Assembly (NCBI GenBank): GCA_963790475.1
Contig: CAWBOS010000006.1
Location: forward strand, 160,001-224,000
Origin: an uncultured delta proteobacterium
GTDB lineage: Bacteria > Desulfobacterota > RBG-13-43-22
DNA length: 64,000 nt
Direction: 5' to 3'
The notes under the pieces are model-generated. The model was not told where the DNA came from. It ran no database searches and saw nothing but the letters and a program-made list of their open reading frames with translations. The position numbers were made by a program, and so were the translations under genes. Below are positions 1 to 64,000 of the stretch, piece by piece (position 1 is the stretch's first letter; each line of letters starts with the position of its first letter).

Positions 1-1335
1 AAGGATATAATCCGGATGTCGGTAGCCCGTGCTAGCCATTTGGAGCCATTACAGGAATTTGATCTGCCGGTCAACAAGTCGGCCTTGGTGGTTGGTGGAG
101 GTATAGCCGGCATGACTTGTGCTCTCTCCATAGCCGAGCAGGGACATGAAGTTTACTTAGTGGAAAAGGATCCAGACCTGGGAGGAATGGCCCGAAGAAT
201 TCATTACACCCTGGAAGGGCTGGATGTTCAGGCCTACTTGCATGATCTGGTGCGCAAGGTTTATCAGCATCCCTTGATACATGTATATACTCAGGCTACC
301 ATCACGGAGGCCACCGGTTATGTCGGGAATTTCGTAACCAGGGTAAAGTCTGAAGGAAGAGTCACAGAGATAAAACATGGTGCAGCCGTCATCGCTACCG
401 GGGCTGATGAATATAAGCCCTTCGAATACCTTTATGGACAAGATGACCGAGTGATGACCGGTCTGGAGCTGGAAGAGCAGATCGCCAAAGGAGATGAAAA
501 GGTAATCAAGGCAGAAAGCCTGGTGATGATCCAATGTGTAGGCTGCAGAAATGATGACAGAAATTACTGCGCCCGGATATGTTGCAGCCAGTCTATAAAG
601 AACGCCCTGAAACTTAAAGAGATGAATCCCCGGATGGATATATACATCCTCTTCCGGGATATGAGAACCTACGGATTCAAAGAGGACTATTACCGGGAAG
701 CGGCCAATAAAGATGTCAAGTTCATCCGCTATGAACCGCAGGAGAAACCTCAGGTGGAAGCCGTTGAGGAGGCGGGTCGGCGGATCTTAAGGGTTACCGT
801 GACCGATCCAATTTTGGGGAAGAAGCTGGCTATCAAGGCCGATTTCCTCTCTTTGGCCGCTGCTGTTATTTCCCCGGCAGGAAACAAGGAAGTATCTCAA
901 TTATTCAAGGTCTCTTTGGGACCGGATGATTTTTTCAAAGAAGCCCACGTCAAATTAAGACCGGTTGAGTTTGCCGCGGATGGCGTTTATCTGTGTGGAA
1001 CGGCTCACTATCCCAAGCATATCCCGGAAGCGGTTAACCAGGCCTATGGAGCTGCAGGGCGGGTCTTAAGCCTTCTCTCGCAGGATACGGTCATCGCCTC
1101 CGGCTCTGTTTGCGATGTGGAGGAGAGGAAGTGTATGGGGTGTGGAGCTTGTATCTCGGCCTGTTCCTACGGTGCCATAGAGTTTCGTGAGACAAAACAA
1201 GGTAAAAAGGCCGGGGTTAATCCCATCCTCTGTAAAGGGGATGGCCTCTGTAACGCCAAGTGTCCCACCGGAGCTATAAAACTGAAGCACTTTACCGATG
1301 AAGAGATCTTAAGCCAAATCGACGCAGCGGCATGA
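1..1335 (+). CDS. hdrA: Heterodisulfide reductase subunit A-like flavoprotein (HdrA/BamE-like), 5' partial
   Basis: Frame open from base 1; FAD motif VVGGGIAG, IQCVGCR..CARICC cluster motif, EAHVKLRP, C-terminal 2x[4Fe-4S] ferredoxin. Confidence 0.92.
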   Translation, partial: KDIIRMSVARASHLEPLQEFDLPVNKSALVVGGGIAGMTCALSIAEQGHEVYLVEKDPDLGGMARRIHYTLEGLDVQAYLHDLVRKVYQHPLIHVYTQATITEATGYVGNFVTRVKSEGRVTEIKHGAAVIATGADEYKPFEYLYGQDDRVMTGLELEEQIAKGDEKVIKAESLVMIQCVGCRNDDRNYCARICCSQSIKNALKLKEMNPRMDIYILFRDMRTYGFKEDYYREAANKDVKFIRYEPQEKPQVEAVEEAGRRILRVTVTDPILGKKLAIKADFLSLAAAVISPAGNKEVSQLFKVSLGPDDFFKEAHVKLRPVEFAADGVYLCGTAHYPKHIPEAVNQAYGAAGRVLSLLSQDTVIASGSVCDVEERKCMGCGACISACSYGAIEFRETKQGKKAGVNPILCKGDGLCNAKCPTGAIKLKHFTDEEILSQIDAAA

Positions 1336-1343
1336 TAAAGGAC

Positions 1344-1411
1344 AAGGTAAAAGGTATAAGGTTCAAGGTCCAAGGTAAAACCGTATACCGTAAACCTTGC
1401 ACCTTAGACCG
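1344..1411. repeat. 7-mer repeat hairpin (AAGGTNN array then NNACCTT array)
   Basis: aaggtaa aaggtat aaggttc aaggtcc aaggtaa followed by accgtat accgtaa accttgc accttag. Confidence 0.85.
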
Positions 1412-1450
1412 ATTAGAAGCCTGTTTTCGTATCGAAGAGGTGAAATAAGC

Positions 1451-2305
1451 ATGAGCTCAGGACCGAAATTCAAGCCCAAAATATTAGGTTTTGTATGTCA
1501 TTGGTGAGCGTACGGCGCTGCTGACCTGGCTGGAGTTTCCAGACTGCAATATACCACTGAAATCAAACTGATTCGCGTCATGTGTTCCGGTAGAGTCGAC
1601 CTGGAATTTGTGCTCCGGGCTTTCTCAAATGGAATGGATGGGGTGATTATCGGGGGTTGCCGTTTGAACGAATGCAATTATGTCACTCATGGAAATTACC
1701 ATGCGCTGAATATGGTGCTTCTATGTAGAAAAATAATGGAACACATAGGATTGAACCCGGAAAGGTTAAGTATTGAATTTATGTCTGCCGGTGAAGGAAT
1801 CCTTTTCGCCGAAGTTATGAATGGGTTTGGCGATAAGGTGAAAAAGATAGGGCCCCTTGGCAAGAGCGAAGGAATAGAGGAAATTGAACTAAAGACCAGA
1901 CTTAAAGAAGTTACCAAGTTAATCCCCTACATTAAGCTGGTCAAAAAGGAAAAACTGGCATCGCGTCTTGAGAAACCGGAAGAATATGAGAAGCTTTTCT
2001 CCATAGATGAAATAGACCAGTTATTCAGCGACATAATATCATACTCTATTGATCCGGATAAGTGCCGGGCCTGTATGATTTGCCTCAGGAAATGTCCTGT
2101 AGAGGCAATTGCCGGCGGCAAGAACCTGATCCATGTCATTGACCAGGAGAAGTGCATAAAATGCGGAACTTGTTTTGAGGCTTGCCCCCCAAGATTTGGT
2201 GCGGTGAAGAAGATTACCGGTGAGCCTGTTCCACCTCCCATTCCAGAGGAAAAGAGAATTATTGTTAGAACGAATAAAGAAAGATCCGAGGAATCCCTAC
2301 ATTGA
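1451..2305 (+). CDS. mvhD: Selenocysteine-containing MvhD/BamF-like iron-sulfur protein with C-terminal 2x[4Fe-4S] ferredoxin domain
   Basis: ATG 1451 after GAGGTG; MSSGPKFKPKILGFVCHW-TGA(1505-1507)-AYGAADLAG..IRVMCSGRVD is the MvhD N-terminus in frame with the listed ORF 1580-2305. Confidence 0.92.
1508..1548 (+). promoter_or_regulatory. Putative bacterial SECIS element
   Basis: CTGGA-GTT-TCCAG stem-loop (1530-1542) with G-led apical loop ~28 nt downstream of the in-frame UGA. Confidence 0.7.
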
Positions 2306-2440
2306 CGTCGTTCATAGCACACTCTAAAAATTCATTATTGCCTTGAGCATCCATCCAACTAATCATGGTCCAACCATCTCCTAAGTCAGTTTTCATAATC
2401 TCTATGTCCCATGTCATTTTTATTTATTGGAGGTTAGAGA

Positions 2441-3208
2441 ATGATTACCGCGGGGTTAGATATTGGCGCTAAGACCATTAAGGTTGTCATTTTAAATGAT
2501 GATAATATCATGGGGCAGACCCTGGTCATGGCCGGGTATGATGTACAGAAGTCCTTAAAGAAGGTCTGGGAGGAATCATTGCTCAAGGCCGGGATTCAGA
2601 AGAACCAGATAGACCGAATCGTGGCCACCGGCGCCGGCAGGAAAAAGGCCGTGGTGGCCCGGGAGCAGGTTACCGAGATTTCGGCAGCGGCCAAGGGTGC
2701 GATCTTTTTAAACGATCAGGTAAGAACGGTGATCGATGTCGGGGCCGAGGAGGGACGAGCCATTAAGTTCAATTCTACCGGTAAGGTGGTCGATTTTGCT
2801 ATTAATGAAAAATGCGCTGCCGGTACCGGGGCCTTCATTGAGGCCATGGCCCGGGCCCTGGAGGTCACACTGGAAGAGCTTGGCCCTATTTCCTTAAAAG
2901 CCACCCGGGCCGTGGCCATGAACGCTCAGTGTGCCGTTTTTGCCGAATCGGAGATAGTATCTTTAGTTCATGCCAAGACCCCCAAACCGGATATGGCCCG
3001 GGCAGTCCATGATGCCATAGCCGATCGGATCGCTTCCATGGCCCGAAGGGTAGGCTTGGAAAAGGAAATTATGCTCATTGGAGGCTTGGCCCGAAATGTG
3101 GGATTTGCAGCATCATTGAAAAGAGAGCTGGAAAGCGATATCATCATTCCGGAAAATCCGGAATTTGTCAGTGCCCTGGGTGCGGCCTTGGCGGCTGCGG
3201 GGAAATAA
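2441..3208 (+). CDS. bzdP: Benzoyl-CoA reductase bzd-type P subunit / 2-hydroxyacyl-CoA dehydratase activator-family ATPase
   Basis: ASKHA motifs GLDIGA, ATGAGR, IDVGAEEGR, NEKCAAGTG, QCAVFAESE; adjacent to bzdQ. Confidence 0.75.
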   Translation: MITAGLDIGAKTIKVVILNDDNIMGQTLVMAGYDVQKSLKKVWEESLLKAGIQKNQIDRIVATGAGRKKAVVAREQVTEISAAAKGAIFLNDQVRTVIDVGAEEGRAIKFNSTGKVVDFAINEKCAAGTGAFIEAMARALEVTLEELGPISLKATRAVAMNAQCAVFAESEIVSLVHAKTPKPDMARAVHDAIADRIASMARRVGLEKEIMLIGGLARNVGFAASLKRELESDIIIPENPEFVSALGAALAAAGK

Positions 3209-3221
3209 ATTCGAGTACAAG

Positions 3222-3290
3222 AAGGTATAAGGTCCACGGTATAAGGTTTTCCTTTGGACCTTATACCTTAAACCTTGAACCTCAAACCTT
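3222..3290. repeat. 7-mer repeat hairpin (AAGGTNN/NNACCTT)
   Basis: aaggtat aaggtcc acggtat aaggttt ... ggacctt atacctt aaacctt gaacctc aaacctt. Confidence 0.85.
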
Positions 3291-3363
3291 TCTCTGACAA
3301 TATCATCACATTACCGGGAGCTTTTGTTAGCTTTCATTGGAGTTGAGATACGGGGAGAAATGG

Positions 3364-4227
3364 ATGGCTGAAGAATTCTGGAGATGGACGGAATCCCGGT
3401 GGACCGCACCGGATAAGGATTGGAATTCGGCCAAGATTATAACCGCCGGAGTGGATGTCGGTTCGGTGAGTTCACAGGCCGTTATTATGACCGACGGAGA
3501 ATTATATGCCTACAGCAATATGAGAACCGGTTCGGACAGCCCGAACAGCGCCATTAAGGCCATGAACAGGGCCTTGGAAGGAACCGGACTGACCTTGGAA
3601 AAAGTCCAATATATCGTCGGTACCGGCTACGGCCGGGTTAATGTCCCTTTTTCACAGCGGGCCATTACTGAGATTGCCTGCCACGGACGGGGGGCCAATT
3701 TTTTGTACGGTCCGACCGTGCGGACCGTTTTGGATATGGGGGGGCAGGATTGCAAGGCCATTCATATCGATGAAAAAGGAAAGGTCACCAATTTTCTAAT
3801 GAACGACAAATGTGCTGCCGGAACCGGACGGGGTCTGGAGGTCTTTGCCGATCTACTGGGGGTCTCGATCAATGAAATCGGAGAGCTTTCCCTGAAAGTA
3901 GAAGAAGAACCCCCCTCAGTGAGCAGCACCTGTGTGGTCTTTGCCAAATCAGAAGCCTCGGGATTATTACGGGAAGGCTGGCCAAAAGAAAGGGTCATCG
4001 CCGCTTACAGTTCGGCCATGGCCCATCGGGTGTTCACGCTGCTGGAACGGATCGGGATAGAGCCTGATTTTGCCATCACCGGAGGAATCGCCAAGAATAT
4101 AGGCGTGGTTTCCCGGCTGGAAAAGGAATTGAAGCTCAAGGCCTTAAGGCCAAAGTTTGACACCCAGATCGCCGGCGCGGTCGGGGCGGCACTGCTTGCC
4201 AAGGACCTGGCGGAAAAGGGGAAGTAA
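3364..4227 (+). CDS. bzdQ: Benzoyl-CoA reductase bzd-type Q subunit
   Basis: N-terminus MAEEFWRWTESRW, GVDVGSVSSQ, GTGYGR, DMGGQDCK, NDKCAAGTG; ATG 3364 after GGGGAG. Confidence 0.85.
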   Translation: MAEEFWRWTESRWTAPDKDWNSAKIITAGVDVGSVSSQAVIMTDGELYAYSNMRTGSDSPNSAIKAMNRALEGTGLTLEKVQYIVGTGYGRVNVPFSQRAITEIACHGRGANFLYGPTVRTVLDMGGQDCKAIHIDEKGKVTNFLMNDKCAAGTGRGLEVFADLLGVSINEIGELSLKVEEEPPSVSSTCVVFAKSEASGLLREGWPKERVIAAYSSAMAHRVFTLLERIGIEPDFAITGGIAKNIGVVSRLEKELKLKALRPKFDTQIAGAVGAALLAKDLAEKGK

Positions 4228-4233
4228 TAAATA

Positions 4234-4329
4234 AAAGGTGCAAGGTATAAGGTTTAAGGTCCAAGGAAAAACCTTTGGTGCGTGTTCTTAGGTGTCTTTC
4301 CTTATACCTTGAACCGTAAACCTAATACC
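4234..4329. repeat. 7-mer repeat hairpin (AAGGTNN/NNACCTT)
   Basis: aaggtgc aaggtat aaggttt aaggtcc aaggaaa ... cttatacctt gaaccgt aaaccta. Confidence 0.85.
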
Positions 4330-4341
4330 CGAGGTTACATT

Positions 4342-4434
4342 TTGATTGCCAATTTCGAATACAATGACGGTTCAGGAGAGTTTTTTATCAGTATTGATAC
4401 GGATCGATGTAGCGGTTGCGGGGACTGCGTCTGC
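4342..4434 (+). pseudogene. Truncated BzdM-like ferredoxin
   Basis: TTG start after GAGG; LIANFEYNDGSGEFFISIDTDRCSGCGDCV then similarity stops before the fourth Cys-Pro and the second cluster; followed by repeat-like sequence. Confidence 0.7.
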
Positions 4435-4540
4435 CTTGTGTGGGAATTTGTAATCGGTATCTTGAATCTTGCCTTTGACACGATACTCCGAACTCCGAAC
4501 TATTTACCCTGAACTTTGACCTTTGACAGGGAAATTCATA

Positions 4541-4759
4541 ATGAACCGACACGATCAATTAACCTCGCAAGGCTGGACCAAACGATTCACCGCCGATGAG
4601 CCGCGTCTGTCGGAGGCAGTGGAAGAATATCAGGGATTGGGATTTGAGGTCCTTGTGGAGCCGATGGATCCCCGGGAAATGACCGGAAAATGCACCTCCT
4701 GTCTCTTGGCCTCTTCCGACCGATACAAAACCATTTATATCCGCCGAAAAAAATATTAA
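4541..4759 (+). CDS. Small hypothetical protein (GWTKRF..EPRLSEAVEEY..LGFEV, CxxC)
   Basis: 72-aa ORF with protein-like composition; ATG after AGGGA. Confidence 0.7.
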   Translation: MNRHDQLTSQGWTKRFTADEPRLSEAVEEYQGLGFEVLVEPMDPREMTGKCTSCLLASSDRYKTIYIRRKKY

Positions 4760-4901
4760 CCACTTAACTCCTTTATTCCTCCCTTCGGCTGCCGGTAGCT
4801 ACAAAAAAATACACGTTAGAACACCTTGCAGAAGCCCATTCTTTCTAGAACAGGTCAGTCCATCCTTTGGCGGGATTGCCAGACAATTGGGTGAAATCAA
4901 T

Positions 4902-4935
4902 AGAGGTCAGCCCCGCCCCGGTGGGGCCGACCTCT
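4902..4935. terminator. GC-rich hairpin (terminator or REP-like element)
   Basis: AGAGGTCAGCCCC..GGGGCCGACCTCT inverted repeat with one mismatch. Confidence 0.5.
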
Positions 4936-5060
4936 TAAATGTGAAATTCATATTATCTGGATTTTTTAAAGAAACCCCCTTTTTATTCAAATACATTTAA
5001 GTGGGATGGGCGATAGACCGATGAAAAAACTGGTTCCATTAGATTATTACAAAAATCCTG

Positions 5061-5089
5061 TTGACATCTATTCTTTTTATGAATAATAT
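5061..5089 (+). promoter_or_regulatory. Putative sigma70 promoter
   Basis: TTGACA-17 nt-TAATAT just upstream of the kinase gene. Confidence 0.5.
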
Positions 5090-5115
5090 CAAATAGTATC
5101 TGAAAAACAGAAGGT

Positions 5116-6258
5116 ATGTCTGTTTTGGAAAGGACCGAAACCCGAGTTCTTCTACCGATGTCCTTAAAACCAATAATAATTGTTGATCCGGATCGGGATT
5201 TTGCCAAAACGACCGAGAGATTTCTATTGTCTCACGGTTTTAAGGTAGCCCTGGCCTATACCGGAAACCAGGCCATTAAGAGGGTATCATCAGGGTCCCC
5301 TCTTCTAGCCCTTCTTTCCCTGAAATTACCTGATATGGAGGGAGAAGTCTTATTAAAAAAAATCAACGAATTTGCTCCTCAATTAGTTATTATTCTCACC
5401 GATTTTGGGAAAGAAGATATCACAGACTTAATGAAATATGGGGTCATTGATTTTTTCCCCAAGCCTATCGATGAGAATACCCTTTTACAGGCCATTAATA
5501 AAGTCCCCACGGTTATCAATCCTATTTCAAATGGTCCGGATAGCGAAGGGGTTTCTGTATTGGCCCAATTTTTTCCTTTTCTAGTCCATGAGCTCCGCAA
5601 TCCTCTTCAAGCCATCGGGGGGGCCCTCACCATTATTGAAAAACGCTCCAGTTTGGAAGATAAACCCCTGGCCCAATCTCTTGGCATTATCAAAGAAGAG
5701 GTCCAACATCTCAGTGGTTTTGTCCAGAAATGTTTGGATTTTGTCCGCCCGCTCAATAGAGATTTTTGTATAGAAACCGACCTTAATGAAATGATCAGGC
5801 TGTGTATAAAAATGACAACCTATATGTTTCCGGAGGCCTCAAGTGCCGTTAAAGTTATCACAGGTCTCGATCCCGACCTACCGAAGGTCTATGCCAACTA
5901 TGAAGAAATAAAACAGGTTTTGTTAAATTTATTGAAAAATGGTTTTGAAGCCATGAATCAAAGTTCAACAAAAGAGTTGACCGTAAAAACCGTCAGCAAG
6001 GTCCTTCGTAATACGGGATGGGTGGAAATTATTATCAGCGATACCGGTTTGGGGATTAAAAACGAAAATTTGAAACTGATCGGCACGCCATTCTTCACGA
6101 CAAAAATTAGAGGGACCGGGTTGGGAATAGCGGTCTGCCATAGGATTATTGTCGATCGACACAAGGGAAAGATATTGATTGAAAGTGAAGAGGGCATGGG
6201 AACAACGGTTACCATTAAATTGTCGGTTAACCCCAGGCGGGAGGAAAGGGACCTATGA
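5116..6258 (+). CDS. Receiver-domain/histidine kinase hybrid (NtrB-like)
   Basis: N-terminal REC, H-box HELRNPL, N-box NLLKNG, DTGLGI, PFFTTK..GTGLG. Confidence 0.9.
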   Translation: MSVLERTETRVLLPMSLKPIIIVDPDRDFAKTTERFLLSHGFKVALAYTGNQAIKRVSSGSPLLALLSLKLPDMEGEVLLKKINEFAPQLVIILTDFGKEDITDLMKYGVIDFFPKPIDENTLLQAINKVPTVINPISNGPDSEGVSVLAQFFPFLVHELRNPLQAIGGALTIIEKRSSLEDKPLAQSLGIIKEEVQHLSGFVQKCLDFVRPLNRDFCIETDLNEMIRLCIKMTTYMFPEASSAVKVITGLDPDLPKVYANYEEIKQVLLNLLKNGFEAMNQSSTKELTVKTVSKVLRNTGWVEIIISDTGLGIKNENLKLIGTPFFTTKIRGTGLGIAVCHRIIVDRHKGKILIESEEGMGTTVTIKLSVNPRREERDL

Positions 6259-7640
6259 CCGATCCATCCATCCTGGTGGTCGATGATGAACCGAATGCAC
6301 TTTTTACCGTCTCCCAAATGTTAATTGATGAGGGATATAAGGTAATCTCCGCCTCCAGCGGCCAAGAAGCCTTAGGGATTTTCAAAAAAAACCTAATCGA
6401 CCTGGTGGTTTCGGATGTTAAAATGCCGGATTTCAGCGGCATCGATCTTCTGGGTGACCTGAAACGGGTCAATCAGGATATTCCGGTTATTCTCATGACG
6501 GCCTATGGTTCGATTTCCATGGCCGTGGAAGCGTTAAGGCAAGGGGCCTACTACTTCTTCGAAAAGCCCATCTTTAATAATGAAGACAAATTTCTGGCCA
6601 TTATTCGCCAGGCCTTAAAAACCCAACAGTTAGAAAAAGAACTGACGGATCTTCGTAAGGAAGTTATCGAGAAATATTCCTTCCCTAATATTATCGGTGA
6701 CGACCCTAAAATGATTAAAATCTTCGAGTTTATCGGAAGAATATGCCGGACGGATAAGACCGTTCTTGTACAGGGAGAGAGTGGAACAGGAAAAGATCTG
6801 ATCGCCAAAAGCATTCATTTCAACAGCCCGAGAAGAAACAAGCCGTTGATTACAGTCAATTGTGGTACCTTGACCGAGACCCTTTTATCCAGCGAACTAT
6901 TCGGGCATTCCCGGGGCGCTTTTACGGGAGCCATAAAAGATACCATGGGGCGGTTTCAAGCCGCAGACGGGGGGACCTTGGTTTTGGAAGAAATGGGGGA
7001 GGTACCTCTAAACTCCCAAAAAGTTTTTTTAAGGGTCCTGGAAGAGAAAAAGTTGGAACCGGTAGGGAGTAATCAAACCAGAAAAGTGGATGTTCGCATC
7101 ATTGTCACCACCAATCGAAATCTACAGGAAGAAGTGCTAAAAGGAAATTTTCGAAAGGATCTTTATTATCGATTAAGCATTCTTTCTTTGACTATTCCCC
7201 CTTTACGGGACCGAATCTCAGATCTTCCCCTTTTAGTCGATTATTTCTTGAAAAAATTTCAGGAAGGGAGGACCCCTTTCAAGATAGAGCCGGGGGTTCT
7301 TGAATATCTGAAAACCCTTTCCTGGCCTGGAAATATAAGGGAATTAGCCAATGTTATCCAACACATGATAACTTTTTGTATTGGAAATAAAATTACCATG
7401 AATGACCTTCCTCCTTCTCTCTTCCCTTTGGAAAAAGAGGTAAAAGACGAAACCAAAGAAGAAATAGATTTGCCTAAACTGGTTTCTGATCTGGAAAAAA
7501 AATGGATTATTAAAAAATTAGAAGAAAGCGATTGGAATAAAGAAAAATCTAGAAAACTGCTTGGTATTACACGAAGGATGCTTATTGACCGAATAAAAAA
7601 ATATGATATCTCCATGCCTTCCGAAATCCTTGAGAGTTAA
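6255..7640 (+). CDS. Sigma54-dependent response regulator (NtrC family)
   Basis: REC (DD, SDVKMP), [23 protein letters not shown]-terminal HTH. Confidence 0.93.
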   Translation: MTDPSILVVDDEPNALFTVSQMLIDEGYKVISASSGQEALGIFKKNLIDLVVSDVKMPDFSGIDLLGDLKRVNQDIPVILMTAYGSISMAVEALRQGAYYFFEKPIFNNEDKFLAIIRQALKTQQLEKELTDLRKEVIEKYSFPNIIGDDPKMIKIFEFIGRICRTDKTVLVQGESGTGKDLIAKSIHFNSPRRNKPLITVNCGTLTETLLSSELFGHSRGAFTGAIKDTMGRFQAADGGTLVLEEMGEVPLNSQKVFLRVLEEKKLEPVGSNQTRKVDVRIIVTTNRNLQEEVLKGNFRKDLYYRLSILSLTIPPLRDRISDLPLLVDYFLKKFQEGRTPFKIEPGVLEYLKTLSWPGNIRELANVIQHMITFCIGNKITMNDLPPSLFPLEKEVKDETKEEIDLPKLVSDLEKKWIIKKLEESDWNKEKSRKLLGITRRMLIDRIKKYDISMPSEILES

Positions 7641-7689
7641 TCTTGGATTAAATTATTTAAAGGATGACCCTTATAATTAAGGGGAGGAT

Positions 7690-8565
7690 ATGCCTGAAAA
7701 ATCGATTTGCATAATCGACCCTTTTGAAAATATCTTCAATGTTTATAGGATGATCCTGGAAGAGAAAGGGTTTGCGGTTCATACCTTCGCTGAGCTGGAT
7801 CCGGCCCTTCAAAGTTGTTCTTCAATAGCCTATTCTATTATAATTACAGAATATTTCTTTCCTTTGGAAAAAATGTGTCATTTTATCCGATCGGTAAAAA
7901 AGCTGGTGTCGGAGAGCTATCTCATAATGAGCACTTCGGTGATCATTGATGATCCAACCTATAAAAAAATGTTTGATGCCGGATTGGAGGATTTGTTGCT
8001 CAAACCTTACGGACAAGAGAAACTCATGGCCCATATTGAAAAAGGTATTAAAAGGCAGAAGATATTCCTTGGAAATAAAAGAAAGGCAAAAGAAAATGGT
8101 GGTTTTTCTAGTATACAAGAGGATCATCCGGGAGTCTATGGCCCCGCCTTTTTTAAAAAACTGATTCGACAAGATATAAAAAAGGCGAGAAGGCACCAAC
8201 AGCCGCTATCCTTGATCTTATTAAAACTTCCGTCAAAAGATAGATTGGGTAATCGATTTGGATCATTCTATACGGAATTGATCGATCTGCTTAGAAAATC
8301 CCTGAGGGAAGAGGACATAATAGGAAGAGAAAATGGCAACCTGGGAATTATTCTCGATAAAACGGACGAAGCCGGTTCCCGGGACTTAGGTAGAAGGCTC
8401 TCAAAATTGATTCAAACCCATCCCTCTTTTAAAGCCAACTTTTCATTGCAAGAGACATTGAATGAACTTTCTTTTCAATATTATACCTTCCCTCACCAGA
8501 CTAATATTCCCGAATTTTTAACCCCGTTATTGAAAGAAATGGAAGTAGAATTCCCTTCGAACTGA
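7690..8565 (+). CDS. Atypical receiver domain fused to degenerate GGDEF domain
   Basis: REC-like N-terminus (IITEY, LLKPY); C-terminus ARRHQQPLSLILL..LREEDIIGRENGNL lacks GGDEF. Confidence 0.7.
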   Translation: MPEKSICIIDPFENIFNVYRMILEEKGFAVHTFAELDPALQSCSSIAYSIIITEYFFPLEKMCHFIRSVKKLVSESYLIMSTSVIIDDPTYKKMFDAGLEDLLLKPYGQEKLMAHIEKGIKRQKIFLGNKRKAKENGGFSSIQEDHPGVYGPAFFKKLIRQDIKKARRHQQPLSLILLKLPSKDRLGNRFGSFYTELIDLLRKSLREEDIIGRENGNLGIILDKTDEAGSRDLGRRLSKLIQTHPSFKANFSLQETLNELSFQYYTFPHQTNIPEFLTPLLKEMEVEFPSN

Positions 8566-8757
8566 CCCAGTGGCTTTTTTGGGTAGGTCGGCCTTTCTTA
8601 GTAACTATCTTTAATTACAATAAAAAAAAAACAAGCCGGACATTTTTGTTTTATGTTTGTGCAAAAAAGTCCATTTTAGACCGACAATCCTCACTTTTCT
8701 AGGGATCTATTAATAAAATAATCTCAAAAAACAATAGGTTGTGATAATTTTTTTTCT

Positions 8758-8773
8758 TGGCCTGACTATTGCA
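8758..8773 (+). promoter_or_regulatory. Sigma54 -24/-12 promoter
   Basis: TGGCCTGACTATTGCA, GG-N10-GC spacing, in an AT-rich intergenic region. Confidence 0.7.
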
Positions 8774-9013
8774 AATCATTAATTTTCAAAAAGGTCAAAA
8801 ACAGTTAATAATCTCTTGGTGGGGTTAACTAACAGGTATTCCATAAAAATTTACCATAGAAAACTATGAGCGAAATCCAAGGAGAAAAAAGCGGTTGTCC
8901 ACTTTGGAGGATTAAAACCCAAGGGCAGGAATGTAGAGAGCTTTGAAAAATTTCTGTTTTCGAATCCATCACAAGTAGAAGATTAGAGAATTAATAAGAG
9001 GTTTTAGATAAAA

Positions 9014-9451
9014 ATGGTTCAGGAAACTATACTTATATTGGAAGAGGATCTTCAACTCCAGTGGATTTTGAAAACCTATTTGGAGAACAAAGGGTTTAAT
9101 ATTATCGCTCATGATACTATTGAAAAGGTGAGGGAATCTATCTCCAAAGAAAAAATATCTGTATTCATTACGACAGAATATTGGGTCAACCACTCCCATA
9201 TGCTGGAAATCATCAAGCAGTTGAAAACGACCCTTCCCAAAATTTACATTATGTTGATTACTTATAGAATGATGGATGAAAAGGAATATGAGGATTTTCT
9301 TGTTGCCGGCGTCGATGATCTTTTAGAAAAGCCTTTTTCATTAAGTAAAATCCCGGTCCTTCTCAATAAAAGATTGGGATTCGTTTCCTGTTTATCTTCA
9401 AAAATAAATTTGGATCAGAATGAACAAAGGGTAAATGGTTCAGATAGGTAA
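9014..9451 (+). CDS. Single-domain atypical response regulator
   Basis: REC fold motifs ILILEED, FITTEY, LLEKPF. Confidence 0.75.
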   Translation: MVQETILILEEDLQLQWILKTYLENKGFNIIAHDTIEKVRESISKEKISVFITTEYWVNHSHMLEIIKQLKTTLPKIYIMLITYRMMDEKEYEDFLVAGVDDLLEKPFSLSKIPVLLNKRLGFVSCLSSKINLDQNEQRVNGSDR

Positions 9452-9499
9452 TGGTTCTAAAATAATCAATGGTGACCCGAATGAAAGGAACTTCGTACA

Positions 9500-11242
9500 A
9501 TGGTTGTCCCAGCCAAGAAACTTTTTGGGGAGGAAGATTCGGTGAGTAGGGAAAACAACGATACTAGCTTAACTGAGTTAGGAAATAAAAATGACTCTGT
9601 TCAGCTGCCGTTAATTTTTCCCGAAAAGGGCACTGCTTTTGCGTTCTTCCACAAAATACAAAAGGCCATGTCCGGACTGCCCAATTTTATTGAAACCTGT
9701 AAAGGTATTATGGATACGGTTATAGAAGAAATTGATGCCGAAAATTGTTCCCTCATGCTAAAGGACCCCCTTTCCGGTGAATTATCCATTTTTATGGCCC
9801 GCGGGAAAAAGGATACCCAGAGCACTCACTATCCGGGACCTGTTGGTAAAAGAGGGCGGTTTAAATCAGGAGAGGGGATCGCCGGGTGGGTCTTCCAGGA
9901 GGGGTTTTCTTTAATCGTCGGGGATACCGATGTGGAACCTCGTTTCAAAAAAGGGGCAGGGTTAAACAATAATTTAAAATCAATTAGCTGTTTCCCTGTT
10001 CGCGAAAAGGAGGAAATTGTCGGGGTATTTAATATCAGTCATTCCCGATACAAGGCCTTTGGGGAATGGGAACGTATTGCCATGGCCTACGTCGTCAATC
10101 AAATTGGGGCGGCGTTAACGTCGTCTCTTTTTTTCCTCCAGATCAATCAGGTCGATCCCTTTAAAGGGTCTGAATTAAATGGTTCAACGCAGAATCAAGG
10201 GATGGACAATGGCTCGTTTCACCGGATTGGATATGAACCGGTTGAGCAGAATAATGGGGAATTTGTTTTTTCCAGCGAGAAAATGAAACAAATCGAAACC
10301 ATAATCAATCAAATTGCCAATACCAATGTCACTGTTTTTATCGAAGGAGAAAGCGGAGTCGGCAAAGAGGTGGTGGCTCGGGCCATTCATAAGAAATCTT
10401 CCCGAAGGGACAAGCCGTTCATTAAAGTAAACTGCGCGGCTCTCCCCACTGAATTGTTGGAGAGTGAATTGTTTGGATACGAAAAAGGGGCCTTTACCGG
10501 AGCTTATAAGCAAAAGCCCGGGAAATTTGAACTGGCCAACGGTGGGACCATCTTTTTGGATGAAATTGCCGAAATAAAACCATCGCTTCAGGCTAAATTG
10601 CTACAGGTCCTTCAAGACAATGAATTTTCAAGACTGGGAGGGAAGAAGGATATTAAGGTTGATGTGATGATTTTATCGGCGACCAATAAAAATATTCAGG
10701 AAGCTATTAAAAGTGGCGCGTTCCGTGAAGACTTCTATTATCGTTTAAATATCGTCAATATCACTATCCCACCTCTAAGGGAACGGAAAGAAGAAATTCC
10801 TGTTTTAATAGAGCATTTTTTAAATAAATTCGCCACAAAATTCAATGTGAATAGAAAAATTAAATTATCTGACCACGCCCTTAAGACATTGCTCCAATAT
10901 AATTGGCCGGGGAATATTCGGGAACTGGAAAACATGATTCAGAGATTTATTGTCTTGGGTAATGAAGGGGCCATGATCGGGGATTTACCTATGTCTATCC
11001 ACCCTCATGCGGCACAGGTTTCAAAGAAGCCGTCCCCTTTTAAAATTTGGCCGTCCTTGAAAGAAGTTAACCGGCGGGCTGTTCAAAGAGTCGAAACAGA
11101 GGCCATCAAAAAAATATTGGAACATACCTGTTGGAACCGAAGAAAATCGGCCCAACTCTTAAATATCAGTTATAAAACATTATTGCATAAAATGAAAGAG
11201 TGCCAGATTAAAGGGGATTCAGTTATCCCGGAGTTAAGGTAA
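9500..11242 (+). CDS. GAF-domain sigma54 enhancer-binding protein (NifA-like architecture)
   Basis: GAF (GEGIAGWV), [27 protein letters not shown], Fis-type HTH. Confidence 0.92.
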
Positions 11243-11533
11243 TTGGCTCAGTGACTGAATTTATAAAACACGGGTAATTTATTATCCACTTCATTTTTTT
11301 TCTGTTAACCTATTAAAAATGGGTGGACAGGAGAAGAAAAGTAGATAATAGTTAACCTTTTTACACGTTTGATGTATTTTATTTCCTTTTTTAGAACCAA
11401 AAATACCATTAAAGGGTATGATTTTTCCATTTTTTGATTTGAGATTATTAAAAATGTTCAAAAAATTGAGTTTTATGGTTGTCGTGAACCAATGATTGGC
11501 AAATTAGAAGAAGTTAAGGAGGAAAGGAATCCA

Positions 11534-11791
11534 ATGTCCGTTGAAATGGTTTCTCTGGTTTCTTCACCGGAATCAAATGTATTTGATCTAAAAGAGATAG
11601 GAAGAAAGGCGGCGGAAGCAGCGGAAAGGGAACATATCAGAAACACCTTATCTTATACCAACTGGAATCGAAAGGCTGCGGCTAGGCTGCTTCAAGTCAG
11701 CTATAAGGCTTTACTCTATAAAATTGAAAAATATCATTTAAATGGGTTGCAAAGCCAAAAAGACAGGGAACAACAAGGAGTGAAAAGATGA
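11534..11791 (+). CDS. Stand-alone Fis-type HTH protein
   Basis: EREHIRNTLSYTNWNRKAAARLLQVSYKALLYKI; ATG after AAGGA (alternative start 11492). Confidence 0.8.
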   Translation: MSVEMVSLVSSPESNVFDLKEIGRKAAEAAEREHIRNTLSYTNWNRKAAARLLQVSYKALLYKIEKYHLNGLQSQKDREQQGVKR

Positions 11792-12429
11792 AATTCCGTA
11801 TATTAAGAATAGGGCTATCGATCATACTGATTGTATCAAGTCTTTTCATTACCCGGAGTTTTGTAATCGCTCAAAATGAAAAGGAAGTTTCAGCAAAATC
11901 CACTGCTCCGTCCCCGGTCCCGTTACCGGTCCCGCCGGACAGCGACAAATATTTAATCGGACCGGAAGATGTCCTTTTTATACAGGTGTGGAAAGAAGAT
12001 CAGTTATCTCAACAGGTAATGGTCAGGGCCGACGGTAAAATCTCCTTGCCTCTCATTGATGAGATCCAGGCTGCCGGTTTGACCCCCTTGCAATTGAAAG
12101 AAGTATTGACTCAGAAATTCAAACAGTTTGTCGAGACCCCCATTGTTACGGTCATGGTTCGTGAAGCCAAAAGTTTCAAGGTTTACATCGGCGGACAGGT
12201 GGCCAAGCCGGGTGTTTATACCCTGGTTGAGGAAATCACCCTCCTCCAGCTTATTCCATTGGCCGGCGGATTTACCGAATGGGCCAATCAACGAAAGATC
12301 CTCCTGGTCCGCAAAGAGGGAGGGCAGGAAAAGCGAATTACGATTAATTATAAAAAAATCATCTCCGGAGAGGATCTGAGCAGCAATGTGATACTTAAAC
12401 CCGGGGATACCATCATTGTACCGGACTGA
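11788..12429 (+). CDS. wza: Polysaccharide export protein (Wza/OPX family)
   Basis: Signal peptide, YLIGPEDVL..VRADGKISLPLI, SLBB domain LKPGDTIIVP. Confidence 0.9.
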   Translation: MKFRILRIGLSIILIVSSLFITRSFVIAQNEKEVSAKSTAPSPVPLPVPPDSDKYLIGPEDVLFIQVWKEDQLSQQVMVRADGKISLPLIDEIQAAGLTPLQLKEVLTQKFKQFVETPIVTVMVREAKSFKVYIGGQVAKPGVYTLVEEITLLQLIPLAGGFTEWANQRKILLVRKEGGQEKRITINYKKIISGEDLSSNVILKPGDTIIVPD

Positions 12430-12440
12430 TCCGGTCATCA

Positions 12441-12664
12441 GGTTATTGGGTTGCTTGGGTCTATTGGGTTAAGGGCTGCCGGGTTAAGGGTTACTGGAGT
12501 TTGTTGAGTTGAGTTAGTTTAAAGCTGATAACTTTTAGGGGGAGCAAGAGAGAATTTTTTGGTTTGATCGGTTTAGAATCCAACAAACTCAAGAAACTCA
12601 ATAACTCAAGTAACCAAACTAACACAAGCAACTCAAGTTAATCAATTAACCCAACAAACACAAG
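12441..12664. repeat. 8/9-mer repeat hairpin (GGGTTATT/GAGTTTGTT array then AACTCAAG/AACCCAAC array)
   Basis: GT-rich degenerate array followed by complementary CA-rich array. Confidence 0.85.
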
Positions 12665-12677
12665 GGGGGAAACCGGA

Positions 12678-13963
12678 ATGAAACTTAGAAAAGCGGAGTG
12701 GATAATGGGCTGGGTCGGGGTGCTGGTTCTGACGGTTGTTCCAACCGCCTTTGGGGCCGTGGAGGGACAGCTTTACGGATTCCATCCCTACATCAGCCTC
12801 CAAGGGGAATATAACGATAACATTTTCCTTACTCAGGATAACGCTAAAGCGGACTTCATCACCTCGGTTTACCCTGGTTTGAAATATACGACCAGGGGAG
12901 CAGGCTATAACTTCGAATTGGACTACAAGCTGGGACTGAATTTTTATGCTTCGGAATCGCAAAACAACTATATCAGTCACGATGGCCGGTTGACCACGGA
13001 TTATTCCTTCGATCCCCATTGGACGGTCCGGCTTAACGACGCGCTGACCCGGTCCCGGGAGGGGATTGAAAGTTACACAACCACAACACCTGCCGGCCAG
13101 CAGACCAATGTTGTTTCCAACCCCGGTGAGAAATTTATATTTGCGTCATATCTTTGAACCGGCATTAGAGTATAAATTCGGAAAAGAGGACCTGGTTGCG
13201 CTCCAGTATCGCAACATGATTTATCGGGTCGATGAAGGGGCCGGGGAAGACAGTACGGAAAACTCCATCGCTCCCCGTCTGGCCTACTGGTTCAATATCC
13301 GCAATGGGATTACCCTGGACTATACCTATTCTACTGCCCAATTCCAGACGCAACCCGACTGGGTGGGGAATACCGTGGCCGGAAAATACCTCTATCGTTT
13401 TAACCCCCGGACCATGGTTTTTGGGGCTTACAGCTATTCTATAATAGATTTTAAAGCTCCGGGGATTGATTATACGGTCCATTCTCCAAGCATCGGGGTG
13501 GAACATGCCTTCAGCTCCACCCTGAACGGCCGGGCCAGTTTAGGCTGGTTCTGGCAGGTGATGGATACGGGCTCTTCTTTCAATGGACCGGTTTATAACT
13601 TGTCAATAAGTCAGCGCTTCCAAAGAACCGATTATACAGTTGGCCCTGGAAGGTGGCTATCGGGAACAGTACTTCACCGTAGATAACCTGGGTTTTTCCA
13701 GGTATAACCAGGCCAGTGTTAGTGTGAACCACAAGCTTCGCGAGAGGATGTCCGTGGGGTTGACCGGGACCGTTTCGCGGGATGAGTACCAGAATCCCGA
13801 CCGTACTGATTTGACTTGGGGGCTGACAGGTAACTTTTCCTACCAACCCCTCAAATGGCTGACTGTTTCTTTGGGGGCCTCAACGTATGCAAGAGATTCG
13901 GACTTGAACGGAAACAGCTATCATGAGAACAGGGTGTTTTTGAAATTCATGGCGGAATATTAA
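12678..13963 (+). CDS. Outer-membrane beta-barrel of EPS export systems, split by two +1 frameshifts (~13125, ~13640)
   Basis: Three overlapping ORFs join into one barrel: signal peptide, EYNDNIF..DFITSVYPG, C-terminal YHENRVFLKFMAEY. Confidence 0.8.
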
Positions 13964-13966
13964 AAA

Positions 13967-14147
13967 GTTTATTGAGTTCATTGAGTTTGTTGGGTTCATT
14001 GAGTTACTTAAGTTGCTTGTGTTTTTGACTTTCATATCCCTGAACCCTATAAGGCAATGAACCCCAATAAACCCAATAAACCCAAAAGACCCAACAAACC
14101 AAACAGAAATGACCAAACAGACTAAATGACAAGACAAACTAAACAGA
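13967..14147. repeat. 9-mer repeat hairpin (GTTTATTGA-type then ACCCAATAA/ACCAAACAG-type)
   Basis: gtttattga gttcattga gtttgttgg gttcattga ... aacccaata aacccaaaa gacccaaca .. gaccaaaca gactaaat. Confidence 0.88.
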
Positions 14148-14160
14148 TGGAGAGTTATCA

Positions 14161-15645
14161 ATGATCAATTCCCAAAAATCTTTCAATCTTCACTCTTATA
14201 TAGATATCTTCCTCAAGCGGATCTGGTATTTTATCATCCCCCTGGTCTTAGTGGTTTCCGGTACCGTCGCTTACTTGATAACCACCCCCAAATGGTACCG
14301 ATCCAGCACGCTGGTCCTGGTTTCTCCGCAGAAGATCCCCCAGGACTACGTCAAGGCCACTGTGACCTCCACTGTAGCAGACCGGCTCCAGTCCATAGCT
14401 CAAGAGATCCTGAGCCGGACCCGCCTGGAGCAGGTGATTTCGGAGAATAAGCTTTATCCGGAAAAGGTGAAATCCTGGCCCATGGAGGCCGTGGTGGAAG
14501 CCATGCGCAAGGACATCATCATTGATGTCCCTAATGAGAGAGAAAAAGAGCAAAACCACTTTTCCATTTCCTATATCGGCAAGGACCCCAAAGTGGTGGC
14601 CTCAGTGACCGGTAAATTGGCTTCCCTCTTTATTGAAGAAAACCTGAAAATTCGGGAGCAGCAGGCCCAGGGAACAACGGAATTCCTGGAATCCGAGCTA
14701 AAAACCAATAAAGAGAAAGTGGATCAGGCCCAAATGGCGATCAGCTCTTTCAAAAGACAATTTATCAATGAATTACCGGAAAACAGAGACGCCAACTTAA
14801 AAATCCTGGAACAACTTCGTACCCAGAGCCAGAAAATAAACGAATCCATCAAAGGGCTCGAGGATCGGAAATTGATTATCCAAAGTCAGTTGGCCAACAT
14901 GCCCTATCTTGGGGAAGCGACCACCCGCCCCGGCTCTTCAACGGCAGGACTGGCTGATTCGTCAGCGGGCAAGCCGCCGATGGTACTGCAATTGAGCCAG
15001 TTAAAAAGTCAGTTGGAAAGTCTGCAAGCCACCTATACGAATAATCACCCCGACATCATTGTTACTAAAAAGAAGATCGCCGACCTGGAAAAGAAGCTGG
15101 CCGAAGGGCTCAGTGATGCTAAAAAAGGCAAGGGGGGGGACCCGGCCACTGACCAGTACAATTATATCCAAGAGGAGAGGAAAAACCAACTGCCTCTGAT
15201 AGACAAAGAAATAAGCCGGTTGAGGAAAGAGGATGAACGAACCCGCACTATGATAGCCGGCTACCAGGCCCGGATTGAGAATACTCCCATTCGAGAGTTG
15301 GGCCTGAGCACCAAAATTCAGGATTTCAACAACGTCAACGAAAGCTATCAGGTTTTACTCAAGAAGAATGCTGAAGCCCAGCAGGCCGAAAACCTGGAGC
15401 GCCGTCAGAAAGGGGAACAATTCCGGATTATCGATCCGGCGCGGGTTCCTGAAAAGCCTTTTAAGCCGGACATCCCCAAGGTGCTGGCCATCGGCTTGGC
15501 CCTGGGTCTCGGATTGGGTTTGGCCTTGACTTTTGTCCGGGAGCAGATGGATCGCTCTTTCCGGGATGCGGAAGATCTGGAAACGACTTTAGGATTAAAA
15601 GTCTTGGTCAGCATTCCGAAGATAGAAAAAGAAGCAACGGCCTAA
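14161..15645 (+). CDS. Polysaccharide chain-length determinant (Wzz/Wzc N-terminal, PCP family)
   Basis: Two TM segments, ILSRTRLE, YTNNHPDI, FRIIDPARVPEKPFKP. Confidence 0.9.
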   Translation: MINSQKSFNLHSYIDIFLKRIWYFIIPLVLVVSGTVAYLITTPKWYRSSTLVLVSPQKIPQDYVKATVTSTVADRLQSIAQEILSRTRLEQVISENKLYPEKVKSWPMEAVVEAMRKDIIIDVPNEREKEQNHFSISYIGKDPKVVASVTGKLASLFIEENLKIREQQAQGTTEFLESELKTNKEKVDQAQMAISSFKRQFINELPENRDANLKILEQLRTQSQKINESIKGLEDRKLIIQSQLANMPYLGEATTRPGSSTAGLADSSAGKPPMVLQLSQLKSQLESLQATYTNNHPDIIVTKKKIADLEKKLAEGLSDAKKGKGGDPATDQYNYIQEERKNQLPLIDKEISRLRKEDERTRTMIAGYQARIENTPIRELGLSTKIQDFNNVNESYQVLLKKNAEAQQAENLERRQKGEQFRIIDPARVPEKPFKPDIPKVLAIGLALGLGLGLALTFVREQMDRSFRDAEDLETTLGLKVLVSIPKIEKEATA

Positions 15646-15662
15646 TAGCTATGAGCTAACGC

Positions 15663-16595
15663 ATGTATACAAATTTTTATAATTTAAAAGAAAGACCTTT
15701 TGAGATAACCCCCGATCCTGATTTTCTCTTCCTCAGCGAAAGTCATCGGGAAGCCTTGGCTCACTTGGTTTATTCGGCCAGAGAACGAAAGGGATTTACG
15801 GTAATTACCGGAGAAGTGGGGACAGGCAAGACCACCCTGGTCCAAGCCTTTTTAAGCCAACTTAACGGGAAGGTAAAAACAGCCTATATATTCAATCCAA
15901 AATTAACATCCATAGATTTTCTACGCTATATCTGTGAGGATTTTGGGTTGAAGGAAGAAAAACATTCTAAAGGGCAATACATCGGCCAGTTGCACAATTT
16001 TTTACTGGAGCATTACAGCCGGGATGAACAGGTGATTTTGATAATTGACGAGGCACAAAGTCTTCCTCCGGCCTTATTGGAGGAAGTTCGTCTGCTGACC
16101 AACCTGGAAACCCCCAAGAGTAAGCTTTTGCAGGTCATACTGGTTGGACAGCCGGAACTGGATACTGTCTTGAACAGTCATCAATTCCGCCAATTAAAGC
16201 AGAGGGTTAGCCTTCGCTATCACATATTTCCTTTGGACGAAGAGGACACCAGAAAGTACATTGAAAAAAGGTTGATTAGTGCCGGGGCAATAGACCCCCA
16301 TATTTTCACGGCCAAGGCCCTTGAAAAAATTTACAGCTATTCCGGGGGGATCCCCAGATTGATCAATATTATCAGTGACAATGCCCTATTGGCCGGATAT
16401 TCCGAAAGCAAGAAAATTATCGGACCTAAAATGATTAAAGAGGCCGCCCAAAAGTTGGAAAGCCGGCCGAGGTCAAAAGAAAAGAAAAGAAAACGAGTTT
16501 TGACCCGGATTCTCTTCCTGATGGTTATTATCACCCTGATCGTGATTTCTTATTGGGCTTGGCCCCGAATCGGTGGAATAACCTTTCGATTTTGA
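15663..16595 (+). CDS. ExeA/GspA-like AAA ATPase of the XrtA-associated type
   Basis: PFEITPDP, GEVGTGKT, IIDEAQ, LVGQPEL, SGGIPRLIN, C-terminal TM. Confidence 0.9.
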   Translation: MYTNFYNLKERPFEITPDPDFLFLSESHREALAHLVYSARERKGFTVITGEVGTGKTTLVQAFLSQLNGKVKTAYIFNPKLTSIDFLRYICEDFGLKEEKHSKGQYIGQLHNFLLEHYSRDEQVILIIDEAQSLPPALLEEVRLLTNLETPKSKLLQVILVGQPELDTVLNSHQFRQLKQRVSLRYHIFPLDEEDTRKYIEKRLISAGAIDPHIFTAKALEKIYSYSGGIPRLINIISDNALLAGYSESKKIIGPKMIKEAAQKLESRPRSKEKKRKRVLTRILFLMVIITLIVISYWAWPRIGGITFRF

Positions 16596-16684
16596 AAAAT
16601 GAATAAGGTATTGAATTAAAGGAAAAAGAAATAACCCGAAGAATAGAAGGATTGTAACTCGTCCGGTGTTTGAAAAATAATTAT

Positions 16685-16882
16685 TGTTCACCGCAAAGGC
16701 ACAAAGAACGCAGAGTGAATCATTATTGTTCAATCCCGTGAGAGGCGGGATTAAACAAAACAGATCTGGCCTCCAGCCAAATAATTACCTGGAGGTAGCG
16801 AAGGTTTTTTCGATTGCCGGCCTCTCACTGGCAATCGACAAAAGTACTTCTTGGCGCCCTCTGCGCCTTTGCGGTGAAAACA
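16685..16882. mobile_element. Palindromic MITE/REP-like element with two internal hairpins
   Basis: Terminal inverted repeats TTCACCGCAAAGGCACAAAG / CTCTGCGCCTTTGCGGTGAA; internal stems at 16726-16758 and 16811-16837. Confidence 0.7.
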
Positions 16883-16920
16883 GTTATTACAAAAAGATAA
16901 ATTGATAAAAGGATTGATCA

Positions 16921-17757
16921 ATGAGTCATATTTATGAGGCGCTGGAAAAAGCGGAGCAAGAGAGAAATAAACAAATGGTAAAGGAAAAAGAGATAGAGAG
17001 TCCTAGACCTTCCAAGGAGGTTATCAGCCTGCCTTCCACGCAGTTTGATGTACCCTCTTTCCCTCTTTTTCAAACAGGGTCTCTGGCCGCGGAACAATTT
17101 CGAAAACTCAGGACTTTCCTGATCAAGAAGGATCCCCTGAAAACGGTTATGGTGACCAGTGCCCTCCAGGGAGAGGGGAAAACATTTGTTGCCTCCAATC
17201 TAGCGGTCGGGATTGCCTTTGACCTCCATCTCCATGCCTTATTGGTTGACTGTGATTTAAGGAATCCTTCCCTGGGAGAACACTTTGGGCTGACCGATGG
17301 AAAAGGGCTGTCGGATTTTCTGGTAGGCGAGGAATCGATTCCCGATCTGATAAACCATACCAAACTGGAAAGACTTACCTTGATATCGGGAGGCAGCATC
17401 CCGGTTAATCCGGCTGAATTGGTGGGATCCAAGAAGATGGAGGCCATGGTTGAGGAAATCAAAAACAGGTATGACGATCGCTACATCATCTTTGACACTA
17501 CGCCAATCCTGGCGACCTCCGAACCGGAGATTTTGACCAAATTAGTGGACGGGATCATCCTGGTAGTTCGGGCCGGGTTTACCCCCAGAGAAACCGTTCA
17601 ACAGGCGATCAATCTCATAGGAAAAGAGAAACTCCTGGGGGTCATATTAAACCAGGTAGAATTTAAATCTTCGGGCCTTTTCAAAAAGTATTTCGGTTCA
17701 AATGATTATTATAATTCTTATGGATATGGATACGGTTATAGAAGAGAAAAGAAGTGA
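16921..17757 (+). CDS. BY-kinase (CpsD/CapB family tyrosine autokinase)
   Basis: MSHIYEALEKA, EQFRKLRT, Walker A GEGKT, DCDLR, DTTP, C-terminal Tyr cluster DYYNSYGYGYGY. Confidence 0.93.
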   Translation: MSHIYEALEKAEQERNKQMVKEKEIESPRPSKEVISLPSTQFDVPSFPLFQTGSLAAEQFRKLRTFLIKKDPLKTVMVTSALQGEGKTFVASNLAVGIAFDLHLHALLVDCDLRNPSLGEHFGLTDGKGLSDFLVGEESIPDLINHTKLERLTLISGGSIPVNPAELVGSKKMEAMVEEIKNRYDDRYIIFDTTPILATSEPEILTKLVDGIILVVRAGFTPRETVQQAINLIGKEKLLGVILNQVEFKSSGLFKKYFGSNDYYNSYGYGYGYRREKK

Positions 17758-17910
17758 AAGGTAAAAGGGGAAAGGTGAAAGGCAGGTTTTTCATAATTCA
17801 CATTTTACATTTAACATTTCCCCAGTCATGTTTTGCACTTTGCATTTTGAACTTTGAAATTTGAATTGTTCGGTTCTTTTAACCTTTAACCTTTTGCATT
17901 TTGCACTTAA
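17755..17910. repeat. Mixed 7-mer repeat tract/hairpin (AAAGGTG...TTTAACC; TTGCATT, TTTGAA)
   Basis: tgaaagg taaaagg ggaaagg tgaaagg ... ttttgca ctttgca ttttgaa ctttgaa ... tttaacc tttaacc. Confidence 0.8.
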
Positions 17911-17924
17911 AATTATTGGTTAGG

Positions 17925-19166
17925 ATGCTTTTTGTATCCGAAGGAGCGGTAGCTCAAGCAAAAGTCATGAAAAAGATTATTACCGGTTCAAATTTAGATG
18001 GAAAACAAGAGGCTTTGCCTGATGAGGCGGTAGGGATGACCCGTTATCAGGTGATGGAAAAAATTCCATTTGAAGTCCATCAAAAAAAGACCCTTTCGGT
18101 AGACTATAGTTGGGTTGATGATTGCTTTTTGTCTCCCGACGATTTCAGGTTGCAATTACGAAGAGAAAAACGACGGGTCGAACGTTCTTCGGCGCCTTTG
18201 TCCATTGTCCTTTTTCAACTCAATGAATCGGTATTGAGCAATAAATTTCAACTTAAGAATTTTTTGGATTCTGTCAGGACCAGGACCCGGGAAACGGATA
18301 TCAAAGGCTGGGTGGACGCAAAAACTATCGGTATGATTCTTCCGGATACCAACGGCGAAAATGTGAATAAATGCGTTAATTTGGTAACACGGGGGACTGA
18401 CCAGCGCCATTTTTCCATCATTAAAGGGAGTTTTCCTGATTCCCTTTTTGAAGAATTACTCGATGAATCAAAAACCGCCCCTGATCTTTTCCCCTTTGAA
18501 CTGGATTATATTTCAACAGGTCGGAGCGCAGCTCATTTTTTCAAAAGGTGTTTTGATATATTCGGCGCTCTGGTAGGGTTGGTCCTTTTTTCTCCGCTGA
18601 TAGCCTTGACGGCCCTGGCCATCAAGATAACTTCTCCGGGTCCCGTTATCTTTAAGCAAACCCGTCTGGGCTGCAGAGGATGCCGCTTCCCCTTTTATAA
18701 ATTCCGGTCCATGTTTGTGGAAAATGATGACCGTTGTCATAGGGAATTTGTAGCCGAGTTAATCGAGGGCAAGCATGAAGCCCTTAATCAAGGAGATAGC
18801 CAGCAGCCATGTTTTAAAATAAAAAATGATCATCGTATTACCCCGGTCGGCAGAATTATTCGCCGGCTCAGCTTAGATGAACTTCCTCAGTTCTTCAATG
18901 TCTTGAAAGGGGAAATGAGTTTGGTGGGACCAAGGCCCCCGATTCCTTATGAAGTGGAAAAATATAAACCTTGGCATCTTCGTCGAATTCTGGAAATAAA
19001 ACCGGGAATCACCGGGCTTTGGCAGGTGGATGGAAGAAGCCGGACCTCTTTCGATGAGATGGTTCGCCTCGACCTCCGTTATTTGATGACCTGGTCATTC
19101 TGGTTGGATATAAAGATTTTATTCAAAACAATCAAAGCGGTTCTGGAAACCAAAGGGGCCGTATAA
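17925..19166 (+). CDS. Priming sugar (phosphoglycosyl) transferase with N-terminal degenerate GGDEF-like domain
   Basis: KRCFDI, YKFRSM, RITPVG..SLDELPQFFNVLKGEMSLVGPRP, KPGITGLWQV; exact start uncertain. Confidence 0.9.
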   Translation: MLFVSEGAVAQAKVMKKIITGSNLDGKQEALPDEAVGMTRYQVMEKIPFEVHQKKTLSVDYSWVDDCFLSPDDFRLQLRREKRRVERSSAPLSIVLFQLNESVLSNKFQLKNFLDSVRTRTRETDIKGWVDAKTIGMILPDTNGENVNKCVNLVTRGTDQRHFSIIKGSFPDSLFEELLDESKTAPDLFPFELDYISTGRSAAHFFKRCFDIFGALVGLVLFSPLIALTALAIKITSPGPVIFKQTRLGCRGCRFPFYKFRSMFVENDDRCHREFVAELIEGKHEALNQGDSQQPCFKIKNDHRITPVGRIIRRLSLDELPQFFNVLKGEMSLVGPRPPIPYEVEKYKPWHLRRILEIKPGITGLWQVDGRSRTSFDEMVRLDLRYLMTWSFWLDIKILFKTIKAVLETKGAV

Positions 19167-19172
19167 TAAGGT

Positions 19173-19314
19173 GAGAACTTTGAAAAATGTTCAATTTTGT
19201 TCAAGGTCAAGGAAGCCGAAAATTTTAACCACAGGAATACATTTAGTATTTCGAGGATTAAAATTTGAGTCTGACGTAGAGATTGGACCAAAGGGGACGT
19301 TTTCCTAAGGTCTC
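19173..19314. mobile_element. ~140 bp MITE-like element
   Basis: Imperfect terminal inverted repeats GAGAACTTTGAAAAATGTTC / GGACGTTTTCCTAAGGTCTC and an internal palindrome AAATTTTAACC..GGATTAAAATTT. Confidence 0.65.
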
Positions 19315-19327
19315 AAGGGGGGATAAC

Positions 19328-20455
19328 ATGAAAATTGCGGTATTAGGGTGCGGTTATTGGGGCCCCAATTTGATTAGAAATTTTTATCAATTGAACAAAG
19401 TAGATGAGTTGTTTTGCTGCGATCCGGACCCGAAGAGGTTGGAGCGGGTAAAGAACCTAATACCGTCTGTCAAACCGATACAGGACTATAAAGAACTTCT
19501 GGAGATGCCTGATTTGAATGGGGTAGCCATTGCCACTCCGGTAAGGAGTCATTATCCTTTGGCCAAGGATTTTCTGGAGCATGGCAAACATGTGATGGTG
19601 GAAAAACCCCTAACCCATTCCCAGGAAAGCAGTTTGGAATTGATCAAAATAGCCGAAGAAAAAAAGCGAATCCTGATGGTGGGTCACACCTTCGAATACA
19701 CGGCCGCCGTAAACAAGATCAAAGAGATTGTTGAAAGCGGAGAATTGGGGAAAATCCTGTATGTGAGCTGTACCCGGGTCAACCTGGGGCTCTTCCAAAA
19801 TGATATCAATGTGGTTTGGGACCTCGCGCCCCATGATATATCCGTCATTCTTTATATCCTGGGGGAATTCCCGGTTTCTGTCAACTGCCAGGGGAGGGCC
19901 CATTTTAAATCAGAAGTGGAAGATGTGGCCACAACGACGCTGAATTTTAAGAACGGCTTGATTGCCTTTATACACAACAGTTGGCTTGATCCGAAAAAGA
20001 TCCGGAAAACAACCATTGTCGGAACACGAAAAATGCTGGTTTATGACGATATAGAAGTACAGGAAAAGATCAAGATATACGATAAAGGGTTGGAAATCCC
20101 GCCTTATTATGACACCTTTGCCGAGTTTCATTTTTCCTACCGCTCAGGAGATACCTACAGCCCAAGGGTTGATGAATATGAACCTCTCCGGAAACAGTGC
20201 GATACTTTTCTGGAGTGTATAAAGAAAGAGATTCATCCCCCTTCAGACGGGTATAGCGGCCTGAGGGTGGTGTCCATCCTGGAAGCCGCTTCAAAATCAT
20301 TAAAAAGGGCCGGTAAGGAAACTCCATTGCGCCTGGCCAAAGAGGAAAAAAATGTTCATTTGAACGACAAGGGCTTTCCCGTCTTCTCAAAAGTCCCGCT
20401 GAAGCCTAAGACGGAGACTTCCTTACGGGTGCTGGGAAAAAGGGGAAGTAATTAG
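19328..20455 (+). CDS. Gfo/Idh/MocA NAD-dependent oxidoreductase (nucleotide-sugar 3-dehydrogenase-like)
   Basis: GCGYWG, VEKP, WDLAPHD; ATG 19328 after GGGGGG. Confidence 0.9.
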   Translation: MKIAVLGCGYWGPNLIRNFYQLNKVDELFCCDPDPKRLERVKNLIPSVKPIQDYKELLEMPDLNGVAIATPVRSHYPLAKDFLEHGKHVMVEKPLTHSQESSLELIKIAEEKKRILMVGHTFEYTAAVNKIKEIVESGELGKILYVSCTRVNLGLFQNDINVVWDLAPHDISVILYILGEFPVSVNCQGRAHFKSEVEDVATTTLNFKNGLIAFIHNSWLDPKKIRKTTIVGTRKMLVYDDIEVQEKIKIYDKGLEIPPYYDTFAEFHFSYRSGDTYSPRVDEYEPLRKQCDTFLECIKKEIHPPSDGYSGLRVVSILEAASKSLKRAGKETPLRLAKEEKNVHLNDKGFPVFSKVPLKPKTETSLRVLGKRGSN

Positions 20456-20927
20456 ATGAAGTTGTTTACCATCGCCCCAGATGTGAAATTGGGAGAAAAT
20501 GTCAAGGTTTATAATTATGTAAATCTTTACGGCTGTGAAATTGGGGATGAGACCAGGATCGGGTGTTTTGTTGAAATACAAAAGAATGCCAAGATAGGAA
20601 AACGCTGTAAAATATCGAGCCACACTTTTATTTGTGAAGGAGTGACTATCGAAGACAATGTCTTCATCGGTCACAATGTAACTTTTATTAATGATAAGAT
20701 TTCCCAGGGCGACGAATGGGAAAGGAATACCCAAGGACGAAGAAGAGTGGGAAGTGGAACCCATAGTGGTAAAAAAAGGGGCGTCTGTCGGATCCAGCGC
20801 CACCCTCCTCAGCAAGGTAACGATCGGGGAAAACGCCATCGTCGGGGCCGGCAGTGTGGTGACCCGTGACGTTCCGCCCAACACCATCGTAGCCGGCAAT
20901 CCCGCACGCGTCCTACGTAGAATATAG
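20456..20927 (+). CDS. Hexapeptide-repeat N-acetyltransferase (WbpD/FdtC-like), +1 frameshift near 20700
   Basis: CKISSHTFICEGV..FIND joins FPRAT..VGAGSVVTRDVP..AGNPAR in the next frame. Confidence 0.85.
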
Positions 20928-20929
20928 TC

Positions 20930-21066
20930 TTTGTGGTCTCTTTGGTCATTTGGTCTATTTAGTTCCTTTGGTCTTTTAGTCTATTCAGTCAAAGGACTAG
21001 ACGACTTATAAAACCGAACAGACCAAACAGACTAAACAGACAAGACAGACCAAATAGACTAAACAG
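20930..21066. repeat. 9-mer repeat hairpin upstream of four-helix-bundle gene 1
   Basis: TTTGGTCTN array then AGACCAAAC/AGACTAAAC array running up to the start codon. Confidence 0.9.
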
Positions 21067-21432
21067 ATGACCAAAATTATTCGCTTTGAAAATCTGGATT
21101 GCTGGCAACAAGCCCGGAGATTGGTCAAGGAGATCTATAAGATTTCTAAAGGAAAAGCATTTTCAAAAGATTTCAGGTTGGTTGGGCAAATCCAAGGATC
21201 AGCAATTTCTGTAATGGCCAATATTGCTGAAGGGTTTATCCGTAAGTCGGATAAAGAGTTTATCCAATTCTTATTCATCGCTCTTTCATCTGCTGCTGAG
21301 GTTCAAAGTCATTTATATGTTGCCTTGGATCAAGACTATATCCGTGATGAGGAATTTAATACATTATATAAGCAGACTGAAGTAACAGCAAAAATGATTT
21401 CCGGATTGATCAAGTATCTCCGAAAAAAATAA
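21067..21432 (+). CDS. Four-helix-bundle protein (23S rRNA IVP/Avd-like family)
   Basis: FENLDCWQ..QIQGSAISVMANIAEG..FIQFLFIALSSAAEVQSHL. Confidence 0.9.
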   Translation: MTKIIRFENLDCWQQARRLVKEIYKISKGKAFSKDFRLVGQIQGSAISVMANIAEGFIRKSDKEFIQFLFIALSSAAEVQSHLYVALDQDYIRDEEFNTLYKQTEVTAKMISGLIKYLRKK

Positions 21433-21439
21433 TACCGTC

Positions 21440-21605
21440 CTTCAGTCTTTTTGGTCTATTTTGTCTATTCAGTCAGTAAGGCTAAGGGGCTGAAAAAACC
21501 AAAAAAACCAAAAAGACCAGATAAACCAAACGACAAAAAAGACCAAATAGACCAAACAGACTAGATGACCAAACAGACTAAACAGACGGAATAGACCAAA
21601 CAGAC
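21440..21605. repeat. 9-mer repeat hairpin downstream of four-helix-bundle gene 1
   Basis: ttggtctat tttgtctat tcagtc ... gaccaaata gaccaaaca gactagat gaccaaaca gactaaaca up to the DegT ATG. Confidence 0.9.
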
Positions 21606-22793
21606 ATGAAGATTCCTTTTTTAGATCTAAAAGCCCAATACCTCTCCATCAAACCGGAGATAGATGGCGCCCTCCAGGAAGTAATAGACGATACCGCCTT
21701 TGCCGGGGGACCTTTCGTGGCCCGGTTTGAGAAGGCCTTCGCCGAATTCTGCGGATGCCAAGAGGCCATCGGAGTGGGCAGCGGGACCGAGGCCCTGTGG
21801 ATGGTCCTGCTGGCCCTGGGCGTAGGCCCCGGCGATGAAGTCATTACCGTGCCCAACACCTTCATTGCCACGGCCGAGGCCATATCATTTTGCGGGGCCA
21901 CTCCGGTCTTTGTGGATGTCGAGGAACGCACCTGTAACCTCGATCCCAACAAACTGGAAGACTTCCTTAAAAAACAGGATAAAGGATCGAGGATAAAGGA
22001 TAAAGATGACTCCTCGAACCTCGCTCCTCAGTCCTCCGGCCTTGGCCGCTTGAAGGCCGTGATCCCGGTTCATCTTTACGGTCAGCCGGCCGATATGGAC
22101 CCCATCCTTGAATTGGCTCAAAAATACGGATTGTTTGTCGTTGAGGACGCCTGTCAGGCCCACGGTGCGGAGTATAAGGGAAAGCGGGCCGGGGTCTTAG
22201 GGTCGGCTGCCGGGTGCTTCAGCTTCTATCCCGGAAAGAATCTGGGGGCCTACGGGGAGGCCGGGGCGGTGACCACCAATGATAAAGCTCTCGCTGATCG
22301 GATCCGCATCTTCCGGGATCATGGACAGCCTAAGCGGTATTACCATGACGTCGTGGGTTGGAACGGCCGCATGGACGGGTTCCAGGGAGCGGTCCTGGGA
22401 GTAAAGCTTAAATACCTCGACGAATGGAATAAGGGAAGAAGGGAAAACGCCAAACGATATAATAAATACTTGTCTGGCATAGAGGGGATCATCCTCCCTG
22501 GGGAAGCGGACTATGCCTGCCACGTCTATCACATCTATCCCATCAGGGTTAAAAACCGGGATCGGGTCATGGAGGCCTTAGTGGAAAAAGGGATTAATTG
22601 TAACATACACTACCCAGTGCCTATCCATCTCCAGAAGGCCTATGAATTTCAGGCGCACCGATTGGGTGACTTCCCGATCTCTGAAAAAATTGCTTCAGAG
22701 CTTCTGTCCCTTCCTATGTTCCCGGAGCTGACCGAGGAACAAATCGTCTATGTGGCCGACTCATTAAAAACCATCTTGGAGGAACGAGGATAG
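21606..22793 (+). CDS. DegT/DnrJ/EryC1/StrS sugar aminotransferase with repeat-derived loop
   Basis: IPFLDL, SGTEAL, PVHLYGQ, EDACQAHG, SFYPGKNLGAYGE. Confidence 0.93.
   Translation: MKIPFLDLKAQYLSIKPEIDGALQEVIDDTAFAGGPFVARFEKAFAEFCGCQEAIGVGSGTEALWMVLLALGVGPGDEVITVPNTFIATAEAISFCGATPVFVDVEERTCNLDPNKLEDFLKKQDKGSRIKDKDDSSNLAPQSSGLGRLKAVIPVHLYGQPADMDPILELAQKYGLFVVEDACQAHGAEYKGKRAGVLGSAAGCFSFYPGKNLGAYGEAGAVTTNDKALADRIRIFRDHGQPKRYYHDVVGWNGRMDGFQGAVLGVKLKYLDEWNKGRRENAKRYNKYLSGIEGIILPGEADYACHVYHIYPIRVKNRDRVMEALVEKGINCNIHYPVPIHLQKAYEFQAHRLGDFPISEKIASELLSLPMFPELTEEQIVYVADSLKTILEERG
21976..22040. repeat. In-frame 7-mer hairpin inside DegT
   Basis: aggataa aggatcg aggataa aggataa ... tcctcga acctcgc tcctcag tcctcc. 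Confidence 0.8.
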
Positions 22794-22862
22794 AGGAAAA
22801 AGGTTCGAAGAACGAGGTTCCGAGGTAAAAGGATTAAGGTAAAAGGAGAAGGGATAAGGCAA
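22785..22862 (+). repeat. Left arm 7-mer array (AGGNNNN) before four-helix-bundle gene 2
   Basis: aggatag aggaaaa aggttcg ... aggttccg aggtaaa aggatta aggtaaa aggagaa gggataa. Confidence 0.85.
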
Positions 22863-22867
22863 AGAGC

Positions 22868-23236
22868 GTGGAATTTGAGAATTTAGAGGTTTGGAAAAGA
22901 GCGGTAAGACTGAGTGCCAATATATACAAAGAATTGGCTATGCTAAAGGATTTTGGTTTTCGCGATCAGATAACTCGGGCAGGATTATCCGTCCCAAGTA
23001 ATATTGCCGAAGGATTTGAGCGAGGGTCACAGAAAGAGTGCGTTGTATTTCTATCCTATGCCAAGGGATCCTTAGGGGAGTTGAGGACTCAGATCTATAT
23101 CGGAATGGCCATCGGCTATATTGACCAGGTTACCGGAAATGAATGGATCAAAGAAGCAAAAGAACTTGCCTCCATGTTGGGGGGACTTATAAAGACCAAA
23201 CGTAATTTTATCCAAACACAATCCAAAAGCAAATGA
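22868..23236 (+). CDS. Four-helix-bundle protein (23S rRNA IVP/Avd-like family)
   Basis: FENLEVWK..DQITRAGLSVPSNIAEGFER..FLSYAKGSLGELRTQ. Confidence 0.92.
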   Translation: MEFENLEVWKRAVRLSANIYKELAMLKDFGFRDQITRAGLSVPSNIAEGFERGSQKECVVFLSYAKGSLGELRTQIYIGMAIGYIDQVTGNEWIKEAKELASMLGGLIKTKRNFIQTQSKSK

Positions 23237-23249
23237 ATATGGCATTTTC

Positions 23250-23365
23250 ACCCTTTATCCTCGATCCTTTCTCCTTTATCCTAGAACCTCGCTCCTCAAA
23301 CCTGGTCAAACTCAACAAACCCAACCAATCCACCCAATCAGCTATCAGCAATGAGCCATGAGCTA
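23250..23365 (+). repeat. Right arm 7-mer array (NNNNCCT) followed by 9-mer and AGCTATG-type units
   Basis: ttatcct cgatcct ttctcct ttatcct agaacct cgctcct caaacct; then aactcaaca aacccaacc; then agctatc agcaatg agccatg agcta. Confidence 0.85.
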
Positions 23366-24391
23366 AGGATTATTAATCCGTTAGATATTCCCGACTGGGA
23401 TGAGCAGGTTCTTCGGCTCCCTAATTATTCTTTCTTCCACTCCGCAGCGTGGGCAAAGGTCCTTTCAGAAGCATATAAATACAAACCGACCTATTTTACC
23501 TTCTTTGAAGATAATAAGCTGACCGCTCTGTTACCCGCGATGGATGTAAACAGCATATTGACGGGCCACAGAGGAATATCACTCCCCTTCACTGATTTTT
23601 GTGAACCTATTGCAGATAGTAACCTGAATTTTCGGACTTTATTTGAACATGCAGTATCCCATGGGAAAAAAAGCGGATGGAAGTATATCGAACTTCGTGG
23701 TGGTCAGACTTTTTTACCGGACACTGTTCCATCCCAAACTTTTTTAGCCCATACCATGGACCTCTTTCCTGATGAAAAAAAAATAATGAACAACTTTCGG
23801 GACAGTACCAGGCGTAATATAAAGAAGGCTATCACCGAGGGGGTGACGGTAAACATCCTCAATACAAGGGAAGCGGTAAAAGAGTTTTGCAGATTGAACT
23901 GTCTTACCAGAAAGGAGCATGGACTGCCACCGCAGCCAGGAAAGTTTTTTCAGGCAATATATAAACACATTATATCAAAAGGGCATGGATTTGTGGCTCT
24001 TGCCTATTTTCAAGGAAAGGCCATAGCGGGAAATATCTATTTTCATTTTGGTGAAAAAGCGGTTTATAAATATGGAGCCTCAAACAAAACCTGGCAGCAT
24101 TTAAGAGCCAGCAACCTTGTGATGTGGGAGGCAATTAGGTGGTATTGTCGAAAGGGGTGTGAACAAATGCATTTCGGAAGAACCGAAGAGGATCATCAGG
24201 GGCTAAGACAATTCAAGATGGGCTGGGGGGTGCAGGAACATGCTGTCAGCTATTCAAAATATGATTTGCGAAAAGGCAATTTTGTTAAGCAAAAAAACAA
24301 GGTTACATTTTTTCAAAATTCAATTTTTTGCAGGATGCCCGTTCCTTTATTGAAAATTACCGGTTCTTTGTTTTATGGACACATGGCATAA
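23351..24391 (+). CDS. FemAB-like GNAT protein (XrtA/PEP-CTERM-associated type)
   Basis: SLPFTDFC, RRNIKKA, HGLPPQP, YKYGAS, FGRT..GLRQFKMGWG. Confidence 0.85.
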   Translation: MSHELRIINPLDIPDWDEQVLRLPNYSFFHSAAWAKVLSEAYKYKPTYFTFFEDNKLTALLPAMDVNSILTGHRGISLPFTDFCEPIADSNLNFRTLFEHAVSHGKKSGWKYIELRGGQTFLPDTVPSQTFLAHTMDLFPDEKKIMNNFRDSTRRNIKKAITEGVTVNILNTREAVKEFCRLNCLTRKEHGLPPQPGKFFQAIYKHIISKGHGFVALAYFQGKAIAGNIYFHFGEKAVYKYGASNKTWQHLRASNLVMWEAIRWYCRKGCEQMHFGRTEEDHQGLRQFKMGWGVQEHAVSYSKYDLRKGNFVKQKNKVTFFQNSIFCRMPVPLLKITGSLFYGHMA

Positions 24392-24430
24392 AGGTGCGAG
24401 GTCAATCGAATCAATGCGCGAGGGTGAAAG

Positions 24431-24688
24431 ATGATTGATAAAAATCAAATTAGATTCTTTATTCAGGACGAAATCATGAAGGAAGGGAGTCTCGATAATT
24501 TTGAGGATTCAGACTCATTGGTTGAGACAGGGATTATTGATTCTCTTGGAATTCAGATTCTGTTGGCTTTCCTTGAGCAAACTTATTCAGTTCATATTTC
24601 TGATGATGAACTAATACCGGAGAATTTTGAGACTATTGAAGCTATTTCCGAATTTGTTTCCCGTAAAATTTCAAAGTCAGGTTCTTAA
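24431..24688 (+). CDS. Stand-alone acyl/peptidyl carrier protein
   Basis: GIIDSLG phosphopantetheine motif, ENFETIEAI. Confidence 0.9.
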   Translation: MIDKNQIRFFIQDEIMKEGSLDNFEDSDSLVETGIIDSLGIQILLAFLEQTYSVHISDDELIPENFETIEAISEFVSRKISKSGS

Positions 24689-24747
24689 AGAAGATGGGTT
24701 AAGCAAGAATGAAAGTACGTTACAGATCATAAGGGAATAGATTTGCC

Positions 24748-25380
24748 ATGTTGTCCCATATTAGAATGCGTCTTTTTCATTCAGTTGAGACTATAGTTAA
24801 TAAGGGTTTCCCCTTTTTTTGTAAGGAAATTGTATTTATTAATAGAACATGTATCTTGTTAGAAAAAGGATTAAAAGGTTTTGTGCCTCCCCGGGTCAAT
24901 CGCAACCATTCCGATTTGGTATTGATTGAAATTAATTCAGATAATGTTGATAGATACTTTTTTCAATCAAGGACGAGACGTTTAAAAGCAATTGGATATG
25001 TTAAGAAAGGTTATCATGGGTATGGGATTGTTAGAGATAAAAAAATCATAGGAGATATTTGGTGTTTTATGCAAAACAGTTCTCCAAAAATTCATCCTGA
25101 CCTAAAATGGCTTGACATTAAATGCGCTCCGAATGAATGTTATTCATTTGATATGTATCTAAGTCTTGAAGAAAGAGGGGGTGGCAACTTGGCGGCTTTT
25201 CTTGAAAATGCCTTGTTTTACGATCTTCAAAGGAAAGGTTATGAGAGGATCTATGGTTACGTATGGGCGGATAACTTTCCTGCCCTTTGGGCCCATAGAG
25301 TAGTTAAATGGAAAGAGAAGAAAAAATTTGTGGTAAATCGGTTTCTAAATTTTAAAAAAAAAGCTAATAAAAGTGAATAA
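24748..25380 (+). CDS. GNAT-fold protein
   Basis: YSFDMYL..ERGGG..GYERIYGYVWADNFPA. Confidence 0.65.
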   Translation: MLSHIRMRLFHSVETIVNKGFPFFCKEIVFINRTCILLEKGLKGFVPPRVNRNHSDLVLIEINSDNVDRYFFQSRTRRLKAIGYVKKGYHGYGIVRDKKIIGDIWCFMQNSSPKIHPDLKWLDIKCAPNECYSFDMYLSLEERGGGNLAAFLENALFYDLQRKGYERIYGYVWADNFPALWAHRVVKWKEKKKFVVNRFLNFKKKANKSE

Positions 25381-25412
25381 GTGTTTTGAACCTTATCAAA
25401 TGAGGGTAAGCT

Positions 25413-26408
25413 ATGAATCAACTTGATATTCCCATGGTCCCACGACGCAAAGAAACATTACCAATAGTTTATGGAGATACTCCTTCTTTTTTGGGAGTGC
25501 CTGTTCTTGATGCAGAATCACAGCAAAAGGATTTAGATGTTATATTCATGGGTGTTCCCTGGGAGGGGACCATAACCTGGGGTTCTTTCACGGGATGCGA
25601 ACTCGCACCGCGAGTTATCAGACATGCCGCAGCCAGATATGGCGGTTTTCTTCCTGAATATGAATTAAACCTTTTTGATTATCTTAATCTTGCGGATATT
25701 GGTGATATATCGGTTAGTCCTAATACTCCCGCGGAGACCATGAAAAATATTTTTACCGCAGCTCAATCTATATATAAAAACAATAGCGTTCCCTTTACTC
25801 TTGGCGGGGACCATTCCATTAGTCCTGAGATTGTGAAAGCTTTGAGTGAATGTAAAGAGGGGGATATAGGCATAATTCATTTTGATGCCCATCTGGATAA
25901 TGCTAAGAAATTTGGAAAAGACCGTTTTCCCAGATGTGGTCCTCTTCACAGGATTGCGCAGATTCCAAAAGTAAGAAAGAAAAGTATTGTCCATGTCGGC
26001 ATAAGAGGGCCAAGGAATTCTCCATCTCAACTCGAGTATGCTCGGCAGATGGGAGCCAAGGTCTTTCATATGGGGGAGGTACGGAATCGGGGGATGGAAG
26101 CGGTTATTAGTGATGCGATTAATATTGCTCATGAGAAAACCAAACATGTCTATGTTACTATCTGCAGCGACTGTATAGACGCGGGATATAACCCTGGAGG
26201 GCCGGCAGATTTCAATGGACTTTTTCCCTATGAGTTATTCTCATCTCTTTACCAACTTGGAAAAACAGGGATATCCGGTCTTGATTATGTAGAGATTTAC
26301 CCGAATCAAGACCCTCAGTCATTTTCTGCCCATCTTGCTGCTTGGGCGATTATTTATGCGTTAGTTGGAATGGCGTCTAACAAAAAGAGTCAAAAAGGAG
26401 ATTATTAG
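25413..26408 (+). CDS. Ureohydrolase (agmatinase/arginase family), non-canonical active-site motifs
   Basis: GVPWE, LGGDHSI, HFDAHLD, VGIRG; second metal motif reads CSDCID. Confidence 0.85.
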   Translation: MNQLDIPMVPRRKETLPIVYGDTPSFLGVPVLDAESQQKDLDVIFMGVPWEGTITWGSFTGCELAPRVIRHAAARYGGFLPEYELNLFDYLNLADIGDISVSPNTPAETMKNIFTAAQSIYKNNSVPFTLGGDHSISPEIVKALSECKEGDIGIIHFDAHLDNAKKFGKDRFPRCGPLHRIAQIPKVRKKSIVHVGIRGPRNSPSQLEYARQMGAKVFHMGEVRNRGMEAVISDAINIAHEKTKHVYVTICSDCIDAGYNPGGPADFNGLFPYELFSSLYQLGKTGISGLDYVEIYPNQDPQSFSAHLAAWAIIYALVGMASNKKSQKGDY

Positions 26409-26409
26409 C

Positions 26410-27555
26410 GTGGATTTCTTGTTGAAAGACGACCAGATTAAACTAAAAGAGTCCGTCATTAATTTTGTGAAGCGTTCGCTGAATGATGGGGCTTACGAAC
26501 GCCGTAACAGCGAGGAGTTCTATTGGGATGGGTGGAAGAAATGTGCAGATTTTGGGATACTGGGGTTGCCCATGCCGCAGAAGTATGGAGGATTAGAAAT
26601 GGACTTGATGGGATGCGTGGCTGCCATGGAAGGATTCGGTTATGCTTCCAAGGATCCCGGATTGCTTTTCTCTATAAACACTCATATTTGGACTTGTGAA
26701 TTTCCCATTTTAAAGTTCGGTTCCGAAGAACAAAAAGAGAAATACCTTAGGGGGTTAATAAAAGGTTCTATAATTGGCGGACATGCAATGACCGAACCGG
26801 ATTCCGGTTCCGATGCTTTCAGCCTCAGGTGCAAAGCAATACGCGATGGCAACAAGTATATTCTTAATGGAACAAAGATGTTCATTACCAATGCACCTAT
26901 CGCCGATATTCTCCTTGTTTTTGCCCGGATCGATGATCGAAAAGGATTTGCCGGAATCTCGGTATTCATTGTGGAAAAGGATTTTCCTGGATTTTCCATC
27001 GGCAAACCGCTCAAGATGATGGGCCTCGAAGACTGTCCTCTTGGTGAAGTCATCTTGCGGGAATGCGAAGTACCCGTTGAAAACAGATTGGGGAGAGAAG
27101 GGGCAGGATCTGCGGTATTCAATTCGGAAATGGAACAAGAACGAAGCTGCCTGTTTGCCACCCACCTGGGAAGTATGGAAAAGATTCTGGAAGACTGCAT
27201 CGAATATGCCAAAACACGCCATCAGTTTGGTAAACCTATTGGGAGTAATCAATCGATTTCACATAAGATAGCCGAAATGAAGGTGCGGGTTGAAATGTCC
27301 CGACTTATTCTCTACAGGGTTGCATGGATTAAAACCATCGGTCAGCGCGCTCCTATGGAAGCTGCCATCGCTAAATTATTCATAAGCGAGAGTTATGTGG
27401 CTACATGTATGGATGCTCTTCAGATCCATGGTGCCTATGGTTATTCGAGAGAGTTTAGTATTGAAAGAAGTCTTCGGGACGCGATCGGATCAAAGATATA
27501 TTCGGGGACTTCCGAGATCCAGAGGAACATCATAGCAACTTTTTTAGGTCTTTAG
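26410..27555 (+). CDS. Acyl-CoA dehydrogenase family, L-prolyl-carrier-protein dehydrogenase-like (PltE/RedW/CloN3 type)
   Basis: WKKCADFGILGL, GLLFSINTHIW, MTEPDSGSDA, QIHGAYGY, IYSGTSEIQR; GTG 26410 after AAGGAG. Confidence 0.8.
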   Translation: MDFLLKDDQIKLKESVINFVKRSLNDGAYERRNSEEFYWDGWKKCADFGILGLPMPQKYGGLEMDLMGCVAAMEGFGYASKDPGLLFSINTHIWTCEFPILKFGSEEQKEKYLRGLIKGSIIGGHAMTEPDSGSDAFSLRCKAIRDGNKYILNGTKMFITNAPIADILLVFARIDDRKGFAGISVFIVEKDFPGFSIGKPLKMMGLEDCPLGEVILRECEVPVENRLGREGAGSAVFNSEMEQERSCLFATHLGSMEKILEDCIEYAKTRHQFGKPIGSNQSISHKIAEMKVRVEMSRLILYRVAWIKTIGQRAPMEAAIAKLFISESYVATCMDALQIHGAYGYSREFSIERSLRDAIGSKIYSGTSEIQRNIIATFLGL

Positions 27556-27576
27556 CCCCGGTTACAATAAGATTAT

Positions 27577-29190
27577 ATGTATTCATATCTTTTACACCAT
27601 CTTCTGACAAATACGGCCAGACAGAATCCGGATAAAAAGGCTGTTATCTTCAAAGATAAGTCGTTGACCTACTCAGAGCTGGATGCCCAGAGTGATCAAT
27701 TTGCCGCAACTTTGTCCGGGTTAGGCATAAGAATGGGAGACCGGGTCGGCATTATTCTCGGCAAATCCATTGAGGCCATCATCAGCATTTTTGGGATACT
27801 GAAGGCCGGAGCGGCCTATGTGCCTGTAGATTATCAGTCGCCGATGAGTCGGACACAACACATATTGAAGAATTGCGGCATCAGCGCTGTGATCTCATCT
27901 CATACAATGGCAGAGAAAATAATAAAAGACCCTGACCCGGAATTGTCTCTAAGAACAATCATAGTTACTGGAACCGACTCGCGAATCCTTGGCCATGGAG
28001 TAGGAATTAAATCGATATCTTTTGAGACGATATTGAATGAGGGAAAAAAAGATGATCCTCAAGTCGAAATGGCTGATGTCAGTCCTGCCTACATCCTGCA
28101 CACCTCCGGTTCAACGGGGTTGCCGAAGGGTGTCGTAATTTCACACCTGAACGCCCTTTCCTTTGTCAACATGGCCGCAGAGTTCTTTCACATAGGTATA
28201 GACGATAGGTTCGGCAATGTCGCGCCCCTTCACTTTGATCTTTCAGTGTTCGATATATTCGTTGCTGTTAAAGCCGGAGCGGCTATCATCTTAGTCCCGG
28301 AATATCTTACCGCTTTTCCGATAAGGTTAGCCGAGTATATAGAAAATCAGAGGATCACCGTATGGAATTCGGTTTCTTCGCTCCTATCGATGCTTGCCGA
28401 AAAAGGAGGGCTCGAAAGAGTTTCTCTGGAATCTTTGCGCATCTTACATTTTTCCGGAGAAATCCTGCCGATCAAATATCTCCGGATACTTAAGAATTGT
28501 ATGCAGAATGCGAAGTTCTATAATATCTACGGACAGACCGAAGCAAATTCCTCTGTGTACTATCAAGTCAGGGAACTCCAAGAAAATGACCATTGGAAGA
28601 TACCCATCGGCAGACCGTTTCCAAACTTTGAAGTGTTCATCATGGGGGAGGATGGCAGTGAGAAGACTGCTCCTGGCGATGAAGGGGAATTGTATGTCAA
28701 GAGCTCCACGGTAGCCATAGGTTACTGGGGCCGGGAGGAGGAAACGCGGGAGAAGTTCGTGTCAGACCCGCGAGACCTCTTCGGAAGGCAACGATGTTAC
28801 AAAACCGGAGATCTCGTCCGCATTGACGACGATGGCAATTACGTGTTCGTTGGCCGCAAGGACCACATGATAAAAAGCAGAGGCTATAGAATAGAGTTGG
28901 CGGAGATCGAGGCTGTTCTCAACAGCCACCCGCTCATTAGACAGGCCGTGGTAACAGCAATTCCTGATGAGCTAATCGGAAACAGGCTCATCGGCCACGT
29001 TTCATTAGTGGAACGAGGGGTATTGAGCAAAAATGATCTTTACAGGTTCTGCAGCAGTCCTTTGCCAAAGTATATGATACCCGGGGTTTTCAAGTTTCAC
29101 GATGGGTTGCCCTTGAGTTCAACGGGTAAGGTTAACAGAAAGGCTTTAGAAGGGCAGGACTTGAATGATTCGAAAGTAGAGGTAGGGTAA
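27577..29190 (+). CDS. Stand-alone amino acid adenylation enzyme (PltF/RedM/DltA-like)
   Basis: LKAGAAYVP, YILHTSGSTGLPKG, APLHFDLSV, NIYGQTE, YKTGD, GYRIELAEIE, STGKVNRKAL. Confidence 0.9.
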   Translation: MYSYLLHHLLTNTARQNPDKKAVIFKDKSLTYSELDAQSDQFAATLSGLGIRMGDRVGIILGKSIEAIISIFGILKAGAAYVPVDYQSPMSRTQHILKNCGISAVISSHTMAEKIIKDPDPELSLRTIIVTGTDSRILGHGVGIKSISFETILNEGKKDDPQVEMADVSPAYILHTSGSTGLPKGVVISHLNALSFVNMAAEFFHIGIDDRFGNVAPLHFDLSVFDIFVAVKAGAAIILVPEYLTAFPIRLAEYIENQRITVWNSVSSLLSMLAEKGGLERVSLESLRILHFSGEILPIKYLRILKNCMQNAKFYNIYGQTEANSSVYYQVRELQENDHWKIPIGRPFPNFEVFIMGEDGSEKTAPGDEGELYVKSSTVAIGYWGREEETREKFVSDPRDLFGRQRCYKTGDLVRIDDDGNYVFVGRKDHMIKSRGYRIELAEIEAVLNSHPLIRQAVVTAIPDELIGNRLIGHVSLVERGVLSKNDLYRFCSSPLPKYMIPGVFKFHDGLPLSSTGKVNRKALEGQDLNDSKVEVG

Positions 29191-29201
29191 TCAGGTCGAA
29201 C

Positions 29202-30152
29202 ATGTGGTCTCCGAAGTTGCAATGTCCTGTCTGTCGCATATCCTTTGGTGTGTCACTCTCTAAGGGGATTAAGTTGCCCCAAACGGTATGTAGGGTCTGT
29301 GGTTTTCGCGTAGTGCCAATGGACGGAACGTACGACGGGAGGGTTTCAAAGAATCATCCACTCGACTTCTCTGTTCAATGGATATTATGGGACAAAGGCA
29401 AACTAGGAGACAGCAGATTCACCTATGGCCAACTCCCTACTCAGGCGTTCGATTTATTACTCCAAGCCCTGAATCTTAACGCCGAGATTTTGAAACAGTT
29501 TACGCTTCTCGAAGTTGGGTACGGTAACGGAAGACTGCTCCAAGAAATACAGAAACATTGCTCGGCAGCATTTGGGATCGACCTGTGCTTGCCAGCGGCG
29601 TCTTCAAGTCTCAAACCTAACACGATAATTCAGGGGGATCTGTTCGCGATTCCTTTCGAACCCGGCCAATTTGACATCGTGATCTGCAAAGGCACGATTC
29701 AACACACACCAAGGCCAAAACAGGCATTTCGCTGTGTAGCAGATCAAGTGGGTCCTAATGGACTGCTATACATAAGCACATACGAAAAGAACATGAAGAA
29801 AAGCCTGATGTTAAGGACCATTCTACCTTGGACTTGGAGATACCCAGTTTTCGTTCGTTTGCTCATCTCTCGTATTTTGGGCATGGCGCGAGCATTATTG
29901 CATGCTGTGCGCGCTGGCGATATTAGTCTGAAAACAATCACCAAAATGTATCGGACAAGTTACAAACTTGCCGTATTCGACGTGATATCACCTCGATGGA
30001 GCCATACTTTAGCGCCTGACCAGGTAGTTTCATGGTTCGATGAGTGCGGATTTAGAGCCCGTCGAGTGGGCCAGGGTATCTACGTGGGGCGTAAGCAGCC
30101 AAAGGATTACCCGGTACAAGAGGATCGGAAGAGAGTCCGCGAAGGAGCGTGA
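29202..30152 (+). CDS. Class I SAM methyltransferase with N-terminal CxxC..CxxC zinc ribbon
   Basis: LEVGYGNG, QGDLFAIPF..FDIV. Confidence 0.8.
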   Translation: MWSPKLQCPVCRISFGVSLSKGIKLPQTVCRVCGFRVVPMDGTYDGRVSKNHPLDFSVQWILWDKGKLGDSRFTYGQLPTQAFDLLLQALNLNAEILKQFTLLEVGYGNGRLLQEIQKHCSAAFGIDLCLPAASSSLKPNTIIQGDLFAIPFEPGQFDIVICKGTIQHTPRPKQAFRCVADQVGPNGLLYISTYEKNMKKSLMLRTILPWTWRYPVFVRLLISRILGMARALLHAVRAGDISLKTITKMYRTSYKLAVFDVISPRWSHTLAPDQVVSWFDECGFRARRVGQGIYVGRKQPKDYPVQEDRKRVREGA

Positions 30153-31108
30153 AGGTGCAATTCAGCGTAATCATTGCGGTCTACAACGGTGCAAAGTATG
30201 TTCGGCAGGCGATTGACTCGGTCCTGTCGCAGACCTTTGAAGACTATGAACTTATTGTAATCGATGACGGTTCAACCGACCGGACGTGGGACGTCCTTAA
30301 ATCCTACGGAACACAGATCATAACCCTGCACCAAGTCAATCAAGGGCCGGAAGCTGCCCACAAGCTGGCGGTCTCCGCTGCCAGCGGAGACTACCTGGCA
30401 TTCTTAGACCATGATGATCTTTTCCTGCCTTGGACGTTAGGGACTTACGACAGAGTCGTTCGCGCCTTCCAGTTTCCCCCATTAATTCTCGGGTCCACGA
30501 TGTATTTCGTGGAGGACAACGCTATTCCGGCGGATTCCGGAAATGCGGGTACTCTCGAGATATTGAAATATCGGGACTTCCTGTCAAAGGGTGTTGGTAT
30601 TAGTATCTCGAGCAGCAAAATCGTCATTAAGAAGTCTGTGTTCAAAGAAGTCACCGGACGACGAGATATGATAAAGGCTTTTCCTTTCAACGATTATAGC
30701 CTGCTGTTCCTAGCGGGCACCTACGGGCCCTGCGTGATTGTAAAGCGACCGACGACAGTGGCCTATAGGAGACATGCTGCCAACACAAGTCGTGATATCG
30801 AGGCCATGACGGAGGGAGTTATCTGTCTGATTCGAGCGGAATTGTCTGGATTGTATCCCGGGGGGAGGACCCGACGATTTGCTAGGTATGCGCTCATCGG
30901 TGGTCCTGTGTACGAGTGGAGCAAAAAGGCATTCAAGAGGCGTCGTCGCGGGCTTGCGCTCCGGCTCTTGATACGCGGTTTGCCTATGGTGGTAGCCGCC
31001 ATTCTGAGGAAGTCGGCGTTCGCGTTCCAACGGACATCCGTCCTAACTGTCTCGAAAGGTTGCCAAGGCAGTGACGGACCGATCGGCGATCGGGAGACTT
31101 TTGAATAA
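30149..31108 (+). CDS. Glycosyltransferase family 2
   Basis: SVIIAVYN, IDDGSTD, FLDHDD. Confidence 0.9.
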   Translation: MKVQFSVIIAVYNGAKYVRQAIDSVLSQTFEDYELIVIDDGSTDRTWDVLKSYGTQIITLHQVNQGPEAAHKLAVSAASGDYLAFLDHDDLFLPWTLGTYDRVVRAFQFPPLILGSTMYFVEDNAIPADSGNAGTLEILKYRDFLSKGVGISISSSKIVIKKSVFKEVTGRRDMIKAFPFNDYSLLFLAGTYGPCVIVKRPTTVAYRRHAANTSRDIEAMTEGVICLIRAELSGLYPGGRTRRFARYALIGGPVYEWSKKAFKRRRRGLALRLLIRGLPMVVAAILRKSAFAFQRTSVLTVSKGCQGSDGPIGDRETFE

Positions 31109-31546
31109 CCATGTCAAATTTTGTGAAGAGATGATTATCAGACAAAAGTTTCATTTCGTCAACCTCGCTTCAACTCGCTGGTTTCTCCTCTGGCCTGACT
31201 TTCAGCAGGCTATAGCCCTCCAGCCCTGGGGGGAAGTGCCTGGGCCGCGGAGGGATGGCATTTTAATCTCTTCAGAGAGTCGAAGATTAATAAGACCGCT
31301 TAATCCGGGGGCTTCCAGCCTGGAATGGTTTTCAAACCGCAAGGAGAGAGGTATACTCGAAACAAGGGCCGGAGTCTCCAAGGGGGGATTGGCTGATTCT
31401 TAAGCCGGAGTAATTCCCTGGTTGGACTTCTTAAGAGGAAATTTTAAAATTTTAATTGGAGAATCTGAATATTGGAACGAAAAATTTAGTAAGAAAAAAA
31501 ATTTTAAAAATGTTCGCCCTCGCCCATAAAAAAACTCCAGAGAAAT

Positions 31547-32207
31547 ATGGCCGACTACGGTCTCCAGGCAGCAGTCAAGAAGACGATTTTATATGCCCTG
31601 CAGGGTGCTTATGAGAGCCGGTGTTACCGTATCTACGGCATCGATCTGGAGATCTTTGAGCCCCGTCCGCCGAGAAAGAGTGAATTTGTGTTTAAAGAAG
31701 TAAATCCGTCACAATTCGGAATGATCCGGCAGATTGAGGATATGGAGGAGTGGCTTTCCGGACAAGTAGCACTCCAATTGGAAAAAGGGGCTTACTGCCT
31801 GGCGGCCTTCAAAGGGGAAGAGGTCGTCAGCTTCAATCTGGTGCAGTTCAGGCAGATATTTATTCCCCTGATTAAGATGAAGCGGGTTTTCAAACCAGAT
31901 GAAGCCTGGTCGGAACAAATCACCGTGCATAAAAAATTCCGGAAGATGGGTTTGGCCCAGCGACATGCGCTTTCGGGTTTTTGCTTCGCTCAAGGGTCGA
32001 GGCATCAAAGGGTTTTATGGAGGCACCCTGACCAGCAACGTGGTGAACCTCCAGTTGACGCGGAAGGTGGGTTTCAAAGAGCTGTTCGATATTCAATACT
32101 GGAAACTCGGGCATATCCGAAAATGTCAACTTCGGGGAATCAGTCAAGATGGGCTTCGAGAATATGCAGACACAGTTCGGTGGGAAGATTACTTTTGTGC
32201 TCAGTAA
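31547..32207 (+). CDS. GNAT-fold protein, +1 frameshift near 31957
   Basis: ITVHKKFRKMGLA continues as SDMRFRVF..NVVNLQLTRKVGF in the next frame. Confidence 0.7.
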
Positions 32208-32214
32208 CTGCCTG

Positions 32215-32481
32215 ATGAACCGCTGGGGTATCCTGGGGGGCAGTCGGGCGGCTGAAAAATTGAAGTGGTATGGCCTGGATTAGTTGCAAAAATTGCAATT
32301 GGCCAAGCTGCAAAATATCCTGAGCTATACCGCCAACTGGGTGCCGTATTATCGGGACCTGTCTAATTGGATCGGGTTTGTACCGGAAGACCTAAAAGAG
32401 TTTGAAGATGTCCGGCGCCTCCCCTTTCTGTCGCGTTATGAAGCCATCAAGCACCACGAGGGGACGGTCGTAACGGCTTGA
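32215..32481 (+). pseudogene. Remnant of phenylacetate-CoA ligase/CapK-family gene
   Basis: LQLAKLQNILSY..VPYYR..EDVRRLPFL N-terminal signature; in-frame TAG at 32281-32283 and truncation at 32481. Confidence 0.75.
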
Positions 32482-32647
32482 TTATCCAGGGTCTAAAAGC
32501 AGGAAGATTAGATGTGCAAGATGTTTTGGCAATTCTATCAAATATATTCAGATATCTTTACAAGCAGTAGGACCCTATGTCATGCCGAAGCCTGGATAAA
32601 AGCAGGCGAGACATTACGGGATTCATAATAGAAGGGAGGGATAGATC

Positions 32648-33460
32648 ATGAGAAACCGTGCTAAAGAACTCACCGGCTTAACGGATTATTTAAGCCTGAT
32701 AGGCGTCCGCGATTTACCGCCTCTCACCTCTCCATTTGACCCGGGGTATGACCCGCTTACCCTGGAAAGTCACATGGAACAGAGCGCACACCTGATAGCA
32801 GTGTTAAAAATTTCCATGGCATGCTGGCAAATCGCAAACGAAGCCAGCACCCGCAGAAAAGTGGACGCGGCCAACCGGCTGAAAATCCCCACCTGCACCG
32901 GCGGAGGCCCCTTCGAAGTTGCCGTGCAGTTCGGCAAACTCCCAGGATTCCTCGATCTGGTCGCCGATATCGGTTTCAGGCGAATTGAAGCTGGCGAAGG
33001 GTTTACAGATATGCCTCTTCCTCCAGGGCATGTGATTAAACTGGCAGCCGAAAGAGGATTGGAGGTTCAATTCGAAGTCGGCAAGAAGCACGAAGGCACT
33101 TTTATCTCCGATGTCATTGAAGAGCTCATCGACCAAGGGAAAAGGTGGCTGGATGCCGGAGCCAAACAAATTGTGGTTGAAGCGCGAGAAAATGCCCAGA
33201 ATATTGGCGTATTTGGCAGTAAAGGCGAATTTGACGCATCGGCCGCTGACCGTTTCGCGAATGCCTTTGGGTTAGAGGTCGCAATTTTTGAGGCACCCAC
33301 TAAACCAAGCCAGTTCGCGATGTTAAACCATTTTGGTCCAATGGTCCACTTGAGTAATGTCCGCATCGAAGAACTGCTCCGCGTAGAAATTTACCGAAGA
33401 GGCCTCCACTCCGATGCTTTTCAACAAGACAACTTAAGACCGGTAGGGCCGTTAAAATAA
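32648..33460 (+). CDS. comA: Phosphosulfolactate synthase
   Basis: FDPG, LKIS, TGGGPFE, IEAGEGF, EVGKK, IVVEARE, FEAP, FGPMVHLSNV, EIYRRGLHSD. Confidence 0.85.
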   Translation: MRNRAKELTGLTDYLSLIGVRDLPPLTSPFDPGYDPLTLESHMEQSAHLIAVLKISMACWQIANEASTRRKVDAANRLKIPTCTGGGPFEVAVQFGKLPGFLDLVADIGFRRIEAGEGFTDMPLPPGHVIKLAAERGLEVQFEVGKKHEGTFISDVIEELIDQGKRWLDAGAKQIVVEARENAQNIGVFGSKGEFDASAADRFANAFGLEVAIFEAPTKPSQFAMLNHFGPMVHLSNVRIEELLRVEIYRRGLHSDAFQQDNLRPVGPLK

Positions 33461-33490
33461 AACTAAACTTTCACCTTAATCTTGCTTACG

Positions 33491-33526
33491 GTAAATTCCC
33501 CGCAGCTTGCTGCGTGGTAGTTCATT
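33491..33526. repeat. Short palindromic remnant resembling IS200/IS605-type or REP end
   Basis: CCCCGCAGCTTGCTGCGTGG hairpin followed by TAGTTCATT. Confidence 0.55.
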
Positions 33527-33632
33527 GCAGCGATAAACGAGTATTCGAAAAAATATTGACGTAAAAGGCAAGGAGACCACTTTTCTTATCTTGACCCGTT
33601 TGGAACAGTACAATAGAGTACTGAAAAATTTC

Positions 33633-34445
33633 ATGGGTAATAATCAAAGAACAATAAATGAAAACGAGTTAGAATCGTGGGAAATTATTTACGATGAACA
33701 AAGTTTCGTTGGGGATTTCTTCCGCCGAAGAATGGAAAAGGCTCTCTCGTGGGTCGACGCGATGAATTTCTCTGAAAATGCTATAATCTTTGATGCGGGT
33801 TGTGGCGGAGGCCGGTTGGTAGAAGAAGCTGTCAAGAAAGGGTATCACATAATCGGGATGGATTCCAATGAGGATGTGCTGAAGAAGGCGTTGGGTTCTC
33901 TGAAAAAAAGACCGGGCAGCAATTACTGCTTTTTACGAGGTGATGTCAAGATTATACCGGTGAAGGATTCAAGCCTGGACGCAATTATTTGCCTGGGGGT
34001 TATTTCTTATTTGAAATCGGAGATGACTGTTCTGCTTGAGTTTGCAAGAGTTTTGAAACCGGGTGGATTGCTTATTTTGAGTGCGACCAATAAGGCTCGG
34101 CTAGTGGGGCGCCTGGATATTCCTCTCATGATTTCGTCCATTAAAAAGAAGATTTTTGTGCACAAGAATATGAAGGAAGATGATGATTCTTCCAGAGAAG
34201 GAAATCATCGACAACGATCATATTTAATTCCTCGCTTCTCAAATTCGTTAGAATCCGCGGGGTTTTCTGTTTCAGGATACGTAACTTTTCCATATGAACT
34301 TCCCACATTATTTGGGCGAGAATTTCTACCACGAAGCTTCTCTGAAAAGGTCTCGTTGTTTATCGAACGATTTGCCAATTTACCCCTGGTTGGATCTTTT
34401 GGATCGAGGTGGATGATCAAAGCGCAAAAAAAGAACTTTTCATAA
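33633..34445 (+). CDS. Class I SAM methyltransferase
   Basis: FDAGCGGG, GDVKIIP, ARVLKPGG. Confidence 0.88.
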   Translation: MGNNQRTINENELESWEIIYDEQSFVGDFFRRRMEKALSWVDAMNFSENAIIFDAGCGGGRLVEEAVKKGYHIIGMDSNEDVLKKALGSLKKRPGSNYCFLRGDVKIIPVKDSSLDAIICLGVISYLKSEMTVLLEFARVLKPGGLLILSATNKARLVGRLDIPLMISSIKKKIFVHKNMKEDDDSSREGNHRQRSYLIPRFSNSLESAGFSVSGYVTFPYELPTLFGREFLPRSFSEKVSLFIERFANLPLVGSFGSRWMIKAQKKNFS

Positions 34446-34636
34446 GATAATTATTATAATAATGAAACCTATGCTTATTTTCAAGAGATCTATCGATTCG
34501 TCGCTGCAGTTTTCTGAATACGAGAATTCTCGTAGCTACGGTAAGCCGTTGAAAATAATCAAAATAAGTCCAGTCGTTCTCTGGAACCATCTATTAAAAT
34601 AAATCATGTGAAATTGCTATGTTGACGGGGAATCAT

Positions 34637-35371
34637 ATGATTGCAATTGATGTTTTTTACAACAAAAGACTTGACTACGATAACACGTATGCGATTTTGG
34701 CAGTAGATGTAATTCGGGCGACAACCACCGCCATTACTGGCGTTGCGATGGGGAGAAAGTGTTATCCAGCGTCTTCGATTGAAGACGCGACCACTCTCGC
34801 TAAAAAGCTGGTGAACCCGTTGCTGGTGGGTGAATTGGGCGGGAACATGCCCTACGGGTTTGACCTACAAAACAGCCCCTTTCTGGTGGCCTCACGGACC
34901 GATATTATCCGCCCGATGATTCTCCTTTCCACGTCCGGCACCCGACTCATCACCAAATATAAAGGCCACGATGCCGTTTACCCGGCCTGCCTCCGAAACT
35001 ACAAAGCGCTCATCCCCCACCTGGCGGCTCACCACGACAAAGTAGCCTTGATTGGCGCAGGCACTCGCGGAGAGTTCCGCGAGGAAGACCAGCTTTGCTG
35101 CGCGTGGATAGCCGAAGGGCTCATTCAGAACGGTTTTAAACCTGAAAACGAAATGACTGCGGAAATGATCGAGCGCTGGCGGCATGCTTCGGTCGACATT
35201 ATTAGAGACGGCGAAAGCGCCGCTTATCTCAACCGATCGGGGCAAACCCAGGATCTGGATTTTATCCTGGCGCATGTGGACGACCTGCCTTTTGTGTACC
35301 AATTTAAAAATGACCAGATTGTTGAACTGTCAAAAACCACAACTTGGGAAAAAGCTGTTTTATCAGAGTGA
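34637..35371 (+). CDS. comB: 2-phosphosulfolactate phosphatase
   Basis: VDVIRATTT, LLVGELGG..GFDLQNSP, STSGT, CLRN, EEDQLCC. Confidence 0.88.
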   Translation: MIAIDVFYNKRLDYDNTYAILAVDVIRATTTAITGVAMGRKCYPASSIEDATTLAKKLVNPLLVGELGGNMPYGFDLQNSPFLVASRTDIIRPMILLSTSGTRLITKYKGHDAVYPACLRNYKALIPHLAAHHDKVALIGAGTRGEFREEDQLCCAWIAEGLIQNGFKPENEMTAEMIERWRHASVDIIRDGESAAYLNRSGQTQDLDFILAHVDDLPFVYQFKNDQIVELSKTTTWEKAVLSE

Positions 35372-35375
35372 AACC

Positions 35376-36596
35376 TTGACTTTAAAGCAGACCAAAATTC
35401 GACTGAAGATAGAACCATCAACACCTTGCGTCGTGATCTGCCCAGGCTACCACGGGCACGGGGTCGCACGGAGTCTTGGACGGCTGGGCGTCCCTGTCTT
35501 CGGGGTGCATGCCAACCCGAGATCTCCTTCCGCTAGCTCACATTACTGGCGCAGCAACTATCTTTGGGACCTTTCGAAAGCCTCACCCGATGAATCTTTA
35601 AACTGGTTCCTTAAACTTGCCTGCACAATTGGACAACGCCCCATTCTCATTCCCACTGACGATCATAGCTGCTTGTTTGTAGACGACCACGCCGAAGCAC
35701 TGCTTCAGGAATACGAGTTCCCAAAGCAGCCAACCGGGCTGACACGTGCGCTCTCTAACAAAAAGCTGCTTTATTCGCTGTGCAACGAGGAGTCAATTCT
35801 AACCGCCGAGACAGTCTTTCCGCAGTCGCGCGCCGACGTCATCCAGTTTATGGAAAAAGGAAACTTCCCTGTTATGCTCAAAGGGATTGACACAGTCGCT
35901 CTTCAAAAACGGGTCGGGGTTCGCATGGTTATCGTCAATGACGGTGAGACGCTGCTGAAACGCTACGATGAGATGGAAATGCCCGGCGCGCCCAGTTTGA
36001 TGATGCAGGAGTATATCCCAGGAGGAGCGGAAAACGTGTGGATGTTCGACGGATATTTTGACAGCAATTCAAACTGTCGATTCGGAATCACTGCCCGCAA
36101 ACTGCGTCAGTACCCGGCCTATACAGGCATGACCAGCCTGGGAGTATGCGAAACCAACGAAACACTCTTTAACCAAATCCAGGCCTTTATGAAAGCGGTT
36201 GGGTACTGCGGCATTCTGGATATTGGCTACAAATATAACCCGGCTAACAGAAAATATTATCTCTTAGACCCCAATCCGCGACTCGGTTGTTCATTTCGTC
36301 TCTTTGTTGATTCCATCGATATGGACGTGGTAAGGGCACTGTATTGCGACCTGACTAGGCAACCTATCCCGACCGGGAAACCAGTGGAAGGGCGCAAATG
36401 GCTGGTTGAGCTCTTTGACATCGTCTCCTCCTATCGCTATTGGCGCGATGGAAATCTTAAGTTTGGAAACTGGCTGCATTCATTCCAGGGGTTGCAAGAG
36501 GCGCAATGGTTCGCTTGGGATGACATGCGCCCATTTCTTAATGTTTGGAAGTATTCCGCCGAGACGCTCTTCAAACCGAAAGAGAAAAAGAACTGA
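35376..36596 (+). CDS. ATP-grasp carboxylate-amine ligase (D-aspartate ligase-like)
   Basis: GVARSLGRLGV, LIPTDD, QEYIPG, KLRQYP, LDPNPR; start approximate. Confidence 0.82.
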   Translation: MTLKQTKIRLKIEPSTPCVVICPGYHGHGVARSLGRLGVPVFGVHANPRSPSASSHYWRSNYLWDLSKASPDESLNWFLKLACTIGQRPILIPTDDHSCLFVDDHAEALLQEYEFPKQPTGLTRALSNKKLLYSLCNEESILTAETVFPQSRADVIQFMEKGNFPVMLKGIDTVALQKRVGVRMVIVNDGETLLKRYDEMEMPGAPSLMMQEYIPGGAENVWMFDGYFDSNSNCRFGITARKLRQYPAYTGMTSLGVCETNETLFNQIQAFMKAVGYCGILDIGYKYNPANRKYYLLDPNPRLGCSFRLFVDSIDMDVVRALYCDLTRQPIPTGKPVEGRKWLVELFDIVSSYRYWRDGNLKFGNWLHSFQGLQEAQWFAWDDMRPFLNVWKYSAETLFKPKEKKN

Positions 36597-36620
36597 TGAC
36601 ACTGGAATACAGACACATCC

Positions 36621-37493
36621 ATGAAACCCCAGACAAAGAACAAAAACGCAAATTTCGTCACACCTCTCCAGTTTCATGAGGAAAAGAATAACGTCAACAC
36701 TTATTTCGCGTCTGAATCTTCGGGCTGGAACGATATCTATCAAAAAGAGGATGTCTATTCCATAATCCATCAAGACCGCCGTGCGATCGCGTTTCAATAT
36801 TTCCAGGAATTGTCGCTGCCGCGGGATGCCCGCATACTGGAAATTGGGTGCGGCGCCGGTTTAACCTCGGTGGATATCGCCCGTCAGGGTTATGTCGTCC
36901 AAGCGGTTGATAGCGTGGAAGCCATGATTGACCTGACTCGTAAGAATGCGCTCAAATTTGGAATGGAAAAACAAATTCACGCCAGCGTGATGGATGTGTA
37001 TAACCTACAGTTTTCAAAACAAACCTTTGCCCTGGTCATAGCCCTGGGGGTGGCTCCTTGGCTTGCCGACCTGAACAGGGCTCTCAAAGAAATCTCAAGG
37101 GTGCTAACTCCCGGGGGGTATGTCCTGATGAATGTGGATAACCGCTATCGCCTCAATCACCTGCTAGACCCGTTTTATTTTCCCAGGCTCGCTGGTTTGA
37201 AAGAGCGGTTGAGGGATTTCCTAGAAAAGGCTAGCGTGTGCAAAACTTCCAGCATTCCCCGCCCTAAAAGACACAGCATCAAAGAGTTTGAGTCCCTGCT
37301 CGAGTCCGCCAGTCTGGTCAAACTAAAACACCGGATGCTTGGGTTTGGCCCATTTACCTTTTTAAAGATTCGCCTGTTCCCGAACTCAGTTGGAATCAAG
37401 CTTCATCGGTACCTACAAAACGAGGCCGACAAGGGAACCCCCCTCCTCCGTTCGACCGGGTCACAATACCTGGTTCTGGCGCATAAAATGTAA
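36621..37493 (+). CDS. Class I SAM methyltransferase
   Basis: LEIGCGAG, RVLTPGG; similar to 33633-34445. Confidence 0.88.
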   Translation: MKPQTKNKNANFVTPLQFHEEKNNVNTYFASESSGWNDIYQKEDVYSIIHQDRRAIAFQYFQELSLPRDARILEIGCGAGLTSVDIARQGYVVQAVDSVEAMIDLTRKNALKFGMEKQIHASVMDVYNLQFSKQTFALVIALGVAPWLADLNRALKEISRVLTPGGYVLMNVDNRYRLNHLLDPFYFPRLAGLKERLRDFLEKASVCKTSSIPRPKRHSIKEFESLLESASLVKLKHRMLGFGPFTFLKIRLFPNSVGIKLHRYLQNEADKGTPLLRSTGSQYLVLAHKM

Positions 37494-37526
37494 CTTGTTA
37501 TTCCTTTTTTCATTCAACCAACCAAA

Positions 37527-38837
37527 ATGAACTCAATAATTTCTCTCAAGACCGGGGTCTGGTACGGCGATAGGCAAATTAATTTGCCCATCCCCTCGAG
37601 TTGGGATGTAAAGGTCCTTTGGCCGGCCACCCCCCCCCCTCTGACGGCGGAAGAGTTATTGAGCACCCTGGAACATCCAATAGGCAAAGCGAGGCTGACT
37701 GAAGTCTGCCGGAAGAAATCCCGACCCTTGATTCTCGTTGATGACCTGAACCGCCCTACCCCCACAGCCGAAATCATGCCGCATTTGCTAAAAATGATGA
37801 GCACGGTCGGCATCCCCTCCGAAGCGATCAAAATCCTCATGGCTACCGGTACGCATGGCCAACCGGAACCAGACGCTGTTCTCAAAAAGGTAGACGCAGC
37901 ATTCGCTAACGATCAACTACAGGTACACAACTGCTTTGCGGACACTATAAAAATTGGGGTTACCTCCTCCGGTATACCTGTATTTGTGAACAAAATCGTC
38001 ATGGAAAGCGATGTGGTCATTGGCATCAGCGGAATTTACCCCAACCACACCGCCGGTTTTGGCGGCGGGTCCAAGCTTGCTCTAGGCGTGTTGGGGATTC
38101 AAACCATCTACCATTTGCACTTTCGTCACAAGTCGGCCGGCTGGGGGAATTTCTTTCCGGAGATGGGTTTCCGACGGGATCTGGATGAAATCGCCAGAAT
38201 GATTGGTATGGAATTTAATATCTCCCTGATTATTGACGCTAACCGGCAGATCGTTCGGATGTATTGTGGCGACCCAATCGCCTACTTCCCTCGAGCAGTT
38301 TTATATTACCAGCAGGTGTTCCGTACCCAGCTCCCCGGCGATGCAGATGTCGTCATCTCAAATGCCTACCCCAACGATTGTTCACTCACATTTACGCGGA
38401 TGAAGGGATTTGTTCCGCTTGCTCTGTGCACCCCAGCAGCGACTAGAATTGCTATTTCTGCATGTCCTGAGGGGCTAGGGCTTCATAATATCTGGCCGTT
38501 TGTAAACGTGCCGCCGCGTCACCGGTTGAAACATATCCTGCGGGTTTTATCCGTCCTGACTTTAAAAGAAATCCTGGTGAGGGGGTTTCGCACCGCAATC
38601 TCCCCACTCACGAAAAGGCTTACCAACCGGCAGAAGTCAGGGAACCTAAAGGCGCTCCAATCCGTATGGCTGTACCAGACGTGCGGCTCAGAAATTAATC
38701 TACCAGCAAATGTGCCCGGAATCCATATCACATCGGATTGGCAAAAAATCCTTGAGGCTGTTCTTCGAGAACAGTCGAATCGAAATCAGCTCAAGGTTTT
38801 GGTTTATCCGTGCGCTTTTCTTCAACTGTTCGAATAA
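37527..38837 (+). CDS. LarA-family (nickel-pincer) hydroxyacid racemase/epimerase
   Basis: DDLNRPTP, ATGTH, AGFGGGSK, MKG motifs. Confidence 0.8.
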   Translation: MNSIISLKTGVWYGDRQINLPIPSSWDVKVLWPATPPPLTAEELLSTLEHPIGKARLTEVCRKKSRPLILVDDLNRPTPTAEIMPHLLKMMSTVGIPSEAIKILMATGTHGQPEPDAVLKKVDAAFANDQLQVHNCFADTIKIGVTSSGIPVFVNKIVMESDVVIGISGIYPNHTAGFGGGSKLALGVLGIQTIYHLHFRHKSAGWGNFFPEMGFRRDLDEIARMIGMEFNISLIIDANRQIVRMYCGDPIAYFPRAVLYYQQVFRTQLPGDADVVISNAYPNDCSLTFTRMKGFVPLALCTPAATRIAISACPEGLGLHNIWPFVNVPPRHRLKHILRVLSVLTLKEILVRGFRTAISPLTKRLTNRQKSGNLKALQSVWLYQTCGSEINLPANVPGIHITSDWQKILEAVLREQSNRNQLKVLVYPCAFLQLFE

Positions 38838-38856
38838 TAATTTCTCCCGGAGGATT

Positions 38857-41001
38857 ATGACTATGAGAGTTTGTATGATTGCATATACCTTCTATGAAAA
38901 CGACAATCGAGTAAGACGATATGCCGATGCCTTGGTAAAAAGAGGGGATCATGTAGATGTGGTAGCGTTGCGAAATCCCGAGTTCGCAGAGCAGGAGAAC
39001 TTTCATGGAGTTAACATATACCACATTCAAGCAAGAATCCAAAATGAGAAGCATAAGCTGTTGTATTTGGCAAAGCTACTACTTTTTCTGGTTAACTCCG
39101 GAATATTTGTCACAAAGCAACACTTGAAAAATCCATATGATGTGCTTCATATCCATAATGTCCCGGACTTCTTGGTATTTTCCGGTTTGATACCAAAGCT
39201 AAAGGGTGCAAAAGTCATTCTCGATATTCATGACATAGTCCCTGAGTTTTACGCCTCCAAATTCAAAGTCTCCAAGGATTCTCTGGTTTGTAAAGTGTTG
39301 ATGCAGATCGAGAAACTGTCGATAGCTTTTTCGGACCACGTAATTATCTCCAATCATATTTGGGAGCAAAGACTCCTCTCACGATCTATCTCGAAAGAGA
39401 AGTGTTCCGTTTTTCTCAATTACCCGGACCCCGTACTATTCTATCCGCGGAAAGTGGAGAGAGAGGCGAATAAACTAATTTTCTTATACCCCGGAACCTT
39501 GGCGTGGCACCAGGGTTTGGACGTTGCTATCAAGGCATTTGCTCTGGTAAGAGACGAGCTTGAATCTGCTGAAATGCATGTCTATGGTGGTGGCCCTGAA
39601 AGGAGAAGACTCGAGCTACTCGCTACTGAACTTGGGATAAGTCGACAAGTTGTTTTCAAGGGATCATTTCCTATAGATGAGATTGTCGATGTTATGGCGA
39701 GGTCGAACATTGGGGTGGTCCCTAAAAGAAATGATTCGTTTGGAGGGGAGGCTTTTAGCACAAAGATATTTGAGTTCATGTCTCTCGGGGTTCCCGTGAT
39801 TGCTTCGAGGACTAGGATCGACTCTTACTATTTCGATAAGTCTGTCATCCAGTTCTTCGAGCCGGGAGACGAGAATGATTTGGCGAGATGTATGATTCTG
39901 CTCGGAAAAAACAAGGGGCTACGAGATGGCATCGCAGACCGGGCCCTGGAATTTATCAAGCAATACTCGTGGGATAAAAAGAAACAAGCCTATTTTGAGT
40001 TGGTGGATGGGTTGGTCCGGAAGAATGGCGTTGTGAAAACCTCTGGGGGACAGGCAACTAGTAAGCTGCTGGGGGTTTATTATTTGATGAAACCATTCAT
40101 ACCGAGGCGCCTGCAGATCCAGATACGGAGAAGGGTTGCGTCACGAAAGAGTATCTCCAATCGACATATTTGGCCCATTAACGAGCAAACGTCAAAAAAA
40201 CCTGAAGCATGGCGCGGGTGGCCCGATGACAAACGTTTTGCCCTGGTCCTTACCCACGACGTGGAAGGAGCCAAGGGTGTCCCGAATTGTCTCAGGTTGG
40301 CCGATCTCGAGCAAGATCTTGGCTACCGGTCTTCTTTTAACTTCGTGGCCCTGGACTACGAGATTTCGAAGGAATTGATGGATAGTTTACGGGCTCGGGG
40401 GTTCGAGATTGGCCTGCACGGTCTCTATCATCATGGAAATTTGTTCAAATCCAGAAGGGCTTTTCAAAAGCAAGTTCCTCGGATTAATGAATTTTTGAAG
40501 AAATGGAATGCGGCGGGCTTCAGATCCCCCAGTATGTATCATAATTTGGAATGGATCTGTGATTTGGATATTGAGTATGATGCCTCCACATTCGATACGG
40601 ACCCATTCGAACCTCAACCGGACAGCGCGGGTACGATTTATCCGTTTATCATATCAAGGAACGGATCGAAAAGCGGATTCGTGGAGCTGCCCTATACACT
40701 TCCGCAAGACCATCTGTTGTATGTGGTGATGAGAGAAAGAACTCCCTCAATCTGGAAGCAAAAACTGGATTGGATTGCCGAGAAAGGCGGTCTGGCCTTA
40801 ATAATTACTCATCCTGATTACATAGACTTCGCTGATAAGAGAAAGCCTGTGGATGCCTATCCGGCCAATTATTATGTTGAATTTCTCCAATATATCAAAG
40901 ACCGGTACGATGGGCAGTACTGGCATGCGCTTCCGAAAGATGTCGCCCGGTTCATACGGGAATCAGAAACAGCAGCTCAGTCGTCTATAAATGGAAAATA
41001 A
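38857..41001 (+). CDS. GT4 glycosyltransferase fused to a NodB-type deacetylase-like domain
   Basis: DNRVRR, HNVPD, LDIHD, STKIFEFM; C-terminal LTHDVE, EIGLHG, GFRSP, ITHPDY. Confidence 0.85.
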   Translation: MTMRVCMIAYTFYENDNRVRRYADALVKRGDHVDVVALRNPEFAEQENFHGVNIYHIQARIQNEKHKLLYLAKLLLFLVNSGIFVTKQHLKNPYDVLHIHNVPDFLVFSGLIPKLKGAKVILDIHDIVPEFYASKFKVSKDSLVCKVLMQIEKLSIAFSDHVIISNHIWEQRLLSRSISKEKCSVFLNYPDPVLFYPRKVEREANKLIFLYPGTLAWHQGLDVAIKAFALVRDELESAEMHVYGGGPERRRLELLATELGISRQVVFKGSFPIDEIVDVMARSNIGVVPKRNDSFGGEAFSTKIFEFMSLGVPVIASRTRIDSYYFDKSVIQFFEPGDENDLARCMILLGKNKGLRDGIADRALEFIKQYSWDKKKQAYFELVDGLVRKNGVVKTSGGQATSKLLGVYYLMKPFIPRRLQIQIRRRVASRKSISNRHIWPINEQTSKKPEAWRGWPDDKRFALVLTHDVEGAKGVPNCLRLADLEQDLGYRSSFNFVALDYEISKELMDSLRARGFEIGLHGLYHHGNLFKSRRAFQKQVPRINEFLKKWNAAGFRSPSMYHNLEWICDLDIEYDASTFDTDPFEPQPDSAGTIYPFIISRNGSKSGFVELPYTLPQDHLLYVVMRERTPSIWKQKLDWIAEKGGLALIITHPDYIDFADKRKPVDAYPANYYVEFLQYIKDRYDGQYWHALPKDVARFIRESETAAQSSINGK

Positions 41002-41066
41002 CAAGCACCTCTATCTTGGTCTGATTGACCAATTGGTCAAGTAAATCCAAAAATATGGTATAAAAA

Positions 41067-41432
41067 ATGAAGGAAACCGAGGGGAAGAACAAGAAGTACG
41101 ATTTAGAGGACCGGACTTTTGAATTTGCACGAGAGGTTATTGCTTTTGTCAATAAACTGAAAAAAACGTTGGCGAATATTGAAATTGGAAAACAACTGAT
41201 CCGGGCCGCCGGTTCAGTTGGAGCAAATTATATCGAGGCAAATGAAGGGCTGAGCAGGAAGGATTTCATTATGAGAATAAAGATCTGCCGAAAGGAAGCC
41301 AAGGAAGCCGGATACTGGATTCGTCTGATCGATTGCGAAGAAGGTCTGGAAAGTTCTAGAGAAAAGTTGGTGAGCGAAAGCAAAGAGTTAACTAAAATAT
41401 TTGGAGCAATAATTATTAGATGCAAATCCTAA
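41067..41432 (+). CDS. Four-helix-bundle protein (23S rRNA IVP/Avd-like family)
   Basis: YDLEDRTFEFA..QLIRAAGSVGANYIEANE..ICRKEAKEAGYW. Confidence 0.92.
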   Translation: MKETEGKNKKYDLEDRTFEFAREVIAFVNKLKKTLANIEIGKQLIRAAGSVGANYIEANEGLSRKDFIMRIKICRKEAKEAGYWIRLIDCEEGLESSREKLVSESKELTKIFGAIIIRCKS

Positions 41433-41466
41433 ATCGCGAATTCTAAACTCAAAATAAGGATTTCTT

Positions 41467-41706
41467 ATGATTAGAAATTATACCGCTAAATATATAAAAA
41501 TTAGCAAAGGGTATATGGGACAGTTAATTGAGTGGCCGGAGGTCATCACTGAAGGCCGGGATATTGAAGAATGCCGTCGAATGCTGCGGGATGCCCTAAA
41601 ACAAATGGTTTTAGCCTATAAGCAGATACATAAAGAAATTCCCATTGGCGACGGTTTGATCGAACAGCTCCCCGTGGATATCCAAGATGTCTATCAAACG
41701 GCGTGA
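41467..41706 (+). CDS. hicB: HicB-family antitoxin (short)
   Basis: YMGQLIEWPEVITEGRDIEECRRMLRDAL. Confidence 0.85.
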   Translation: MIRNYTAKYIKISKGYMGQLIEWPEVITEGRDIEECRRMLRDALKQMVLAYKQIHKEIPIGDGLIEQLPVDIQDVYQTA

Positions 41707-41875
41707 CCTAATCAAATATCTTGAAGAAAATGGATTTCGTTTTATAAGAGAAGGTGGGAGTCATTCTATCTATTCGAATGAGAACAAAACCATCCCGGTT
41801 AAAAGGCATCGTTCTTTAGATAGAATAACCGCCAATGAACTTTGCAAGCAAGCCGGAATAATCCCAAAATTTTGA
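41687..41875 (+). CDS. hicA: HicA-family toxin
   Basis: KRRDLIKYLEENGF..REGGSHSIY..PVKRH..CKQAGI. Confidence 0.88.
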   Translation: MSIKRRDLIKYLEENGFRFIREGGSHSIYSNENKTIPVKRHRSLDRITANELCKQAGIIPKF

Positions 41876-41961
41876 TGTCAGATTTTTGGATTGGGGTATT
41901 TGAATATTAGTATGGTCTATTATTTTCGGATTTCGAATTTGGGATTTAGAGTTTGACCAGA

Positions 41962-43263
41962 ATGCGTCTCGATCGTCTATTAACCCTATATCTATTTGGT
42001 CCTCTGGCTCGCCTCCGCAAACCCAGGGGTCTGCGAATCCCCATCCTCATGTATCACAGTATTTCCGATGACCCGGAAACCGGCCATCCGTACTATTGGA
42101 TCAACACATCCCCGGCATGCTTCGCCGAACACATGAAATTTCTTTATGATAATGGATATCAGGTAATTCCCCTCTCAACCGCGGTCGAAATGATCCGGAT
42201 GGAAAAAACTAATTCTAAAATTCTAAATTTTAACCTCGAACCTCGAACCTCGAACCTCGAACCTGGATCGAACCTCGAACCTCGAACCTCGAACCCCGAA
42301 AAGGGATTAACCAACAAACCAAACAAACTTAACGAACTCAATAACCCAATAGACCCAATCAACCAGCCAACCAATCAATCCGATCAATTAAATGGACTGG
42401 ATAGACCAAACCAACAAAATAGACCCAATGAACTCAAGGAACCCGAAGAACCCAATGAACTCAACCAACCCAATAGACTCAAAGAACCAGAGAAACCCCG
42501 CTACGTGGTCTTAACCTTTGACGATGGCTATCTCGACTTCTACACCGAAGCCTTTCCCATCCTCCAGCAATACGGTTTCCACGCAACCGTGTTTCTTCCG
42601 ACGATCTTCATCGATGGGAAAAGACCAGGCCTTCGGGGTAAGGAGCACCTCAACTGGGATCAGGTTCGCGAACTTCGTACCGTCGGCATTACTATCGGCT
42701 CTCACACCTGCAGCCACCCACAGCTTTACGATTTGCCGTTAGATAAAATTGAGCAGGAACTCCACCGGTCAAAAGAATCAATCGAATTTCATCTGAATCA
42801 AACAACCAACAAAGAAGTTAAGCAATCAGCCCAGTCAACCAATAAGCCCAATAAACTAAATGAATCCTATGAGCTATCAGCTATGAGCTATAAGCCATTT
42901 CCACCCGATCACCCGATCACCCTGTCTTCCGTGGATTCTTTTTGTTATCCTTATAAATTTCCCGGGCAAAACAAAGCTTTTCGAACTTTGCTATCCGATT
43001 CCTTGAAGAAAACAGGCTATAACAACTGCGTTACGACGAGGATAGGATCATACAATACCGCGGAGGATATTTTGTGTATGAAACGGTTGCCTATGAATAG
43101 GGCCGACGACCATTGGCTTTTTCGTGCGAAGCTTCAGGGAGGCTATGATTGGCTTGCGTGTCTTCAATCCCTGACTAAAAAAACCAACAGGGGGAGCAGA
43201 GTTGGCCGTCCGGTAGGTCAAATGATCGAGAAAGTCCAAACAAAGGCAGGGGTAAGAGCATGA
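41962..43263 (+). CDS. Polysaccharide deacetylase (NodB/IcaB-like) with two long repeat-derived in-frame insertions
   Basis: PILMYHSI, LTFDDGY, IGSHTCSH, FCYPY; low-complexity inserts between conserved blocks. Confidence 0.88.
   Translation: MRLDRLLTLYLFGPLARLRKPRGLRIPILMYHSISDDPETGHPYYWINTSPACFAEHMKFLYDNGYQVIPLSTAVEMIRMEKTNSKILNFNLEPRTSNLEPGSNLEPRTSNPEKGLTNKPNKLNELNNPIDPINQPTNQSDQLNGLDRPNQQNRPNELKEPEEPNELNQPNRLKEPEKPRYVVLTFDDGYLDFYTEAFPILQQYGFHATVFLPTIFIDGKRPGLRGKEHLNWDQVRELRTVGITIGSHTCSHPQLYDLPLDKIEQELHRSKESIEFHLNQTTNKEVKQSAQSTNKPNKLNESYELSAMSYKPFPPDHPITLSSVDSFCYPYKFPGQNKAFRTLLSDSLKKTGYNNCVTTRIGSYNTAEDILCMKRLPMNRADDHWLFRAKLQGGYDWLACLQSLTKKTNRGSRVGRPVGQMIEKVQTKAGVRA
42208..42495 (+). repeat. 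In-frame stacked repeats: AATTCTA-type, AACCTCG x9 (7 perfect), then 9-mer array
   Basis: Directly visible; encodes NLEPRTS.. and NKPNKLNELN.. Confidence 0.92.
42795..42925 (+). repeat. Second in-frame stacked repeat insert (AATCAACC-like, AGCTATG, CACCCGAT units)
   Basis: tatgagc tatcagc tatgagc tataagc; cacccgat cacccgat caccctgt. Confidence 0.85.
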
Positions 43264-44126
43264 CTCCCGGATATGTCGTCATCACTCCCATCAGGGATGA
43301 GGAAGCCTACATAGAAAAGACCATCGACTCTATGGTTTCTCAAACAATTGCCCCAATGCAATGGATTATCGTTGACGATGGATCTACGGACGGTACCGGT
43401 GGGCTTATAGATAATGCGGCGAACCTTTACCCTTGGATTCTGTCAATCCATCGAGAGGATAGAGGATTTCGCAAGGCGGGTGGTGGGGTTATTGAGGCCT
43501 TTTACGCTGGTTATGCCGCACTCTCGTGTGAAGATTGGGATTTTGTCGTAAAACTGGACGGGGACCTGTCCTTCGAACCGGACTATTTTGAGAAGTGTTT
43601 TGCTATTTTCAGAACAGATCCCAAACTCGGGGTCGGTGGAGGCCATATCTATAACCTGATCGAAGGCAGATTGGAGCTGGAAAAACAACCACGCTTCCAT
43701 GTGCGAGGAGCTACGAAAATTTACAGGAGAACCTGTTGGGATGCAATAGGCAGTCTGCTTGCCGCACCCGGGTGGGACACCCTCGATGAGGTAAAGGCAA
43801 ATATGCTCGGCTGGACCAGCTACAGCTTCCCGGAGTTGAAGCTGACTCATCATCGGTACACAGGCGGTGCCGATGGCACCTGGCGAGACGCGGTTAAGAA
43901 CGGCCTTTCGGACTACATTTGTGGATACCACCCCTTATTTATGGCAATCAAATGCCTCAAGCGGCTCGGGGGAAAACCCTATCTGTTGGGATCATTGGGC
44001 CACGCCTACGGCTTTGGGAAGGGCTACCTTAAGGGGGTATCTCAAATCAATGACCCAGCGCTCATCAAATACCTGAGGGCGCAGCAGTTGAAGAGGCTTT
44101 GCCTGAAATCCAGTATCTGGACTTAG
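43260..44126 (+). CDS. Glycosyltransferase family 2
   Basis: VITPIRDE, VDDGSTD, KLDGD, GWDTLDE. Confidence 0.9.
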   Translation: MTPGYVVITPIRDEEAYIEKTIDSMVSQTIAPMQWIIVDDGSTDGTGGLIDNAANLYPWILSIHREDRGFRKAGGGVIEAFYAGYAALSCEDWDFVVKLDGDLSFEPDYFEKCFAIFRTDPKLGVGGGHIYNLIEGRLELEKQPRFHVRGATKIYRRTCWDAIGSLLAAPGWDTLDEVKANMLGWTSYSFPELKLTHHRYTGGADGTWRDAVKNGLSDYICGYHPLFMAIKCLKRLGGKPYLLGSLGHAYGFGKGYLKGVSQINDPALIKYLRAQQLKRLCLKSSIWT

Positions 44127-44163
44127 GAAGTCAGTTCCCTATTCCGGAGGCAGTCGGCAAAAA

Positions 44164-45138
44164 ATGGATTTATCAATAATCATCGTCAACTGGAATTCCG
44201 CGAACTACCTCCGGAAATGCCTTGAGACTGTATTCGCGAACATCCATGGCCTTGATTTCGAAGTTATTGTAGTCGATAATGCATCCTACGACGGATGCGG
44301 CGAAATACTCGAAACTTACTTCCCGACTGTCAAGTTTGTACAAAGTGCCAAGAATCTCGGGTTTGCAGGCGCCAATAATCTTGGCTTCAACCATTCGTCC
44401 GGAGAAAATCTCCTCTTCCTGAATCCGGATACTGAAGTTCTCGGCTCGGCAATCCAGGACATGCTTCATGTCCTCCGAACGATTCCCGACGCCGGAGCAG
44501 TGGGATGCAGGCTGCTGAATACGGATGGGTCTTTACAGACTACCTGCATCCAGCCGTTCCCAACCCTCCTAAACCAGATGCTGGACACAGATTTTCTGAT
44601 ACTTCGTTTCCCCAGTTGGAAAATTTGGGGCGTAAGGCCCCTTTTCTTCGGTTCGGACCATGCTGAAACTGTTGAGGTGGTGACCGGAGCCTGTTTGCTG
44701 GTAAGGCGAAGTGATTTTGAAAAAGCAGGGATATTCAGTTCCGATTATTTTATGTATGGGGAAGATATAGATCTATGTTTTAAACTGGTCAGGTCCGGTC
44801 AAAGGAATTATTACCAGGGAGGCGCATCGATTGTCCACCATGGGGGGAAGAGTGCGGATCAGGCGAGCTTCAGCCATTTCAATGCGGTCCATAAACGGGA
44901 TTCCGTTCGTATATTTTTCTGCAAATTCAGGGGCCCTTTCCAGGCCCACCTTTACACCTTCACCACCGGGTTATCTGCGGTCGCCCGGTTGATTGTGATC
45001 CTTTTGTCCAGTCCCGGGGCCTTCCTGACTCGGCGCAGGAAGCGCCTGGGGGTGACATTCAAAAAATGGATGACCGTCTTAAAGTGGTCCTTAAGGGGCT
45101 CCCGGCGGACCAACGAAATTTCTTTAAAAGGCGTTTAG
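44164..45138 (+). CDS. Glycosyltransferase family 2
   Basis: IIIVNWN, VDNASYD, FLNPD, FMYGEDIDLC. Confidence 0.9.
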   Translation: MDLSIIIVNWNSANYLRKCLETVFANIHGLDFEVIVVDNASYDGCGEILETYFPTVKFVQSAKNLGFAGANNLGFNHSSGENLLFLNPDTEVLGSAIQDMLHVLRTIPDAGAVGCRLLNTDGSLQTTCIQPFPTLLNQMLDTDFLILRFPSWKIWGVRPLFFGSDHAETVEVVTGACLLVRRSDFEKAGIFSSDYFMYGEDIDLCFKLVRSGQRNYYQGGASIVHHGGKSADQASFSHFNAVHKRDSVRIFFCKFRGPFQAHLYTFTTGLSAVARLIVILLSSPGAFLTRRRKRLGVTFKKWMTVLKWSLRGSRRTNEISLKGV

Positions 45139-45147
45139 ACAATTTCC

Positions 45148-47070
45148 ATGTGTGGAATCTGCGGCATATTTTATCTGGATAAGGATCGGGTGGTGTCACC
45201 GATTCTTTTGAAAAACATGGCTGACATCATGCATCACCGGGGGCCTGACGACGAAGGGTTTTATATCGCCGGACGGATTGGATTTGGCCATAGACGCCTC
45301 TCGATTATCGACCTCGATACAGGCAAGCAGCCGATAAGCAATGAAGATGAAACAGTCTGGATCGTTTTCAATGGAGAAATCTATAATTATCTGGAACTTA
45401 AAAAAACATTGATAGCCAAGGGACATCAGTTTAAGACTCGCTCGGATACCGAGGTGATTATTCATGCTTATGAGGAATATGGGGCCGATTGCGTAACCAA
45501 GCTCAATGGGATGTTCGCCTTCGCCATCTGGGACGAAAAACAACAAACCTTATTCCTGGCCCGGGACCGTGTCGGGATCAAACCGCTTTATTATACCCGG
45601 ACTGAAGGGGCCTTGGTGTTTGCCTCTGAAATCAAGGCCATTCTGACGGATCCTTCCATTCCCAGGAGAATGAACCTGGGTTCCATCGACAGGTTTCTGA
45701 CTTACTATTATCTCCCCGGGGAAGAAACTTTACTCGAAGGTATCTATAAACTTAGTCCAGGCCATTATCTAATAGCTAATGAAAAGGGGGTAACCAAACG
45801 GCGGTATTGGGATTTACATTTTGATATTTCACCTCGCTGGCAGGATTTTAATGAAGCGGTGGAAGCCTTACGGGAGATCCTGCGCCGGTCGGTCAAGGAT
45901 CATATGATCAGTGATGTCCCGGTGGGTGTGCTGCTCAGCGGCGGGGTGGATTCTACCGGAGTGTTGCGTTATGCCGTCGAGCAGACCGACAAACCTATTC
46001 GGACGTTTACCATCGGGTTTGAGGGAGAGAAATTTACCGACGAACGGCCCTATGCCCGTTTGGCGGCCGAGCGCTATGGTACGATTCATCAGGATATAAC
46101 CATGACCTCCAGGGATTTCCGTGAATTCCTCCCCCATTATGTCTGGCATATGGAAGAGCCCGTCTGTGAACCGCCGGCCGTGGCCCTCTATTATGTTTCC
46201 CGGCTCGCCCGGGACAACGGGGTCAAGGTGCTGCTCTCCGGGGAGGGGGGGGACGAGGCCTTCGGAGGTTATCAGACTTACCGAAACCTTCTTTTATTAG
46301 AGAAATTAAAATCAGCCTTCGGTCCGGCCAAAGGATTGTTGCGACTCGGTTTTCAGGCTTTGGGGCGGGTCGGTCTGAAACGTTTTGAACACTACGGCAC
46401 CTTGGTTGACCCGACCCTATCCCAATACTACCTCAGTCGTACTTCCACCCCATACATGGGATTCAACCGCCTCAAAGGTTCCCTTTACACGGAGGAATTC
46501 AAGGAAGCACTCCGTACCGGCCAATCAGCGGAATCAACCAATCAGCCTTTCAATCAATTTGATGATCTGCAGATCAACCAATCTCCCTTAAATTACATGC
46601 TTTATATGGATACGAAAACCTGGCTTCCGGATGATTTGCTGGTAAAGGCGGACAAGATGACCATGGCCACCTCTGTAGAGCTGCGGGTACCGCTGCTCGA
46701 TTTTCAAATTCTGGAATTCGCGGCATCGCTTCCGGAGGATTATAAGGTTCGGGGCTGGGAAACCAAACGGATCCTTAAGGCGTGCCTGGCAGAGTCCGTG
46801 CCCTCGGAAATTTTAAGAAGGAAAAAGACCGGCTTTCCAGTTCCATACGGCAACTGGTTACAAGGGAACCTGAAAGATCTCGTTGAAAAAAACTTATTAG
46901 AAAAAGAAGCTGTTGGACGTGGCTATTTTTTCAGAAAAGGGATAGAAGAGATGGTCTCAGCCAATGCGACGAGAGGGGATGGCGCCAAGGAGATCTTTTC
47001 CCTATTGGTATTAGAACTTTGGCATAAAAAATTTTTAGATAACAAAACCATGAATCCTTTAAGCTCTTAA
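45148..47070 (+). CDS. asnB: Asparagine synthase-like amidotransferase (sugar amidation)
   Basis: MCGICG, HRGPD, FNGEIYN, LLSGGVDS, SGEGGDE, KADKMTMA..ELRVP. Confidence 0.93.
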   Translation: MCGICGIFYLDKDRVVSPILLKNMADIMHHRGPDDEGFYIAGRIGFGHRRLSIIDLDTGKQPISNEDETVWIVFNGEIYNYLELKKTLIAKGHQFKTRSDTEVIIHAYEEYGADCVTKLNGMFAFAIWDEKQQTLFLARDRVGIKPLYYTRTEGALVFASEIKAILTDPSIPRRMNLGSIDRFLTYYYLPGEETLLEGIYKLSPGHYLIANEKGVTKRRYWDLHFDISPRWQDFNEAVEALREILRRSVKDHMISDVPVGVLLSGGVDSTGVLRYAVEQTDKPIRTFTIGFEGEKFTDERPYARLAAERYGTIHQDITMTSRDFREFLPHYVWHMEEPVCEPPAVALYYVSRLARDNGVKVLLSGEGGDEAFGGYQTYRNLLLLEKLKSAFGPAKGLLRLGFQALGRVGLKRFEHYGTLVDPTLSQYYLSRTSTPYMGFNRLKGSLYTEEFKEALRTGQSAESTNQPFNQFDDLQINQSPLNYMLYMDTKTWLPDDLLVKADKMTMATSVELRVPLLDFQILEFAASLPEDYKVRGWETKRILKACLAESVPSEILRRKKTGFPVPYGNWLQGNLKDLVEKNLLEKEAVGRGYFFRKGIEEMVSANATRGDGAKEIFSLLVLELWHKKFLDNKTMNPLSS

Positions 47071-47102
47071 GGAATTGTTTTTAAAATATAGGAAAACCGG
47101 TT

Positions 47103-48320
47103 ATGGAACATAACGCTAAGGTTCGGGTATTGTACAGCTTTCCTCACAAAATCGGGGCTGATAGGATCTGTTATACAGCCTGGCAGCAGGTAAATGGTCT
47201 GGCCCTTGCCGGTGCCGATATTTTGGTTTTCCCGGGGGTTCTTCACAAACCATTTCCGTCGAAGGTGAAAGTGCAGCCAACCCTCGCACGAGGGAAACTG
47301 CGGCTGTCGTACAAGCTTTTGGGGACCATGCGCGCCTGCGCGTTACACGACCATATTGTATCTCGCAGGATAAAAAAGCTGGTGGGCCAGATCGATATCA
47401 TCCACACCTGGGCCTTGGGGGCGGAAGAAACGCTAAAGACTGCCGCCAGGCTAGGGATTCCAACAGTTTTGGAAAGGCCTAACGCCCATACGCGTTTTGC
47501 CTATGAGGTGGTACAAAGGGAATGCGAGAAACTGGGCGTGGCTTTGCCGCCGAACCACGAACATGCTTATAAGGCCGATGTTCTGGAAAAGGAGGAAAGG
47601 GAGTATGAAATGGCCGATTATCTGTTATGCCCCTCCGAATTTGTGGTAAAAACCTTTCTTGACCAGGGTTTTAAACGGGAGAAATTGGTCAGGCACATAT
47701 ATGGATTTGATGAGAAGAGATTTTTTCCTGACAATAGGCAGAAAGATAACGGCAAAGGGATTACCATGATCTCGGTAGGTGTATGCGCCGTGAGGAAAGG
47801 GTTGCATTATGCATTGGAGGCCTGGCTGAATTCTCCAGCCAGCCGAGATGGGACATTCTTAATCGCCGGGGAATTTGTTCCCGACTATGCCAAAAAACTC
47901 TCGAAAATGCTGTCCCATCCTAGTGTTCAGGTGCTCGGGCACCGTAACGACGTGCCGGAATTGATCCGGAAAAGTGACATCCTGGTTCTGCCAAGCATCG
48001 AGGAAGGTTTTGGCCTGGTTTGCACTGAAGCCATGGGAAGTGGATGTGTCCCACTGGTTTCGGACGCCTGCACAGAAATATGTGTACATATGGAAAATGC
48101 CTTAGTGCACCACGTTGGTGACGTTAAGATGCTCACCCAACAAATCAACCAACTTTACCAAGATCGATTGCTCCTGGAGAGACTGCGTAAGGGATGTTTG
48201 GAAACCGCACCTGAAGTTACGTGGACCGTAGCAGGAGTCAGGTTGCTCCAGGCGTATCGAGAGGTCATGGCAGCCAGATCCGAGAGGAATATCTTAGATC
48301 GGCTCTCTCTGTGTAGTTAA
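47103..48320 (+). CDS. Glycosyltransferase family 4
   Basis: RKGLHY, PSIEEGFGLVCTEAMGSG. Confidence 0.9.
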   Translation: MEHNAKVRVLYSFPHKIGADRICYTAWQQVNGLALAGADILVFPGVLHKPFPSKVKVQPTLARGKLRLSYKLLGTMRACALHDHIVSRRIKKLVGQIDIIHTWALGAEETLKTAARLGIPTVLERPNAHTRFAYEVVQRECEKLGVALPPNHEHAYKADVLEKEEREYEMADYLLCPSEFVVKTFLDQGFKREKLVRHIYGFDEKRFFPDNRQKDNGKGITMISVGVCAVRKGLHYALEAWLNSPASRDGTFLIAGEFVPDYAKKLSKMLSHPSVQVLGHRNDVPELIRKSDILVLPSIEEGFGLVCTEAMGSGCVPLVSDACTEICVHMENALVHHVGDVKMLTQQINQLYQDRLLLERLRKGCLETAPEVTWTVAGVRLLQAYREVMAARSERNILDRLSLCS

Positions 48321-48335
48321 GTTTAGGTTATCTGT

Positions 48336-49295
48336 ATGAAAATCAGCGTTCTTATCCCGACTTACAATTCTTCAAAGACTATCCGAGCGACTCTCGACTC
48401 AGTGTTACAGCAAACTGTTCAGCCGGATGAAATACTTGTTCTCGATGATGGAAGCACCGACGATACGGTGTCACTGCTTAATTCATACAAGGGAAAGGTT
48501 AACGTTTTTCAGCAGGGGAATAGAGGTGTGGCCAGTGCCCGAAATGTGCTTTGCGAGCGTGCCAATGGGGACCTCATTGCTTTCCTCGATCACGATGACA
48601 TCTGGCATCCAGCCTACCTCGAGGTACAGCGTAGGCATTTAGAAGATTACCCAGACTCAGTTGCGTTCTTCACAGGGCATGTTAACTTTTATGGATATGG
48701 GGCGTACCGTTGGGAGAATAATGAATTTGACGTCGAGGAGACTCCTGAAGTAATGAGCCCCTTGAGGTTCTTTAAGAGATATAACAAATTCAACGGCCTT
48801 TTTAGCTCCGCCAGTTTCTTTTGCATTCGCAAATCGGTGCTGTCAAAAATTGGTAGCGAACCATTCCTTGAACAAGTCAGTGGAGTGGACGATGGTTATC
48901 TCTGCAATTTACTTCCCTTTTTTGGTTGTGTAGTCTATACTCGGCTTCCTTTGGTAGCGTATAGAATTATTAAGGAGGGACAATCGACGGACAAATTAAA
49001 GACCTTCGGGCTCAATGTAAAAATGTTTGAGCTTCTCGAGAGACGCTACAGAAACTTGCTAGACAGGAGACTCTCCACGGCCTTCGAAATGGCTTATGCT
49101 TCAAAAAGACGGACATACGCCAAGTTTTTATTGGGGGCAGGGATGACCTCCGACGCACGAGCCCAGCTACGGCACTCTCTGGGAAACACAAAAAATCCTT
49201 TGTCAATAGTAAAATCCCAGGCCTTGCTGTTATTGAGCTACATGCCCTCTCAGCTACAGCCTAAATATCCTACGAGCTACCGAGAATGGGAGTGA
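48336..49295 (+). CDS. Glycosyltransferase family 2
   Basis: SVLIPTYN, DDGSTD, FLDHDD. Confidence 0.9.
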   Translation: MKISVLIPTYNSSKTIRATLDSVLQQTVQPDEILVLDDGSTDDTVSLLNSYKGKVNVFQQGNRGVASARNVLCERANGDLIAFLDHDDIWHPAYLEVQRRHLEDYPDSVAFFTGHVNFYGYGAYRWENNEFDVEETPEVMSPLRFFKRYNKFNGLFSSASFFCIRKSVLSKIGSEPFLEQVSGVDDGYLCNLLPFFGCVVYTRLPLVAYRIIKEGQSTDKLKTFGLNVKMFELLERRYRNLLDRRLSTAFEMAYASKRRTYAKFLLGAGMTSDARAQLRHSLGNTKNPLSIVKSQALLLLSYMPSQLQPKYPTSYREWE

Positions 49296-49387
49296 TGAGA
49301 ATCTTTGTGAATATCAATGTGGTCGGAGGAGTTTGGATCAACCGCAGGAGACTATTATGAACCGGGATAGTAAAAATTACTAAGAAT

Positions 49388-50752
49388 GTGAAGAGGCGGA
49401 TGCCAGAAACAAATGCTCCAACTTTGAGCCTGATAGGCCTCCTGTTAACCTTAGGGTTAGGCTCCTTGTTCCTTGTGTTACCGCGACGGTTCGCAGTGTT
49501 TCCGCTGATAGCGTCGGCATGCTTCATTACCTTGGGCCAGACAATTGTAGTCGCAAATATCTTTCATTTTACATCCTTCCGGATCGTTATACTCGTTGGA
49601 TGGCTTAGGCTGCTTGTCCGCCACGAATTATCATTATCAACAAAGTTCAATATCATGGACAAGCTTATCATTGTCTATGCAAGCGTGGGTTTTATATTAC
49701 CTATCATACTATTCGGGACTCTAGAAGCTCTAATAGCCCAGTCGGGGTTTATATATAACTTAATAGGCATATATTTCTTATTCAGATTCCTAATTAGAGA
49801 TTACGAGGATATGGAAAAAGCTGTCAAGATACTAGGTCTCTGTTTGATTCCTCTTGCAGGGTTTATGATCGTTGAGATGTCTACGGGCAGGAATATGTTT
49901 TCTGCTTTAGGAGGTGTTCCCGAGTTCAGCGCTTTTCGAGATGGCCAATTTCGCTGTCAAGGACCGTTTAGGCATCCAATCCTGGCCGGTAGCTTGGGGG
50001 CTGTGTCCACGCCTCTCCTAATAGGGTTGTTGGGCAAGCAAGAAAATCGCAGATGGTGGGCCATACTAAGTATTATTGCCTCTACGGCGATTGTTATTGC
50101 TTCACATTCGAGTGGGCCCGCCTTGGCCTATGGCTTTGGGTTGATTGGCTTGGGGGCCTGGCTCTGGAGACGTAAAATGCGCCTTATCAGATGGGCAATC
50201 CTGACATCATTGATCTTGCTCCATCTCATAATGAAGGCGCCTGTGTGGTATTTGATGGACCGTATTAGCGGCTTAATAGGCGGAGGTGGGTGGCACCGGG
50301 CTTACCTTATAGATCAGGCGATTAAGCACATTGACGAGTGGTGGCTATTGGGCACGAAATCTACAGCTGATTGGATGCCTTACACTCTCGCCATCGACCC
50401 CAACGCCGCCGATATTACTAATCAATTTATTGTTGAAGGTGTGACAGGAGGGCTGTTAAGGATGGGGCTCTTTATCTGTATAATTGTGACATGCTTCATA
50501 ATAATCGGTAGTCGTGTGCGTAAACTGAATAATGTGTTTAAATATCAGGCATTTCTTATATGGGGTCTTGGGGCCAGCCTGCTGGCGCATGTCACATCGT
50601 TCTTTTCTGTATCCTATTTTGATCAAATGACTTTGTTCTGGTACATGCTCCTGGCATTTATTGTAACGTCAATTCCTTCATCTCGAGTTAGCGAGAATAT
50701 CACCACGGCTGGTTTTCAATATCCTAACCTTCACGACTGTTTCAAGAAATGA
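49388..50752 (+). CDS. wzy: Wzy-type polymerase / O-antigen ligase family membrane protein
   Basis: Multiple TM helices, RCQGPFRHPILAG, DITNQF periplasmic loop. Confidence 0.75.
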   Translation: MKRRMPETNAPTLSLIGLLLTLGLGSLFLVLPRRFAVFPLIASACFITLGQTIVVANIFHFTSFRIVILVGWLRLLVRHELSLSTKFNIMDKLIIVYASVGFILPIILFGTLEALIAQSGFIYNLIGIYFLFRFLIRDYEDMEKAVKILGLCLIPLAGFMIVEMSTGRNMFSALGGVPEFSAFRDGQFRCQGPFRHPILAGSLGAVSTPLLIGLLGKQENRRWWAILSIIASTAIVIASHSSGPALAYGFGLIGLGAWLWRRKMRLIRWAILTSLILLHLIMKAPVWYLMDRISGLIGGGGWHRAYLIDQAIKHIDEWWLLGTKSTADWMPYTLAIDPNAADITNQFIVEGVTGGLLRMGLFICIIVTCFIIIGSRVRKLNNVFKYQAFLIWGLGASLLAHVTSFFSVSYFDQMTLFWYMLLAFIVTSIPSSRVSENITTAGFQYPNLHDCFKK

Positions 50753-51259
50753 ATGATATGTACTGCTATGTAATTGTATGAGAGAAATGCTTGCATTCAC
50801 TCTAATGCGATCACAGGGGTATCTATTTTTAGGTCTTTTCGGAGTCCCTGTTTTCAATTGTTTCATGAGATGACGGCAATTCACTCAAATTCAATTTTGA
50901 CTAATGATCATAGGCAATTCAGTGATTTACTTTTGATGTGTTTTTATGATTTATCGTTGAATTAATCCATTTTATATAATTTCATTCCTTCAAGATCAGA
51001 GGATTGTCAATAACAAAAATTATATAGTGAAAAATCATTCAGCCTATATCGAAATCTGTAGAGAAAAACCTTCACCAGGGTGCTTATTTTTATATGCCGT
51101 TCTCAAAATATAGCTGATATTTTCAACTAATTTTTGTCATTTTATTACAAGTATTGTTAATCAATCCCCGCGCTTAACAGAGAACAGATATTTCCAAATC
51201 ATGAACAAAATATAATAAATGTAGATACATGTAATTTCCTGCTGATTAATTAATTATTG

Positions 51260-51275
51260 TGGCATTTTATTTGCA
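51260..51275 (+). promoter_or_regulatory. Sigma54 -24/-12 promoter
   Basis: TGGCATTTTATTTGCA, GG-N10-GC. Confidence 0.78.
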
Positions 51276-51329
51276 ATAAAATATTTTGTCAAAATTTAGG
51301 TTAAATTATAAGGTGAAGGGGAATTTTTT

Positions 51330-52892
51330 ATGAATAGAGTAGAATTATTTAGTAAATATACAAAAAAAAATGAGATTATAGGTCAAAGGGTTATAATGGC
51401 TCAATGCTTTAAAATTTGGATAGTAATAGCCTCCATTTTTTTATTCGTTGGACTTTGTGAGGCAAAAGATATTTATATTACTCAGACAGCAGCAGGGGGA
51501 AACACTGGAGCCGATTGCGCTAATGCCCATGCCGTGACATGGTTCAATTCTACCTCGAACTGGGGTACAGGGACTGGTAAAATAAGTCCGGGGGATACCG
51601 TTCATCTTTGTGGAACGATTACTTCATCCCTTTCGGCGCAGGACGGTAGTGCCGGAAATCCCGTGACTATCCTATGGGAAACAGGGGCCAAACTTAGCCA
51701 ATCCGCCGCCAGTACATTCATCGACATTACAGGGAGTACCTATCTTATCTTCGATGGAGGGACAAATGGAATAATTGAAAATACCGGAAATGGAACAGGA
51801 GGAACTTCGGTTTCAACCAAGGGTTTTGATATTGCAGGAGCCCATGATATTGAGGTAAGAAAATTAACCTTCCAAAACTTTTATACTCATACTTCCTTGA
51901 GCGACACAAACGTAGATGCGGCAGCAGGAGGGGCATTTTATATCAATGGTGGTGCTTCCAACATATCGATTCACGATAACACTTTTACCGATATAGGGTG
52001 GGTAATTAATCTTCAATGTGGATCAAACACCTGTTCGGGGTTCAATATTTATAATAATACCATTACGAATTACGATCATGGGATAGCCGTAGGAATGAAT
52101 AATGGTGGATCAATTACTGGCAGTAGCTTTTACAATAATCACTTTGGGACCACTCTGAATTGGGACACAACAGCCAATGCTTATCACCATGATGGGATTC
52201 ATCTGTATATCAATTCGGGAACGGCGACAACGGGAATCTCTATTTACAATAACCTTTTTGATGGGGATTGGGGAGATCATACTACAGCCCAAATTTACAT
52301 TGAAAATCCATGGTCGCTAACTGTTTATAATAATGTTTTTATCGGAGAGAATAGCAGAAATCTAACAAACGGGCATCTAAGTGTAAATGGTTTAAAAAGT
52401 GGTTCTAAAATATTGAATAATACGATAGTTGGAAGCGGGGCATCTTTTCAAACCGCATCGTGTTTGACTTTAGGCGGATCAGGAATGACAGTAGAAAACA
52501 ATGTTGTTACGGATTGTGCAAATCCAATTTATGTTGATATTCCATCTACCTTTACGAGCCTGGATTACAACATTTACGCCAAAAGTGGAAGCTCAAATGC
52601 TTTCAAGTGGGGATCTACCTTCTACAGTTACAGTAATTTTGCAGGTTGGAAATCTGCTTCAGGAGAAGGAAGCCATTCTTCGTATCAAACCAGTGCTGGA
52701 TTAAGTTCTACTGGTGTACCACAGGCAGGATCAATTGTTTTAAGTGGCGGAGCAAATTTAACTTCCCTTGATATAAACACTCTTAATTCGGATAAGGCAG
52801 GCACATCAAGACCTATAAATGGGGCTTGGGGCATAGGGGCTTTTCAGCTCTCTTATCCCCTACTTCAGCCAAAAAATTTGCACGTAAATTAA
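51330..52892 (+). CDS. Secreted right-handed parallel beta-helix protein (pectate-lyase-like fold)
   Basis: Signal peptide, PGDTVHLCG, repeated IYNNxF/HHDGI motifs, C-terminal GAWGIGAFQ; alternative start 51396. Confidence 0.75.
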   Translation: MNRVELFSKYTKKNEIIGQRVIMAQCFKIWIVIASIFLFVGLCEAKDIYITQTAAGGNTGADCANAHAVTWFNSTSNWGTGTGKISPGDTVHLCGTITSSLSAQDGSAGNPVTILWETGAKLSQSAASTFIDITGSTYLIFDGGTNGIIENTGNGTGGTSVSTKGFDIAGAHDIEVRKLTFQNFYTHTSLSDTNVDAAAGGAFYINGGASNISIHDNTFTDIGWVINLQCGSNTCSGFNIYNNTITNYDHGIAVGMNNGGSITGSSFYNNHFGTTLNWDTTANAYHHDGIHLYINSGTATTGISIYNNLFDGDWGDHTTAQIYIENPWSLTVYNNVFIGENSRNLTNGHLSVNGLKSGSKILNNTIVGSGASFQTASCLTLGGSGMTVENNVVTDCANPIYVDIPSTFTSLDYNIYAKSGSSNAFKWGSTFYSYSNFAGWKSASGEGSHSSYQTSAGLSSTGVPQAGSIVLSGGANLTSLDINTLNSDKAGTSRPINGAWGIGAFQLSYPLLQPKNLHVN

Positions 52893-53270
52893 GGTTCATT
52901 TAAATACACAGTATTTTATAAACAGGACATTTTAAGAGCATTAGTGTTTGAGAATCGGGATGTAGCCCCGAAAGCTGCTACCAAACCAAACAAAATTCCC
53001 AGGTTGATCTCTTCATATAGAAGGTGTTTTGCAAGGGACGAATATATTCAATTTTCTATCTGGGGGGTACATAGTCCCGCCATCAATGAATCTTCTATCT
53101 TTTCTGCCATACTACGAAATAAGGAATCGTTAGATAGTTCTACGATGGCTTATTCAAATTTGAACTAGCCAGGTTTCCCTCAATTCATAACCCTCTTTAT
53201 TTCAGCCTTTTCATAAAGGTTTTTTTTGAAGGTGAGTATTTGACGGGGGTAAGATGGAGTAACAGAAATA

Positions 53271-53945
53271 TTGGAAAATTCAGCTTTCAAAAATAAGAGC
53301 GACCCGTACTACAACATGTTCAAGAGCCGGATAGCTTCTCTAATTCCTGACGGTCCGAATGTAATACTCGATGTCGGATGTGCGGCAGGCACCTTTGGCC
53401 GGAAGCTTAAGAAATGGAATAAGGCCCATGAATTAGTTGGGATTGAAATTTTTAAGGAAGCAGCGGATGAGGCTTCAAAATGTTATGATAAAGTATATTG
53501 TGCTGACGTAGAGAACTCTCAACTCGAATATAGTGAGTATTTTGATTTTGTGATTTGCAGTGATATCCTAGAACATCTCAAGAACCACTATGAAATTCTT
53601 CGCAAGATCCATGGTTGGTTGAAAAAAGATGGATTTGTTCTCTTTTCCATTCCCAATATTCGGTACTGGAGAGTGATACGAAATCTTGTCATTCTTGGTC
53701 GCTGGGAATATGCGGAGGCAGGGATCCTTGACAAGACCCACTTGCGATTTTTTACGAGGCGATCCTTTTTAAAAGTTCTAAGAGAATCTGGGTTCCTCAT
53801 TCAACATTACGAAATGATCGTAGACGGGCTTAAACAGAAGCTGTTTGATCGAGTTACGTGCCATCTTTTTGAGGAATTCATGGGAGCACAAATAATTTTT
53901 GTTGCGAAGAAAGGAGAGACTATCGCTAGCAGACGCGGAGGATAA
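53271..53945 (+). CDS. Class I SAM methyltransferase
   Basis: LDVGCAAG, DILEHL, SIPNI, GILDKTHLRFFT. Confidence 0.88.
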   Translation: MENSAFKNKSDPYYNMFKSRIASLIPDGPNVILDVGCAAGTFGRKLKKWNKAHELVGIEIFKEAADEASKCYDKVYCADVENSQLEYSEYFDFVICSDILEHLKNHYEILRKIHGWLKKDGFVLFSIPNIRYWRVIRNLVILGRWEYAEAGILDKTHLRFFTRRSFLKVLRESGFLIQHYEMIVDGLKQKLFDRVTCHLFEEFMGAQIIFVAKKGETIASRRGG

Positions 53946-54030
53946 AATAATTACTTGGGGGAACAGATTATTATGCCACTGCTTAATTGTAACTTATTTT
54001 ATGCTCCTTATAATAAAGGTGGACATTTTA

Positions 54031-55215
54031 ATGAAAATACTTATGCAAAATAGACAAATGGCTCTTTCATATCCCGGTGGTGATACAATACAAATGTTAA
54101 AAACAAAAGAATATTTGGAGAAAAATGGCTTAACTGTTGATATATCTTTAGAAAGAGATCCAGAGGTCAAGTCCTATGACCTAATTCATATTTTTAACAT
54201 GCAGGATGTCGCTGTTACCCATAGCTATTTTCAGATCCTAAATGCCAAGAAAAAACGGAAACCCATTGCTCTTTCAACTATTTACTGGAACCTCTCTGAG
54301 GCTAACTCATGGGCAAGAGTTTTTAGGCAAGAAAAAGGTCCGTGGTATAAAACAAAAACTCTTGACCAGGTTATAAATTCAATATCAAGAAGAGCATTCT
54401 CAGTCGAGATTAGAAGGTTGCGTTACCTTGAGTGGCTTCAATGGCGTGCGCGGCAAGAGGAAAGTAACGAATTGATTAAGTCTTAACAACTATCTTGTTT
54501 ACTGCTTGCTGATGTTGTGTTGCCCAATGCGATTGCAGAATTGGATATGCTGATCAACGATTTTGAGATTTCTCCCAATAGAGCGTATATAATTCCAAAT
54601 GGCGCAGACTCTCTTTTTGAACACAGCGATGGAGCGGAATTTAAAAGGAAATATGGGTTACAAGACTTTGTATTATGTGTTGGGAGGATAGAACCTAACA
54701 AGAATCAACTTATGCTTATTAGGGCGATGAAAGGCTCAGGACTTCCGTTGGTTCTAATAGGAAAATGCGGAGATAAGGAGTATCTAAAACGATGCTTGAA
54801 CGAGTCTAAATCTGAGGTTAAATTTTTAGAAGCGATGCCGCATAGCGATCTTAGGTCTGCCTACGGGGCAGCAAAAGTTCACGCTCTACCAAGTTGGCGT
54901 GAAACCCCTGGTCTGGTAAGCCTAGAGGCAGGTCTTGCCGGCTGTAATGTGGTGGTTACCAACAGGGGTTCTACAGAAGAATATTTTAGAGATCTTGCGT
55001 TCTACTGTGAACCTGATGATGTCTCATCAATTAGGAGCGCGGTCATAAGAGCATTCAACGCACCTAGGACTCGTGATTTGGCAGACCATATTTTCAAGAA
55101 TTACACCTGGGAAAAGGCGGCAGAGAAAACATTAGACGCATATAAATCTATTATCGCTGAAGGAAGCGCGAGAGATGCTTATGCCAAATCACCATCTTTG
55201 AGGTTGAACTCCTGA
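54031..55215 (+). pseudogene. GT4 glycosyltransferase with in-frame TAA at 54484-54486
   Basis: MKILMQNR..PGGDTIQ and VGRIEPNKNQ..ETPGLVSLEAG are in the same frame either side of the stop. Confidence 0.8.
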
Positions 55216-55585
55216 AGATAGCCGCCATTTAAATGATTAGGATTCTTTATAACTCGCTGATACCTTATCATTTAAGAAGCGGGGTCAACTTCAGAGCCAT
55301 CAACCTGGCCAGATATTTACGAACCTCTCCTTGAACTTTAAACCAAATTATCGAGAAAATATTTCTGGAATAATTTGAATGCGCTTTAATAAATTTCTGA
55401 ATTGACCCTGTGCTGCCCAATCTTTTTATCCCTTTACTGGTAAATTCTTCTTGGTCTTTTAGACTTCTCTCTGCCTCTATTTTTCCATTTATTGAATTCA
55501 TCCCCTATAGTCATAGGGTTTCTCAAAACATCTTTATTTTATAATTATAGCCGGAAGCACTTTTGTCTCCATTTATGCGCCATTC

Positions 55586-57169
55586 ATGCATAATTTCGAT
55601 AATGTGGGTCTTGTGGTGAAAATAAAATCTGGGTTAGGCAAATTGAAAAAGATTGAAAGAATGAGGCTATTATTTGTCGGTGTTGTCAGAAGGTTTGAAC
55701 AAGAAACCCCAATAGTCTATAGGCTCCTTCATGGAGGTTTTTGGGCTTTGGGGGGCACAGTTGCTTCTCGTATTTTTTCCATGGCTACCACAATTTTCAT
55801 CGCCAGAATTTTGGGTAAAGAAGATTATGGGGCCTATGGCATGGTTCAGAGCACCATAGGTATGTTCGGCCTTTTTGCAGGGATGGCTATGGGAGCTACA
55901 ACTTCAAAATATGTTGCCCAACTGAAATCAAGTGACCCTGCGAGAAGCGGTAGGATTATTGGGCTCACAATGATGCTTTCGATCATTTCAGGAGGTCTAT
56001 CAATGGTACTCATAATTACAGGAGCACCATGGTTGGCCCGAGTAACATTAAATCGCCCAGATCTGACTCCTATTTTGATGACTGGAGCAATATTGTTATT
56101 TATGATGACTGTAGGTGGGGTTCAGATTAGTTCCCTCGCCGGGTTCGAAGCATTCAAAGAAATTGCGATAATTAACGTCATACAGGGCGTCGCTACTCCT
56201 TTTATATCTCTGCCCCTGGTATACATCTATGGCATCCATGGGGCTATAGTTTCACTTATTATAATTACTGCTCTGGGTTGGTATTTTTGTAAAATTGCCA
56301 TTAAGCGGGAGTGCGATAAATTCAACATTGTCTACAAGACGTTTTCCTTTTCAAATTTAAGTGAACGGGGCATTCTTTGGAGATTTGCCTTGCCTGCTTT
56401 AATTTCAGGCGCTCTGGTTATCCCGGTTACATGGGCTACCAATGCAGTCCTTGTGAACCAGATTAACGGTTATTCCGAACTTGGCCTCTTTAATGCAGCT
56501 AATCAGTGGCGGCAATTCATAACATTTATCCCTCTAATACTTTCCGGGGTTATGCTGCCCATATTCTCAGATGTTCATGGTAGGCAGCAGAGCCATGAGT
56601 TTGTCCACGCGCTAAACATCAATTTGGGTTTGACATGGACCATTGCCCTACCGATGACTATCCTGACAATCGTTGTCAGGGGTCTAATATCCGATTTATT
56701 TGGTAGGCAATTTTCCGGTATGGTCCCCTTGATGGCACCACTCATGGTTACTTCTTTCTTAAACATTTTAAACAACGTAATTGGAACAGCTTTAATGGGA
56801 TCGGGACAAATGTGGATCGGGGCAATGTTCAATCTGGCGTGGGCTATCAGTTTATGCATAATCACATTAATCATGGTTCCTAAGTTTGGGGGTTTGGGCT
56901 TAGCAATTGCTTATTTGATCGCTTATGCCTTACATACCGTCTGGCAGATGATTTATGTCGAAATGAAACTGGCCCCATCTTCAATCCTCCGACACTGGAG
57001 GTTAATCCTAATATCAATTTTCTGTTTGGGGATTGCACCTTTTACATCCCAATCCTATCTGCCTTCAATCATTCCAAACTTATTTTTGATTGCAATAGGT
57101 TTCGTGCCATTATCGGGACTGATATACAGATTCTTTTCTGCCCAGCGCTCTTTCACCATAACTACTTAA
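55586..57169 (+). CDS. wzx: Wzx flippase
   Basis: ARILGKEDYGAY, ELGLFNAANQW, many TM helices; start uncertain. Confidence 0.88.
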   Translation: MHNFDNVGLVVKIKSGLGKLKKIERMRLLFVGVVRRFEQETPIVYRLLHGGFWALGGTVASRIFSMATTIFIARILGKEDYGAYGMVQSTIGMFGLFAGMAMGATTSKYVAQLKSSDPARSGRIIGLTMMLSIISGGLSMVLIITGAPWLARVTLNRPDLTPILMTGAILLFMMTVGGVQISSLAGFEAFKEIAIINVIQGVATPFISLPLVYIYGIHGAIVSLIIITALGWYFCKIAIKRECDKFNIVYKTFSFSNLSERGILWRFALPALISGALVIPVTWATNAVLVNQINGYSELGLFNAANQWRQFITFIPLILSGVMLPIFSDVHGRQQSHEFVHALNINLGLTWTIALPMTILTIVVRGLISDLFGRQFSGMVPLMAPLMVTSFLNILNNVIGTALMGSGQMWIGAMFNLAWAISLCIITLIMVPKFGGLGLAIAYLIAYALHTVWQMIYVEMKLAPSSILRHWRLILISIFCLGIAPFTSQSYLPSIIPNLFLIAIGFVPLSGLIYRFFSAQRSFTITT

Positions 57170-57255
57170 CAGCAATTTCGAAGTACCATACAAATTTTTT
57201 TATAAATTTAAAAACGGTCAAACTCGTAACACAATTTCATATAAAAACTGAAAAA

Positions 57256-57381
57256 TGTCAGTTTTTTTTACAAATATTCAAATACTATATCAATAAAGTA
57301 ATATATTGAATCTACATTATATTATGTGATCTGATTTTTTTAGCCACATGAATCTATTTATTTATGTCGGGAATTTTTACA
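57256..57381 (+). promoter_or_regulatory. Two TGT-N11-ACA enhancer-like boxes
   Basis: TGTCAGTTTTTTTTACA (57256-57272) and TGTCGGGAATTTTTACA (57365-57381), both ending TTTACA, upstream of a sigma54 site. Confidence 0.6.
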
Positions 57382-57445
57382 ATTCCTTGCTTGGCTATTT
57401 GAAAAAAATATGAAATTATTTAATAAAATTAAATAGATAAATAAT

Positions 57446-57461
57446 TGGTCTCAAATTTGCA
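57446..57461 (+). promoter_or_regulatory. Sigma54 -24/-12 promoter
   Basis: TGGTCTCAAATTTGCA, GG-N10-GC. Confidence 0.65.
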
Positions 57462-57495
57462 ATACATTTATATAAAAAATGCAAGGAGATTCCAA

Positions 57496-60400
57496 GTGAG
57501 AAATTCACGTTTAAATATTAATTTATTGATATTACTATTTATTTTAATAGTTCTTCCGTCGGTTGCCAGGGCCGATTGGCTTGATCCCGGATGGAGTAGT
57601 CGAGGGGTAATAACCGTGACCAACCCCGGAGGGGTCTCTTTGACCGGATTTCAGGTCAAAATACCACTTAATAGTACCTTTGATTTTAGTAGGTCGAAAA
57701 ATGATGGCTCTGATATTCGTTTGACTTCAGCGGATGGCATTACCCCCGTTCCGTTTTGGATAGAGTCTTGGAATAGTGCTGAAAAAACAGGCATTTTATG
57801 GGCAAAGGTGCCATCCATTTCTCCTACGGGTACGGCCCTCTTTCTTTATTATGGAAATCCTTCGGCAGTCAGTATCTCTAATGGGTCGGCAGTATTTGAA
57901 TTTTTTGATGATTTTGAATCAAACGGCACTACGACACTCGGATACTACCAATTGAATTTTCCTCAGACGGAACTGGTAAGGGACCAAGCCTGGGAAGCAA
58001 CCGCTCCACACTCTCTCAGCGTGGTGGAAGTGAACAGCGGGGGCTACACTTATTGGGGTTATTACGGGCTGCAGGATGGCTGTGGTGGGGTCGGTCTGGC
58101 CCGCAGTAATGACCTTATTAATTGGACAAAATACTCCCTTAATCCTTTATTCAGTAATGGAAGGTGGCCTTCTGTTCTTAAGGTGGACAAGACCTTTTAT
58201 ATGCTTTATACCAAGGACTTTTGTGCTACCAGTTATATTATCTTAGCAGAAAGTACCGACGGAATAGCCTTCAGTGACGTAAAACAGATAGTGTTACCGC
58301 AAACCGGCTACCGCAACCAGAACCCCAATCTGTTTTTCAACCCAAACGATGGTCAGTATTATCTGTACTGGTACAACGGAAACGATTCAAACAATTTTAT
58401 CATTAAAGCACGAAAGGCCCCTACCCCTGAAGGATTGGATAACCCGGCTACTGAGACGATCGTATTGCAATCCAGCAATACACTGGCTGCCCCTAATATG
58501 CTATTCCGTGACGGAACGTATTTTCTCTCGACGGAAAGCAAGGATAGTTCCGGCAATTGGATTGTCGATATCTACTCCAGCACCTCGCCGACCAGCGGAT
58601 TCTCCATGCTACCCGGGAACCCAATTATTCCTGATGGTGCTGCCTGTAACTTCCAGCATGTATTTGGAACTCAACTTCATGACTACTATTGTAAACAGAC
58701 GGGAGGCGTCTGGACCTTAGACCATCAGGTCGCCGATTTGACAGCCGGACGGGTAAACGAGCCATCAGGGGATCTTAGCAAATGGGCTGCCAGCGGCGGC
58801 ACATGGAATATTGTCAGCGATATCCAGCAGGATGGATCCGTGGGCGGTGTGGCCCAGGGCAGTATCAGCAATACCCGGGACATTCTTCTCTCCTCGTACA
58901 CCGGTACAGATTATGTCCTTGAAGGGTACGGCCGGCTGCTCAGCGGGCGTGTGTGGGGTTTCGGCACGCGGGCAACCGACAAGAATAATTTGTATTCCAG
59001 TAATCTTTACGAGGACCTTGACGGGACTTATAACCTGTATGAATACGATTGGGCAGGAGGCAGGGCCTCGACGCTTGCGCTGGCGGGCGTGGGCCAGATT
59101 GACCTCGATAGCTGGTACAAGCTCACGGTGAAGGCACACGGGAACACGATAGAGGTATTTAAGGATGATGTGCTCATGATCAACCCCACCTCTTCTCAAT
59201 ATGCCTCCGGTGCGGTGGCCCTCTATGGCGAGCGAAATACCGTAGCCCAGTTCAACAACGTGCTGGTGAGGAAGTATGCAGCCACAGAGCCTGTGGCGAC
59301 AATCACGCAATCAACAGTCATCACGAGCCTCAGCCCTTCCTCTGCGACAGCCGGCGGTCCTGCTTTTACACTGACGGTGAACGGGGGCAATTTTACTGTC
59401 AATTCCGTAGTGCAATGGAACGGTTCGGCTCGAACGACCACGTTTTTATCGGGCAGCCAGCTTCAGGCGAGCATCAGTGCGGCTGATATTGCTAATTCCG
59501 GAATAGTAGGAGTCTCCGTATTTGATCCCAATTCATCCGGTCTTTCCAACACGGTCACGTTTACGGTTCAGGGTCCAGCCTTACAGCCGGTTCTCGTGAG
59601 CCTCGCTCCTTCCTCTGCGACAGCGGGTGGCCCCGCCTTCACCCTGACGGTGAACGGGAGCAATTTTACCGGAAGCTCCGTAGTGCAATGGAACGGTTCG
59701 GCGCGAACGACCACGTTCTTGTCGGGCAGCCAGCTTCAGGCGAGCATCAGTGCAACGGACATAGCCTCTTCGGGGAATGTTCCGGTGACGGTGTTTACCC
59801 CGTCACCCGGAGGAGGGACCTCGAATTCGATATCGTTTGGGATTGTTAATACCGTGCCACTTCTTGTGTCGCTCACTCCTTCTTCTGCGACAGCCGGTAA
59901 TTCTGCTTTTACCCTGACGGTGAACGGGGGCAATTTTACTGTCAATTCCGTAGTACAGTGGAACGGTTCGGCTCGAACGACCACGTTTTTATCGGGCAGC
60001 CAGCTTCAGGCGAGCATCAGTGCGGCTGATATTGCTAATTCCGGAATAGTAGGAGTCTCCGTATTTGATCCCAATTCATCCGGTCTTTCCAACACGGTCA
60101 CGTTTACGGTTCAGGGTCCAGCCTTACAGCCGGTTCTCGTGAGCCTCGCTCCTTCCTCTGCGACAGCGGGTGGCCCCGCCTTCACCCTGACGGTGAACGG
60201 GAGCAATTTTACCGGAAGCTCCGTAGTGCAATGGAACGGTTCGGCGCGAACGACCACGTTCTTGTCGGGCAGCCAGCTTCAAGCGAGCATCAGCGTAACG
60301 GATATAGTCTCGGCGGGGAATGTTCCGGTGACGGTGTTTACCCCGTCACCCGGAGGAGGGACCTCGAATTCGATATCGTTCGTTGTTGCCCCTCAACCGG

Positions 60401-61308
60401 GGCAGATAGGCTGGCTTGATCCGGCATGGAGTAGTCGAAAGTTAGTAACCATCACCAATCCGGGAGGGGTGACCCTGAGCAACTTCCAGGTTTGGGTGAC
60501 GTTAGACAGCAGCTTTGACTTTGCCAGCGTGAAAAGCGATGGCTCCGATATTCGCTTTACCATGGACGACGGCATTACCCCTGTTTCTTTCTGGATAGAG
60601 TCTTGGAACAGCACAAACCGGACGGCCCTTATTTGGGTGAATATACCGTCAATTCCATCCGCCGGGACGTCTCTTTATCTTTATTACGGAAATCCGGGTG
60701 CCGTCACGGCGGCCAACGGATCGGCAACGTTCGATTTCTTTGATGATTTTGAAGGGACAGCACTTGATACATCGAGGTGGACTGCGAGCGGAGGCACGTG
60801 GTCCATTGTCAGCGATGTCCAGCAAGACGGATCTGTGGGAGGGGTAGCCCAGGGAAGTATCAGCAACACCCTTGATATCCTTCGCTCCTCGTATACCGGT
60901 ACTGATTATGTGCTTGAAGCATACGGCCGGCTGCTCAGCGGGCGGGTATGGGGGCTTGGTACACGGGCAACGGACAAAAATAACTTGTATTCCAGCAATT
61001 TGTATGCAGATTTGGACAGTGCCTACAACCTGTATGAATATGGCTGGTCGGGAGGCCGTGCCTCGACGCTTGCGCTGGCGGGCGTGGGCCAGATTGACCT
61101 CGATAGCTGGTATATTCTCACGGTGAAGGTCCATGGGAATACGATCGAGGTATTAAAGGACGGGGTCTCCATGATCAATACTACCTCCGCTCTATATGCT
61201 TCCGGCGCTGTGGCTCTCTACGGCGAACGAAATACCGTCGCCCAGTTCAACAACGTGCTGGTAAGAAAATATGCAGCAGTGGAACCTCAGGCGACAATAG
61301 CGCCTTGA
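57496..61308 (+). CDS. Large secreted protein: DUF2341, beta-propeller glycoside-hydrolase-like domain, lectin-like domain, 4 IPT/TIG, DUF2341, lectin-like domain
   Basis: GTG after AGGAG; signal peptide; DGSDIR..FWIESW..LYYGNP..FDDFE twice; GLARSNDLINW; AGGPAFTLTVNG-type x4. Confidence 0.8.
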   Translation: MRNSRLNINLLILLFILIVLPSVARADWLDPGWSSRGVITVTNPGGVSLTGFQVKIPLNSTFDFSRSKNDGSDIRLTSADGITPVPFWIESWNSAEKTGILWAKVPSISPTGTALFLYYGNPSAVSISNGSAVFEFFDDFESNGTTTLGYYQLNFPQTELVRDQAWEATAPHSLSVVEVNSGGYTYWGYYGLQDGCGGVGLARSNDLINWTKYSLNPLFSNGRWPSVLKVDKTFYMLYTKDFCATSYIILAESTDGIAFSDVKQIVLPQTGYRNQNPNLFFNPNDGQYYLYWYNGNDSNNFIIKARKAPTPEGLDNPATETIVLQSSNTLAAPNMLFRDGTYFLSTESKDSSGNWIVDIYSSTSPTSGFSMLPGNPIIPDGAACNFQHVFGTQLHDYYCKQTGGVWTLDHQVADLTAGRVNEPSGDLSKWAASGGTWNIVSDIQQDGSVGGVAQGSISNTRDILLSSYTGTDYVLEGYGRLLSGRVWGFGTRATDKNNLYSSNLYEDLDGTYNLYEYDWAGGRASTLALAGVGQIDLDSWYKLTVKAHGNTIEVFKDDVLMINPTSSQYASGAVALYGERNTVAQFNNVLVRKYAATEPVATITQSTVITSLSPSSATAGGPAFTLTVNGGNFTVNSVVQWNGSARTTTFLSGSQLQASISAADIANSGIVGVSVFDPNSSGLSNTVTFTVQGPALQPVLVSLAPSSATAGGPAFTLTVNGSNFTGSSVVQWNGSARTTTFLSGSQLQASISATDIASSGNVPVTVFTPSPGGGTSNSISFGIVNTVPLLVSLTPSSATAGNSAFTLTVNGGNFTVNSVVQWNGSARTTTFLSGSQLQASISAADIANSGIVGVSVFDPNSSGLSNTVTFTVQGPALQPVLVSLAPSSATAGGPAFTLTVNGSNFTGSSVVQWNGSARTTTFLSGSQLQASISVTDIVSAGNVPVTVFTPSPGGGTSNSISFVVAPQPGQIGWLDPAWSSRKLVTITNPGGVTLSNFQVWVTLDSSFDFASVKSDGSDIRFTMDDGITPVSFWIESWNSTNRTALIWVNIPSIPSAGTSLYLYYGNPGAVTAANGSATFDFFDDFEGTALDTSRWTASGGTWSIVSDVQQDGSVGGVAQGSISNTLDILRSSYTGTDYVLEAYGRLLSGRVWGLGTRATDKNNLYSSNLYADLDSAYNLYEYGWSGGRASTLALAGVGQIDLDSWYILTVKVHGNTIEVLKDGVSMINTTSALYASGAVALYGERNTVAQFNNVLVRKYAAVEPQATIAP
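59325..60385 (+). repeat. Near-identical tandem duplication, 543-bp period (two IPT domains per unit)
   Basis: ctgacggtgaacgggggcaattttactgtc at 59371 and 59914, with near-identity continuing downstream. Confidence 0.9.
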
Positions 61309-61392
61309 TAAGGAGAGATTTTTAGGTTTTATATTCAAAAGCGTGGTTATAATGATAGCATTAAATCTATAAGTCAATCCATTTTCCTTCAA

Positions 61393-61421
61393 GAGGCTGC
61401 TTGAAATTTTCAACCAGCCTC
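61393..61421 (+). terminator. Hairpin, possible terminator or collapsed IS footprint
   Basis: GAGGCTGCTTGAAATTTTCAACCAGCCTC followed by a pyrimidine run. Confidence 0.5.
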
Positions 61422-61536
61422 CTTCCCTTTTTGACAGAGCTGACTCAATCCCTCATCCAAAATAATCAGAAATTTCAACTCTTCCTTACCGATGCCATAA
61501 AACGGTTAAGATAATTATTCTCGGGGAAAATTCTTT

Positions 61537-62730
61537 ATGAAGATAGCATTTATCTTTGGAACACGGCCGGAAGCCATTAAGTTGGCACCGATTATCCTGG
61601 CGATGAGAAACCACCCGGTTATGCAGGGCATAGTTTGTGTCACCGGACAACACAGAGAAATGCTTGACCAGATGATGAACGTTTTTGGAATCACAGCTGA
61701 TGCCGATTTAGGGCTGATGCAGCCTAACCAAACCCTGTCTGGTCTAACGGCAAGGGCGATAGAAGCCTTGGATGGGTTTCTGCAGGAGGTTAAGCCTGAT
61801 TTTATTTTTGTTCAGGGGGACACGACAACGGCCTTTTGTGCTGCCTTGGTTGCCTTTTATCACCACATTCCTGTTGGGCACGTCGAGGCCGGGCTACGGA
61901 CATATAACTATGAGGCTCCCTGGCCTGAAGAGGCCAATCGAGTCCTTCTTTCCCGTTTGGCCTCCCTCCATTTTACACCGACAGAAATCTCCAGGGAAAA
62001 CCTTCTTAAAGAAGGTATTGCGGATAAGACAATAACCATAACTGGAAATACTGTCATTGATGCCTTATTTTTAGCTTTAAAGATGGTTAAACAAAAGCTG
62101 CCAAGAATTCCGGATCTTCCAGATTTCCTTCAGCCTTCAGCCGGAAGCCAAAATAATAATCCAAGAATGATCCTCATAACCGGGCACCGAAGGGAGAGTT
62201 TCGGGAAGGGATTCGAAAATATCTGCCAGGCGATCGCTGAATTGGCAATGCGTTTTTCAGATGTCCATTTTGTCTATCCCGTTCATCTCAACCCAAATGT
62301 GCAAGTCCCGGTGAGGCGCATTCTTGGTTTCGGCGAGGGCGGTTCAAAAGAGAGAAGAAACGGGGAAGGCCAGTATGATCAAACTCCACTCTGGAATGTT
62401 CACTTGATTGAACCTTTAGCCTATCTGGAATTTATCGGTATGATGGAAAGATCCACCCTGTTACTGACCGATTCCGGAGGGGTTCAGGAAGAAGCCCCTA
62501 GCCTAGGGAAACCGGTACTGGTAATGCGGGAAACTACCGAGCGACCAGAGGGTGTAGCTGCCGGGACGGCTCGTCTGGTAGGAACGGACAAAGAGAGGAT
62601 CGTTTCTGAGGTGTCGCGCTTGCTTAATGATCAAGAATTTTACTTATCTATGTCCCAACGCCGTAATCCTTACGGAGATGGCCTGGCATCGGAAAGAATT
62701 ATCCAGGTGGTTTGTGACTACCTGAAATGA
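61537..62730 (+). CDS. wecB: UDP-N-acetylglucosamine 2-epimerase (non-hydrolysing)
   Basis: FGTRPEAIK, VQGDTTT, HVEAGLRT, TGHRRE, DSGGVQEEAP, NPYGDG. Confidence 0.95.
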   Translation: MKIAFIFGTRPEAIKLAPIILAMRNHPVMQGIVCVTGQHREMLDQMMNVFGITADADLGLMQPNQTLSGLTARAIEALDGFLQEVKPDFIFVQGDTTTAFCAALVAFYHHIPVGHVEAGLRTYNYEAPWPEEANRVLLSRLASLHFTPTEISRENLLKEGIADKTITITGNTVIDALFLALKMVKQKLPRIPDLPDFLQPSAGSQNNNPRMILITGHRRESFGKGFENICQAIAELAMRFSDVHFVYPVHLNPNVQVPVRRILGFGEGGSKERRNGEGQYDQTPLWNVHLIEPLAYLEFIGMMERSTLLLTDSGGVQEEAPSLGKPVLVMRETTERPEGVAAGTARLVGTDKERIVSEVSRLLNDQEFYLSMSQRRNPYGDGLASERIIQVVCDYLK

Positions 62731-62995
62731 TCATGACTGGTTCTGATGAATATCATTTGTGTCGGAGTGAGCGACCCTACATAGAGATTCGGTTTCATAG
62801 GGTGTATTCGATTACAAGTTGAAGCTTCCCAATTCTTGCCTCGGATTCAGAAATGGCCCAACAAAATTTTGGATGTGGGTGTCTTATGGACATCCGATAT
62901 TTAAAGAACGATTAAGGACCTATGGCCTGTCATAATGGGGGACGTTGGTGCAGAAAGTTCTTGACGGAAGGGACGGGTTGTGAGATGATGGTATA

Positions 62996-63961
62996 ATGCC
63001 ACGATTAGCCCGCTTAGACGCCCACGGGGTGTTGCACCACGTCATTGGCCGTGGGATTGAACGTAGAAAGATATTTTATAAGGATAAGGATCGGGAGGAT
63101 TTTGTTGACCGGCTGGCGGGATTGGCGGAAAAGGGGGCCTGGGTCGTTTATGCCTGGGTCCTGATGTCCAATCATTATCATCTGTTGATCAAGACCAAAA
63201 ATCAGCCCCTGGCCGACAACATGAGGAAACTGTTGACCGGGTACGCGGTTAACTTCAACCACCGGCATAAGCGTGTAGGGCATCTGTTTCAAAACCGGTA
63301 TAAATCCATTGTCTGCCAGGAAGAGAACTATTTGCGAGAATTGGTTCGCTACATTCATCTGAACCCGCTGAGAGCCGGATTGGTTCAAGATACGGAACAG
63401 CTTAACCGGTATCCCTGGTCGGGGCATTCGGCTTTGCTGGGCTGGGTCAAACGGGAATGGCAGGATATCGGTTATGTGATGTCCTTTTTCGGCAACGAGC
63501 GACAGGCCCGCCGGAACTATTTAACCTACATGGTCGAAGGGATAGAGCAGGGGAGACGCGCGGATTTGGTCGGGGGAGGGTTGCTCCGAAGTTTGGGCGG
63601 CTGGTCGGAAGTGTTAGCCTTAAGAACCAAAAAAGAGCGGGTTCCCTACGACCAACGGATACTTGGAGATGGAGACTTTGTGGAGGGTTTACGATCGGCC
63701 TTGGACGATTTAATTTTTAGAAATCGAAGAAGTACAGTGAAGACCATGGACTTGGAAACCTTAATCGAACAAACCGGTTCCAAATACGGCCTGCTCCCGG
63801 GGGAACTCCGGTCCGGAAGCCGAAGGCGTGAGGCGGTCCGGGCTCGTGGGGAAATCGCCTGGGGAGCTGTGCGGGAACTGGGATATTCGGGGGCCGAGGT
63901 GGCCCGGTATCTGGGTGTGACCACTTCCTGCATCAACCGGGTGGTGGGAAGGGGCCGGTAA
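62996..63961 (+). CDS. RAYT-like Y1 HUH transposase with C-terminal DnaA-C-like HTH
   Basis: MPRLAR..HHVIGRG, MSNHYHLL, GHLFQNRYKS, YIHLNP, YPWS. Confidence 0.88.
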   Translation: MPRLARLDAHGVLHHVIGRGIERRKIFYKDKDREDFVDRLAGLAEKGAWVVYAWVLMSNHYHLLIKTKNQPLADNMRKLLTGYAVNFNHRHKRVGHLFQNRYKSIVCQEENYLRELVRYIHLNPLRAGLVQDTEQLNRYPWSGHSALLGWVKREWQDIGYVMSFFGNERQARRNYLTYMVEGIEQGRRADLVGGGLLRSLGGWSEVLALRTKKERVPYDQRILGDGDFVEGLRSALDDLIFRNRRSTVKTMDLETLIEQTGSKYGLLPGELRSGSRRREAVRARGEIAWGAVRELGYSGAEVARYLGVTTSCINRVVGRGR

Positions 63962-63996
63962 GATTGGGATAATGGAAGGGTGGAAGATTGGAAGGA
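63962..63996 (+). repeat. 8-mer repeat arm (TGGAAGAT-type) right after the transposase stop, cut by window end
   Basis: tgggataa tggaaggg tggaagat tggaagga. Confidence 0.6.
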
Positions 63997-64000
63997 CAAA

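Follow-up and report, generated by a model that had tools for sequence, protein, structure and literature searches.

Low-complexity inserts are known from Plasmodium, where they occupy surface loops of conserved proteins, and 23S rRNA intervening sequences (IVS) are known as stems that enclose an ORF, PF05635 being the 'IVS protein' family of such ORFs. Among repeats with a seven-nucleotide unit, published accounts describe TAACTGA repeats over-represented in marine Beggiatoaceae (PMC4679880), GGGAATC repeats in Xanthomonas and Nostoc (PMC4692102) and elements of four GGACCGG heptamers in Geobacter metallireducens (PMC2700814). In Beggiatoaceae the forward repeats hold stop codons and ORFs tolerate the reverse orientation only (PMC4679880). 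Here we describe a polysaccharide deacetylase gene, located within a 64,000-nt stretch of bacterial DNA (the window, to whose positions all coordinates refer), in which arrays of several such short units interrupt a catalytic domain.

A CE4 deacetylase with repeat-encoded inserts in two loops

The gene product spans 436 aa from a TTG start, or 433 aa if the ATG at 41962 is used, and matches Pfam PF01522 over aa 178-285 (E 1.8e-21; 76.8 bits against a curated cut-off of 23.1), the match ending at the beginning of insert 2. A PDB profile search recovered 6dq3_A (E 2.1e-29) and Foldseek placed PplD (6dq3) at the top (E 6.6e-13, target TM-score 0.83-0.84), followed by PgaB, IcaB and BA0330, both searches indicating a distorted beta/alpha-barrel like that of the solved CE4 members. 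By sequence profile and predicted structure the enzyme is closest to PplD, PgaB and IcaB. The F and both D residues of TFDDG, which we take to be CE4 motif 1 with its catalytic and metal-binding Asp pair, and both histidines of HTCSH, which we take to be motif 2, H(S/T)xxH, are invariant in an alignment of 115 sequences. The gene encodes an intact, working-looking CE4 deacetylase, predicted to act as a glycan de-N- or de-O-acetylase; Pfam matches identify glycosyltransferases around it.

Table 1. Features of the deacetylase locus, in window coordinates
Feature	Position	Strand	Basis or remark
Polysaccharide deacetylase gene, CE4/NodB type	41953..43263	+	ORF list, Pfam, PDB profile, Foldseek
C/A-rich arm directly past PF05635 gene	41423..41454	+	has AATTCTAAA/TCGCGAA units
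G/T-rich repeat arm just 5' of start codon	41924..41955	+	inverted repeat I1
Insert 1, aa 83-182	42199..42498	+	loop, helix ..AVEMIR to strand YVVLTFDDG
AATTCTAA x2.1, 8-mer	42211..42227	+	TRF
AACCTCG x10.3, heptamer array	42232..42300	+	TRF, 86% matches, score 103
Degenerate 9-mer tract	42301..42498	+	TRF arrays at 42309-42488
Catalytic motif 1, TFDDG	42514..42528	+	5 codons past insert 1 end; codon view
Metal-binding motif HTCSH (H..xx..H)	42703..42717	+	sequence
Insert 2, aa 283-324	42799..42925	+	loop, helix ..SKESIEFHL to strand VDSFCYPY
CTATGAG x4.1, AGCTATG family	42867..42895	+	TRF, codon view
CACCCGAT x2.6, perfect 8-mer	42902..42922	+	TRF

Repeat DNA encodes nearly one third of the protein, the inserts adding about 130 aa in two loops. 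In the AF2 model each of them connects a helix to a strand (insert 1, H71-89 to E180-186; insert 2, H281-291 to E326-328), with a pLDDT of 40-55 in insert 1 and 50-68 in insert 2, as against more than 90 in the core; from the barrel topology and the order of these secondary-structure elements we infer that both loops are situated away from the active site. TRF and the codon-level view bear out the original prediction that at least five tandem-repeat families run through the two loops in frame and free of stops, with the catalytic motifs intact.

Compared with the shortest homologues, insert 1 lengthens its loop by about 90 aa (MYH-to-TFDDG distance 155, against a minimum of 60 and a median of 83 among 112 homologues). 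After the initial AATTCTAA copies comes the heptamer array, whose nine recognisable units comprise four perfect ones, one split by a 4-nt GGAT, three further perfect ones and AACCCCG; it translates as NLEPRTS, and its 4-nt interruption implies one or more compound or compensated events. The unit AACCTCG differs by one base from that of the common AACCTTG family and is free of stops. The 9-mer tract is built from AACCAAACA, AACCCAAT and ACCCAATGA/GAACTCAAG units organized into 18- and 27-mer super-units (TRF reports ACCCAATGA x5.8 and a 27-mer x2.9) and encodes PN(E/K)L-type triplets. Periodicity is evident in both the 7-mer part (lag-7 identity 0.87, z 11.2) and the 9-mer part (lag-9 identity 0.57, z 7.6), as against no lag above z 2.0 in two control regions of the core. 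By itself insert 1 folds weakly (MFE -31 kcal/mol over 291 nt, centroid -11). Insert 2 extends its loop by about 40 aa over most homologues (HxxxH-to-YPY distance 76, against 33-35 in 80 of 112), and the AATCAACC-like units that had been proposed for it, at 42799-42866, show only weak periodicity (z 2.5 at both lag 8 and lag 9). A+C amounts to 74% in insert 1 and 69% in insert 2, compared with 54% N-terminally in the ORF, and with 30-31% C and 12-13% G the inserts are C-rich on the sense strand.

Of the three frames, a single one runs open through insert 1, and this frame connects the conserved halves of the protein. When translated, perfect CTATGAG and AATTCTAA arrays hold stops on both strands and a perfect AACCTCG array holds none; the related (AACCTTG)3, in frame, reads AAC CTT GAA CCT TGA and ends in a stop. 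The third AATTCTAA copy would read TAA in frame if it were perfect, and the actual copy is altered there; likewise, the second CTATGAG unit is CTATCAG exactly where a perfect copy gives an in-frame TGA. Because the frame is preserved and stops have been purged, we argue that the inserts are translated rather than excised.

Among 112 homologues the loop lengths vary from 60 to 155 (loop 1) and from 33 to 112 (loop 2), indicating that the inserts are not conserved linkers. Loop 1 reaches at least 25 aa in 62 of 111 homologues and the loop 2 insert at least 15 aa in 23, and homologues from metagenomes display other repeat-derived inserts at the same two loops. In homologues, loop 1 shows excess residue periodicity at lags 7 and 3 (z 6.7 and 5.6, respectively) and loop 2 at lags 7 and 8 (z 4.3 and 4.6), and N, P, Q and S are enriched 2.2-2.6-fold in these inserts. 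The one insert-bearing orthologue examined as DNA (L166) has four 7/8-mer families in loop 1, which recur in its upstream intergenic region. A beginning of the type NSKI..LNSK.., similar to the AATTCTAA region, is seen in the alignment of homologues P0004, P0007, P0009 and P0015; furthermore, the order of an 8-mer followed by an A(A/T)CCTCG-type 7-mer looks common to a homologue of about 49% identity, which points to inheritance with copy-number change rather than to a private record of acquisition. The remaining helix-to-strand loops of the barrel never carry inserts, a point against the explanation favored below, in which loop permissiveness alone is assumed. Across orthologue loci, insert length and flanking repeat density gave a Spearman coefficient of -0.02, and among the 106 of 172 loci with all motifs only 2 had at least 30 extra residues.

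Repeat arrays, hairpin arms and PF05635 genes across the genome and genus

TRF rows across the 6.3-Mb genome peak at periods of 7 (715), 9 (522) and 8 (341), and the heptamers fall into 234 classes, led by AACTCCG (61 arrays), AGCTATG (29) and AACCTTG (27). Most of the 477 strong 7-9-nt array clusters are arms of intergenic hairpins; 36 are in long ORFs, meaning that the ORF extends at least 70 codons beyond the array in both directions, and three of these belong to the deacetylase gene. The two adjoining arrays of insert 1, if joined, would constitute the longest repeat tract among the 477, and it is coding. The window itself is one of the stretches richest in repeats, its 16 clusters comparing with an average of 4.7 per 64 kb; only 2 of 98 bins reach that count. 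Arrays ending at most 45 nt before a start codon have C in excess of G on the sense strand in 95 cases versus 44, and those beginning at most 45 nt after a stop codon show the opposite (G over C, 121 versus 50); in the genus, hairpin arms are G-rich after the upstream stop codon and C-rich ahead of the next start codon. All 13 of the 13 congeners contain thrice-repeated AACTCCG, as do 1 of 7 further genomes from the family and 2 of 20 from other families, against a reversed-pattern control of 0, except for 7 in one genome (G011). Over-representation relative to a control and a mostly intergenic location with strand preference, the properties of lineage-specific heptamer systems, are thus both found here.

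The units within the deacetylase gene are C-rich sense-strand versions of families common in this genome, in an orientation that fits the genome-wide strand rule; the original prediction that they are C/A-rich versions of arrays located kilobases away stands for four of the five families, which have relatives in the window, with CACCCGAT having none there. The 9-mer tract matches intergenic arms at 12449-12471 and 13969-13996 on the minus strand, and AGCTATG arrays occur in intergenic hairpin contexts. A second perfect AACCTCG tandem was found nowhere in the genome, only related arrays, and in 3 of 13 congeners mixed AACCTCG/AACCTTG arrays are intergenic hairpin arms. The longest match of the inserts outside the gene itself is 25 nt at 100% (AGCTATG), and the heptamer tract yields 61 nt at 85%. 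We also considered the intergenic arm 23252-23372, which shares the family order of inserts 1 and 2 with colinear matches (z 5.7 versus shuffles); its native block order ranks 5th of 24 permutations and provides only a hint.

Immediately upstream of the gene, the two 32-nt arms of inverted repeat I1 (Table 1) pair best with each other at 75% complementarity, enclose hicB/hicA-like genes and form a stem that closes both the MFE and the centroid fold; the repeat units of the C/A-rich arm are of the kind that opens insert 1. A single hairpin between the G/T arm at 41868-41955 and insert 1, with the first 85 codons looped out, was rejected (z 0.3 versus shuffles). The duplex energy of these two parts is -43.6 kcal/mol, compared with -36.4 ± 3.6, and direct and reversed controls score lower, but base composition accounts for the outcome. 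Shuffle test and fold thus reveal no IVS-like complementary arms around the deacetylase inserts.

Such arms do surround 8 of the 13 PF05635 matches in the genome, G-rich on the 5' side, C-rich on the 3' side and made of the same tandem-repeat families. The 23S rRNA gene of the genome has an extra hairpin that is not composed of tandem repeats. Pfam domains were found in 10 of 12 tested array-spanning ORFs, and include histidine kinase, Mur ligase, SpoU, CheR, CheA, AcrB, DegT, ABC, sedolisin and POR. In 12 species of the genus, a Mur-ligase-family gene has inserts of 63-339 nt at a single site, drawn from the same repeat families with copy numbers that differ between species; their length is a multiple of 3 and stop-free in 11 of the 12, the other being out of frame, and the Mur-ligase insert has two complementary arms. 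The split of an AcrB-family gene, considered as a repeat-driven frameshift, was set aside, the frame change lying 60-200 nt downstream of the heptamer array.

Origin and maintenance of the inserts

On balance, we propose that repeat families of this lineage, the outcome of a repeat-generating process acting lineage-wide, colonised two loops of the CE4 domain and that selection filtered the inserts for translatable, hydrophilic versions, a scenario we hold to be probable. Arrays would arise in, or be copied into, coding DNA by template switching, gene conversion or nucleation on related sequence, copying from other loci being suggested by family identity alone, and would afterwards lengthen and shorten by replication slippage. 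Selection would then retain frame-keeping, stop-free versions that encode a hydrophilic disordered peptide (N, P, Q, S, T); selection for such peptides would account for both the C-rich orientation and the stop-purged unit variants. Retention may be confined to places where the fold tolerates it, namely two loops entering barrel strands opposite the end that bears the catalytic residues, and the inserts are predicted to be translated as floppy surface loops. Under these constraints the 9-mers, the bulk of the inserts, could change copy number freely in frame, and the 7- and 8-mers would have to change three units at a time to keep the gene on.

A wider and tentative proposal links the inserts to the PF05635 cassettes. 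The genus might possess a family of nested, IVS-like hairpin elements made of tandem repeats. These would spread across the genome, bear PF05635 or toxin-antitoxin genes in the loops and also settle in coding genes, where they would become long-lived, translated in-frame inserts, as whole hairpins in the Mur-ligase gene of 12 species and as C-rich arms in the deacetylase; the arrays would then be upheld by a function at the nucleic-acid level or by a copying mechanism, beyond slippage. If this were true, the deacetylase loops would be a visible record of the landing and growth of such elements.

The frame-shifting length of the heptamers raises the alternative of a contingency locus, with the tract kept as an on/off switch for the phase variation of a surface-polysaccharide enzyme. 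As originally predicted, gain or loss of heptamers breaks the frame: adding or removing one or two AACCTCG units results in stops at aa 116-128, ahead of the catalytic domain, and a change of three units restores a full-length protein, making phase variation of the deacetylase by unit-number change possible at the sequence level. Intragenic heptanucleotide tracts have been proposed as mediators of phase variation in Haemophilus influenzae (PMC2651432), few stretches of the genome are as dense in repeats as the glycosyltransferase neighborhood, and the out-of-frame repeat region in one of 12 Mur-ligase orthologues would also be in keeping with switching. However, we find such a role unlikely: the unit is suitably placed to shift the frame, but a long uninterrupted tract is missing, there being only 4 + 3 perfect units with an interruption, in contrast to the 8-38 units given for the H. 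influenzae tracts (PMC2651432). Moreover, 9-mers, which are unable to shift the frame, make up most of the insert mass, and the same arrays also occur in housekeeping genes and are mostly intergenic.

In the colonisation scenario that we favor, the families of the genome supply the units; pure in situ slippage would instead have amplified arbitrary proto-repeats in neutral linkers with no such input. The presence of 9-mer-derived (E/K)PN(K/E) peptides beside the YVVLTFDDG strand in many homologues, P0051, P0053, P0064, P0085, P0091 and P0111 implies that an ancestral proto-repeat could have seeded the 9-mer tract, and both the uniqueness of the perfect AACCTCG tandem to this gene and the failure to find a long identical donor sequence would accord with slippage. 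Nevertheless, we deem it improbable, for AGCTATG is the second commonest of the heptamer classes, AACCTCG is one base off the third commonest, alongside which it occurs in mixed arrays of congeners, the 9-mers have matches in intergenic arms within the window and the units are genus-specific; independent nucleation of exactly these units is unlikely. In this respect the earlier contention that simple slippage is inadequate holds up, as chance slippage of arbitrary sequence would not yield families common to genome and genus.

The earlier suggestion of a dedicated polarised mechanism, with serial deposition of arrays at two mutational hot spots as a chronological record, fared less well, and we consider it quite improbable. 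The inserts of homologues do fall at the same two loops, every array is C-rich in orientation and the perfection of the arrays varies from 100% to about 70% matches, all of which speaks for it. Yet selection on peptide and fold predicts the orientation and the choice of loops equally, and structurally permissive loops, in which selection lets inserts survive, fit the evidence just as well as hot spots. In addition, the perfection gradients are opposed (the most perfect arrays are near the 5' edge in insert 1 and at the 3' edge in insert 2), the leading 8-mer/7-mer order appears inherited, the homologues being about 50% identical, and no target-site signature was seen.

In Logan contigs of sequencing runs, 41900-41946 and 43169-43300 have no cover in runs X1 and X2, and at 42229-42275 the depth is high owing to many contigs whose loose ends differ, which implies other loci or organisms with similar heptamers; a joint of 42068 to 42520 in one contig of run X3 was judged unreliable, its shorter side being only 22 nt. 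That the ORF is an assembly artefact or a pseudogene staying open by chance is highly implausible: although no contig bridges the interior of insert 1, contamination of the genome bin is 9.68% and an AcrB-family gene elsewhere is split by a frameshift, contigs of two runs, which may include the source sample, match 42481-42640, 42636-42927, 42738-42888 and 42897-43123 with no differences, covering insert 2 at either junction and insert 1 at its 3' junction, the conserved halves are linked by the only open frame through insert 1, and many homologues of other sources carry inserts at the same places.

Comparison with known systems

In the literature searched, which excluded subscription journals, we found no report of multi-family 7-9-nt arrays in catalytic-domain loops, nor of tandem-repeat arms around PF05635 genes. 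The locus shows how much non-codon tandem repeat a bacterial enzyme absorbs with its frame and fold kept, and offers a natural experiment on the permissive loops of the CE4 barrel, on selection's editing of repeat units through stop purging and strand choice, and on the evolution of 7- and 8-mers under three-unit steps. Its links to genus-specific hairpin arms, PF05635 genes and the in-frame hairpins conserved within one housekeeping gene make the nature and movement of bacterial heptamer families testable.

As in the IVS, the PF05635 genes of this genome lie mostly between inverted, here repeat-built, arms; unlike IVS, the deacetylase inserts are outside rRNA, lack a demonstrable partner arm and must be translated rather than excised. 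With the Plasmodium inserts they share a hydrophilic, disordered and slippage-prone character, the interruption of conserved domains at loops and differences between orthologues, but their units are 7-9 nt long rather than codon repeats and are common to intergenic hairpin arms; base-composition drift is not the driver, since the host bacterium has about 49% G+C.

Relative to the H. influenzae contingency loci (PMC2651432), the resemblance lies in a unit that is not a multiple of three, its location within an ORF and a surface-carbohydrate pathway, and a single-unit change would, by translation, abolish the product here as well. In contrast to those loci, the perfect tract is short, interrupted and set among frame-neutral 9-mers, and the arrays, mostly non-coding, belong to a bacterium living free in sediment or soil.

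The TAACTGA, GGGAATC and GGACCGG systems resemble the present one in having lineage-specific 7-nt units that are mostly intergenic near gene ends, show strand preference relative to the neighbouring ORF and lie within ORFs in a minority of cases. The present system differs in having hundreds of unit families instead of one and paired G-rich/C-rich hairpin arms with several families stacked per tract; its longest tract interrupts a catalytic domain and not the protein periphery, and members of an orthologous family use the same pair of loops.

The deacetylase and its two inserts

As judged by the catalytic motifs, the Pfam match and the fold model, the CE4/NodB deacetylase is intact; TFDDG and HTCSH are both present, and the original prediction had likewise described the catalytic motifs as intact. 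PF01522 matches aa 178-285 (Pfam, E 1.8e-21), a profile of 115 homologues matches the solved structure of PplD, a deacetylase of Streptococcus pyogenes (6dq3_A, E 2.1e-29), and an AlphaFold model built with the 115-homologue alignment as input superposes on PplD, PgaB and IcaB (target TM-score 0.83-0.84 against 6dq3). Among the neighboring genes, the GT4 fusion is a 763-aa ORF with GT4 domains at aa 67-423; a Pfam scan found no match in its C-terminal half (~aa 430-763).

Features of the deacetylase locus and of the other loci compared (positions in the window unless a contig or locus is named)
Feature	Position	Strand	Remarks
Deacetylase ORF	41953-43263	+	436 aa from TTG, or 433 aa from ATG at 41962
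Insert 1: AATTCTAA x2.1	42211-42227		TRF (Tandem Repeats Finder)
Insert 1: AACCTCG x10.3	42232-42300		TRF
Insert 1: 9-mers with 18/27-mer super-units	42309-42488		TRF; several copies
TFDDG motif	42514-42528	+	intact; invariant in family
HTCSH motif	42703-42717	+	intact; invariant in family
Insert 2: CTATGAG x4.1	42867-42895		TRF
Insert 2: CACCCGAT x2.6	42902-42922		TRF
GT4 glycosyltransferase fusion	38710-41001		neighbor
PF05635 "23S rRNA IVS protein" gene	41067-41432		neighbor
hicB/hicA-like pair	41467-41875		neighbor
GT2 gene	43260-44126		neighbor
GT2 gene	44164-45138		neighbor
PF05635 match	21088-21405
PF05635 match	22877-23182
PF05635 match	41103-41399
PF05635 match	C13:465517-465828		contig of the source genome
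Mur-ligase-family gene	G000:C12:1426510-1428093		source genome, L174; orthologues L187-L197
Loop 1 arrays, metagenome orthologue	L166:1355-1585		GAAAGCA, ATGGGACC, GGACCAC, CCGATCT

The distance from MYH to TFDDG is 155 residues (family minimum 60, median 83) and that from HxxxH to YPY is 76, against 33-35 in 80 of 112 homologues; the extra material therefore amounts to about 90 + 40 residues, in agreement with the insert sizes first estimated. Periodicity is strong in the heptamer part of insert 1 (lag-7 identity 0.87, z 11.2) and in its 9-mer part (lag-9 identity 0.57, z 7.6) and weak in the 5' part of insert 2 (z 2.5); nothing comparable was detected in the enzyme core. In the AlphaFold model both inserts join a helix to the next barrel strand (insert 1 between H71-89 and E180-186, insert 2 between H281-291 and E326-328) and are predicted to be disordered loops, with pLDDT values of 40-55 and 50-68, respectively, and above 90 in the core. 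As the catalytic residues come after the C-terminal ends of E180-186 and E326-328, barrel topology would place the entry of the inserts at the opposite face.

Repeat families in the genome and in other genes

The source genome (6.34 Mb, ~49% G+C) has an excess of TRF rows with periods 7 (715), 9 (522) and 8 (341), and 234 heptamer classes, of which the commonest are AACTCCG (61 arrays), AGCTATG (29) and, in third place, AACCTTG (27). Typical arrays form the two arms of intergenic hairpins, AGCTATG being common among them. Thresholds of period 7-9, 3 or more copies and 24 bp or more gave 477 strong clusters. Only 36 of them fall within an ORF that continues for 70 codons or more to either side, and the deacetylase contains three of these. 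The 154-bp cluster of the deacetylase ranks sixth by length in the genome; joined to its 80-bp neighbor (42211-42488), it would surpass the longest, of 182 bp. In copy number the heptamer tract comes fourth among TRF rows, and the window ranks among the two 64-kb stretches of the genome with the densest repeats. On the sense strand, arrays just after a stop codon tend to be richer in G than C (121 vs 50) and those just before a start codon richer in C than G (95 vs 44). With 30-31% C and 12-13% G, the inserts are C-rich and of the before-a-start type by base content, so that their earlier description as C/A-rich arm versions is a fair one.

AACTCCG is a genus trait: it occurs in 13 of 13 congeners, one of seven other genomes of the family and two of 20 from other families. 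With the reversed control the count is 0 everywhere except in a single genome (G011), which has 7. Perfect tandem AACCTCG is confined in the source genome to the deacetylase, and in three of 13 congeners the unit is mixed with AACCTTG in intergenic arms. AACCTCG-type arrays on sediment and soil metagenome contigs have many different flanking sequences, so the unit family is widespread outside the deacetylase. Such arrays in three sequencing runs (X1, X3, X4) match window positions 42229-42275 at high summed depth (maximum 843, in X4).

Ten of 12 array-spanning ORFs scanned have Pfam domains (histidine kinase HATPase_c, Mur ligase, SpoU, CheR, CheA, AcrB, DegT, ABC, sedolisin and POR), and the arrays lie in linkers or inside domains. 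The most telling case is the Mur-ligase-family gene, in which an in-frame nested hairpin of 210 nt, (AGTTCGG)4 ... (AACTCCG)n (TCGTCAC)4, lies between the M and C domains (-82.1 kcal/mol, z -2.9). Both anchors are present in 12 species of the genus, where the site measures 63-339 nt, with the same families in differing copy numbers, and is a multiple of three and stop-free in 11, the copy in G008 being out of frame; the gene thus shows in-frame copy-number evolution across the genus. The AcrB-family gene (G000:C10:803956-807277) is split into two overlapping frames of 552 and 605 aa (overlap 805622-805770), the break lying 60-200 nt downstream of an in-ORF (CGGTTGA)3.6 array; it may reflect a frameshift, pseudogenisation or an assembly error.

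Hairpin arms around PF05635 genes

Eight of 13 PF05635 matches in the source genome are flanked by tandem-repeat arms in inverted orientation, the upstream one G-rich and the downstream one C-rich (z at least 5 vs shuffles). Five of the 13 cluster within C6:181-239 kb, and two PF05635 genes directly follow the CheR and CheA genes bearing in-ORF arrays. Upstream of the deacetylase, a C/A arm (41423-41454), which follows a PF05635 gene, and a G/T arm (41924-41955) enclose the hicB (UPF0150)-like/hicA toxin-antitoxin pair; the two arms pair over 32 nt with 75% complementarity and close the predicted fold of a 561-nt stretch. A single hairpin of the G/T arm upstream of the start codon with insert 1, around the first 85 codons, scored no better than shuffled controls.

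The C-rich arm at 23252-23372, which follows a PF05635 gene, comprises CCTTTAT/CCTCGAT 7-mers, an AACCTCG-like unit, AAAC(T/C)CAAC 9-mers and AGCTATC/ATGAGCT, the same family order as in the two inserts; the likeness is suggestive only, as block permutation ranks it a non-significant fifth of 24. It is possible, if rather doubtful, that the repeats are IVS-like, spreading hairpin elements that also colonize genes. The 23S rRNA gene (G000:C6:835590-838748) is 3159 nt long against a 2925-position model and contains, ~1265 nt from its 5' end, a 28-nt inverted repeat (L200:3236-3263 and 3367-3394; 89% complementary, 103 nt between arms) that is not tandem-repeat-built; the segment is probably an intervening sequence.

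Origin of the inserts and comparison with known systems

A heptamer array runs through all three codon phases, so strand alone matters, not frame. Read directly, (AACCTTG)n gives ..CCT TGA.. and cannot be coding, while the AACCTCG array encodes stop-free NLEPRTS. Perfect CTATGAG and perfect AATTCTAA arrays also contain stops; in the deacetylase CTATCAG replaces the unit that would yield TGA, and the third AATTCTAA copy is altered. Stop-creating forms are thus absent from the inserts, a pattern that we take as the mark of selection to keep the repeats translatable, and one that argues against their removal from the mRNA.

The four anchor motifs are complete in the query and in 111 others of its 120 best database relatives, and across these the same two loops vary: loop 1 has at least 25 residues in 62, and loop 2 an insert of at least 15 in 23. 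In loop 1 excess identity occurs at lags 7 (z 6.7) and 3 (z 5.6), in loop 2 at lags 7 (z 4.3) and 8 (z 4.6), as expected from translated 7-, 9- and 8-mers; N, P, Q and S are enriched 2.2-2.6-fold and aromatic residues depleted. In four homologues (P0004, P0007, P0009, P0015) loop 1 begins with the query's 8-residue NSK..LNSK.. pattern, and in the alignment P0009 continues with NLDPRSSILDP where the query has NLEPRTSNLEP, which suggests that the [8-mer][7-mer] order is inherited with changing copy numbers. The wider family differs. All motifs are present in 106 fetched loci, mostly from Acidobacteriota, Verrucomicrobiota and Actinomycetota by record title; just three besides the query exceed 85 residues in loop 1, and among the loci listed for long loops or flanking repeats loop 2 has 34 residues in all but the query. 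One of these three, a metagenome orthologue (L166), bears four 7/8-mer families in its loop 1, where a 33-nt block (AAAGCAGAAATTGGGAAAGCAGAAAGCAGAAAT) is directly repeated, once on each side of the GGGACC arrays; all four families recur within 150 nt upstream of the gene. A search of 13 congeners for a close orthologue found none (best E 2.5e-12), and the two real orthologues among the relatives searched, in G018 and G021, have loops without tandem repeats.

The units are members of lineage-specific families that follow a strand rule. We consider it probable that the lineage's repeat families seeded the arrays, whether through copying or through the same sequence-specific process, that the arrays would thereafter change by slippage, and that selection would keep just the frame-preserving, stop-free, hydrophilic versions at two permissive loops. 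Gain or loss of one or two heptamer units would truncate the protein at aa 116-128, making a selected on/off switch mechanically possible, but the perfect tracts are short and we think it unlikely. Pure slippage of arbitrary proto-repeats is improbable, being contradicted by the family identity of the units, in line with the original prediction that simple slippage is insufficient. The polarised deposition at mutational hot spots that this prediction offered instead does not hold up well: it is superfluous for explaining orientation or loop choice, the perfection gradients of the two inserts run opposite ways and the array order is apparently inherited, leaving it quite improbable. An artefact or pseudogene is very improbable, as contigs from two runs are identical to the window at the 3' junction of insert 1 and at both junctions of insert 2 and, as first noted, the frame is open, only the one joining the two conserved halves being so.

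A search of the literature outside subscription journals returned no report of several 7-9-nt families stacked inside catalytic-domain loops, of recurrent use of the same loops across orthologues, or of tandem-repeat arms around PF05635 genes. Beggiatoaceae (PMC4679880), Xanthomonas/Nostoc (PMC4692102) and Geobacter (PMC2700814) are known to have over-represented heptamers, most of them intergenic and a few in ORFs, and intragenic heptamer tracts of H. influenzae are proposed as phase-variation switches (PMC2651432).
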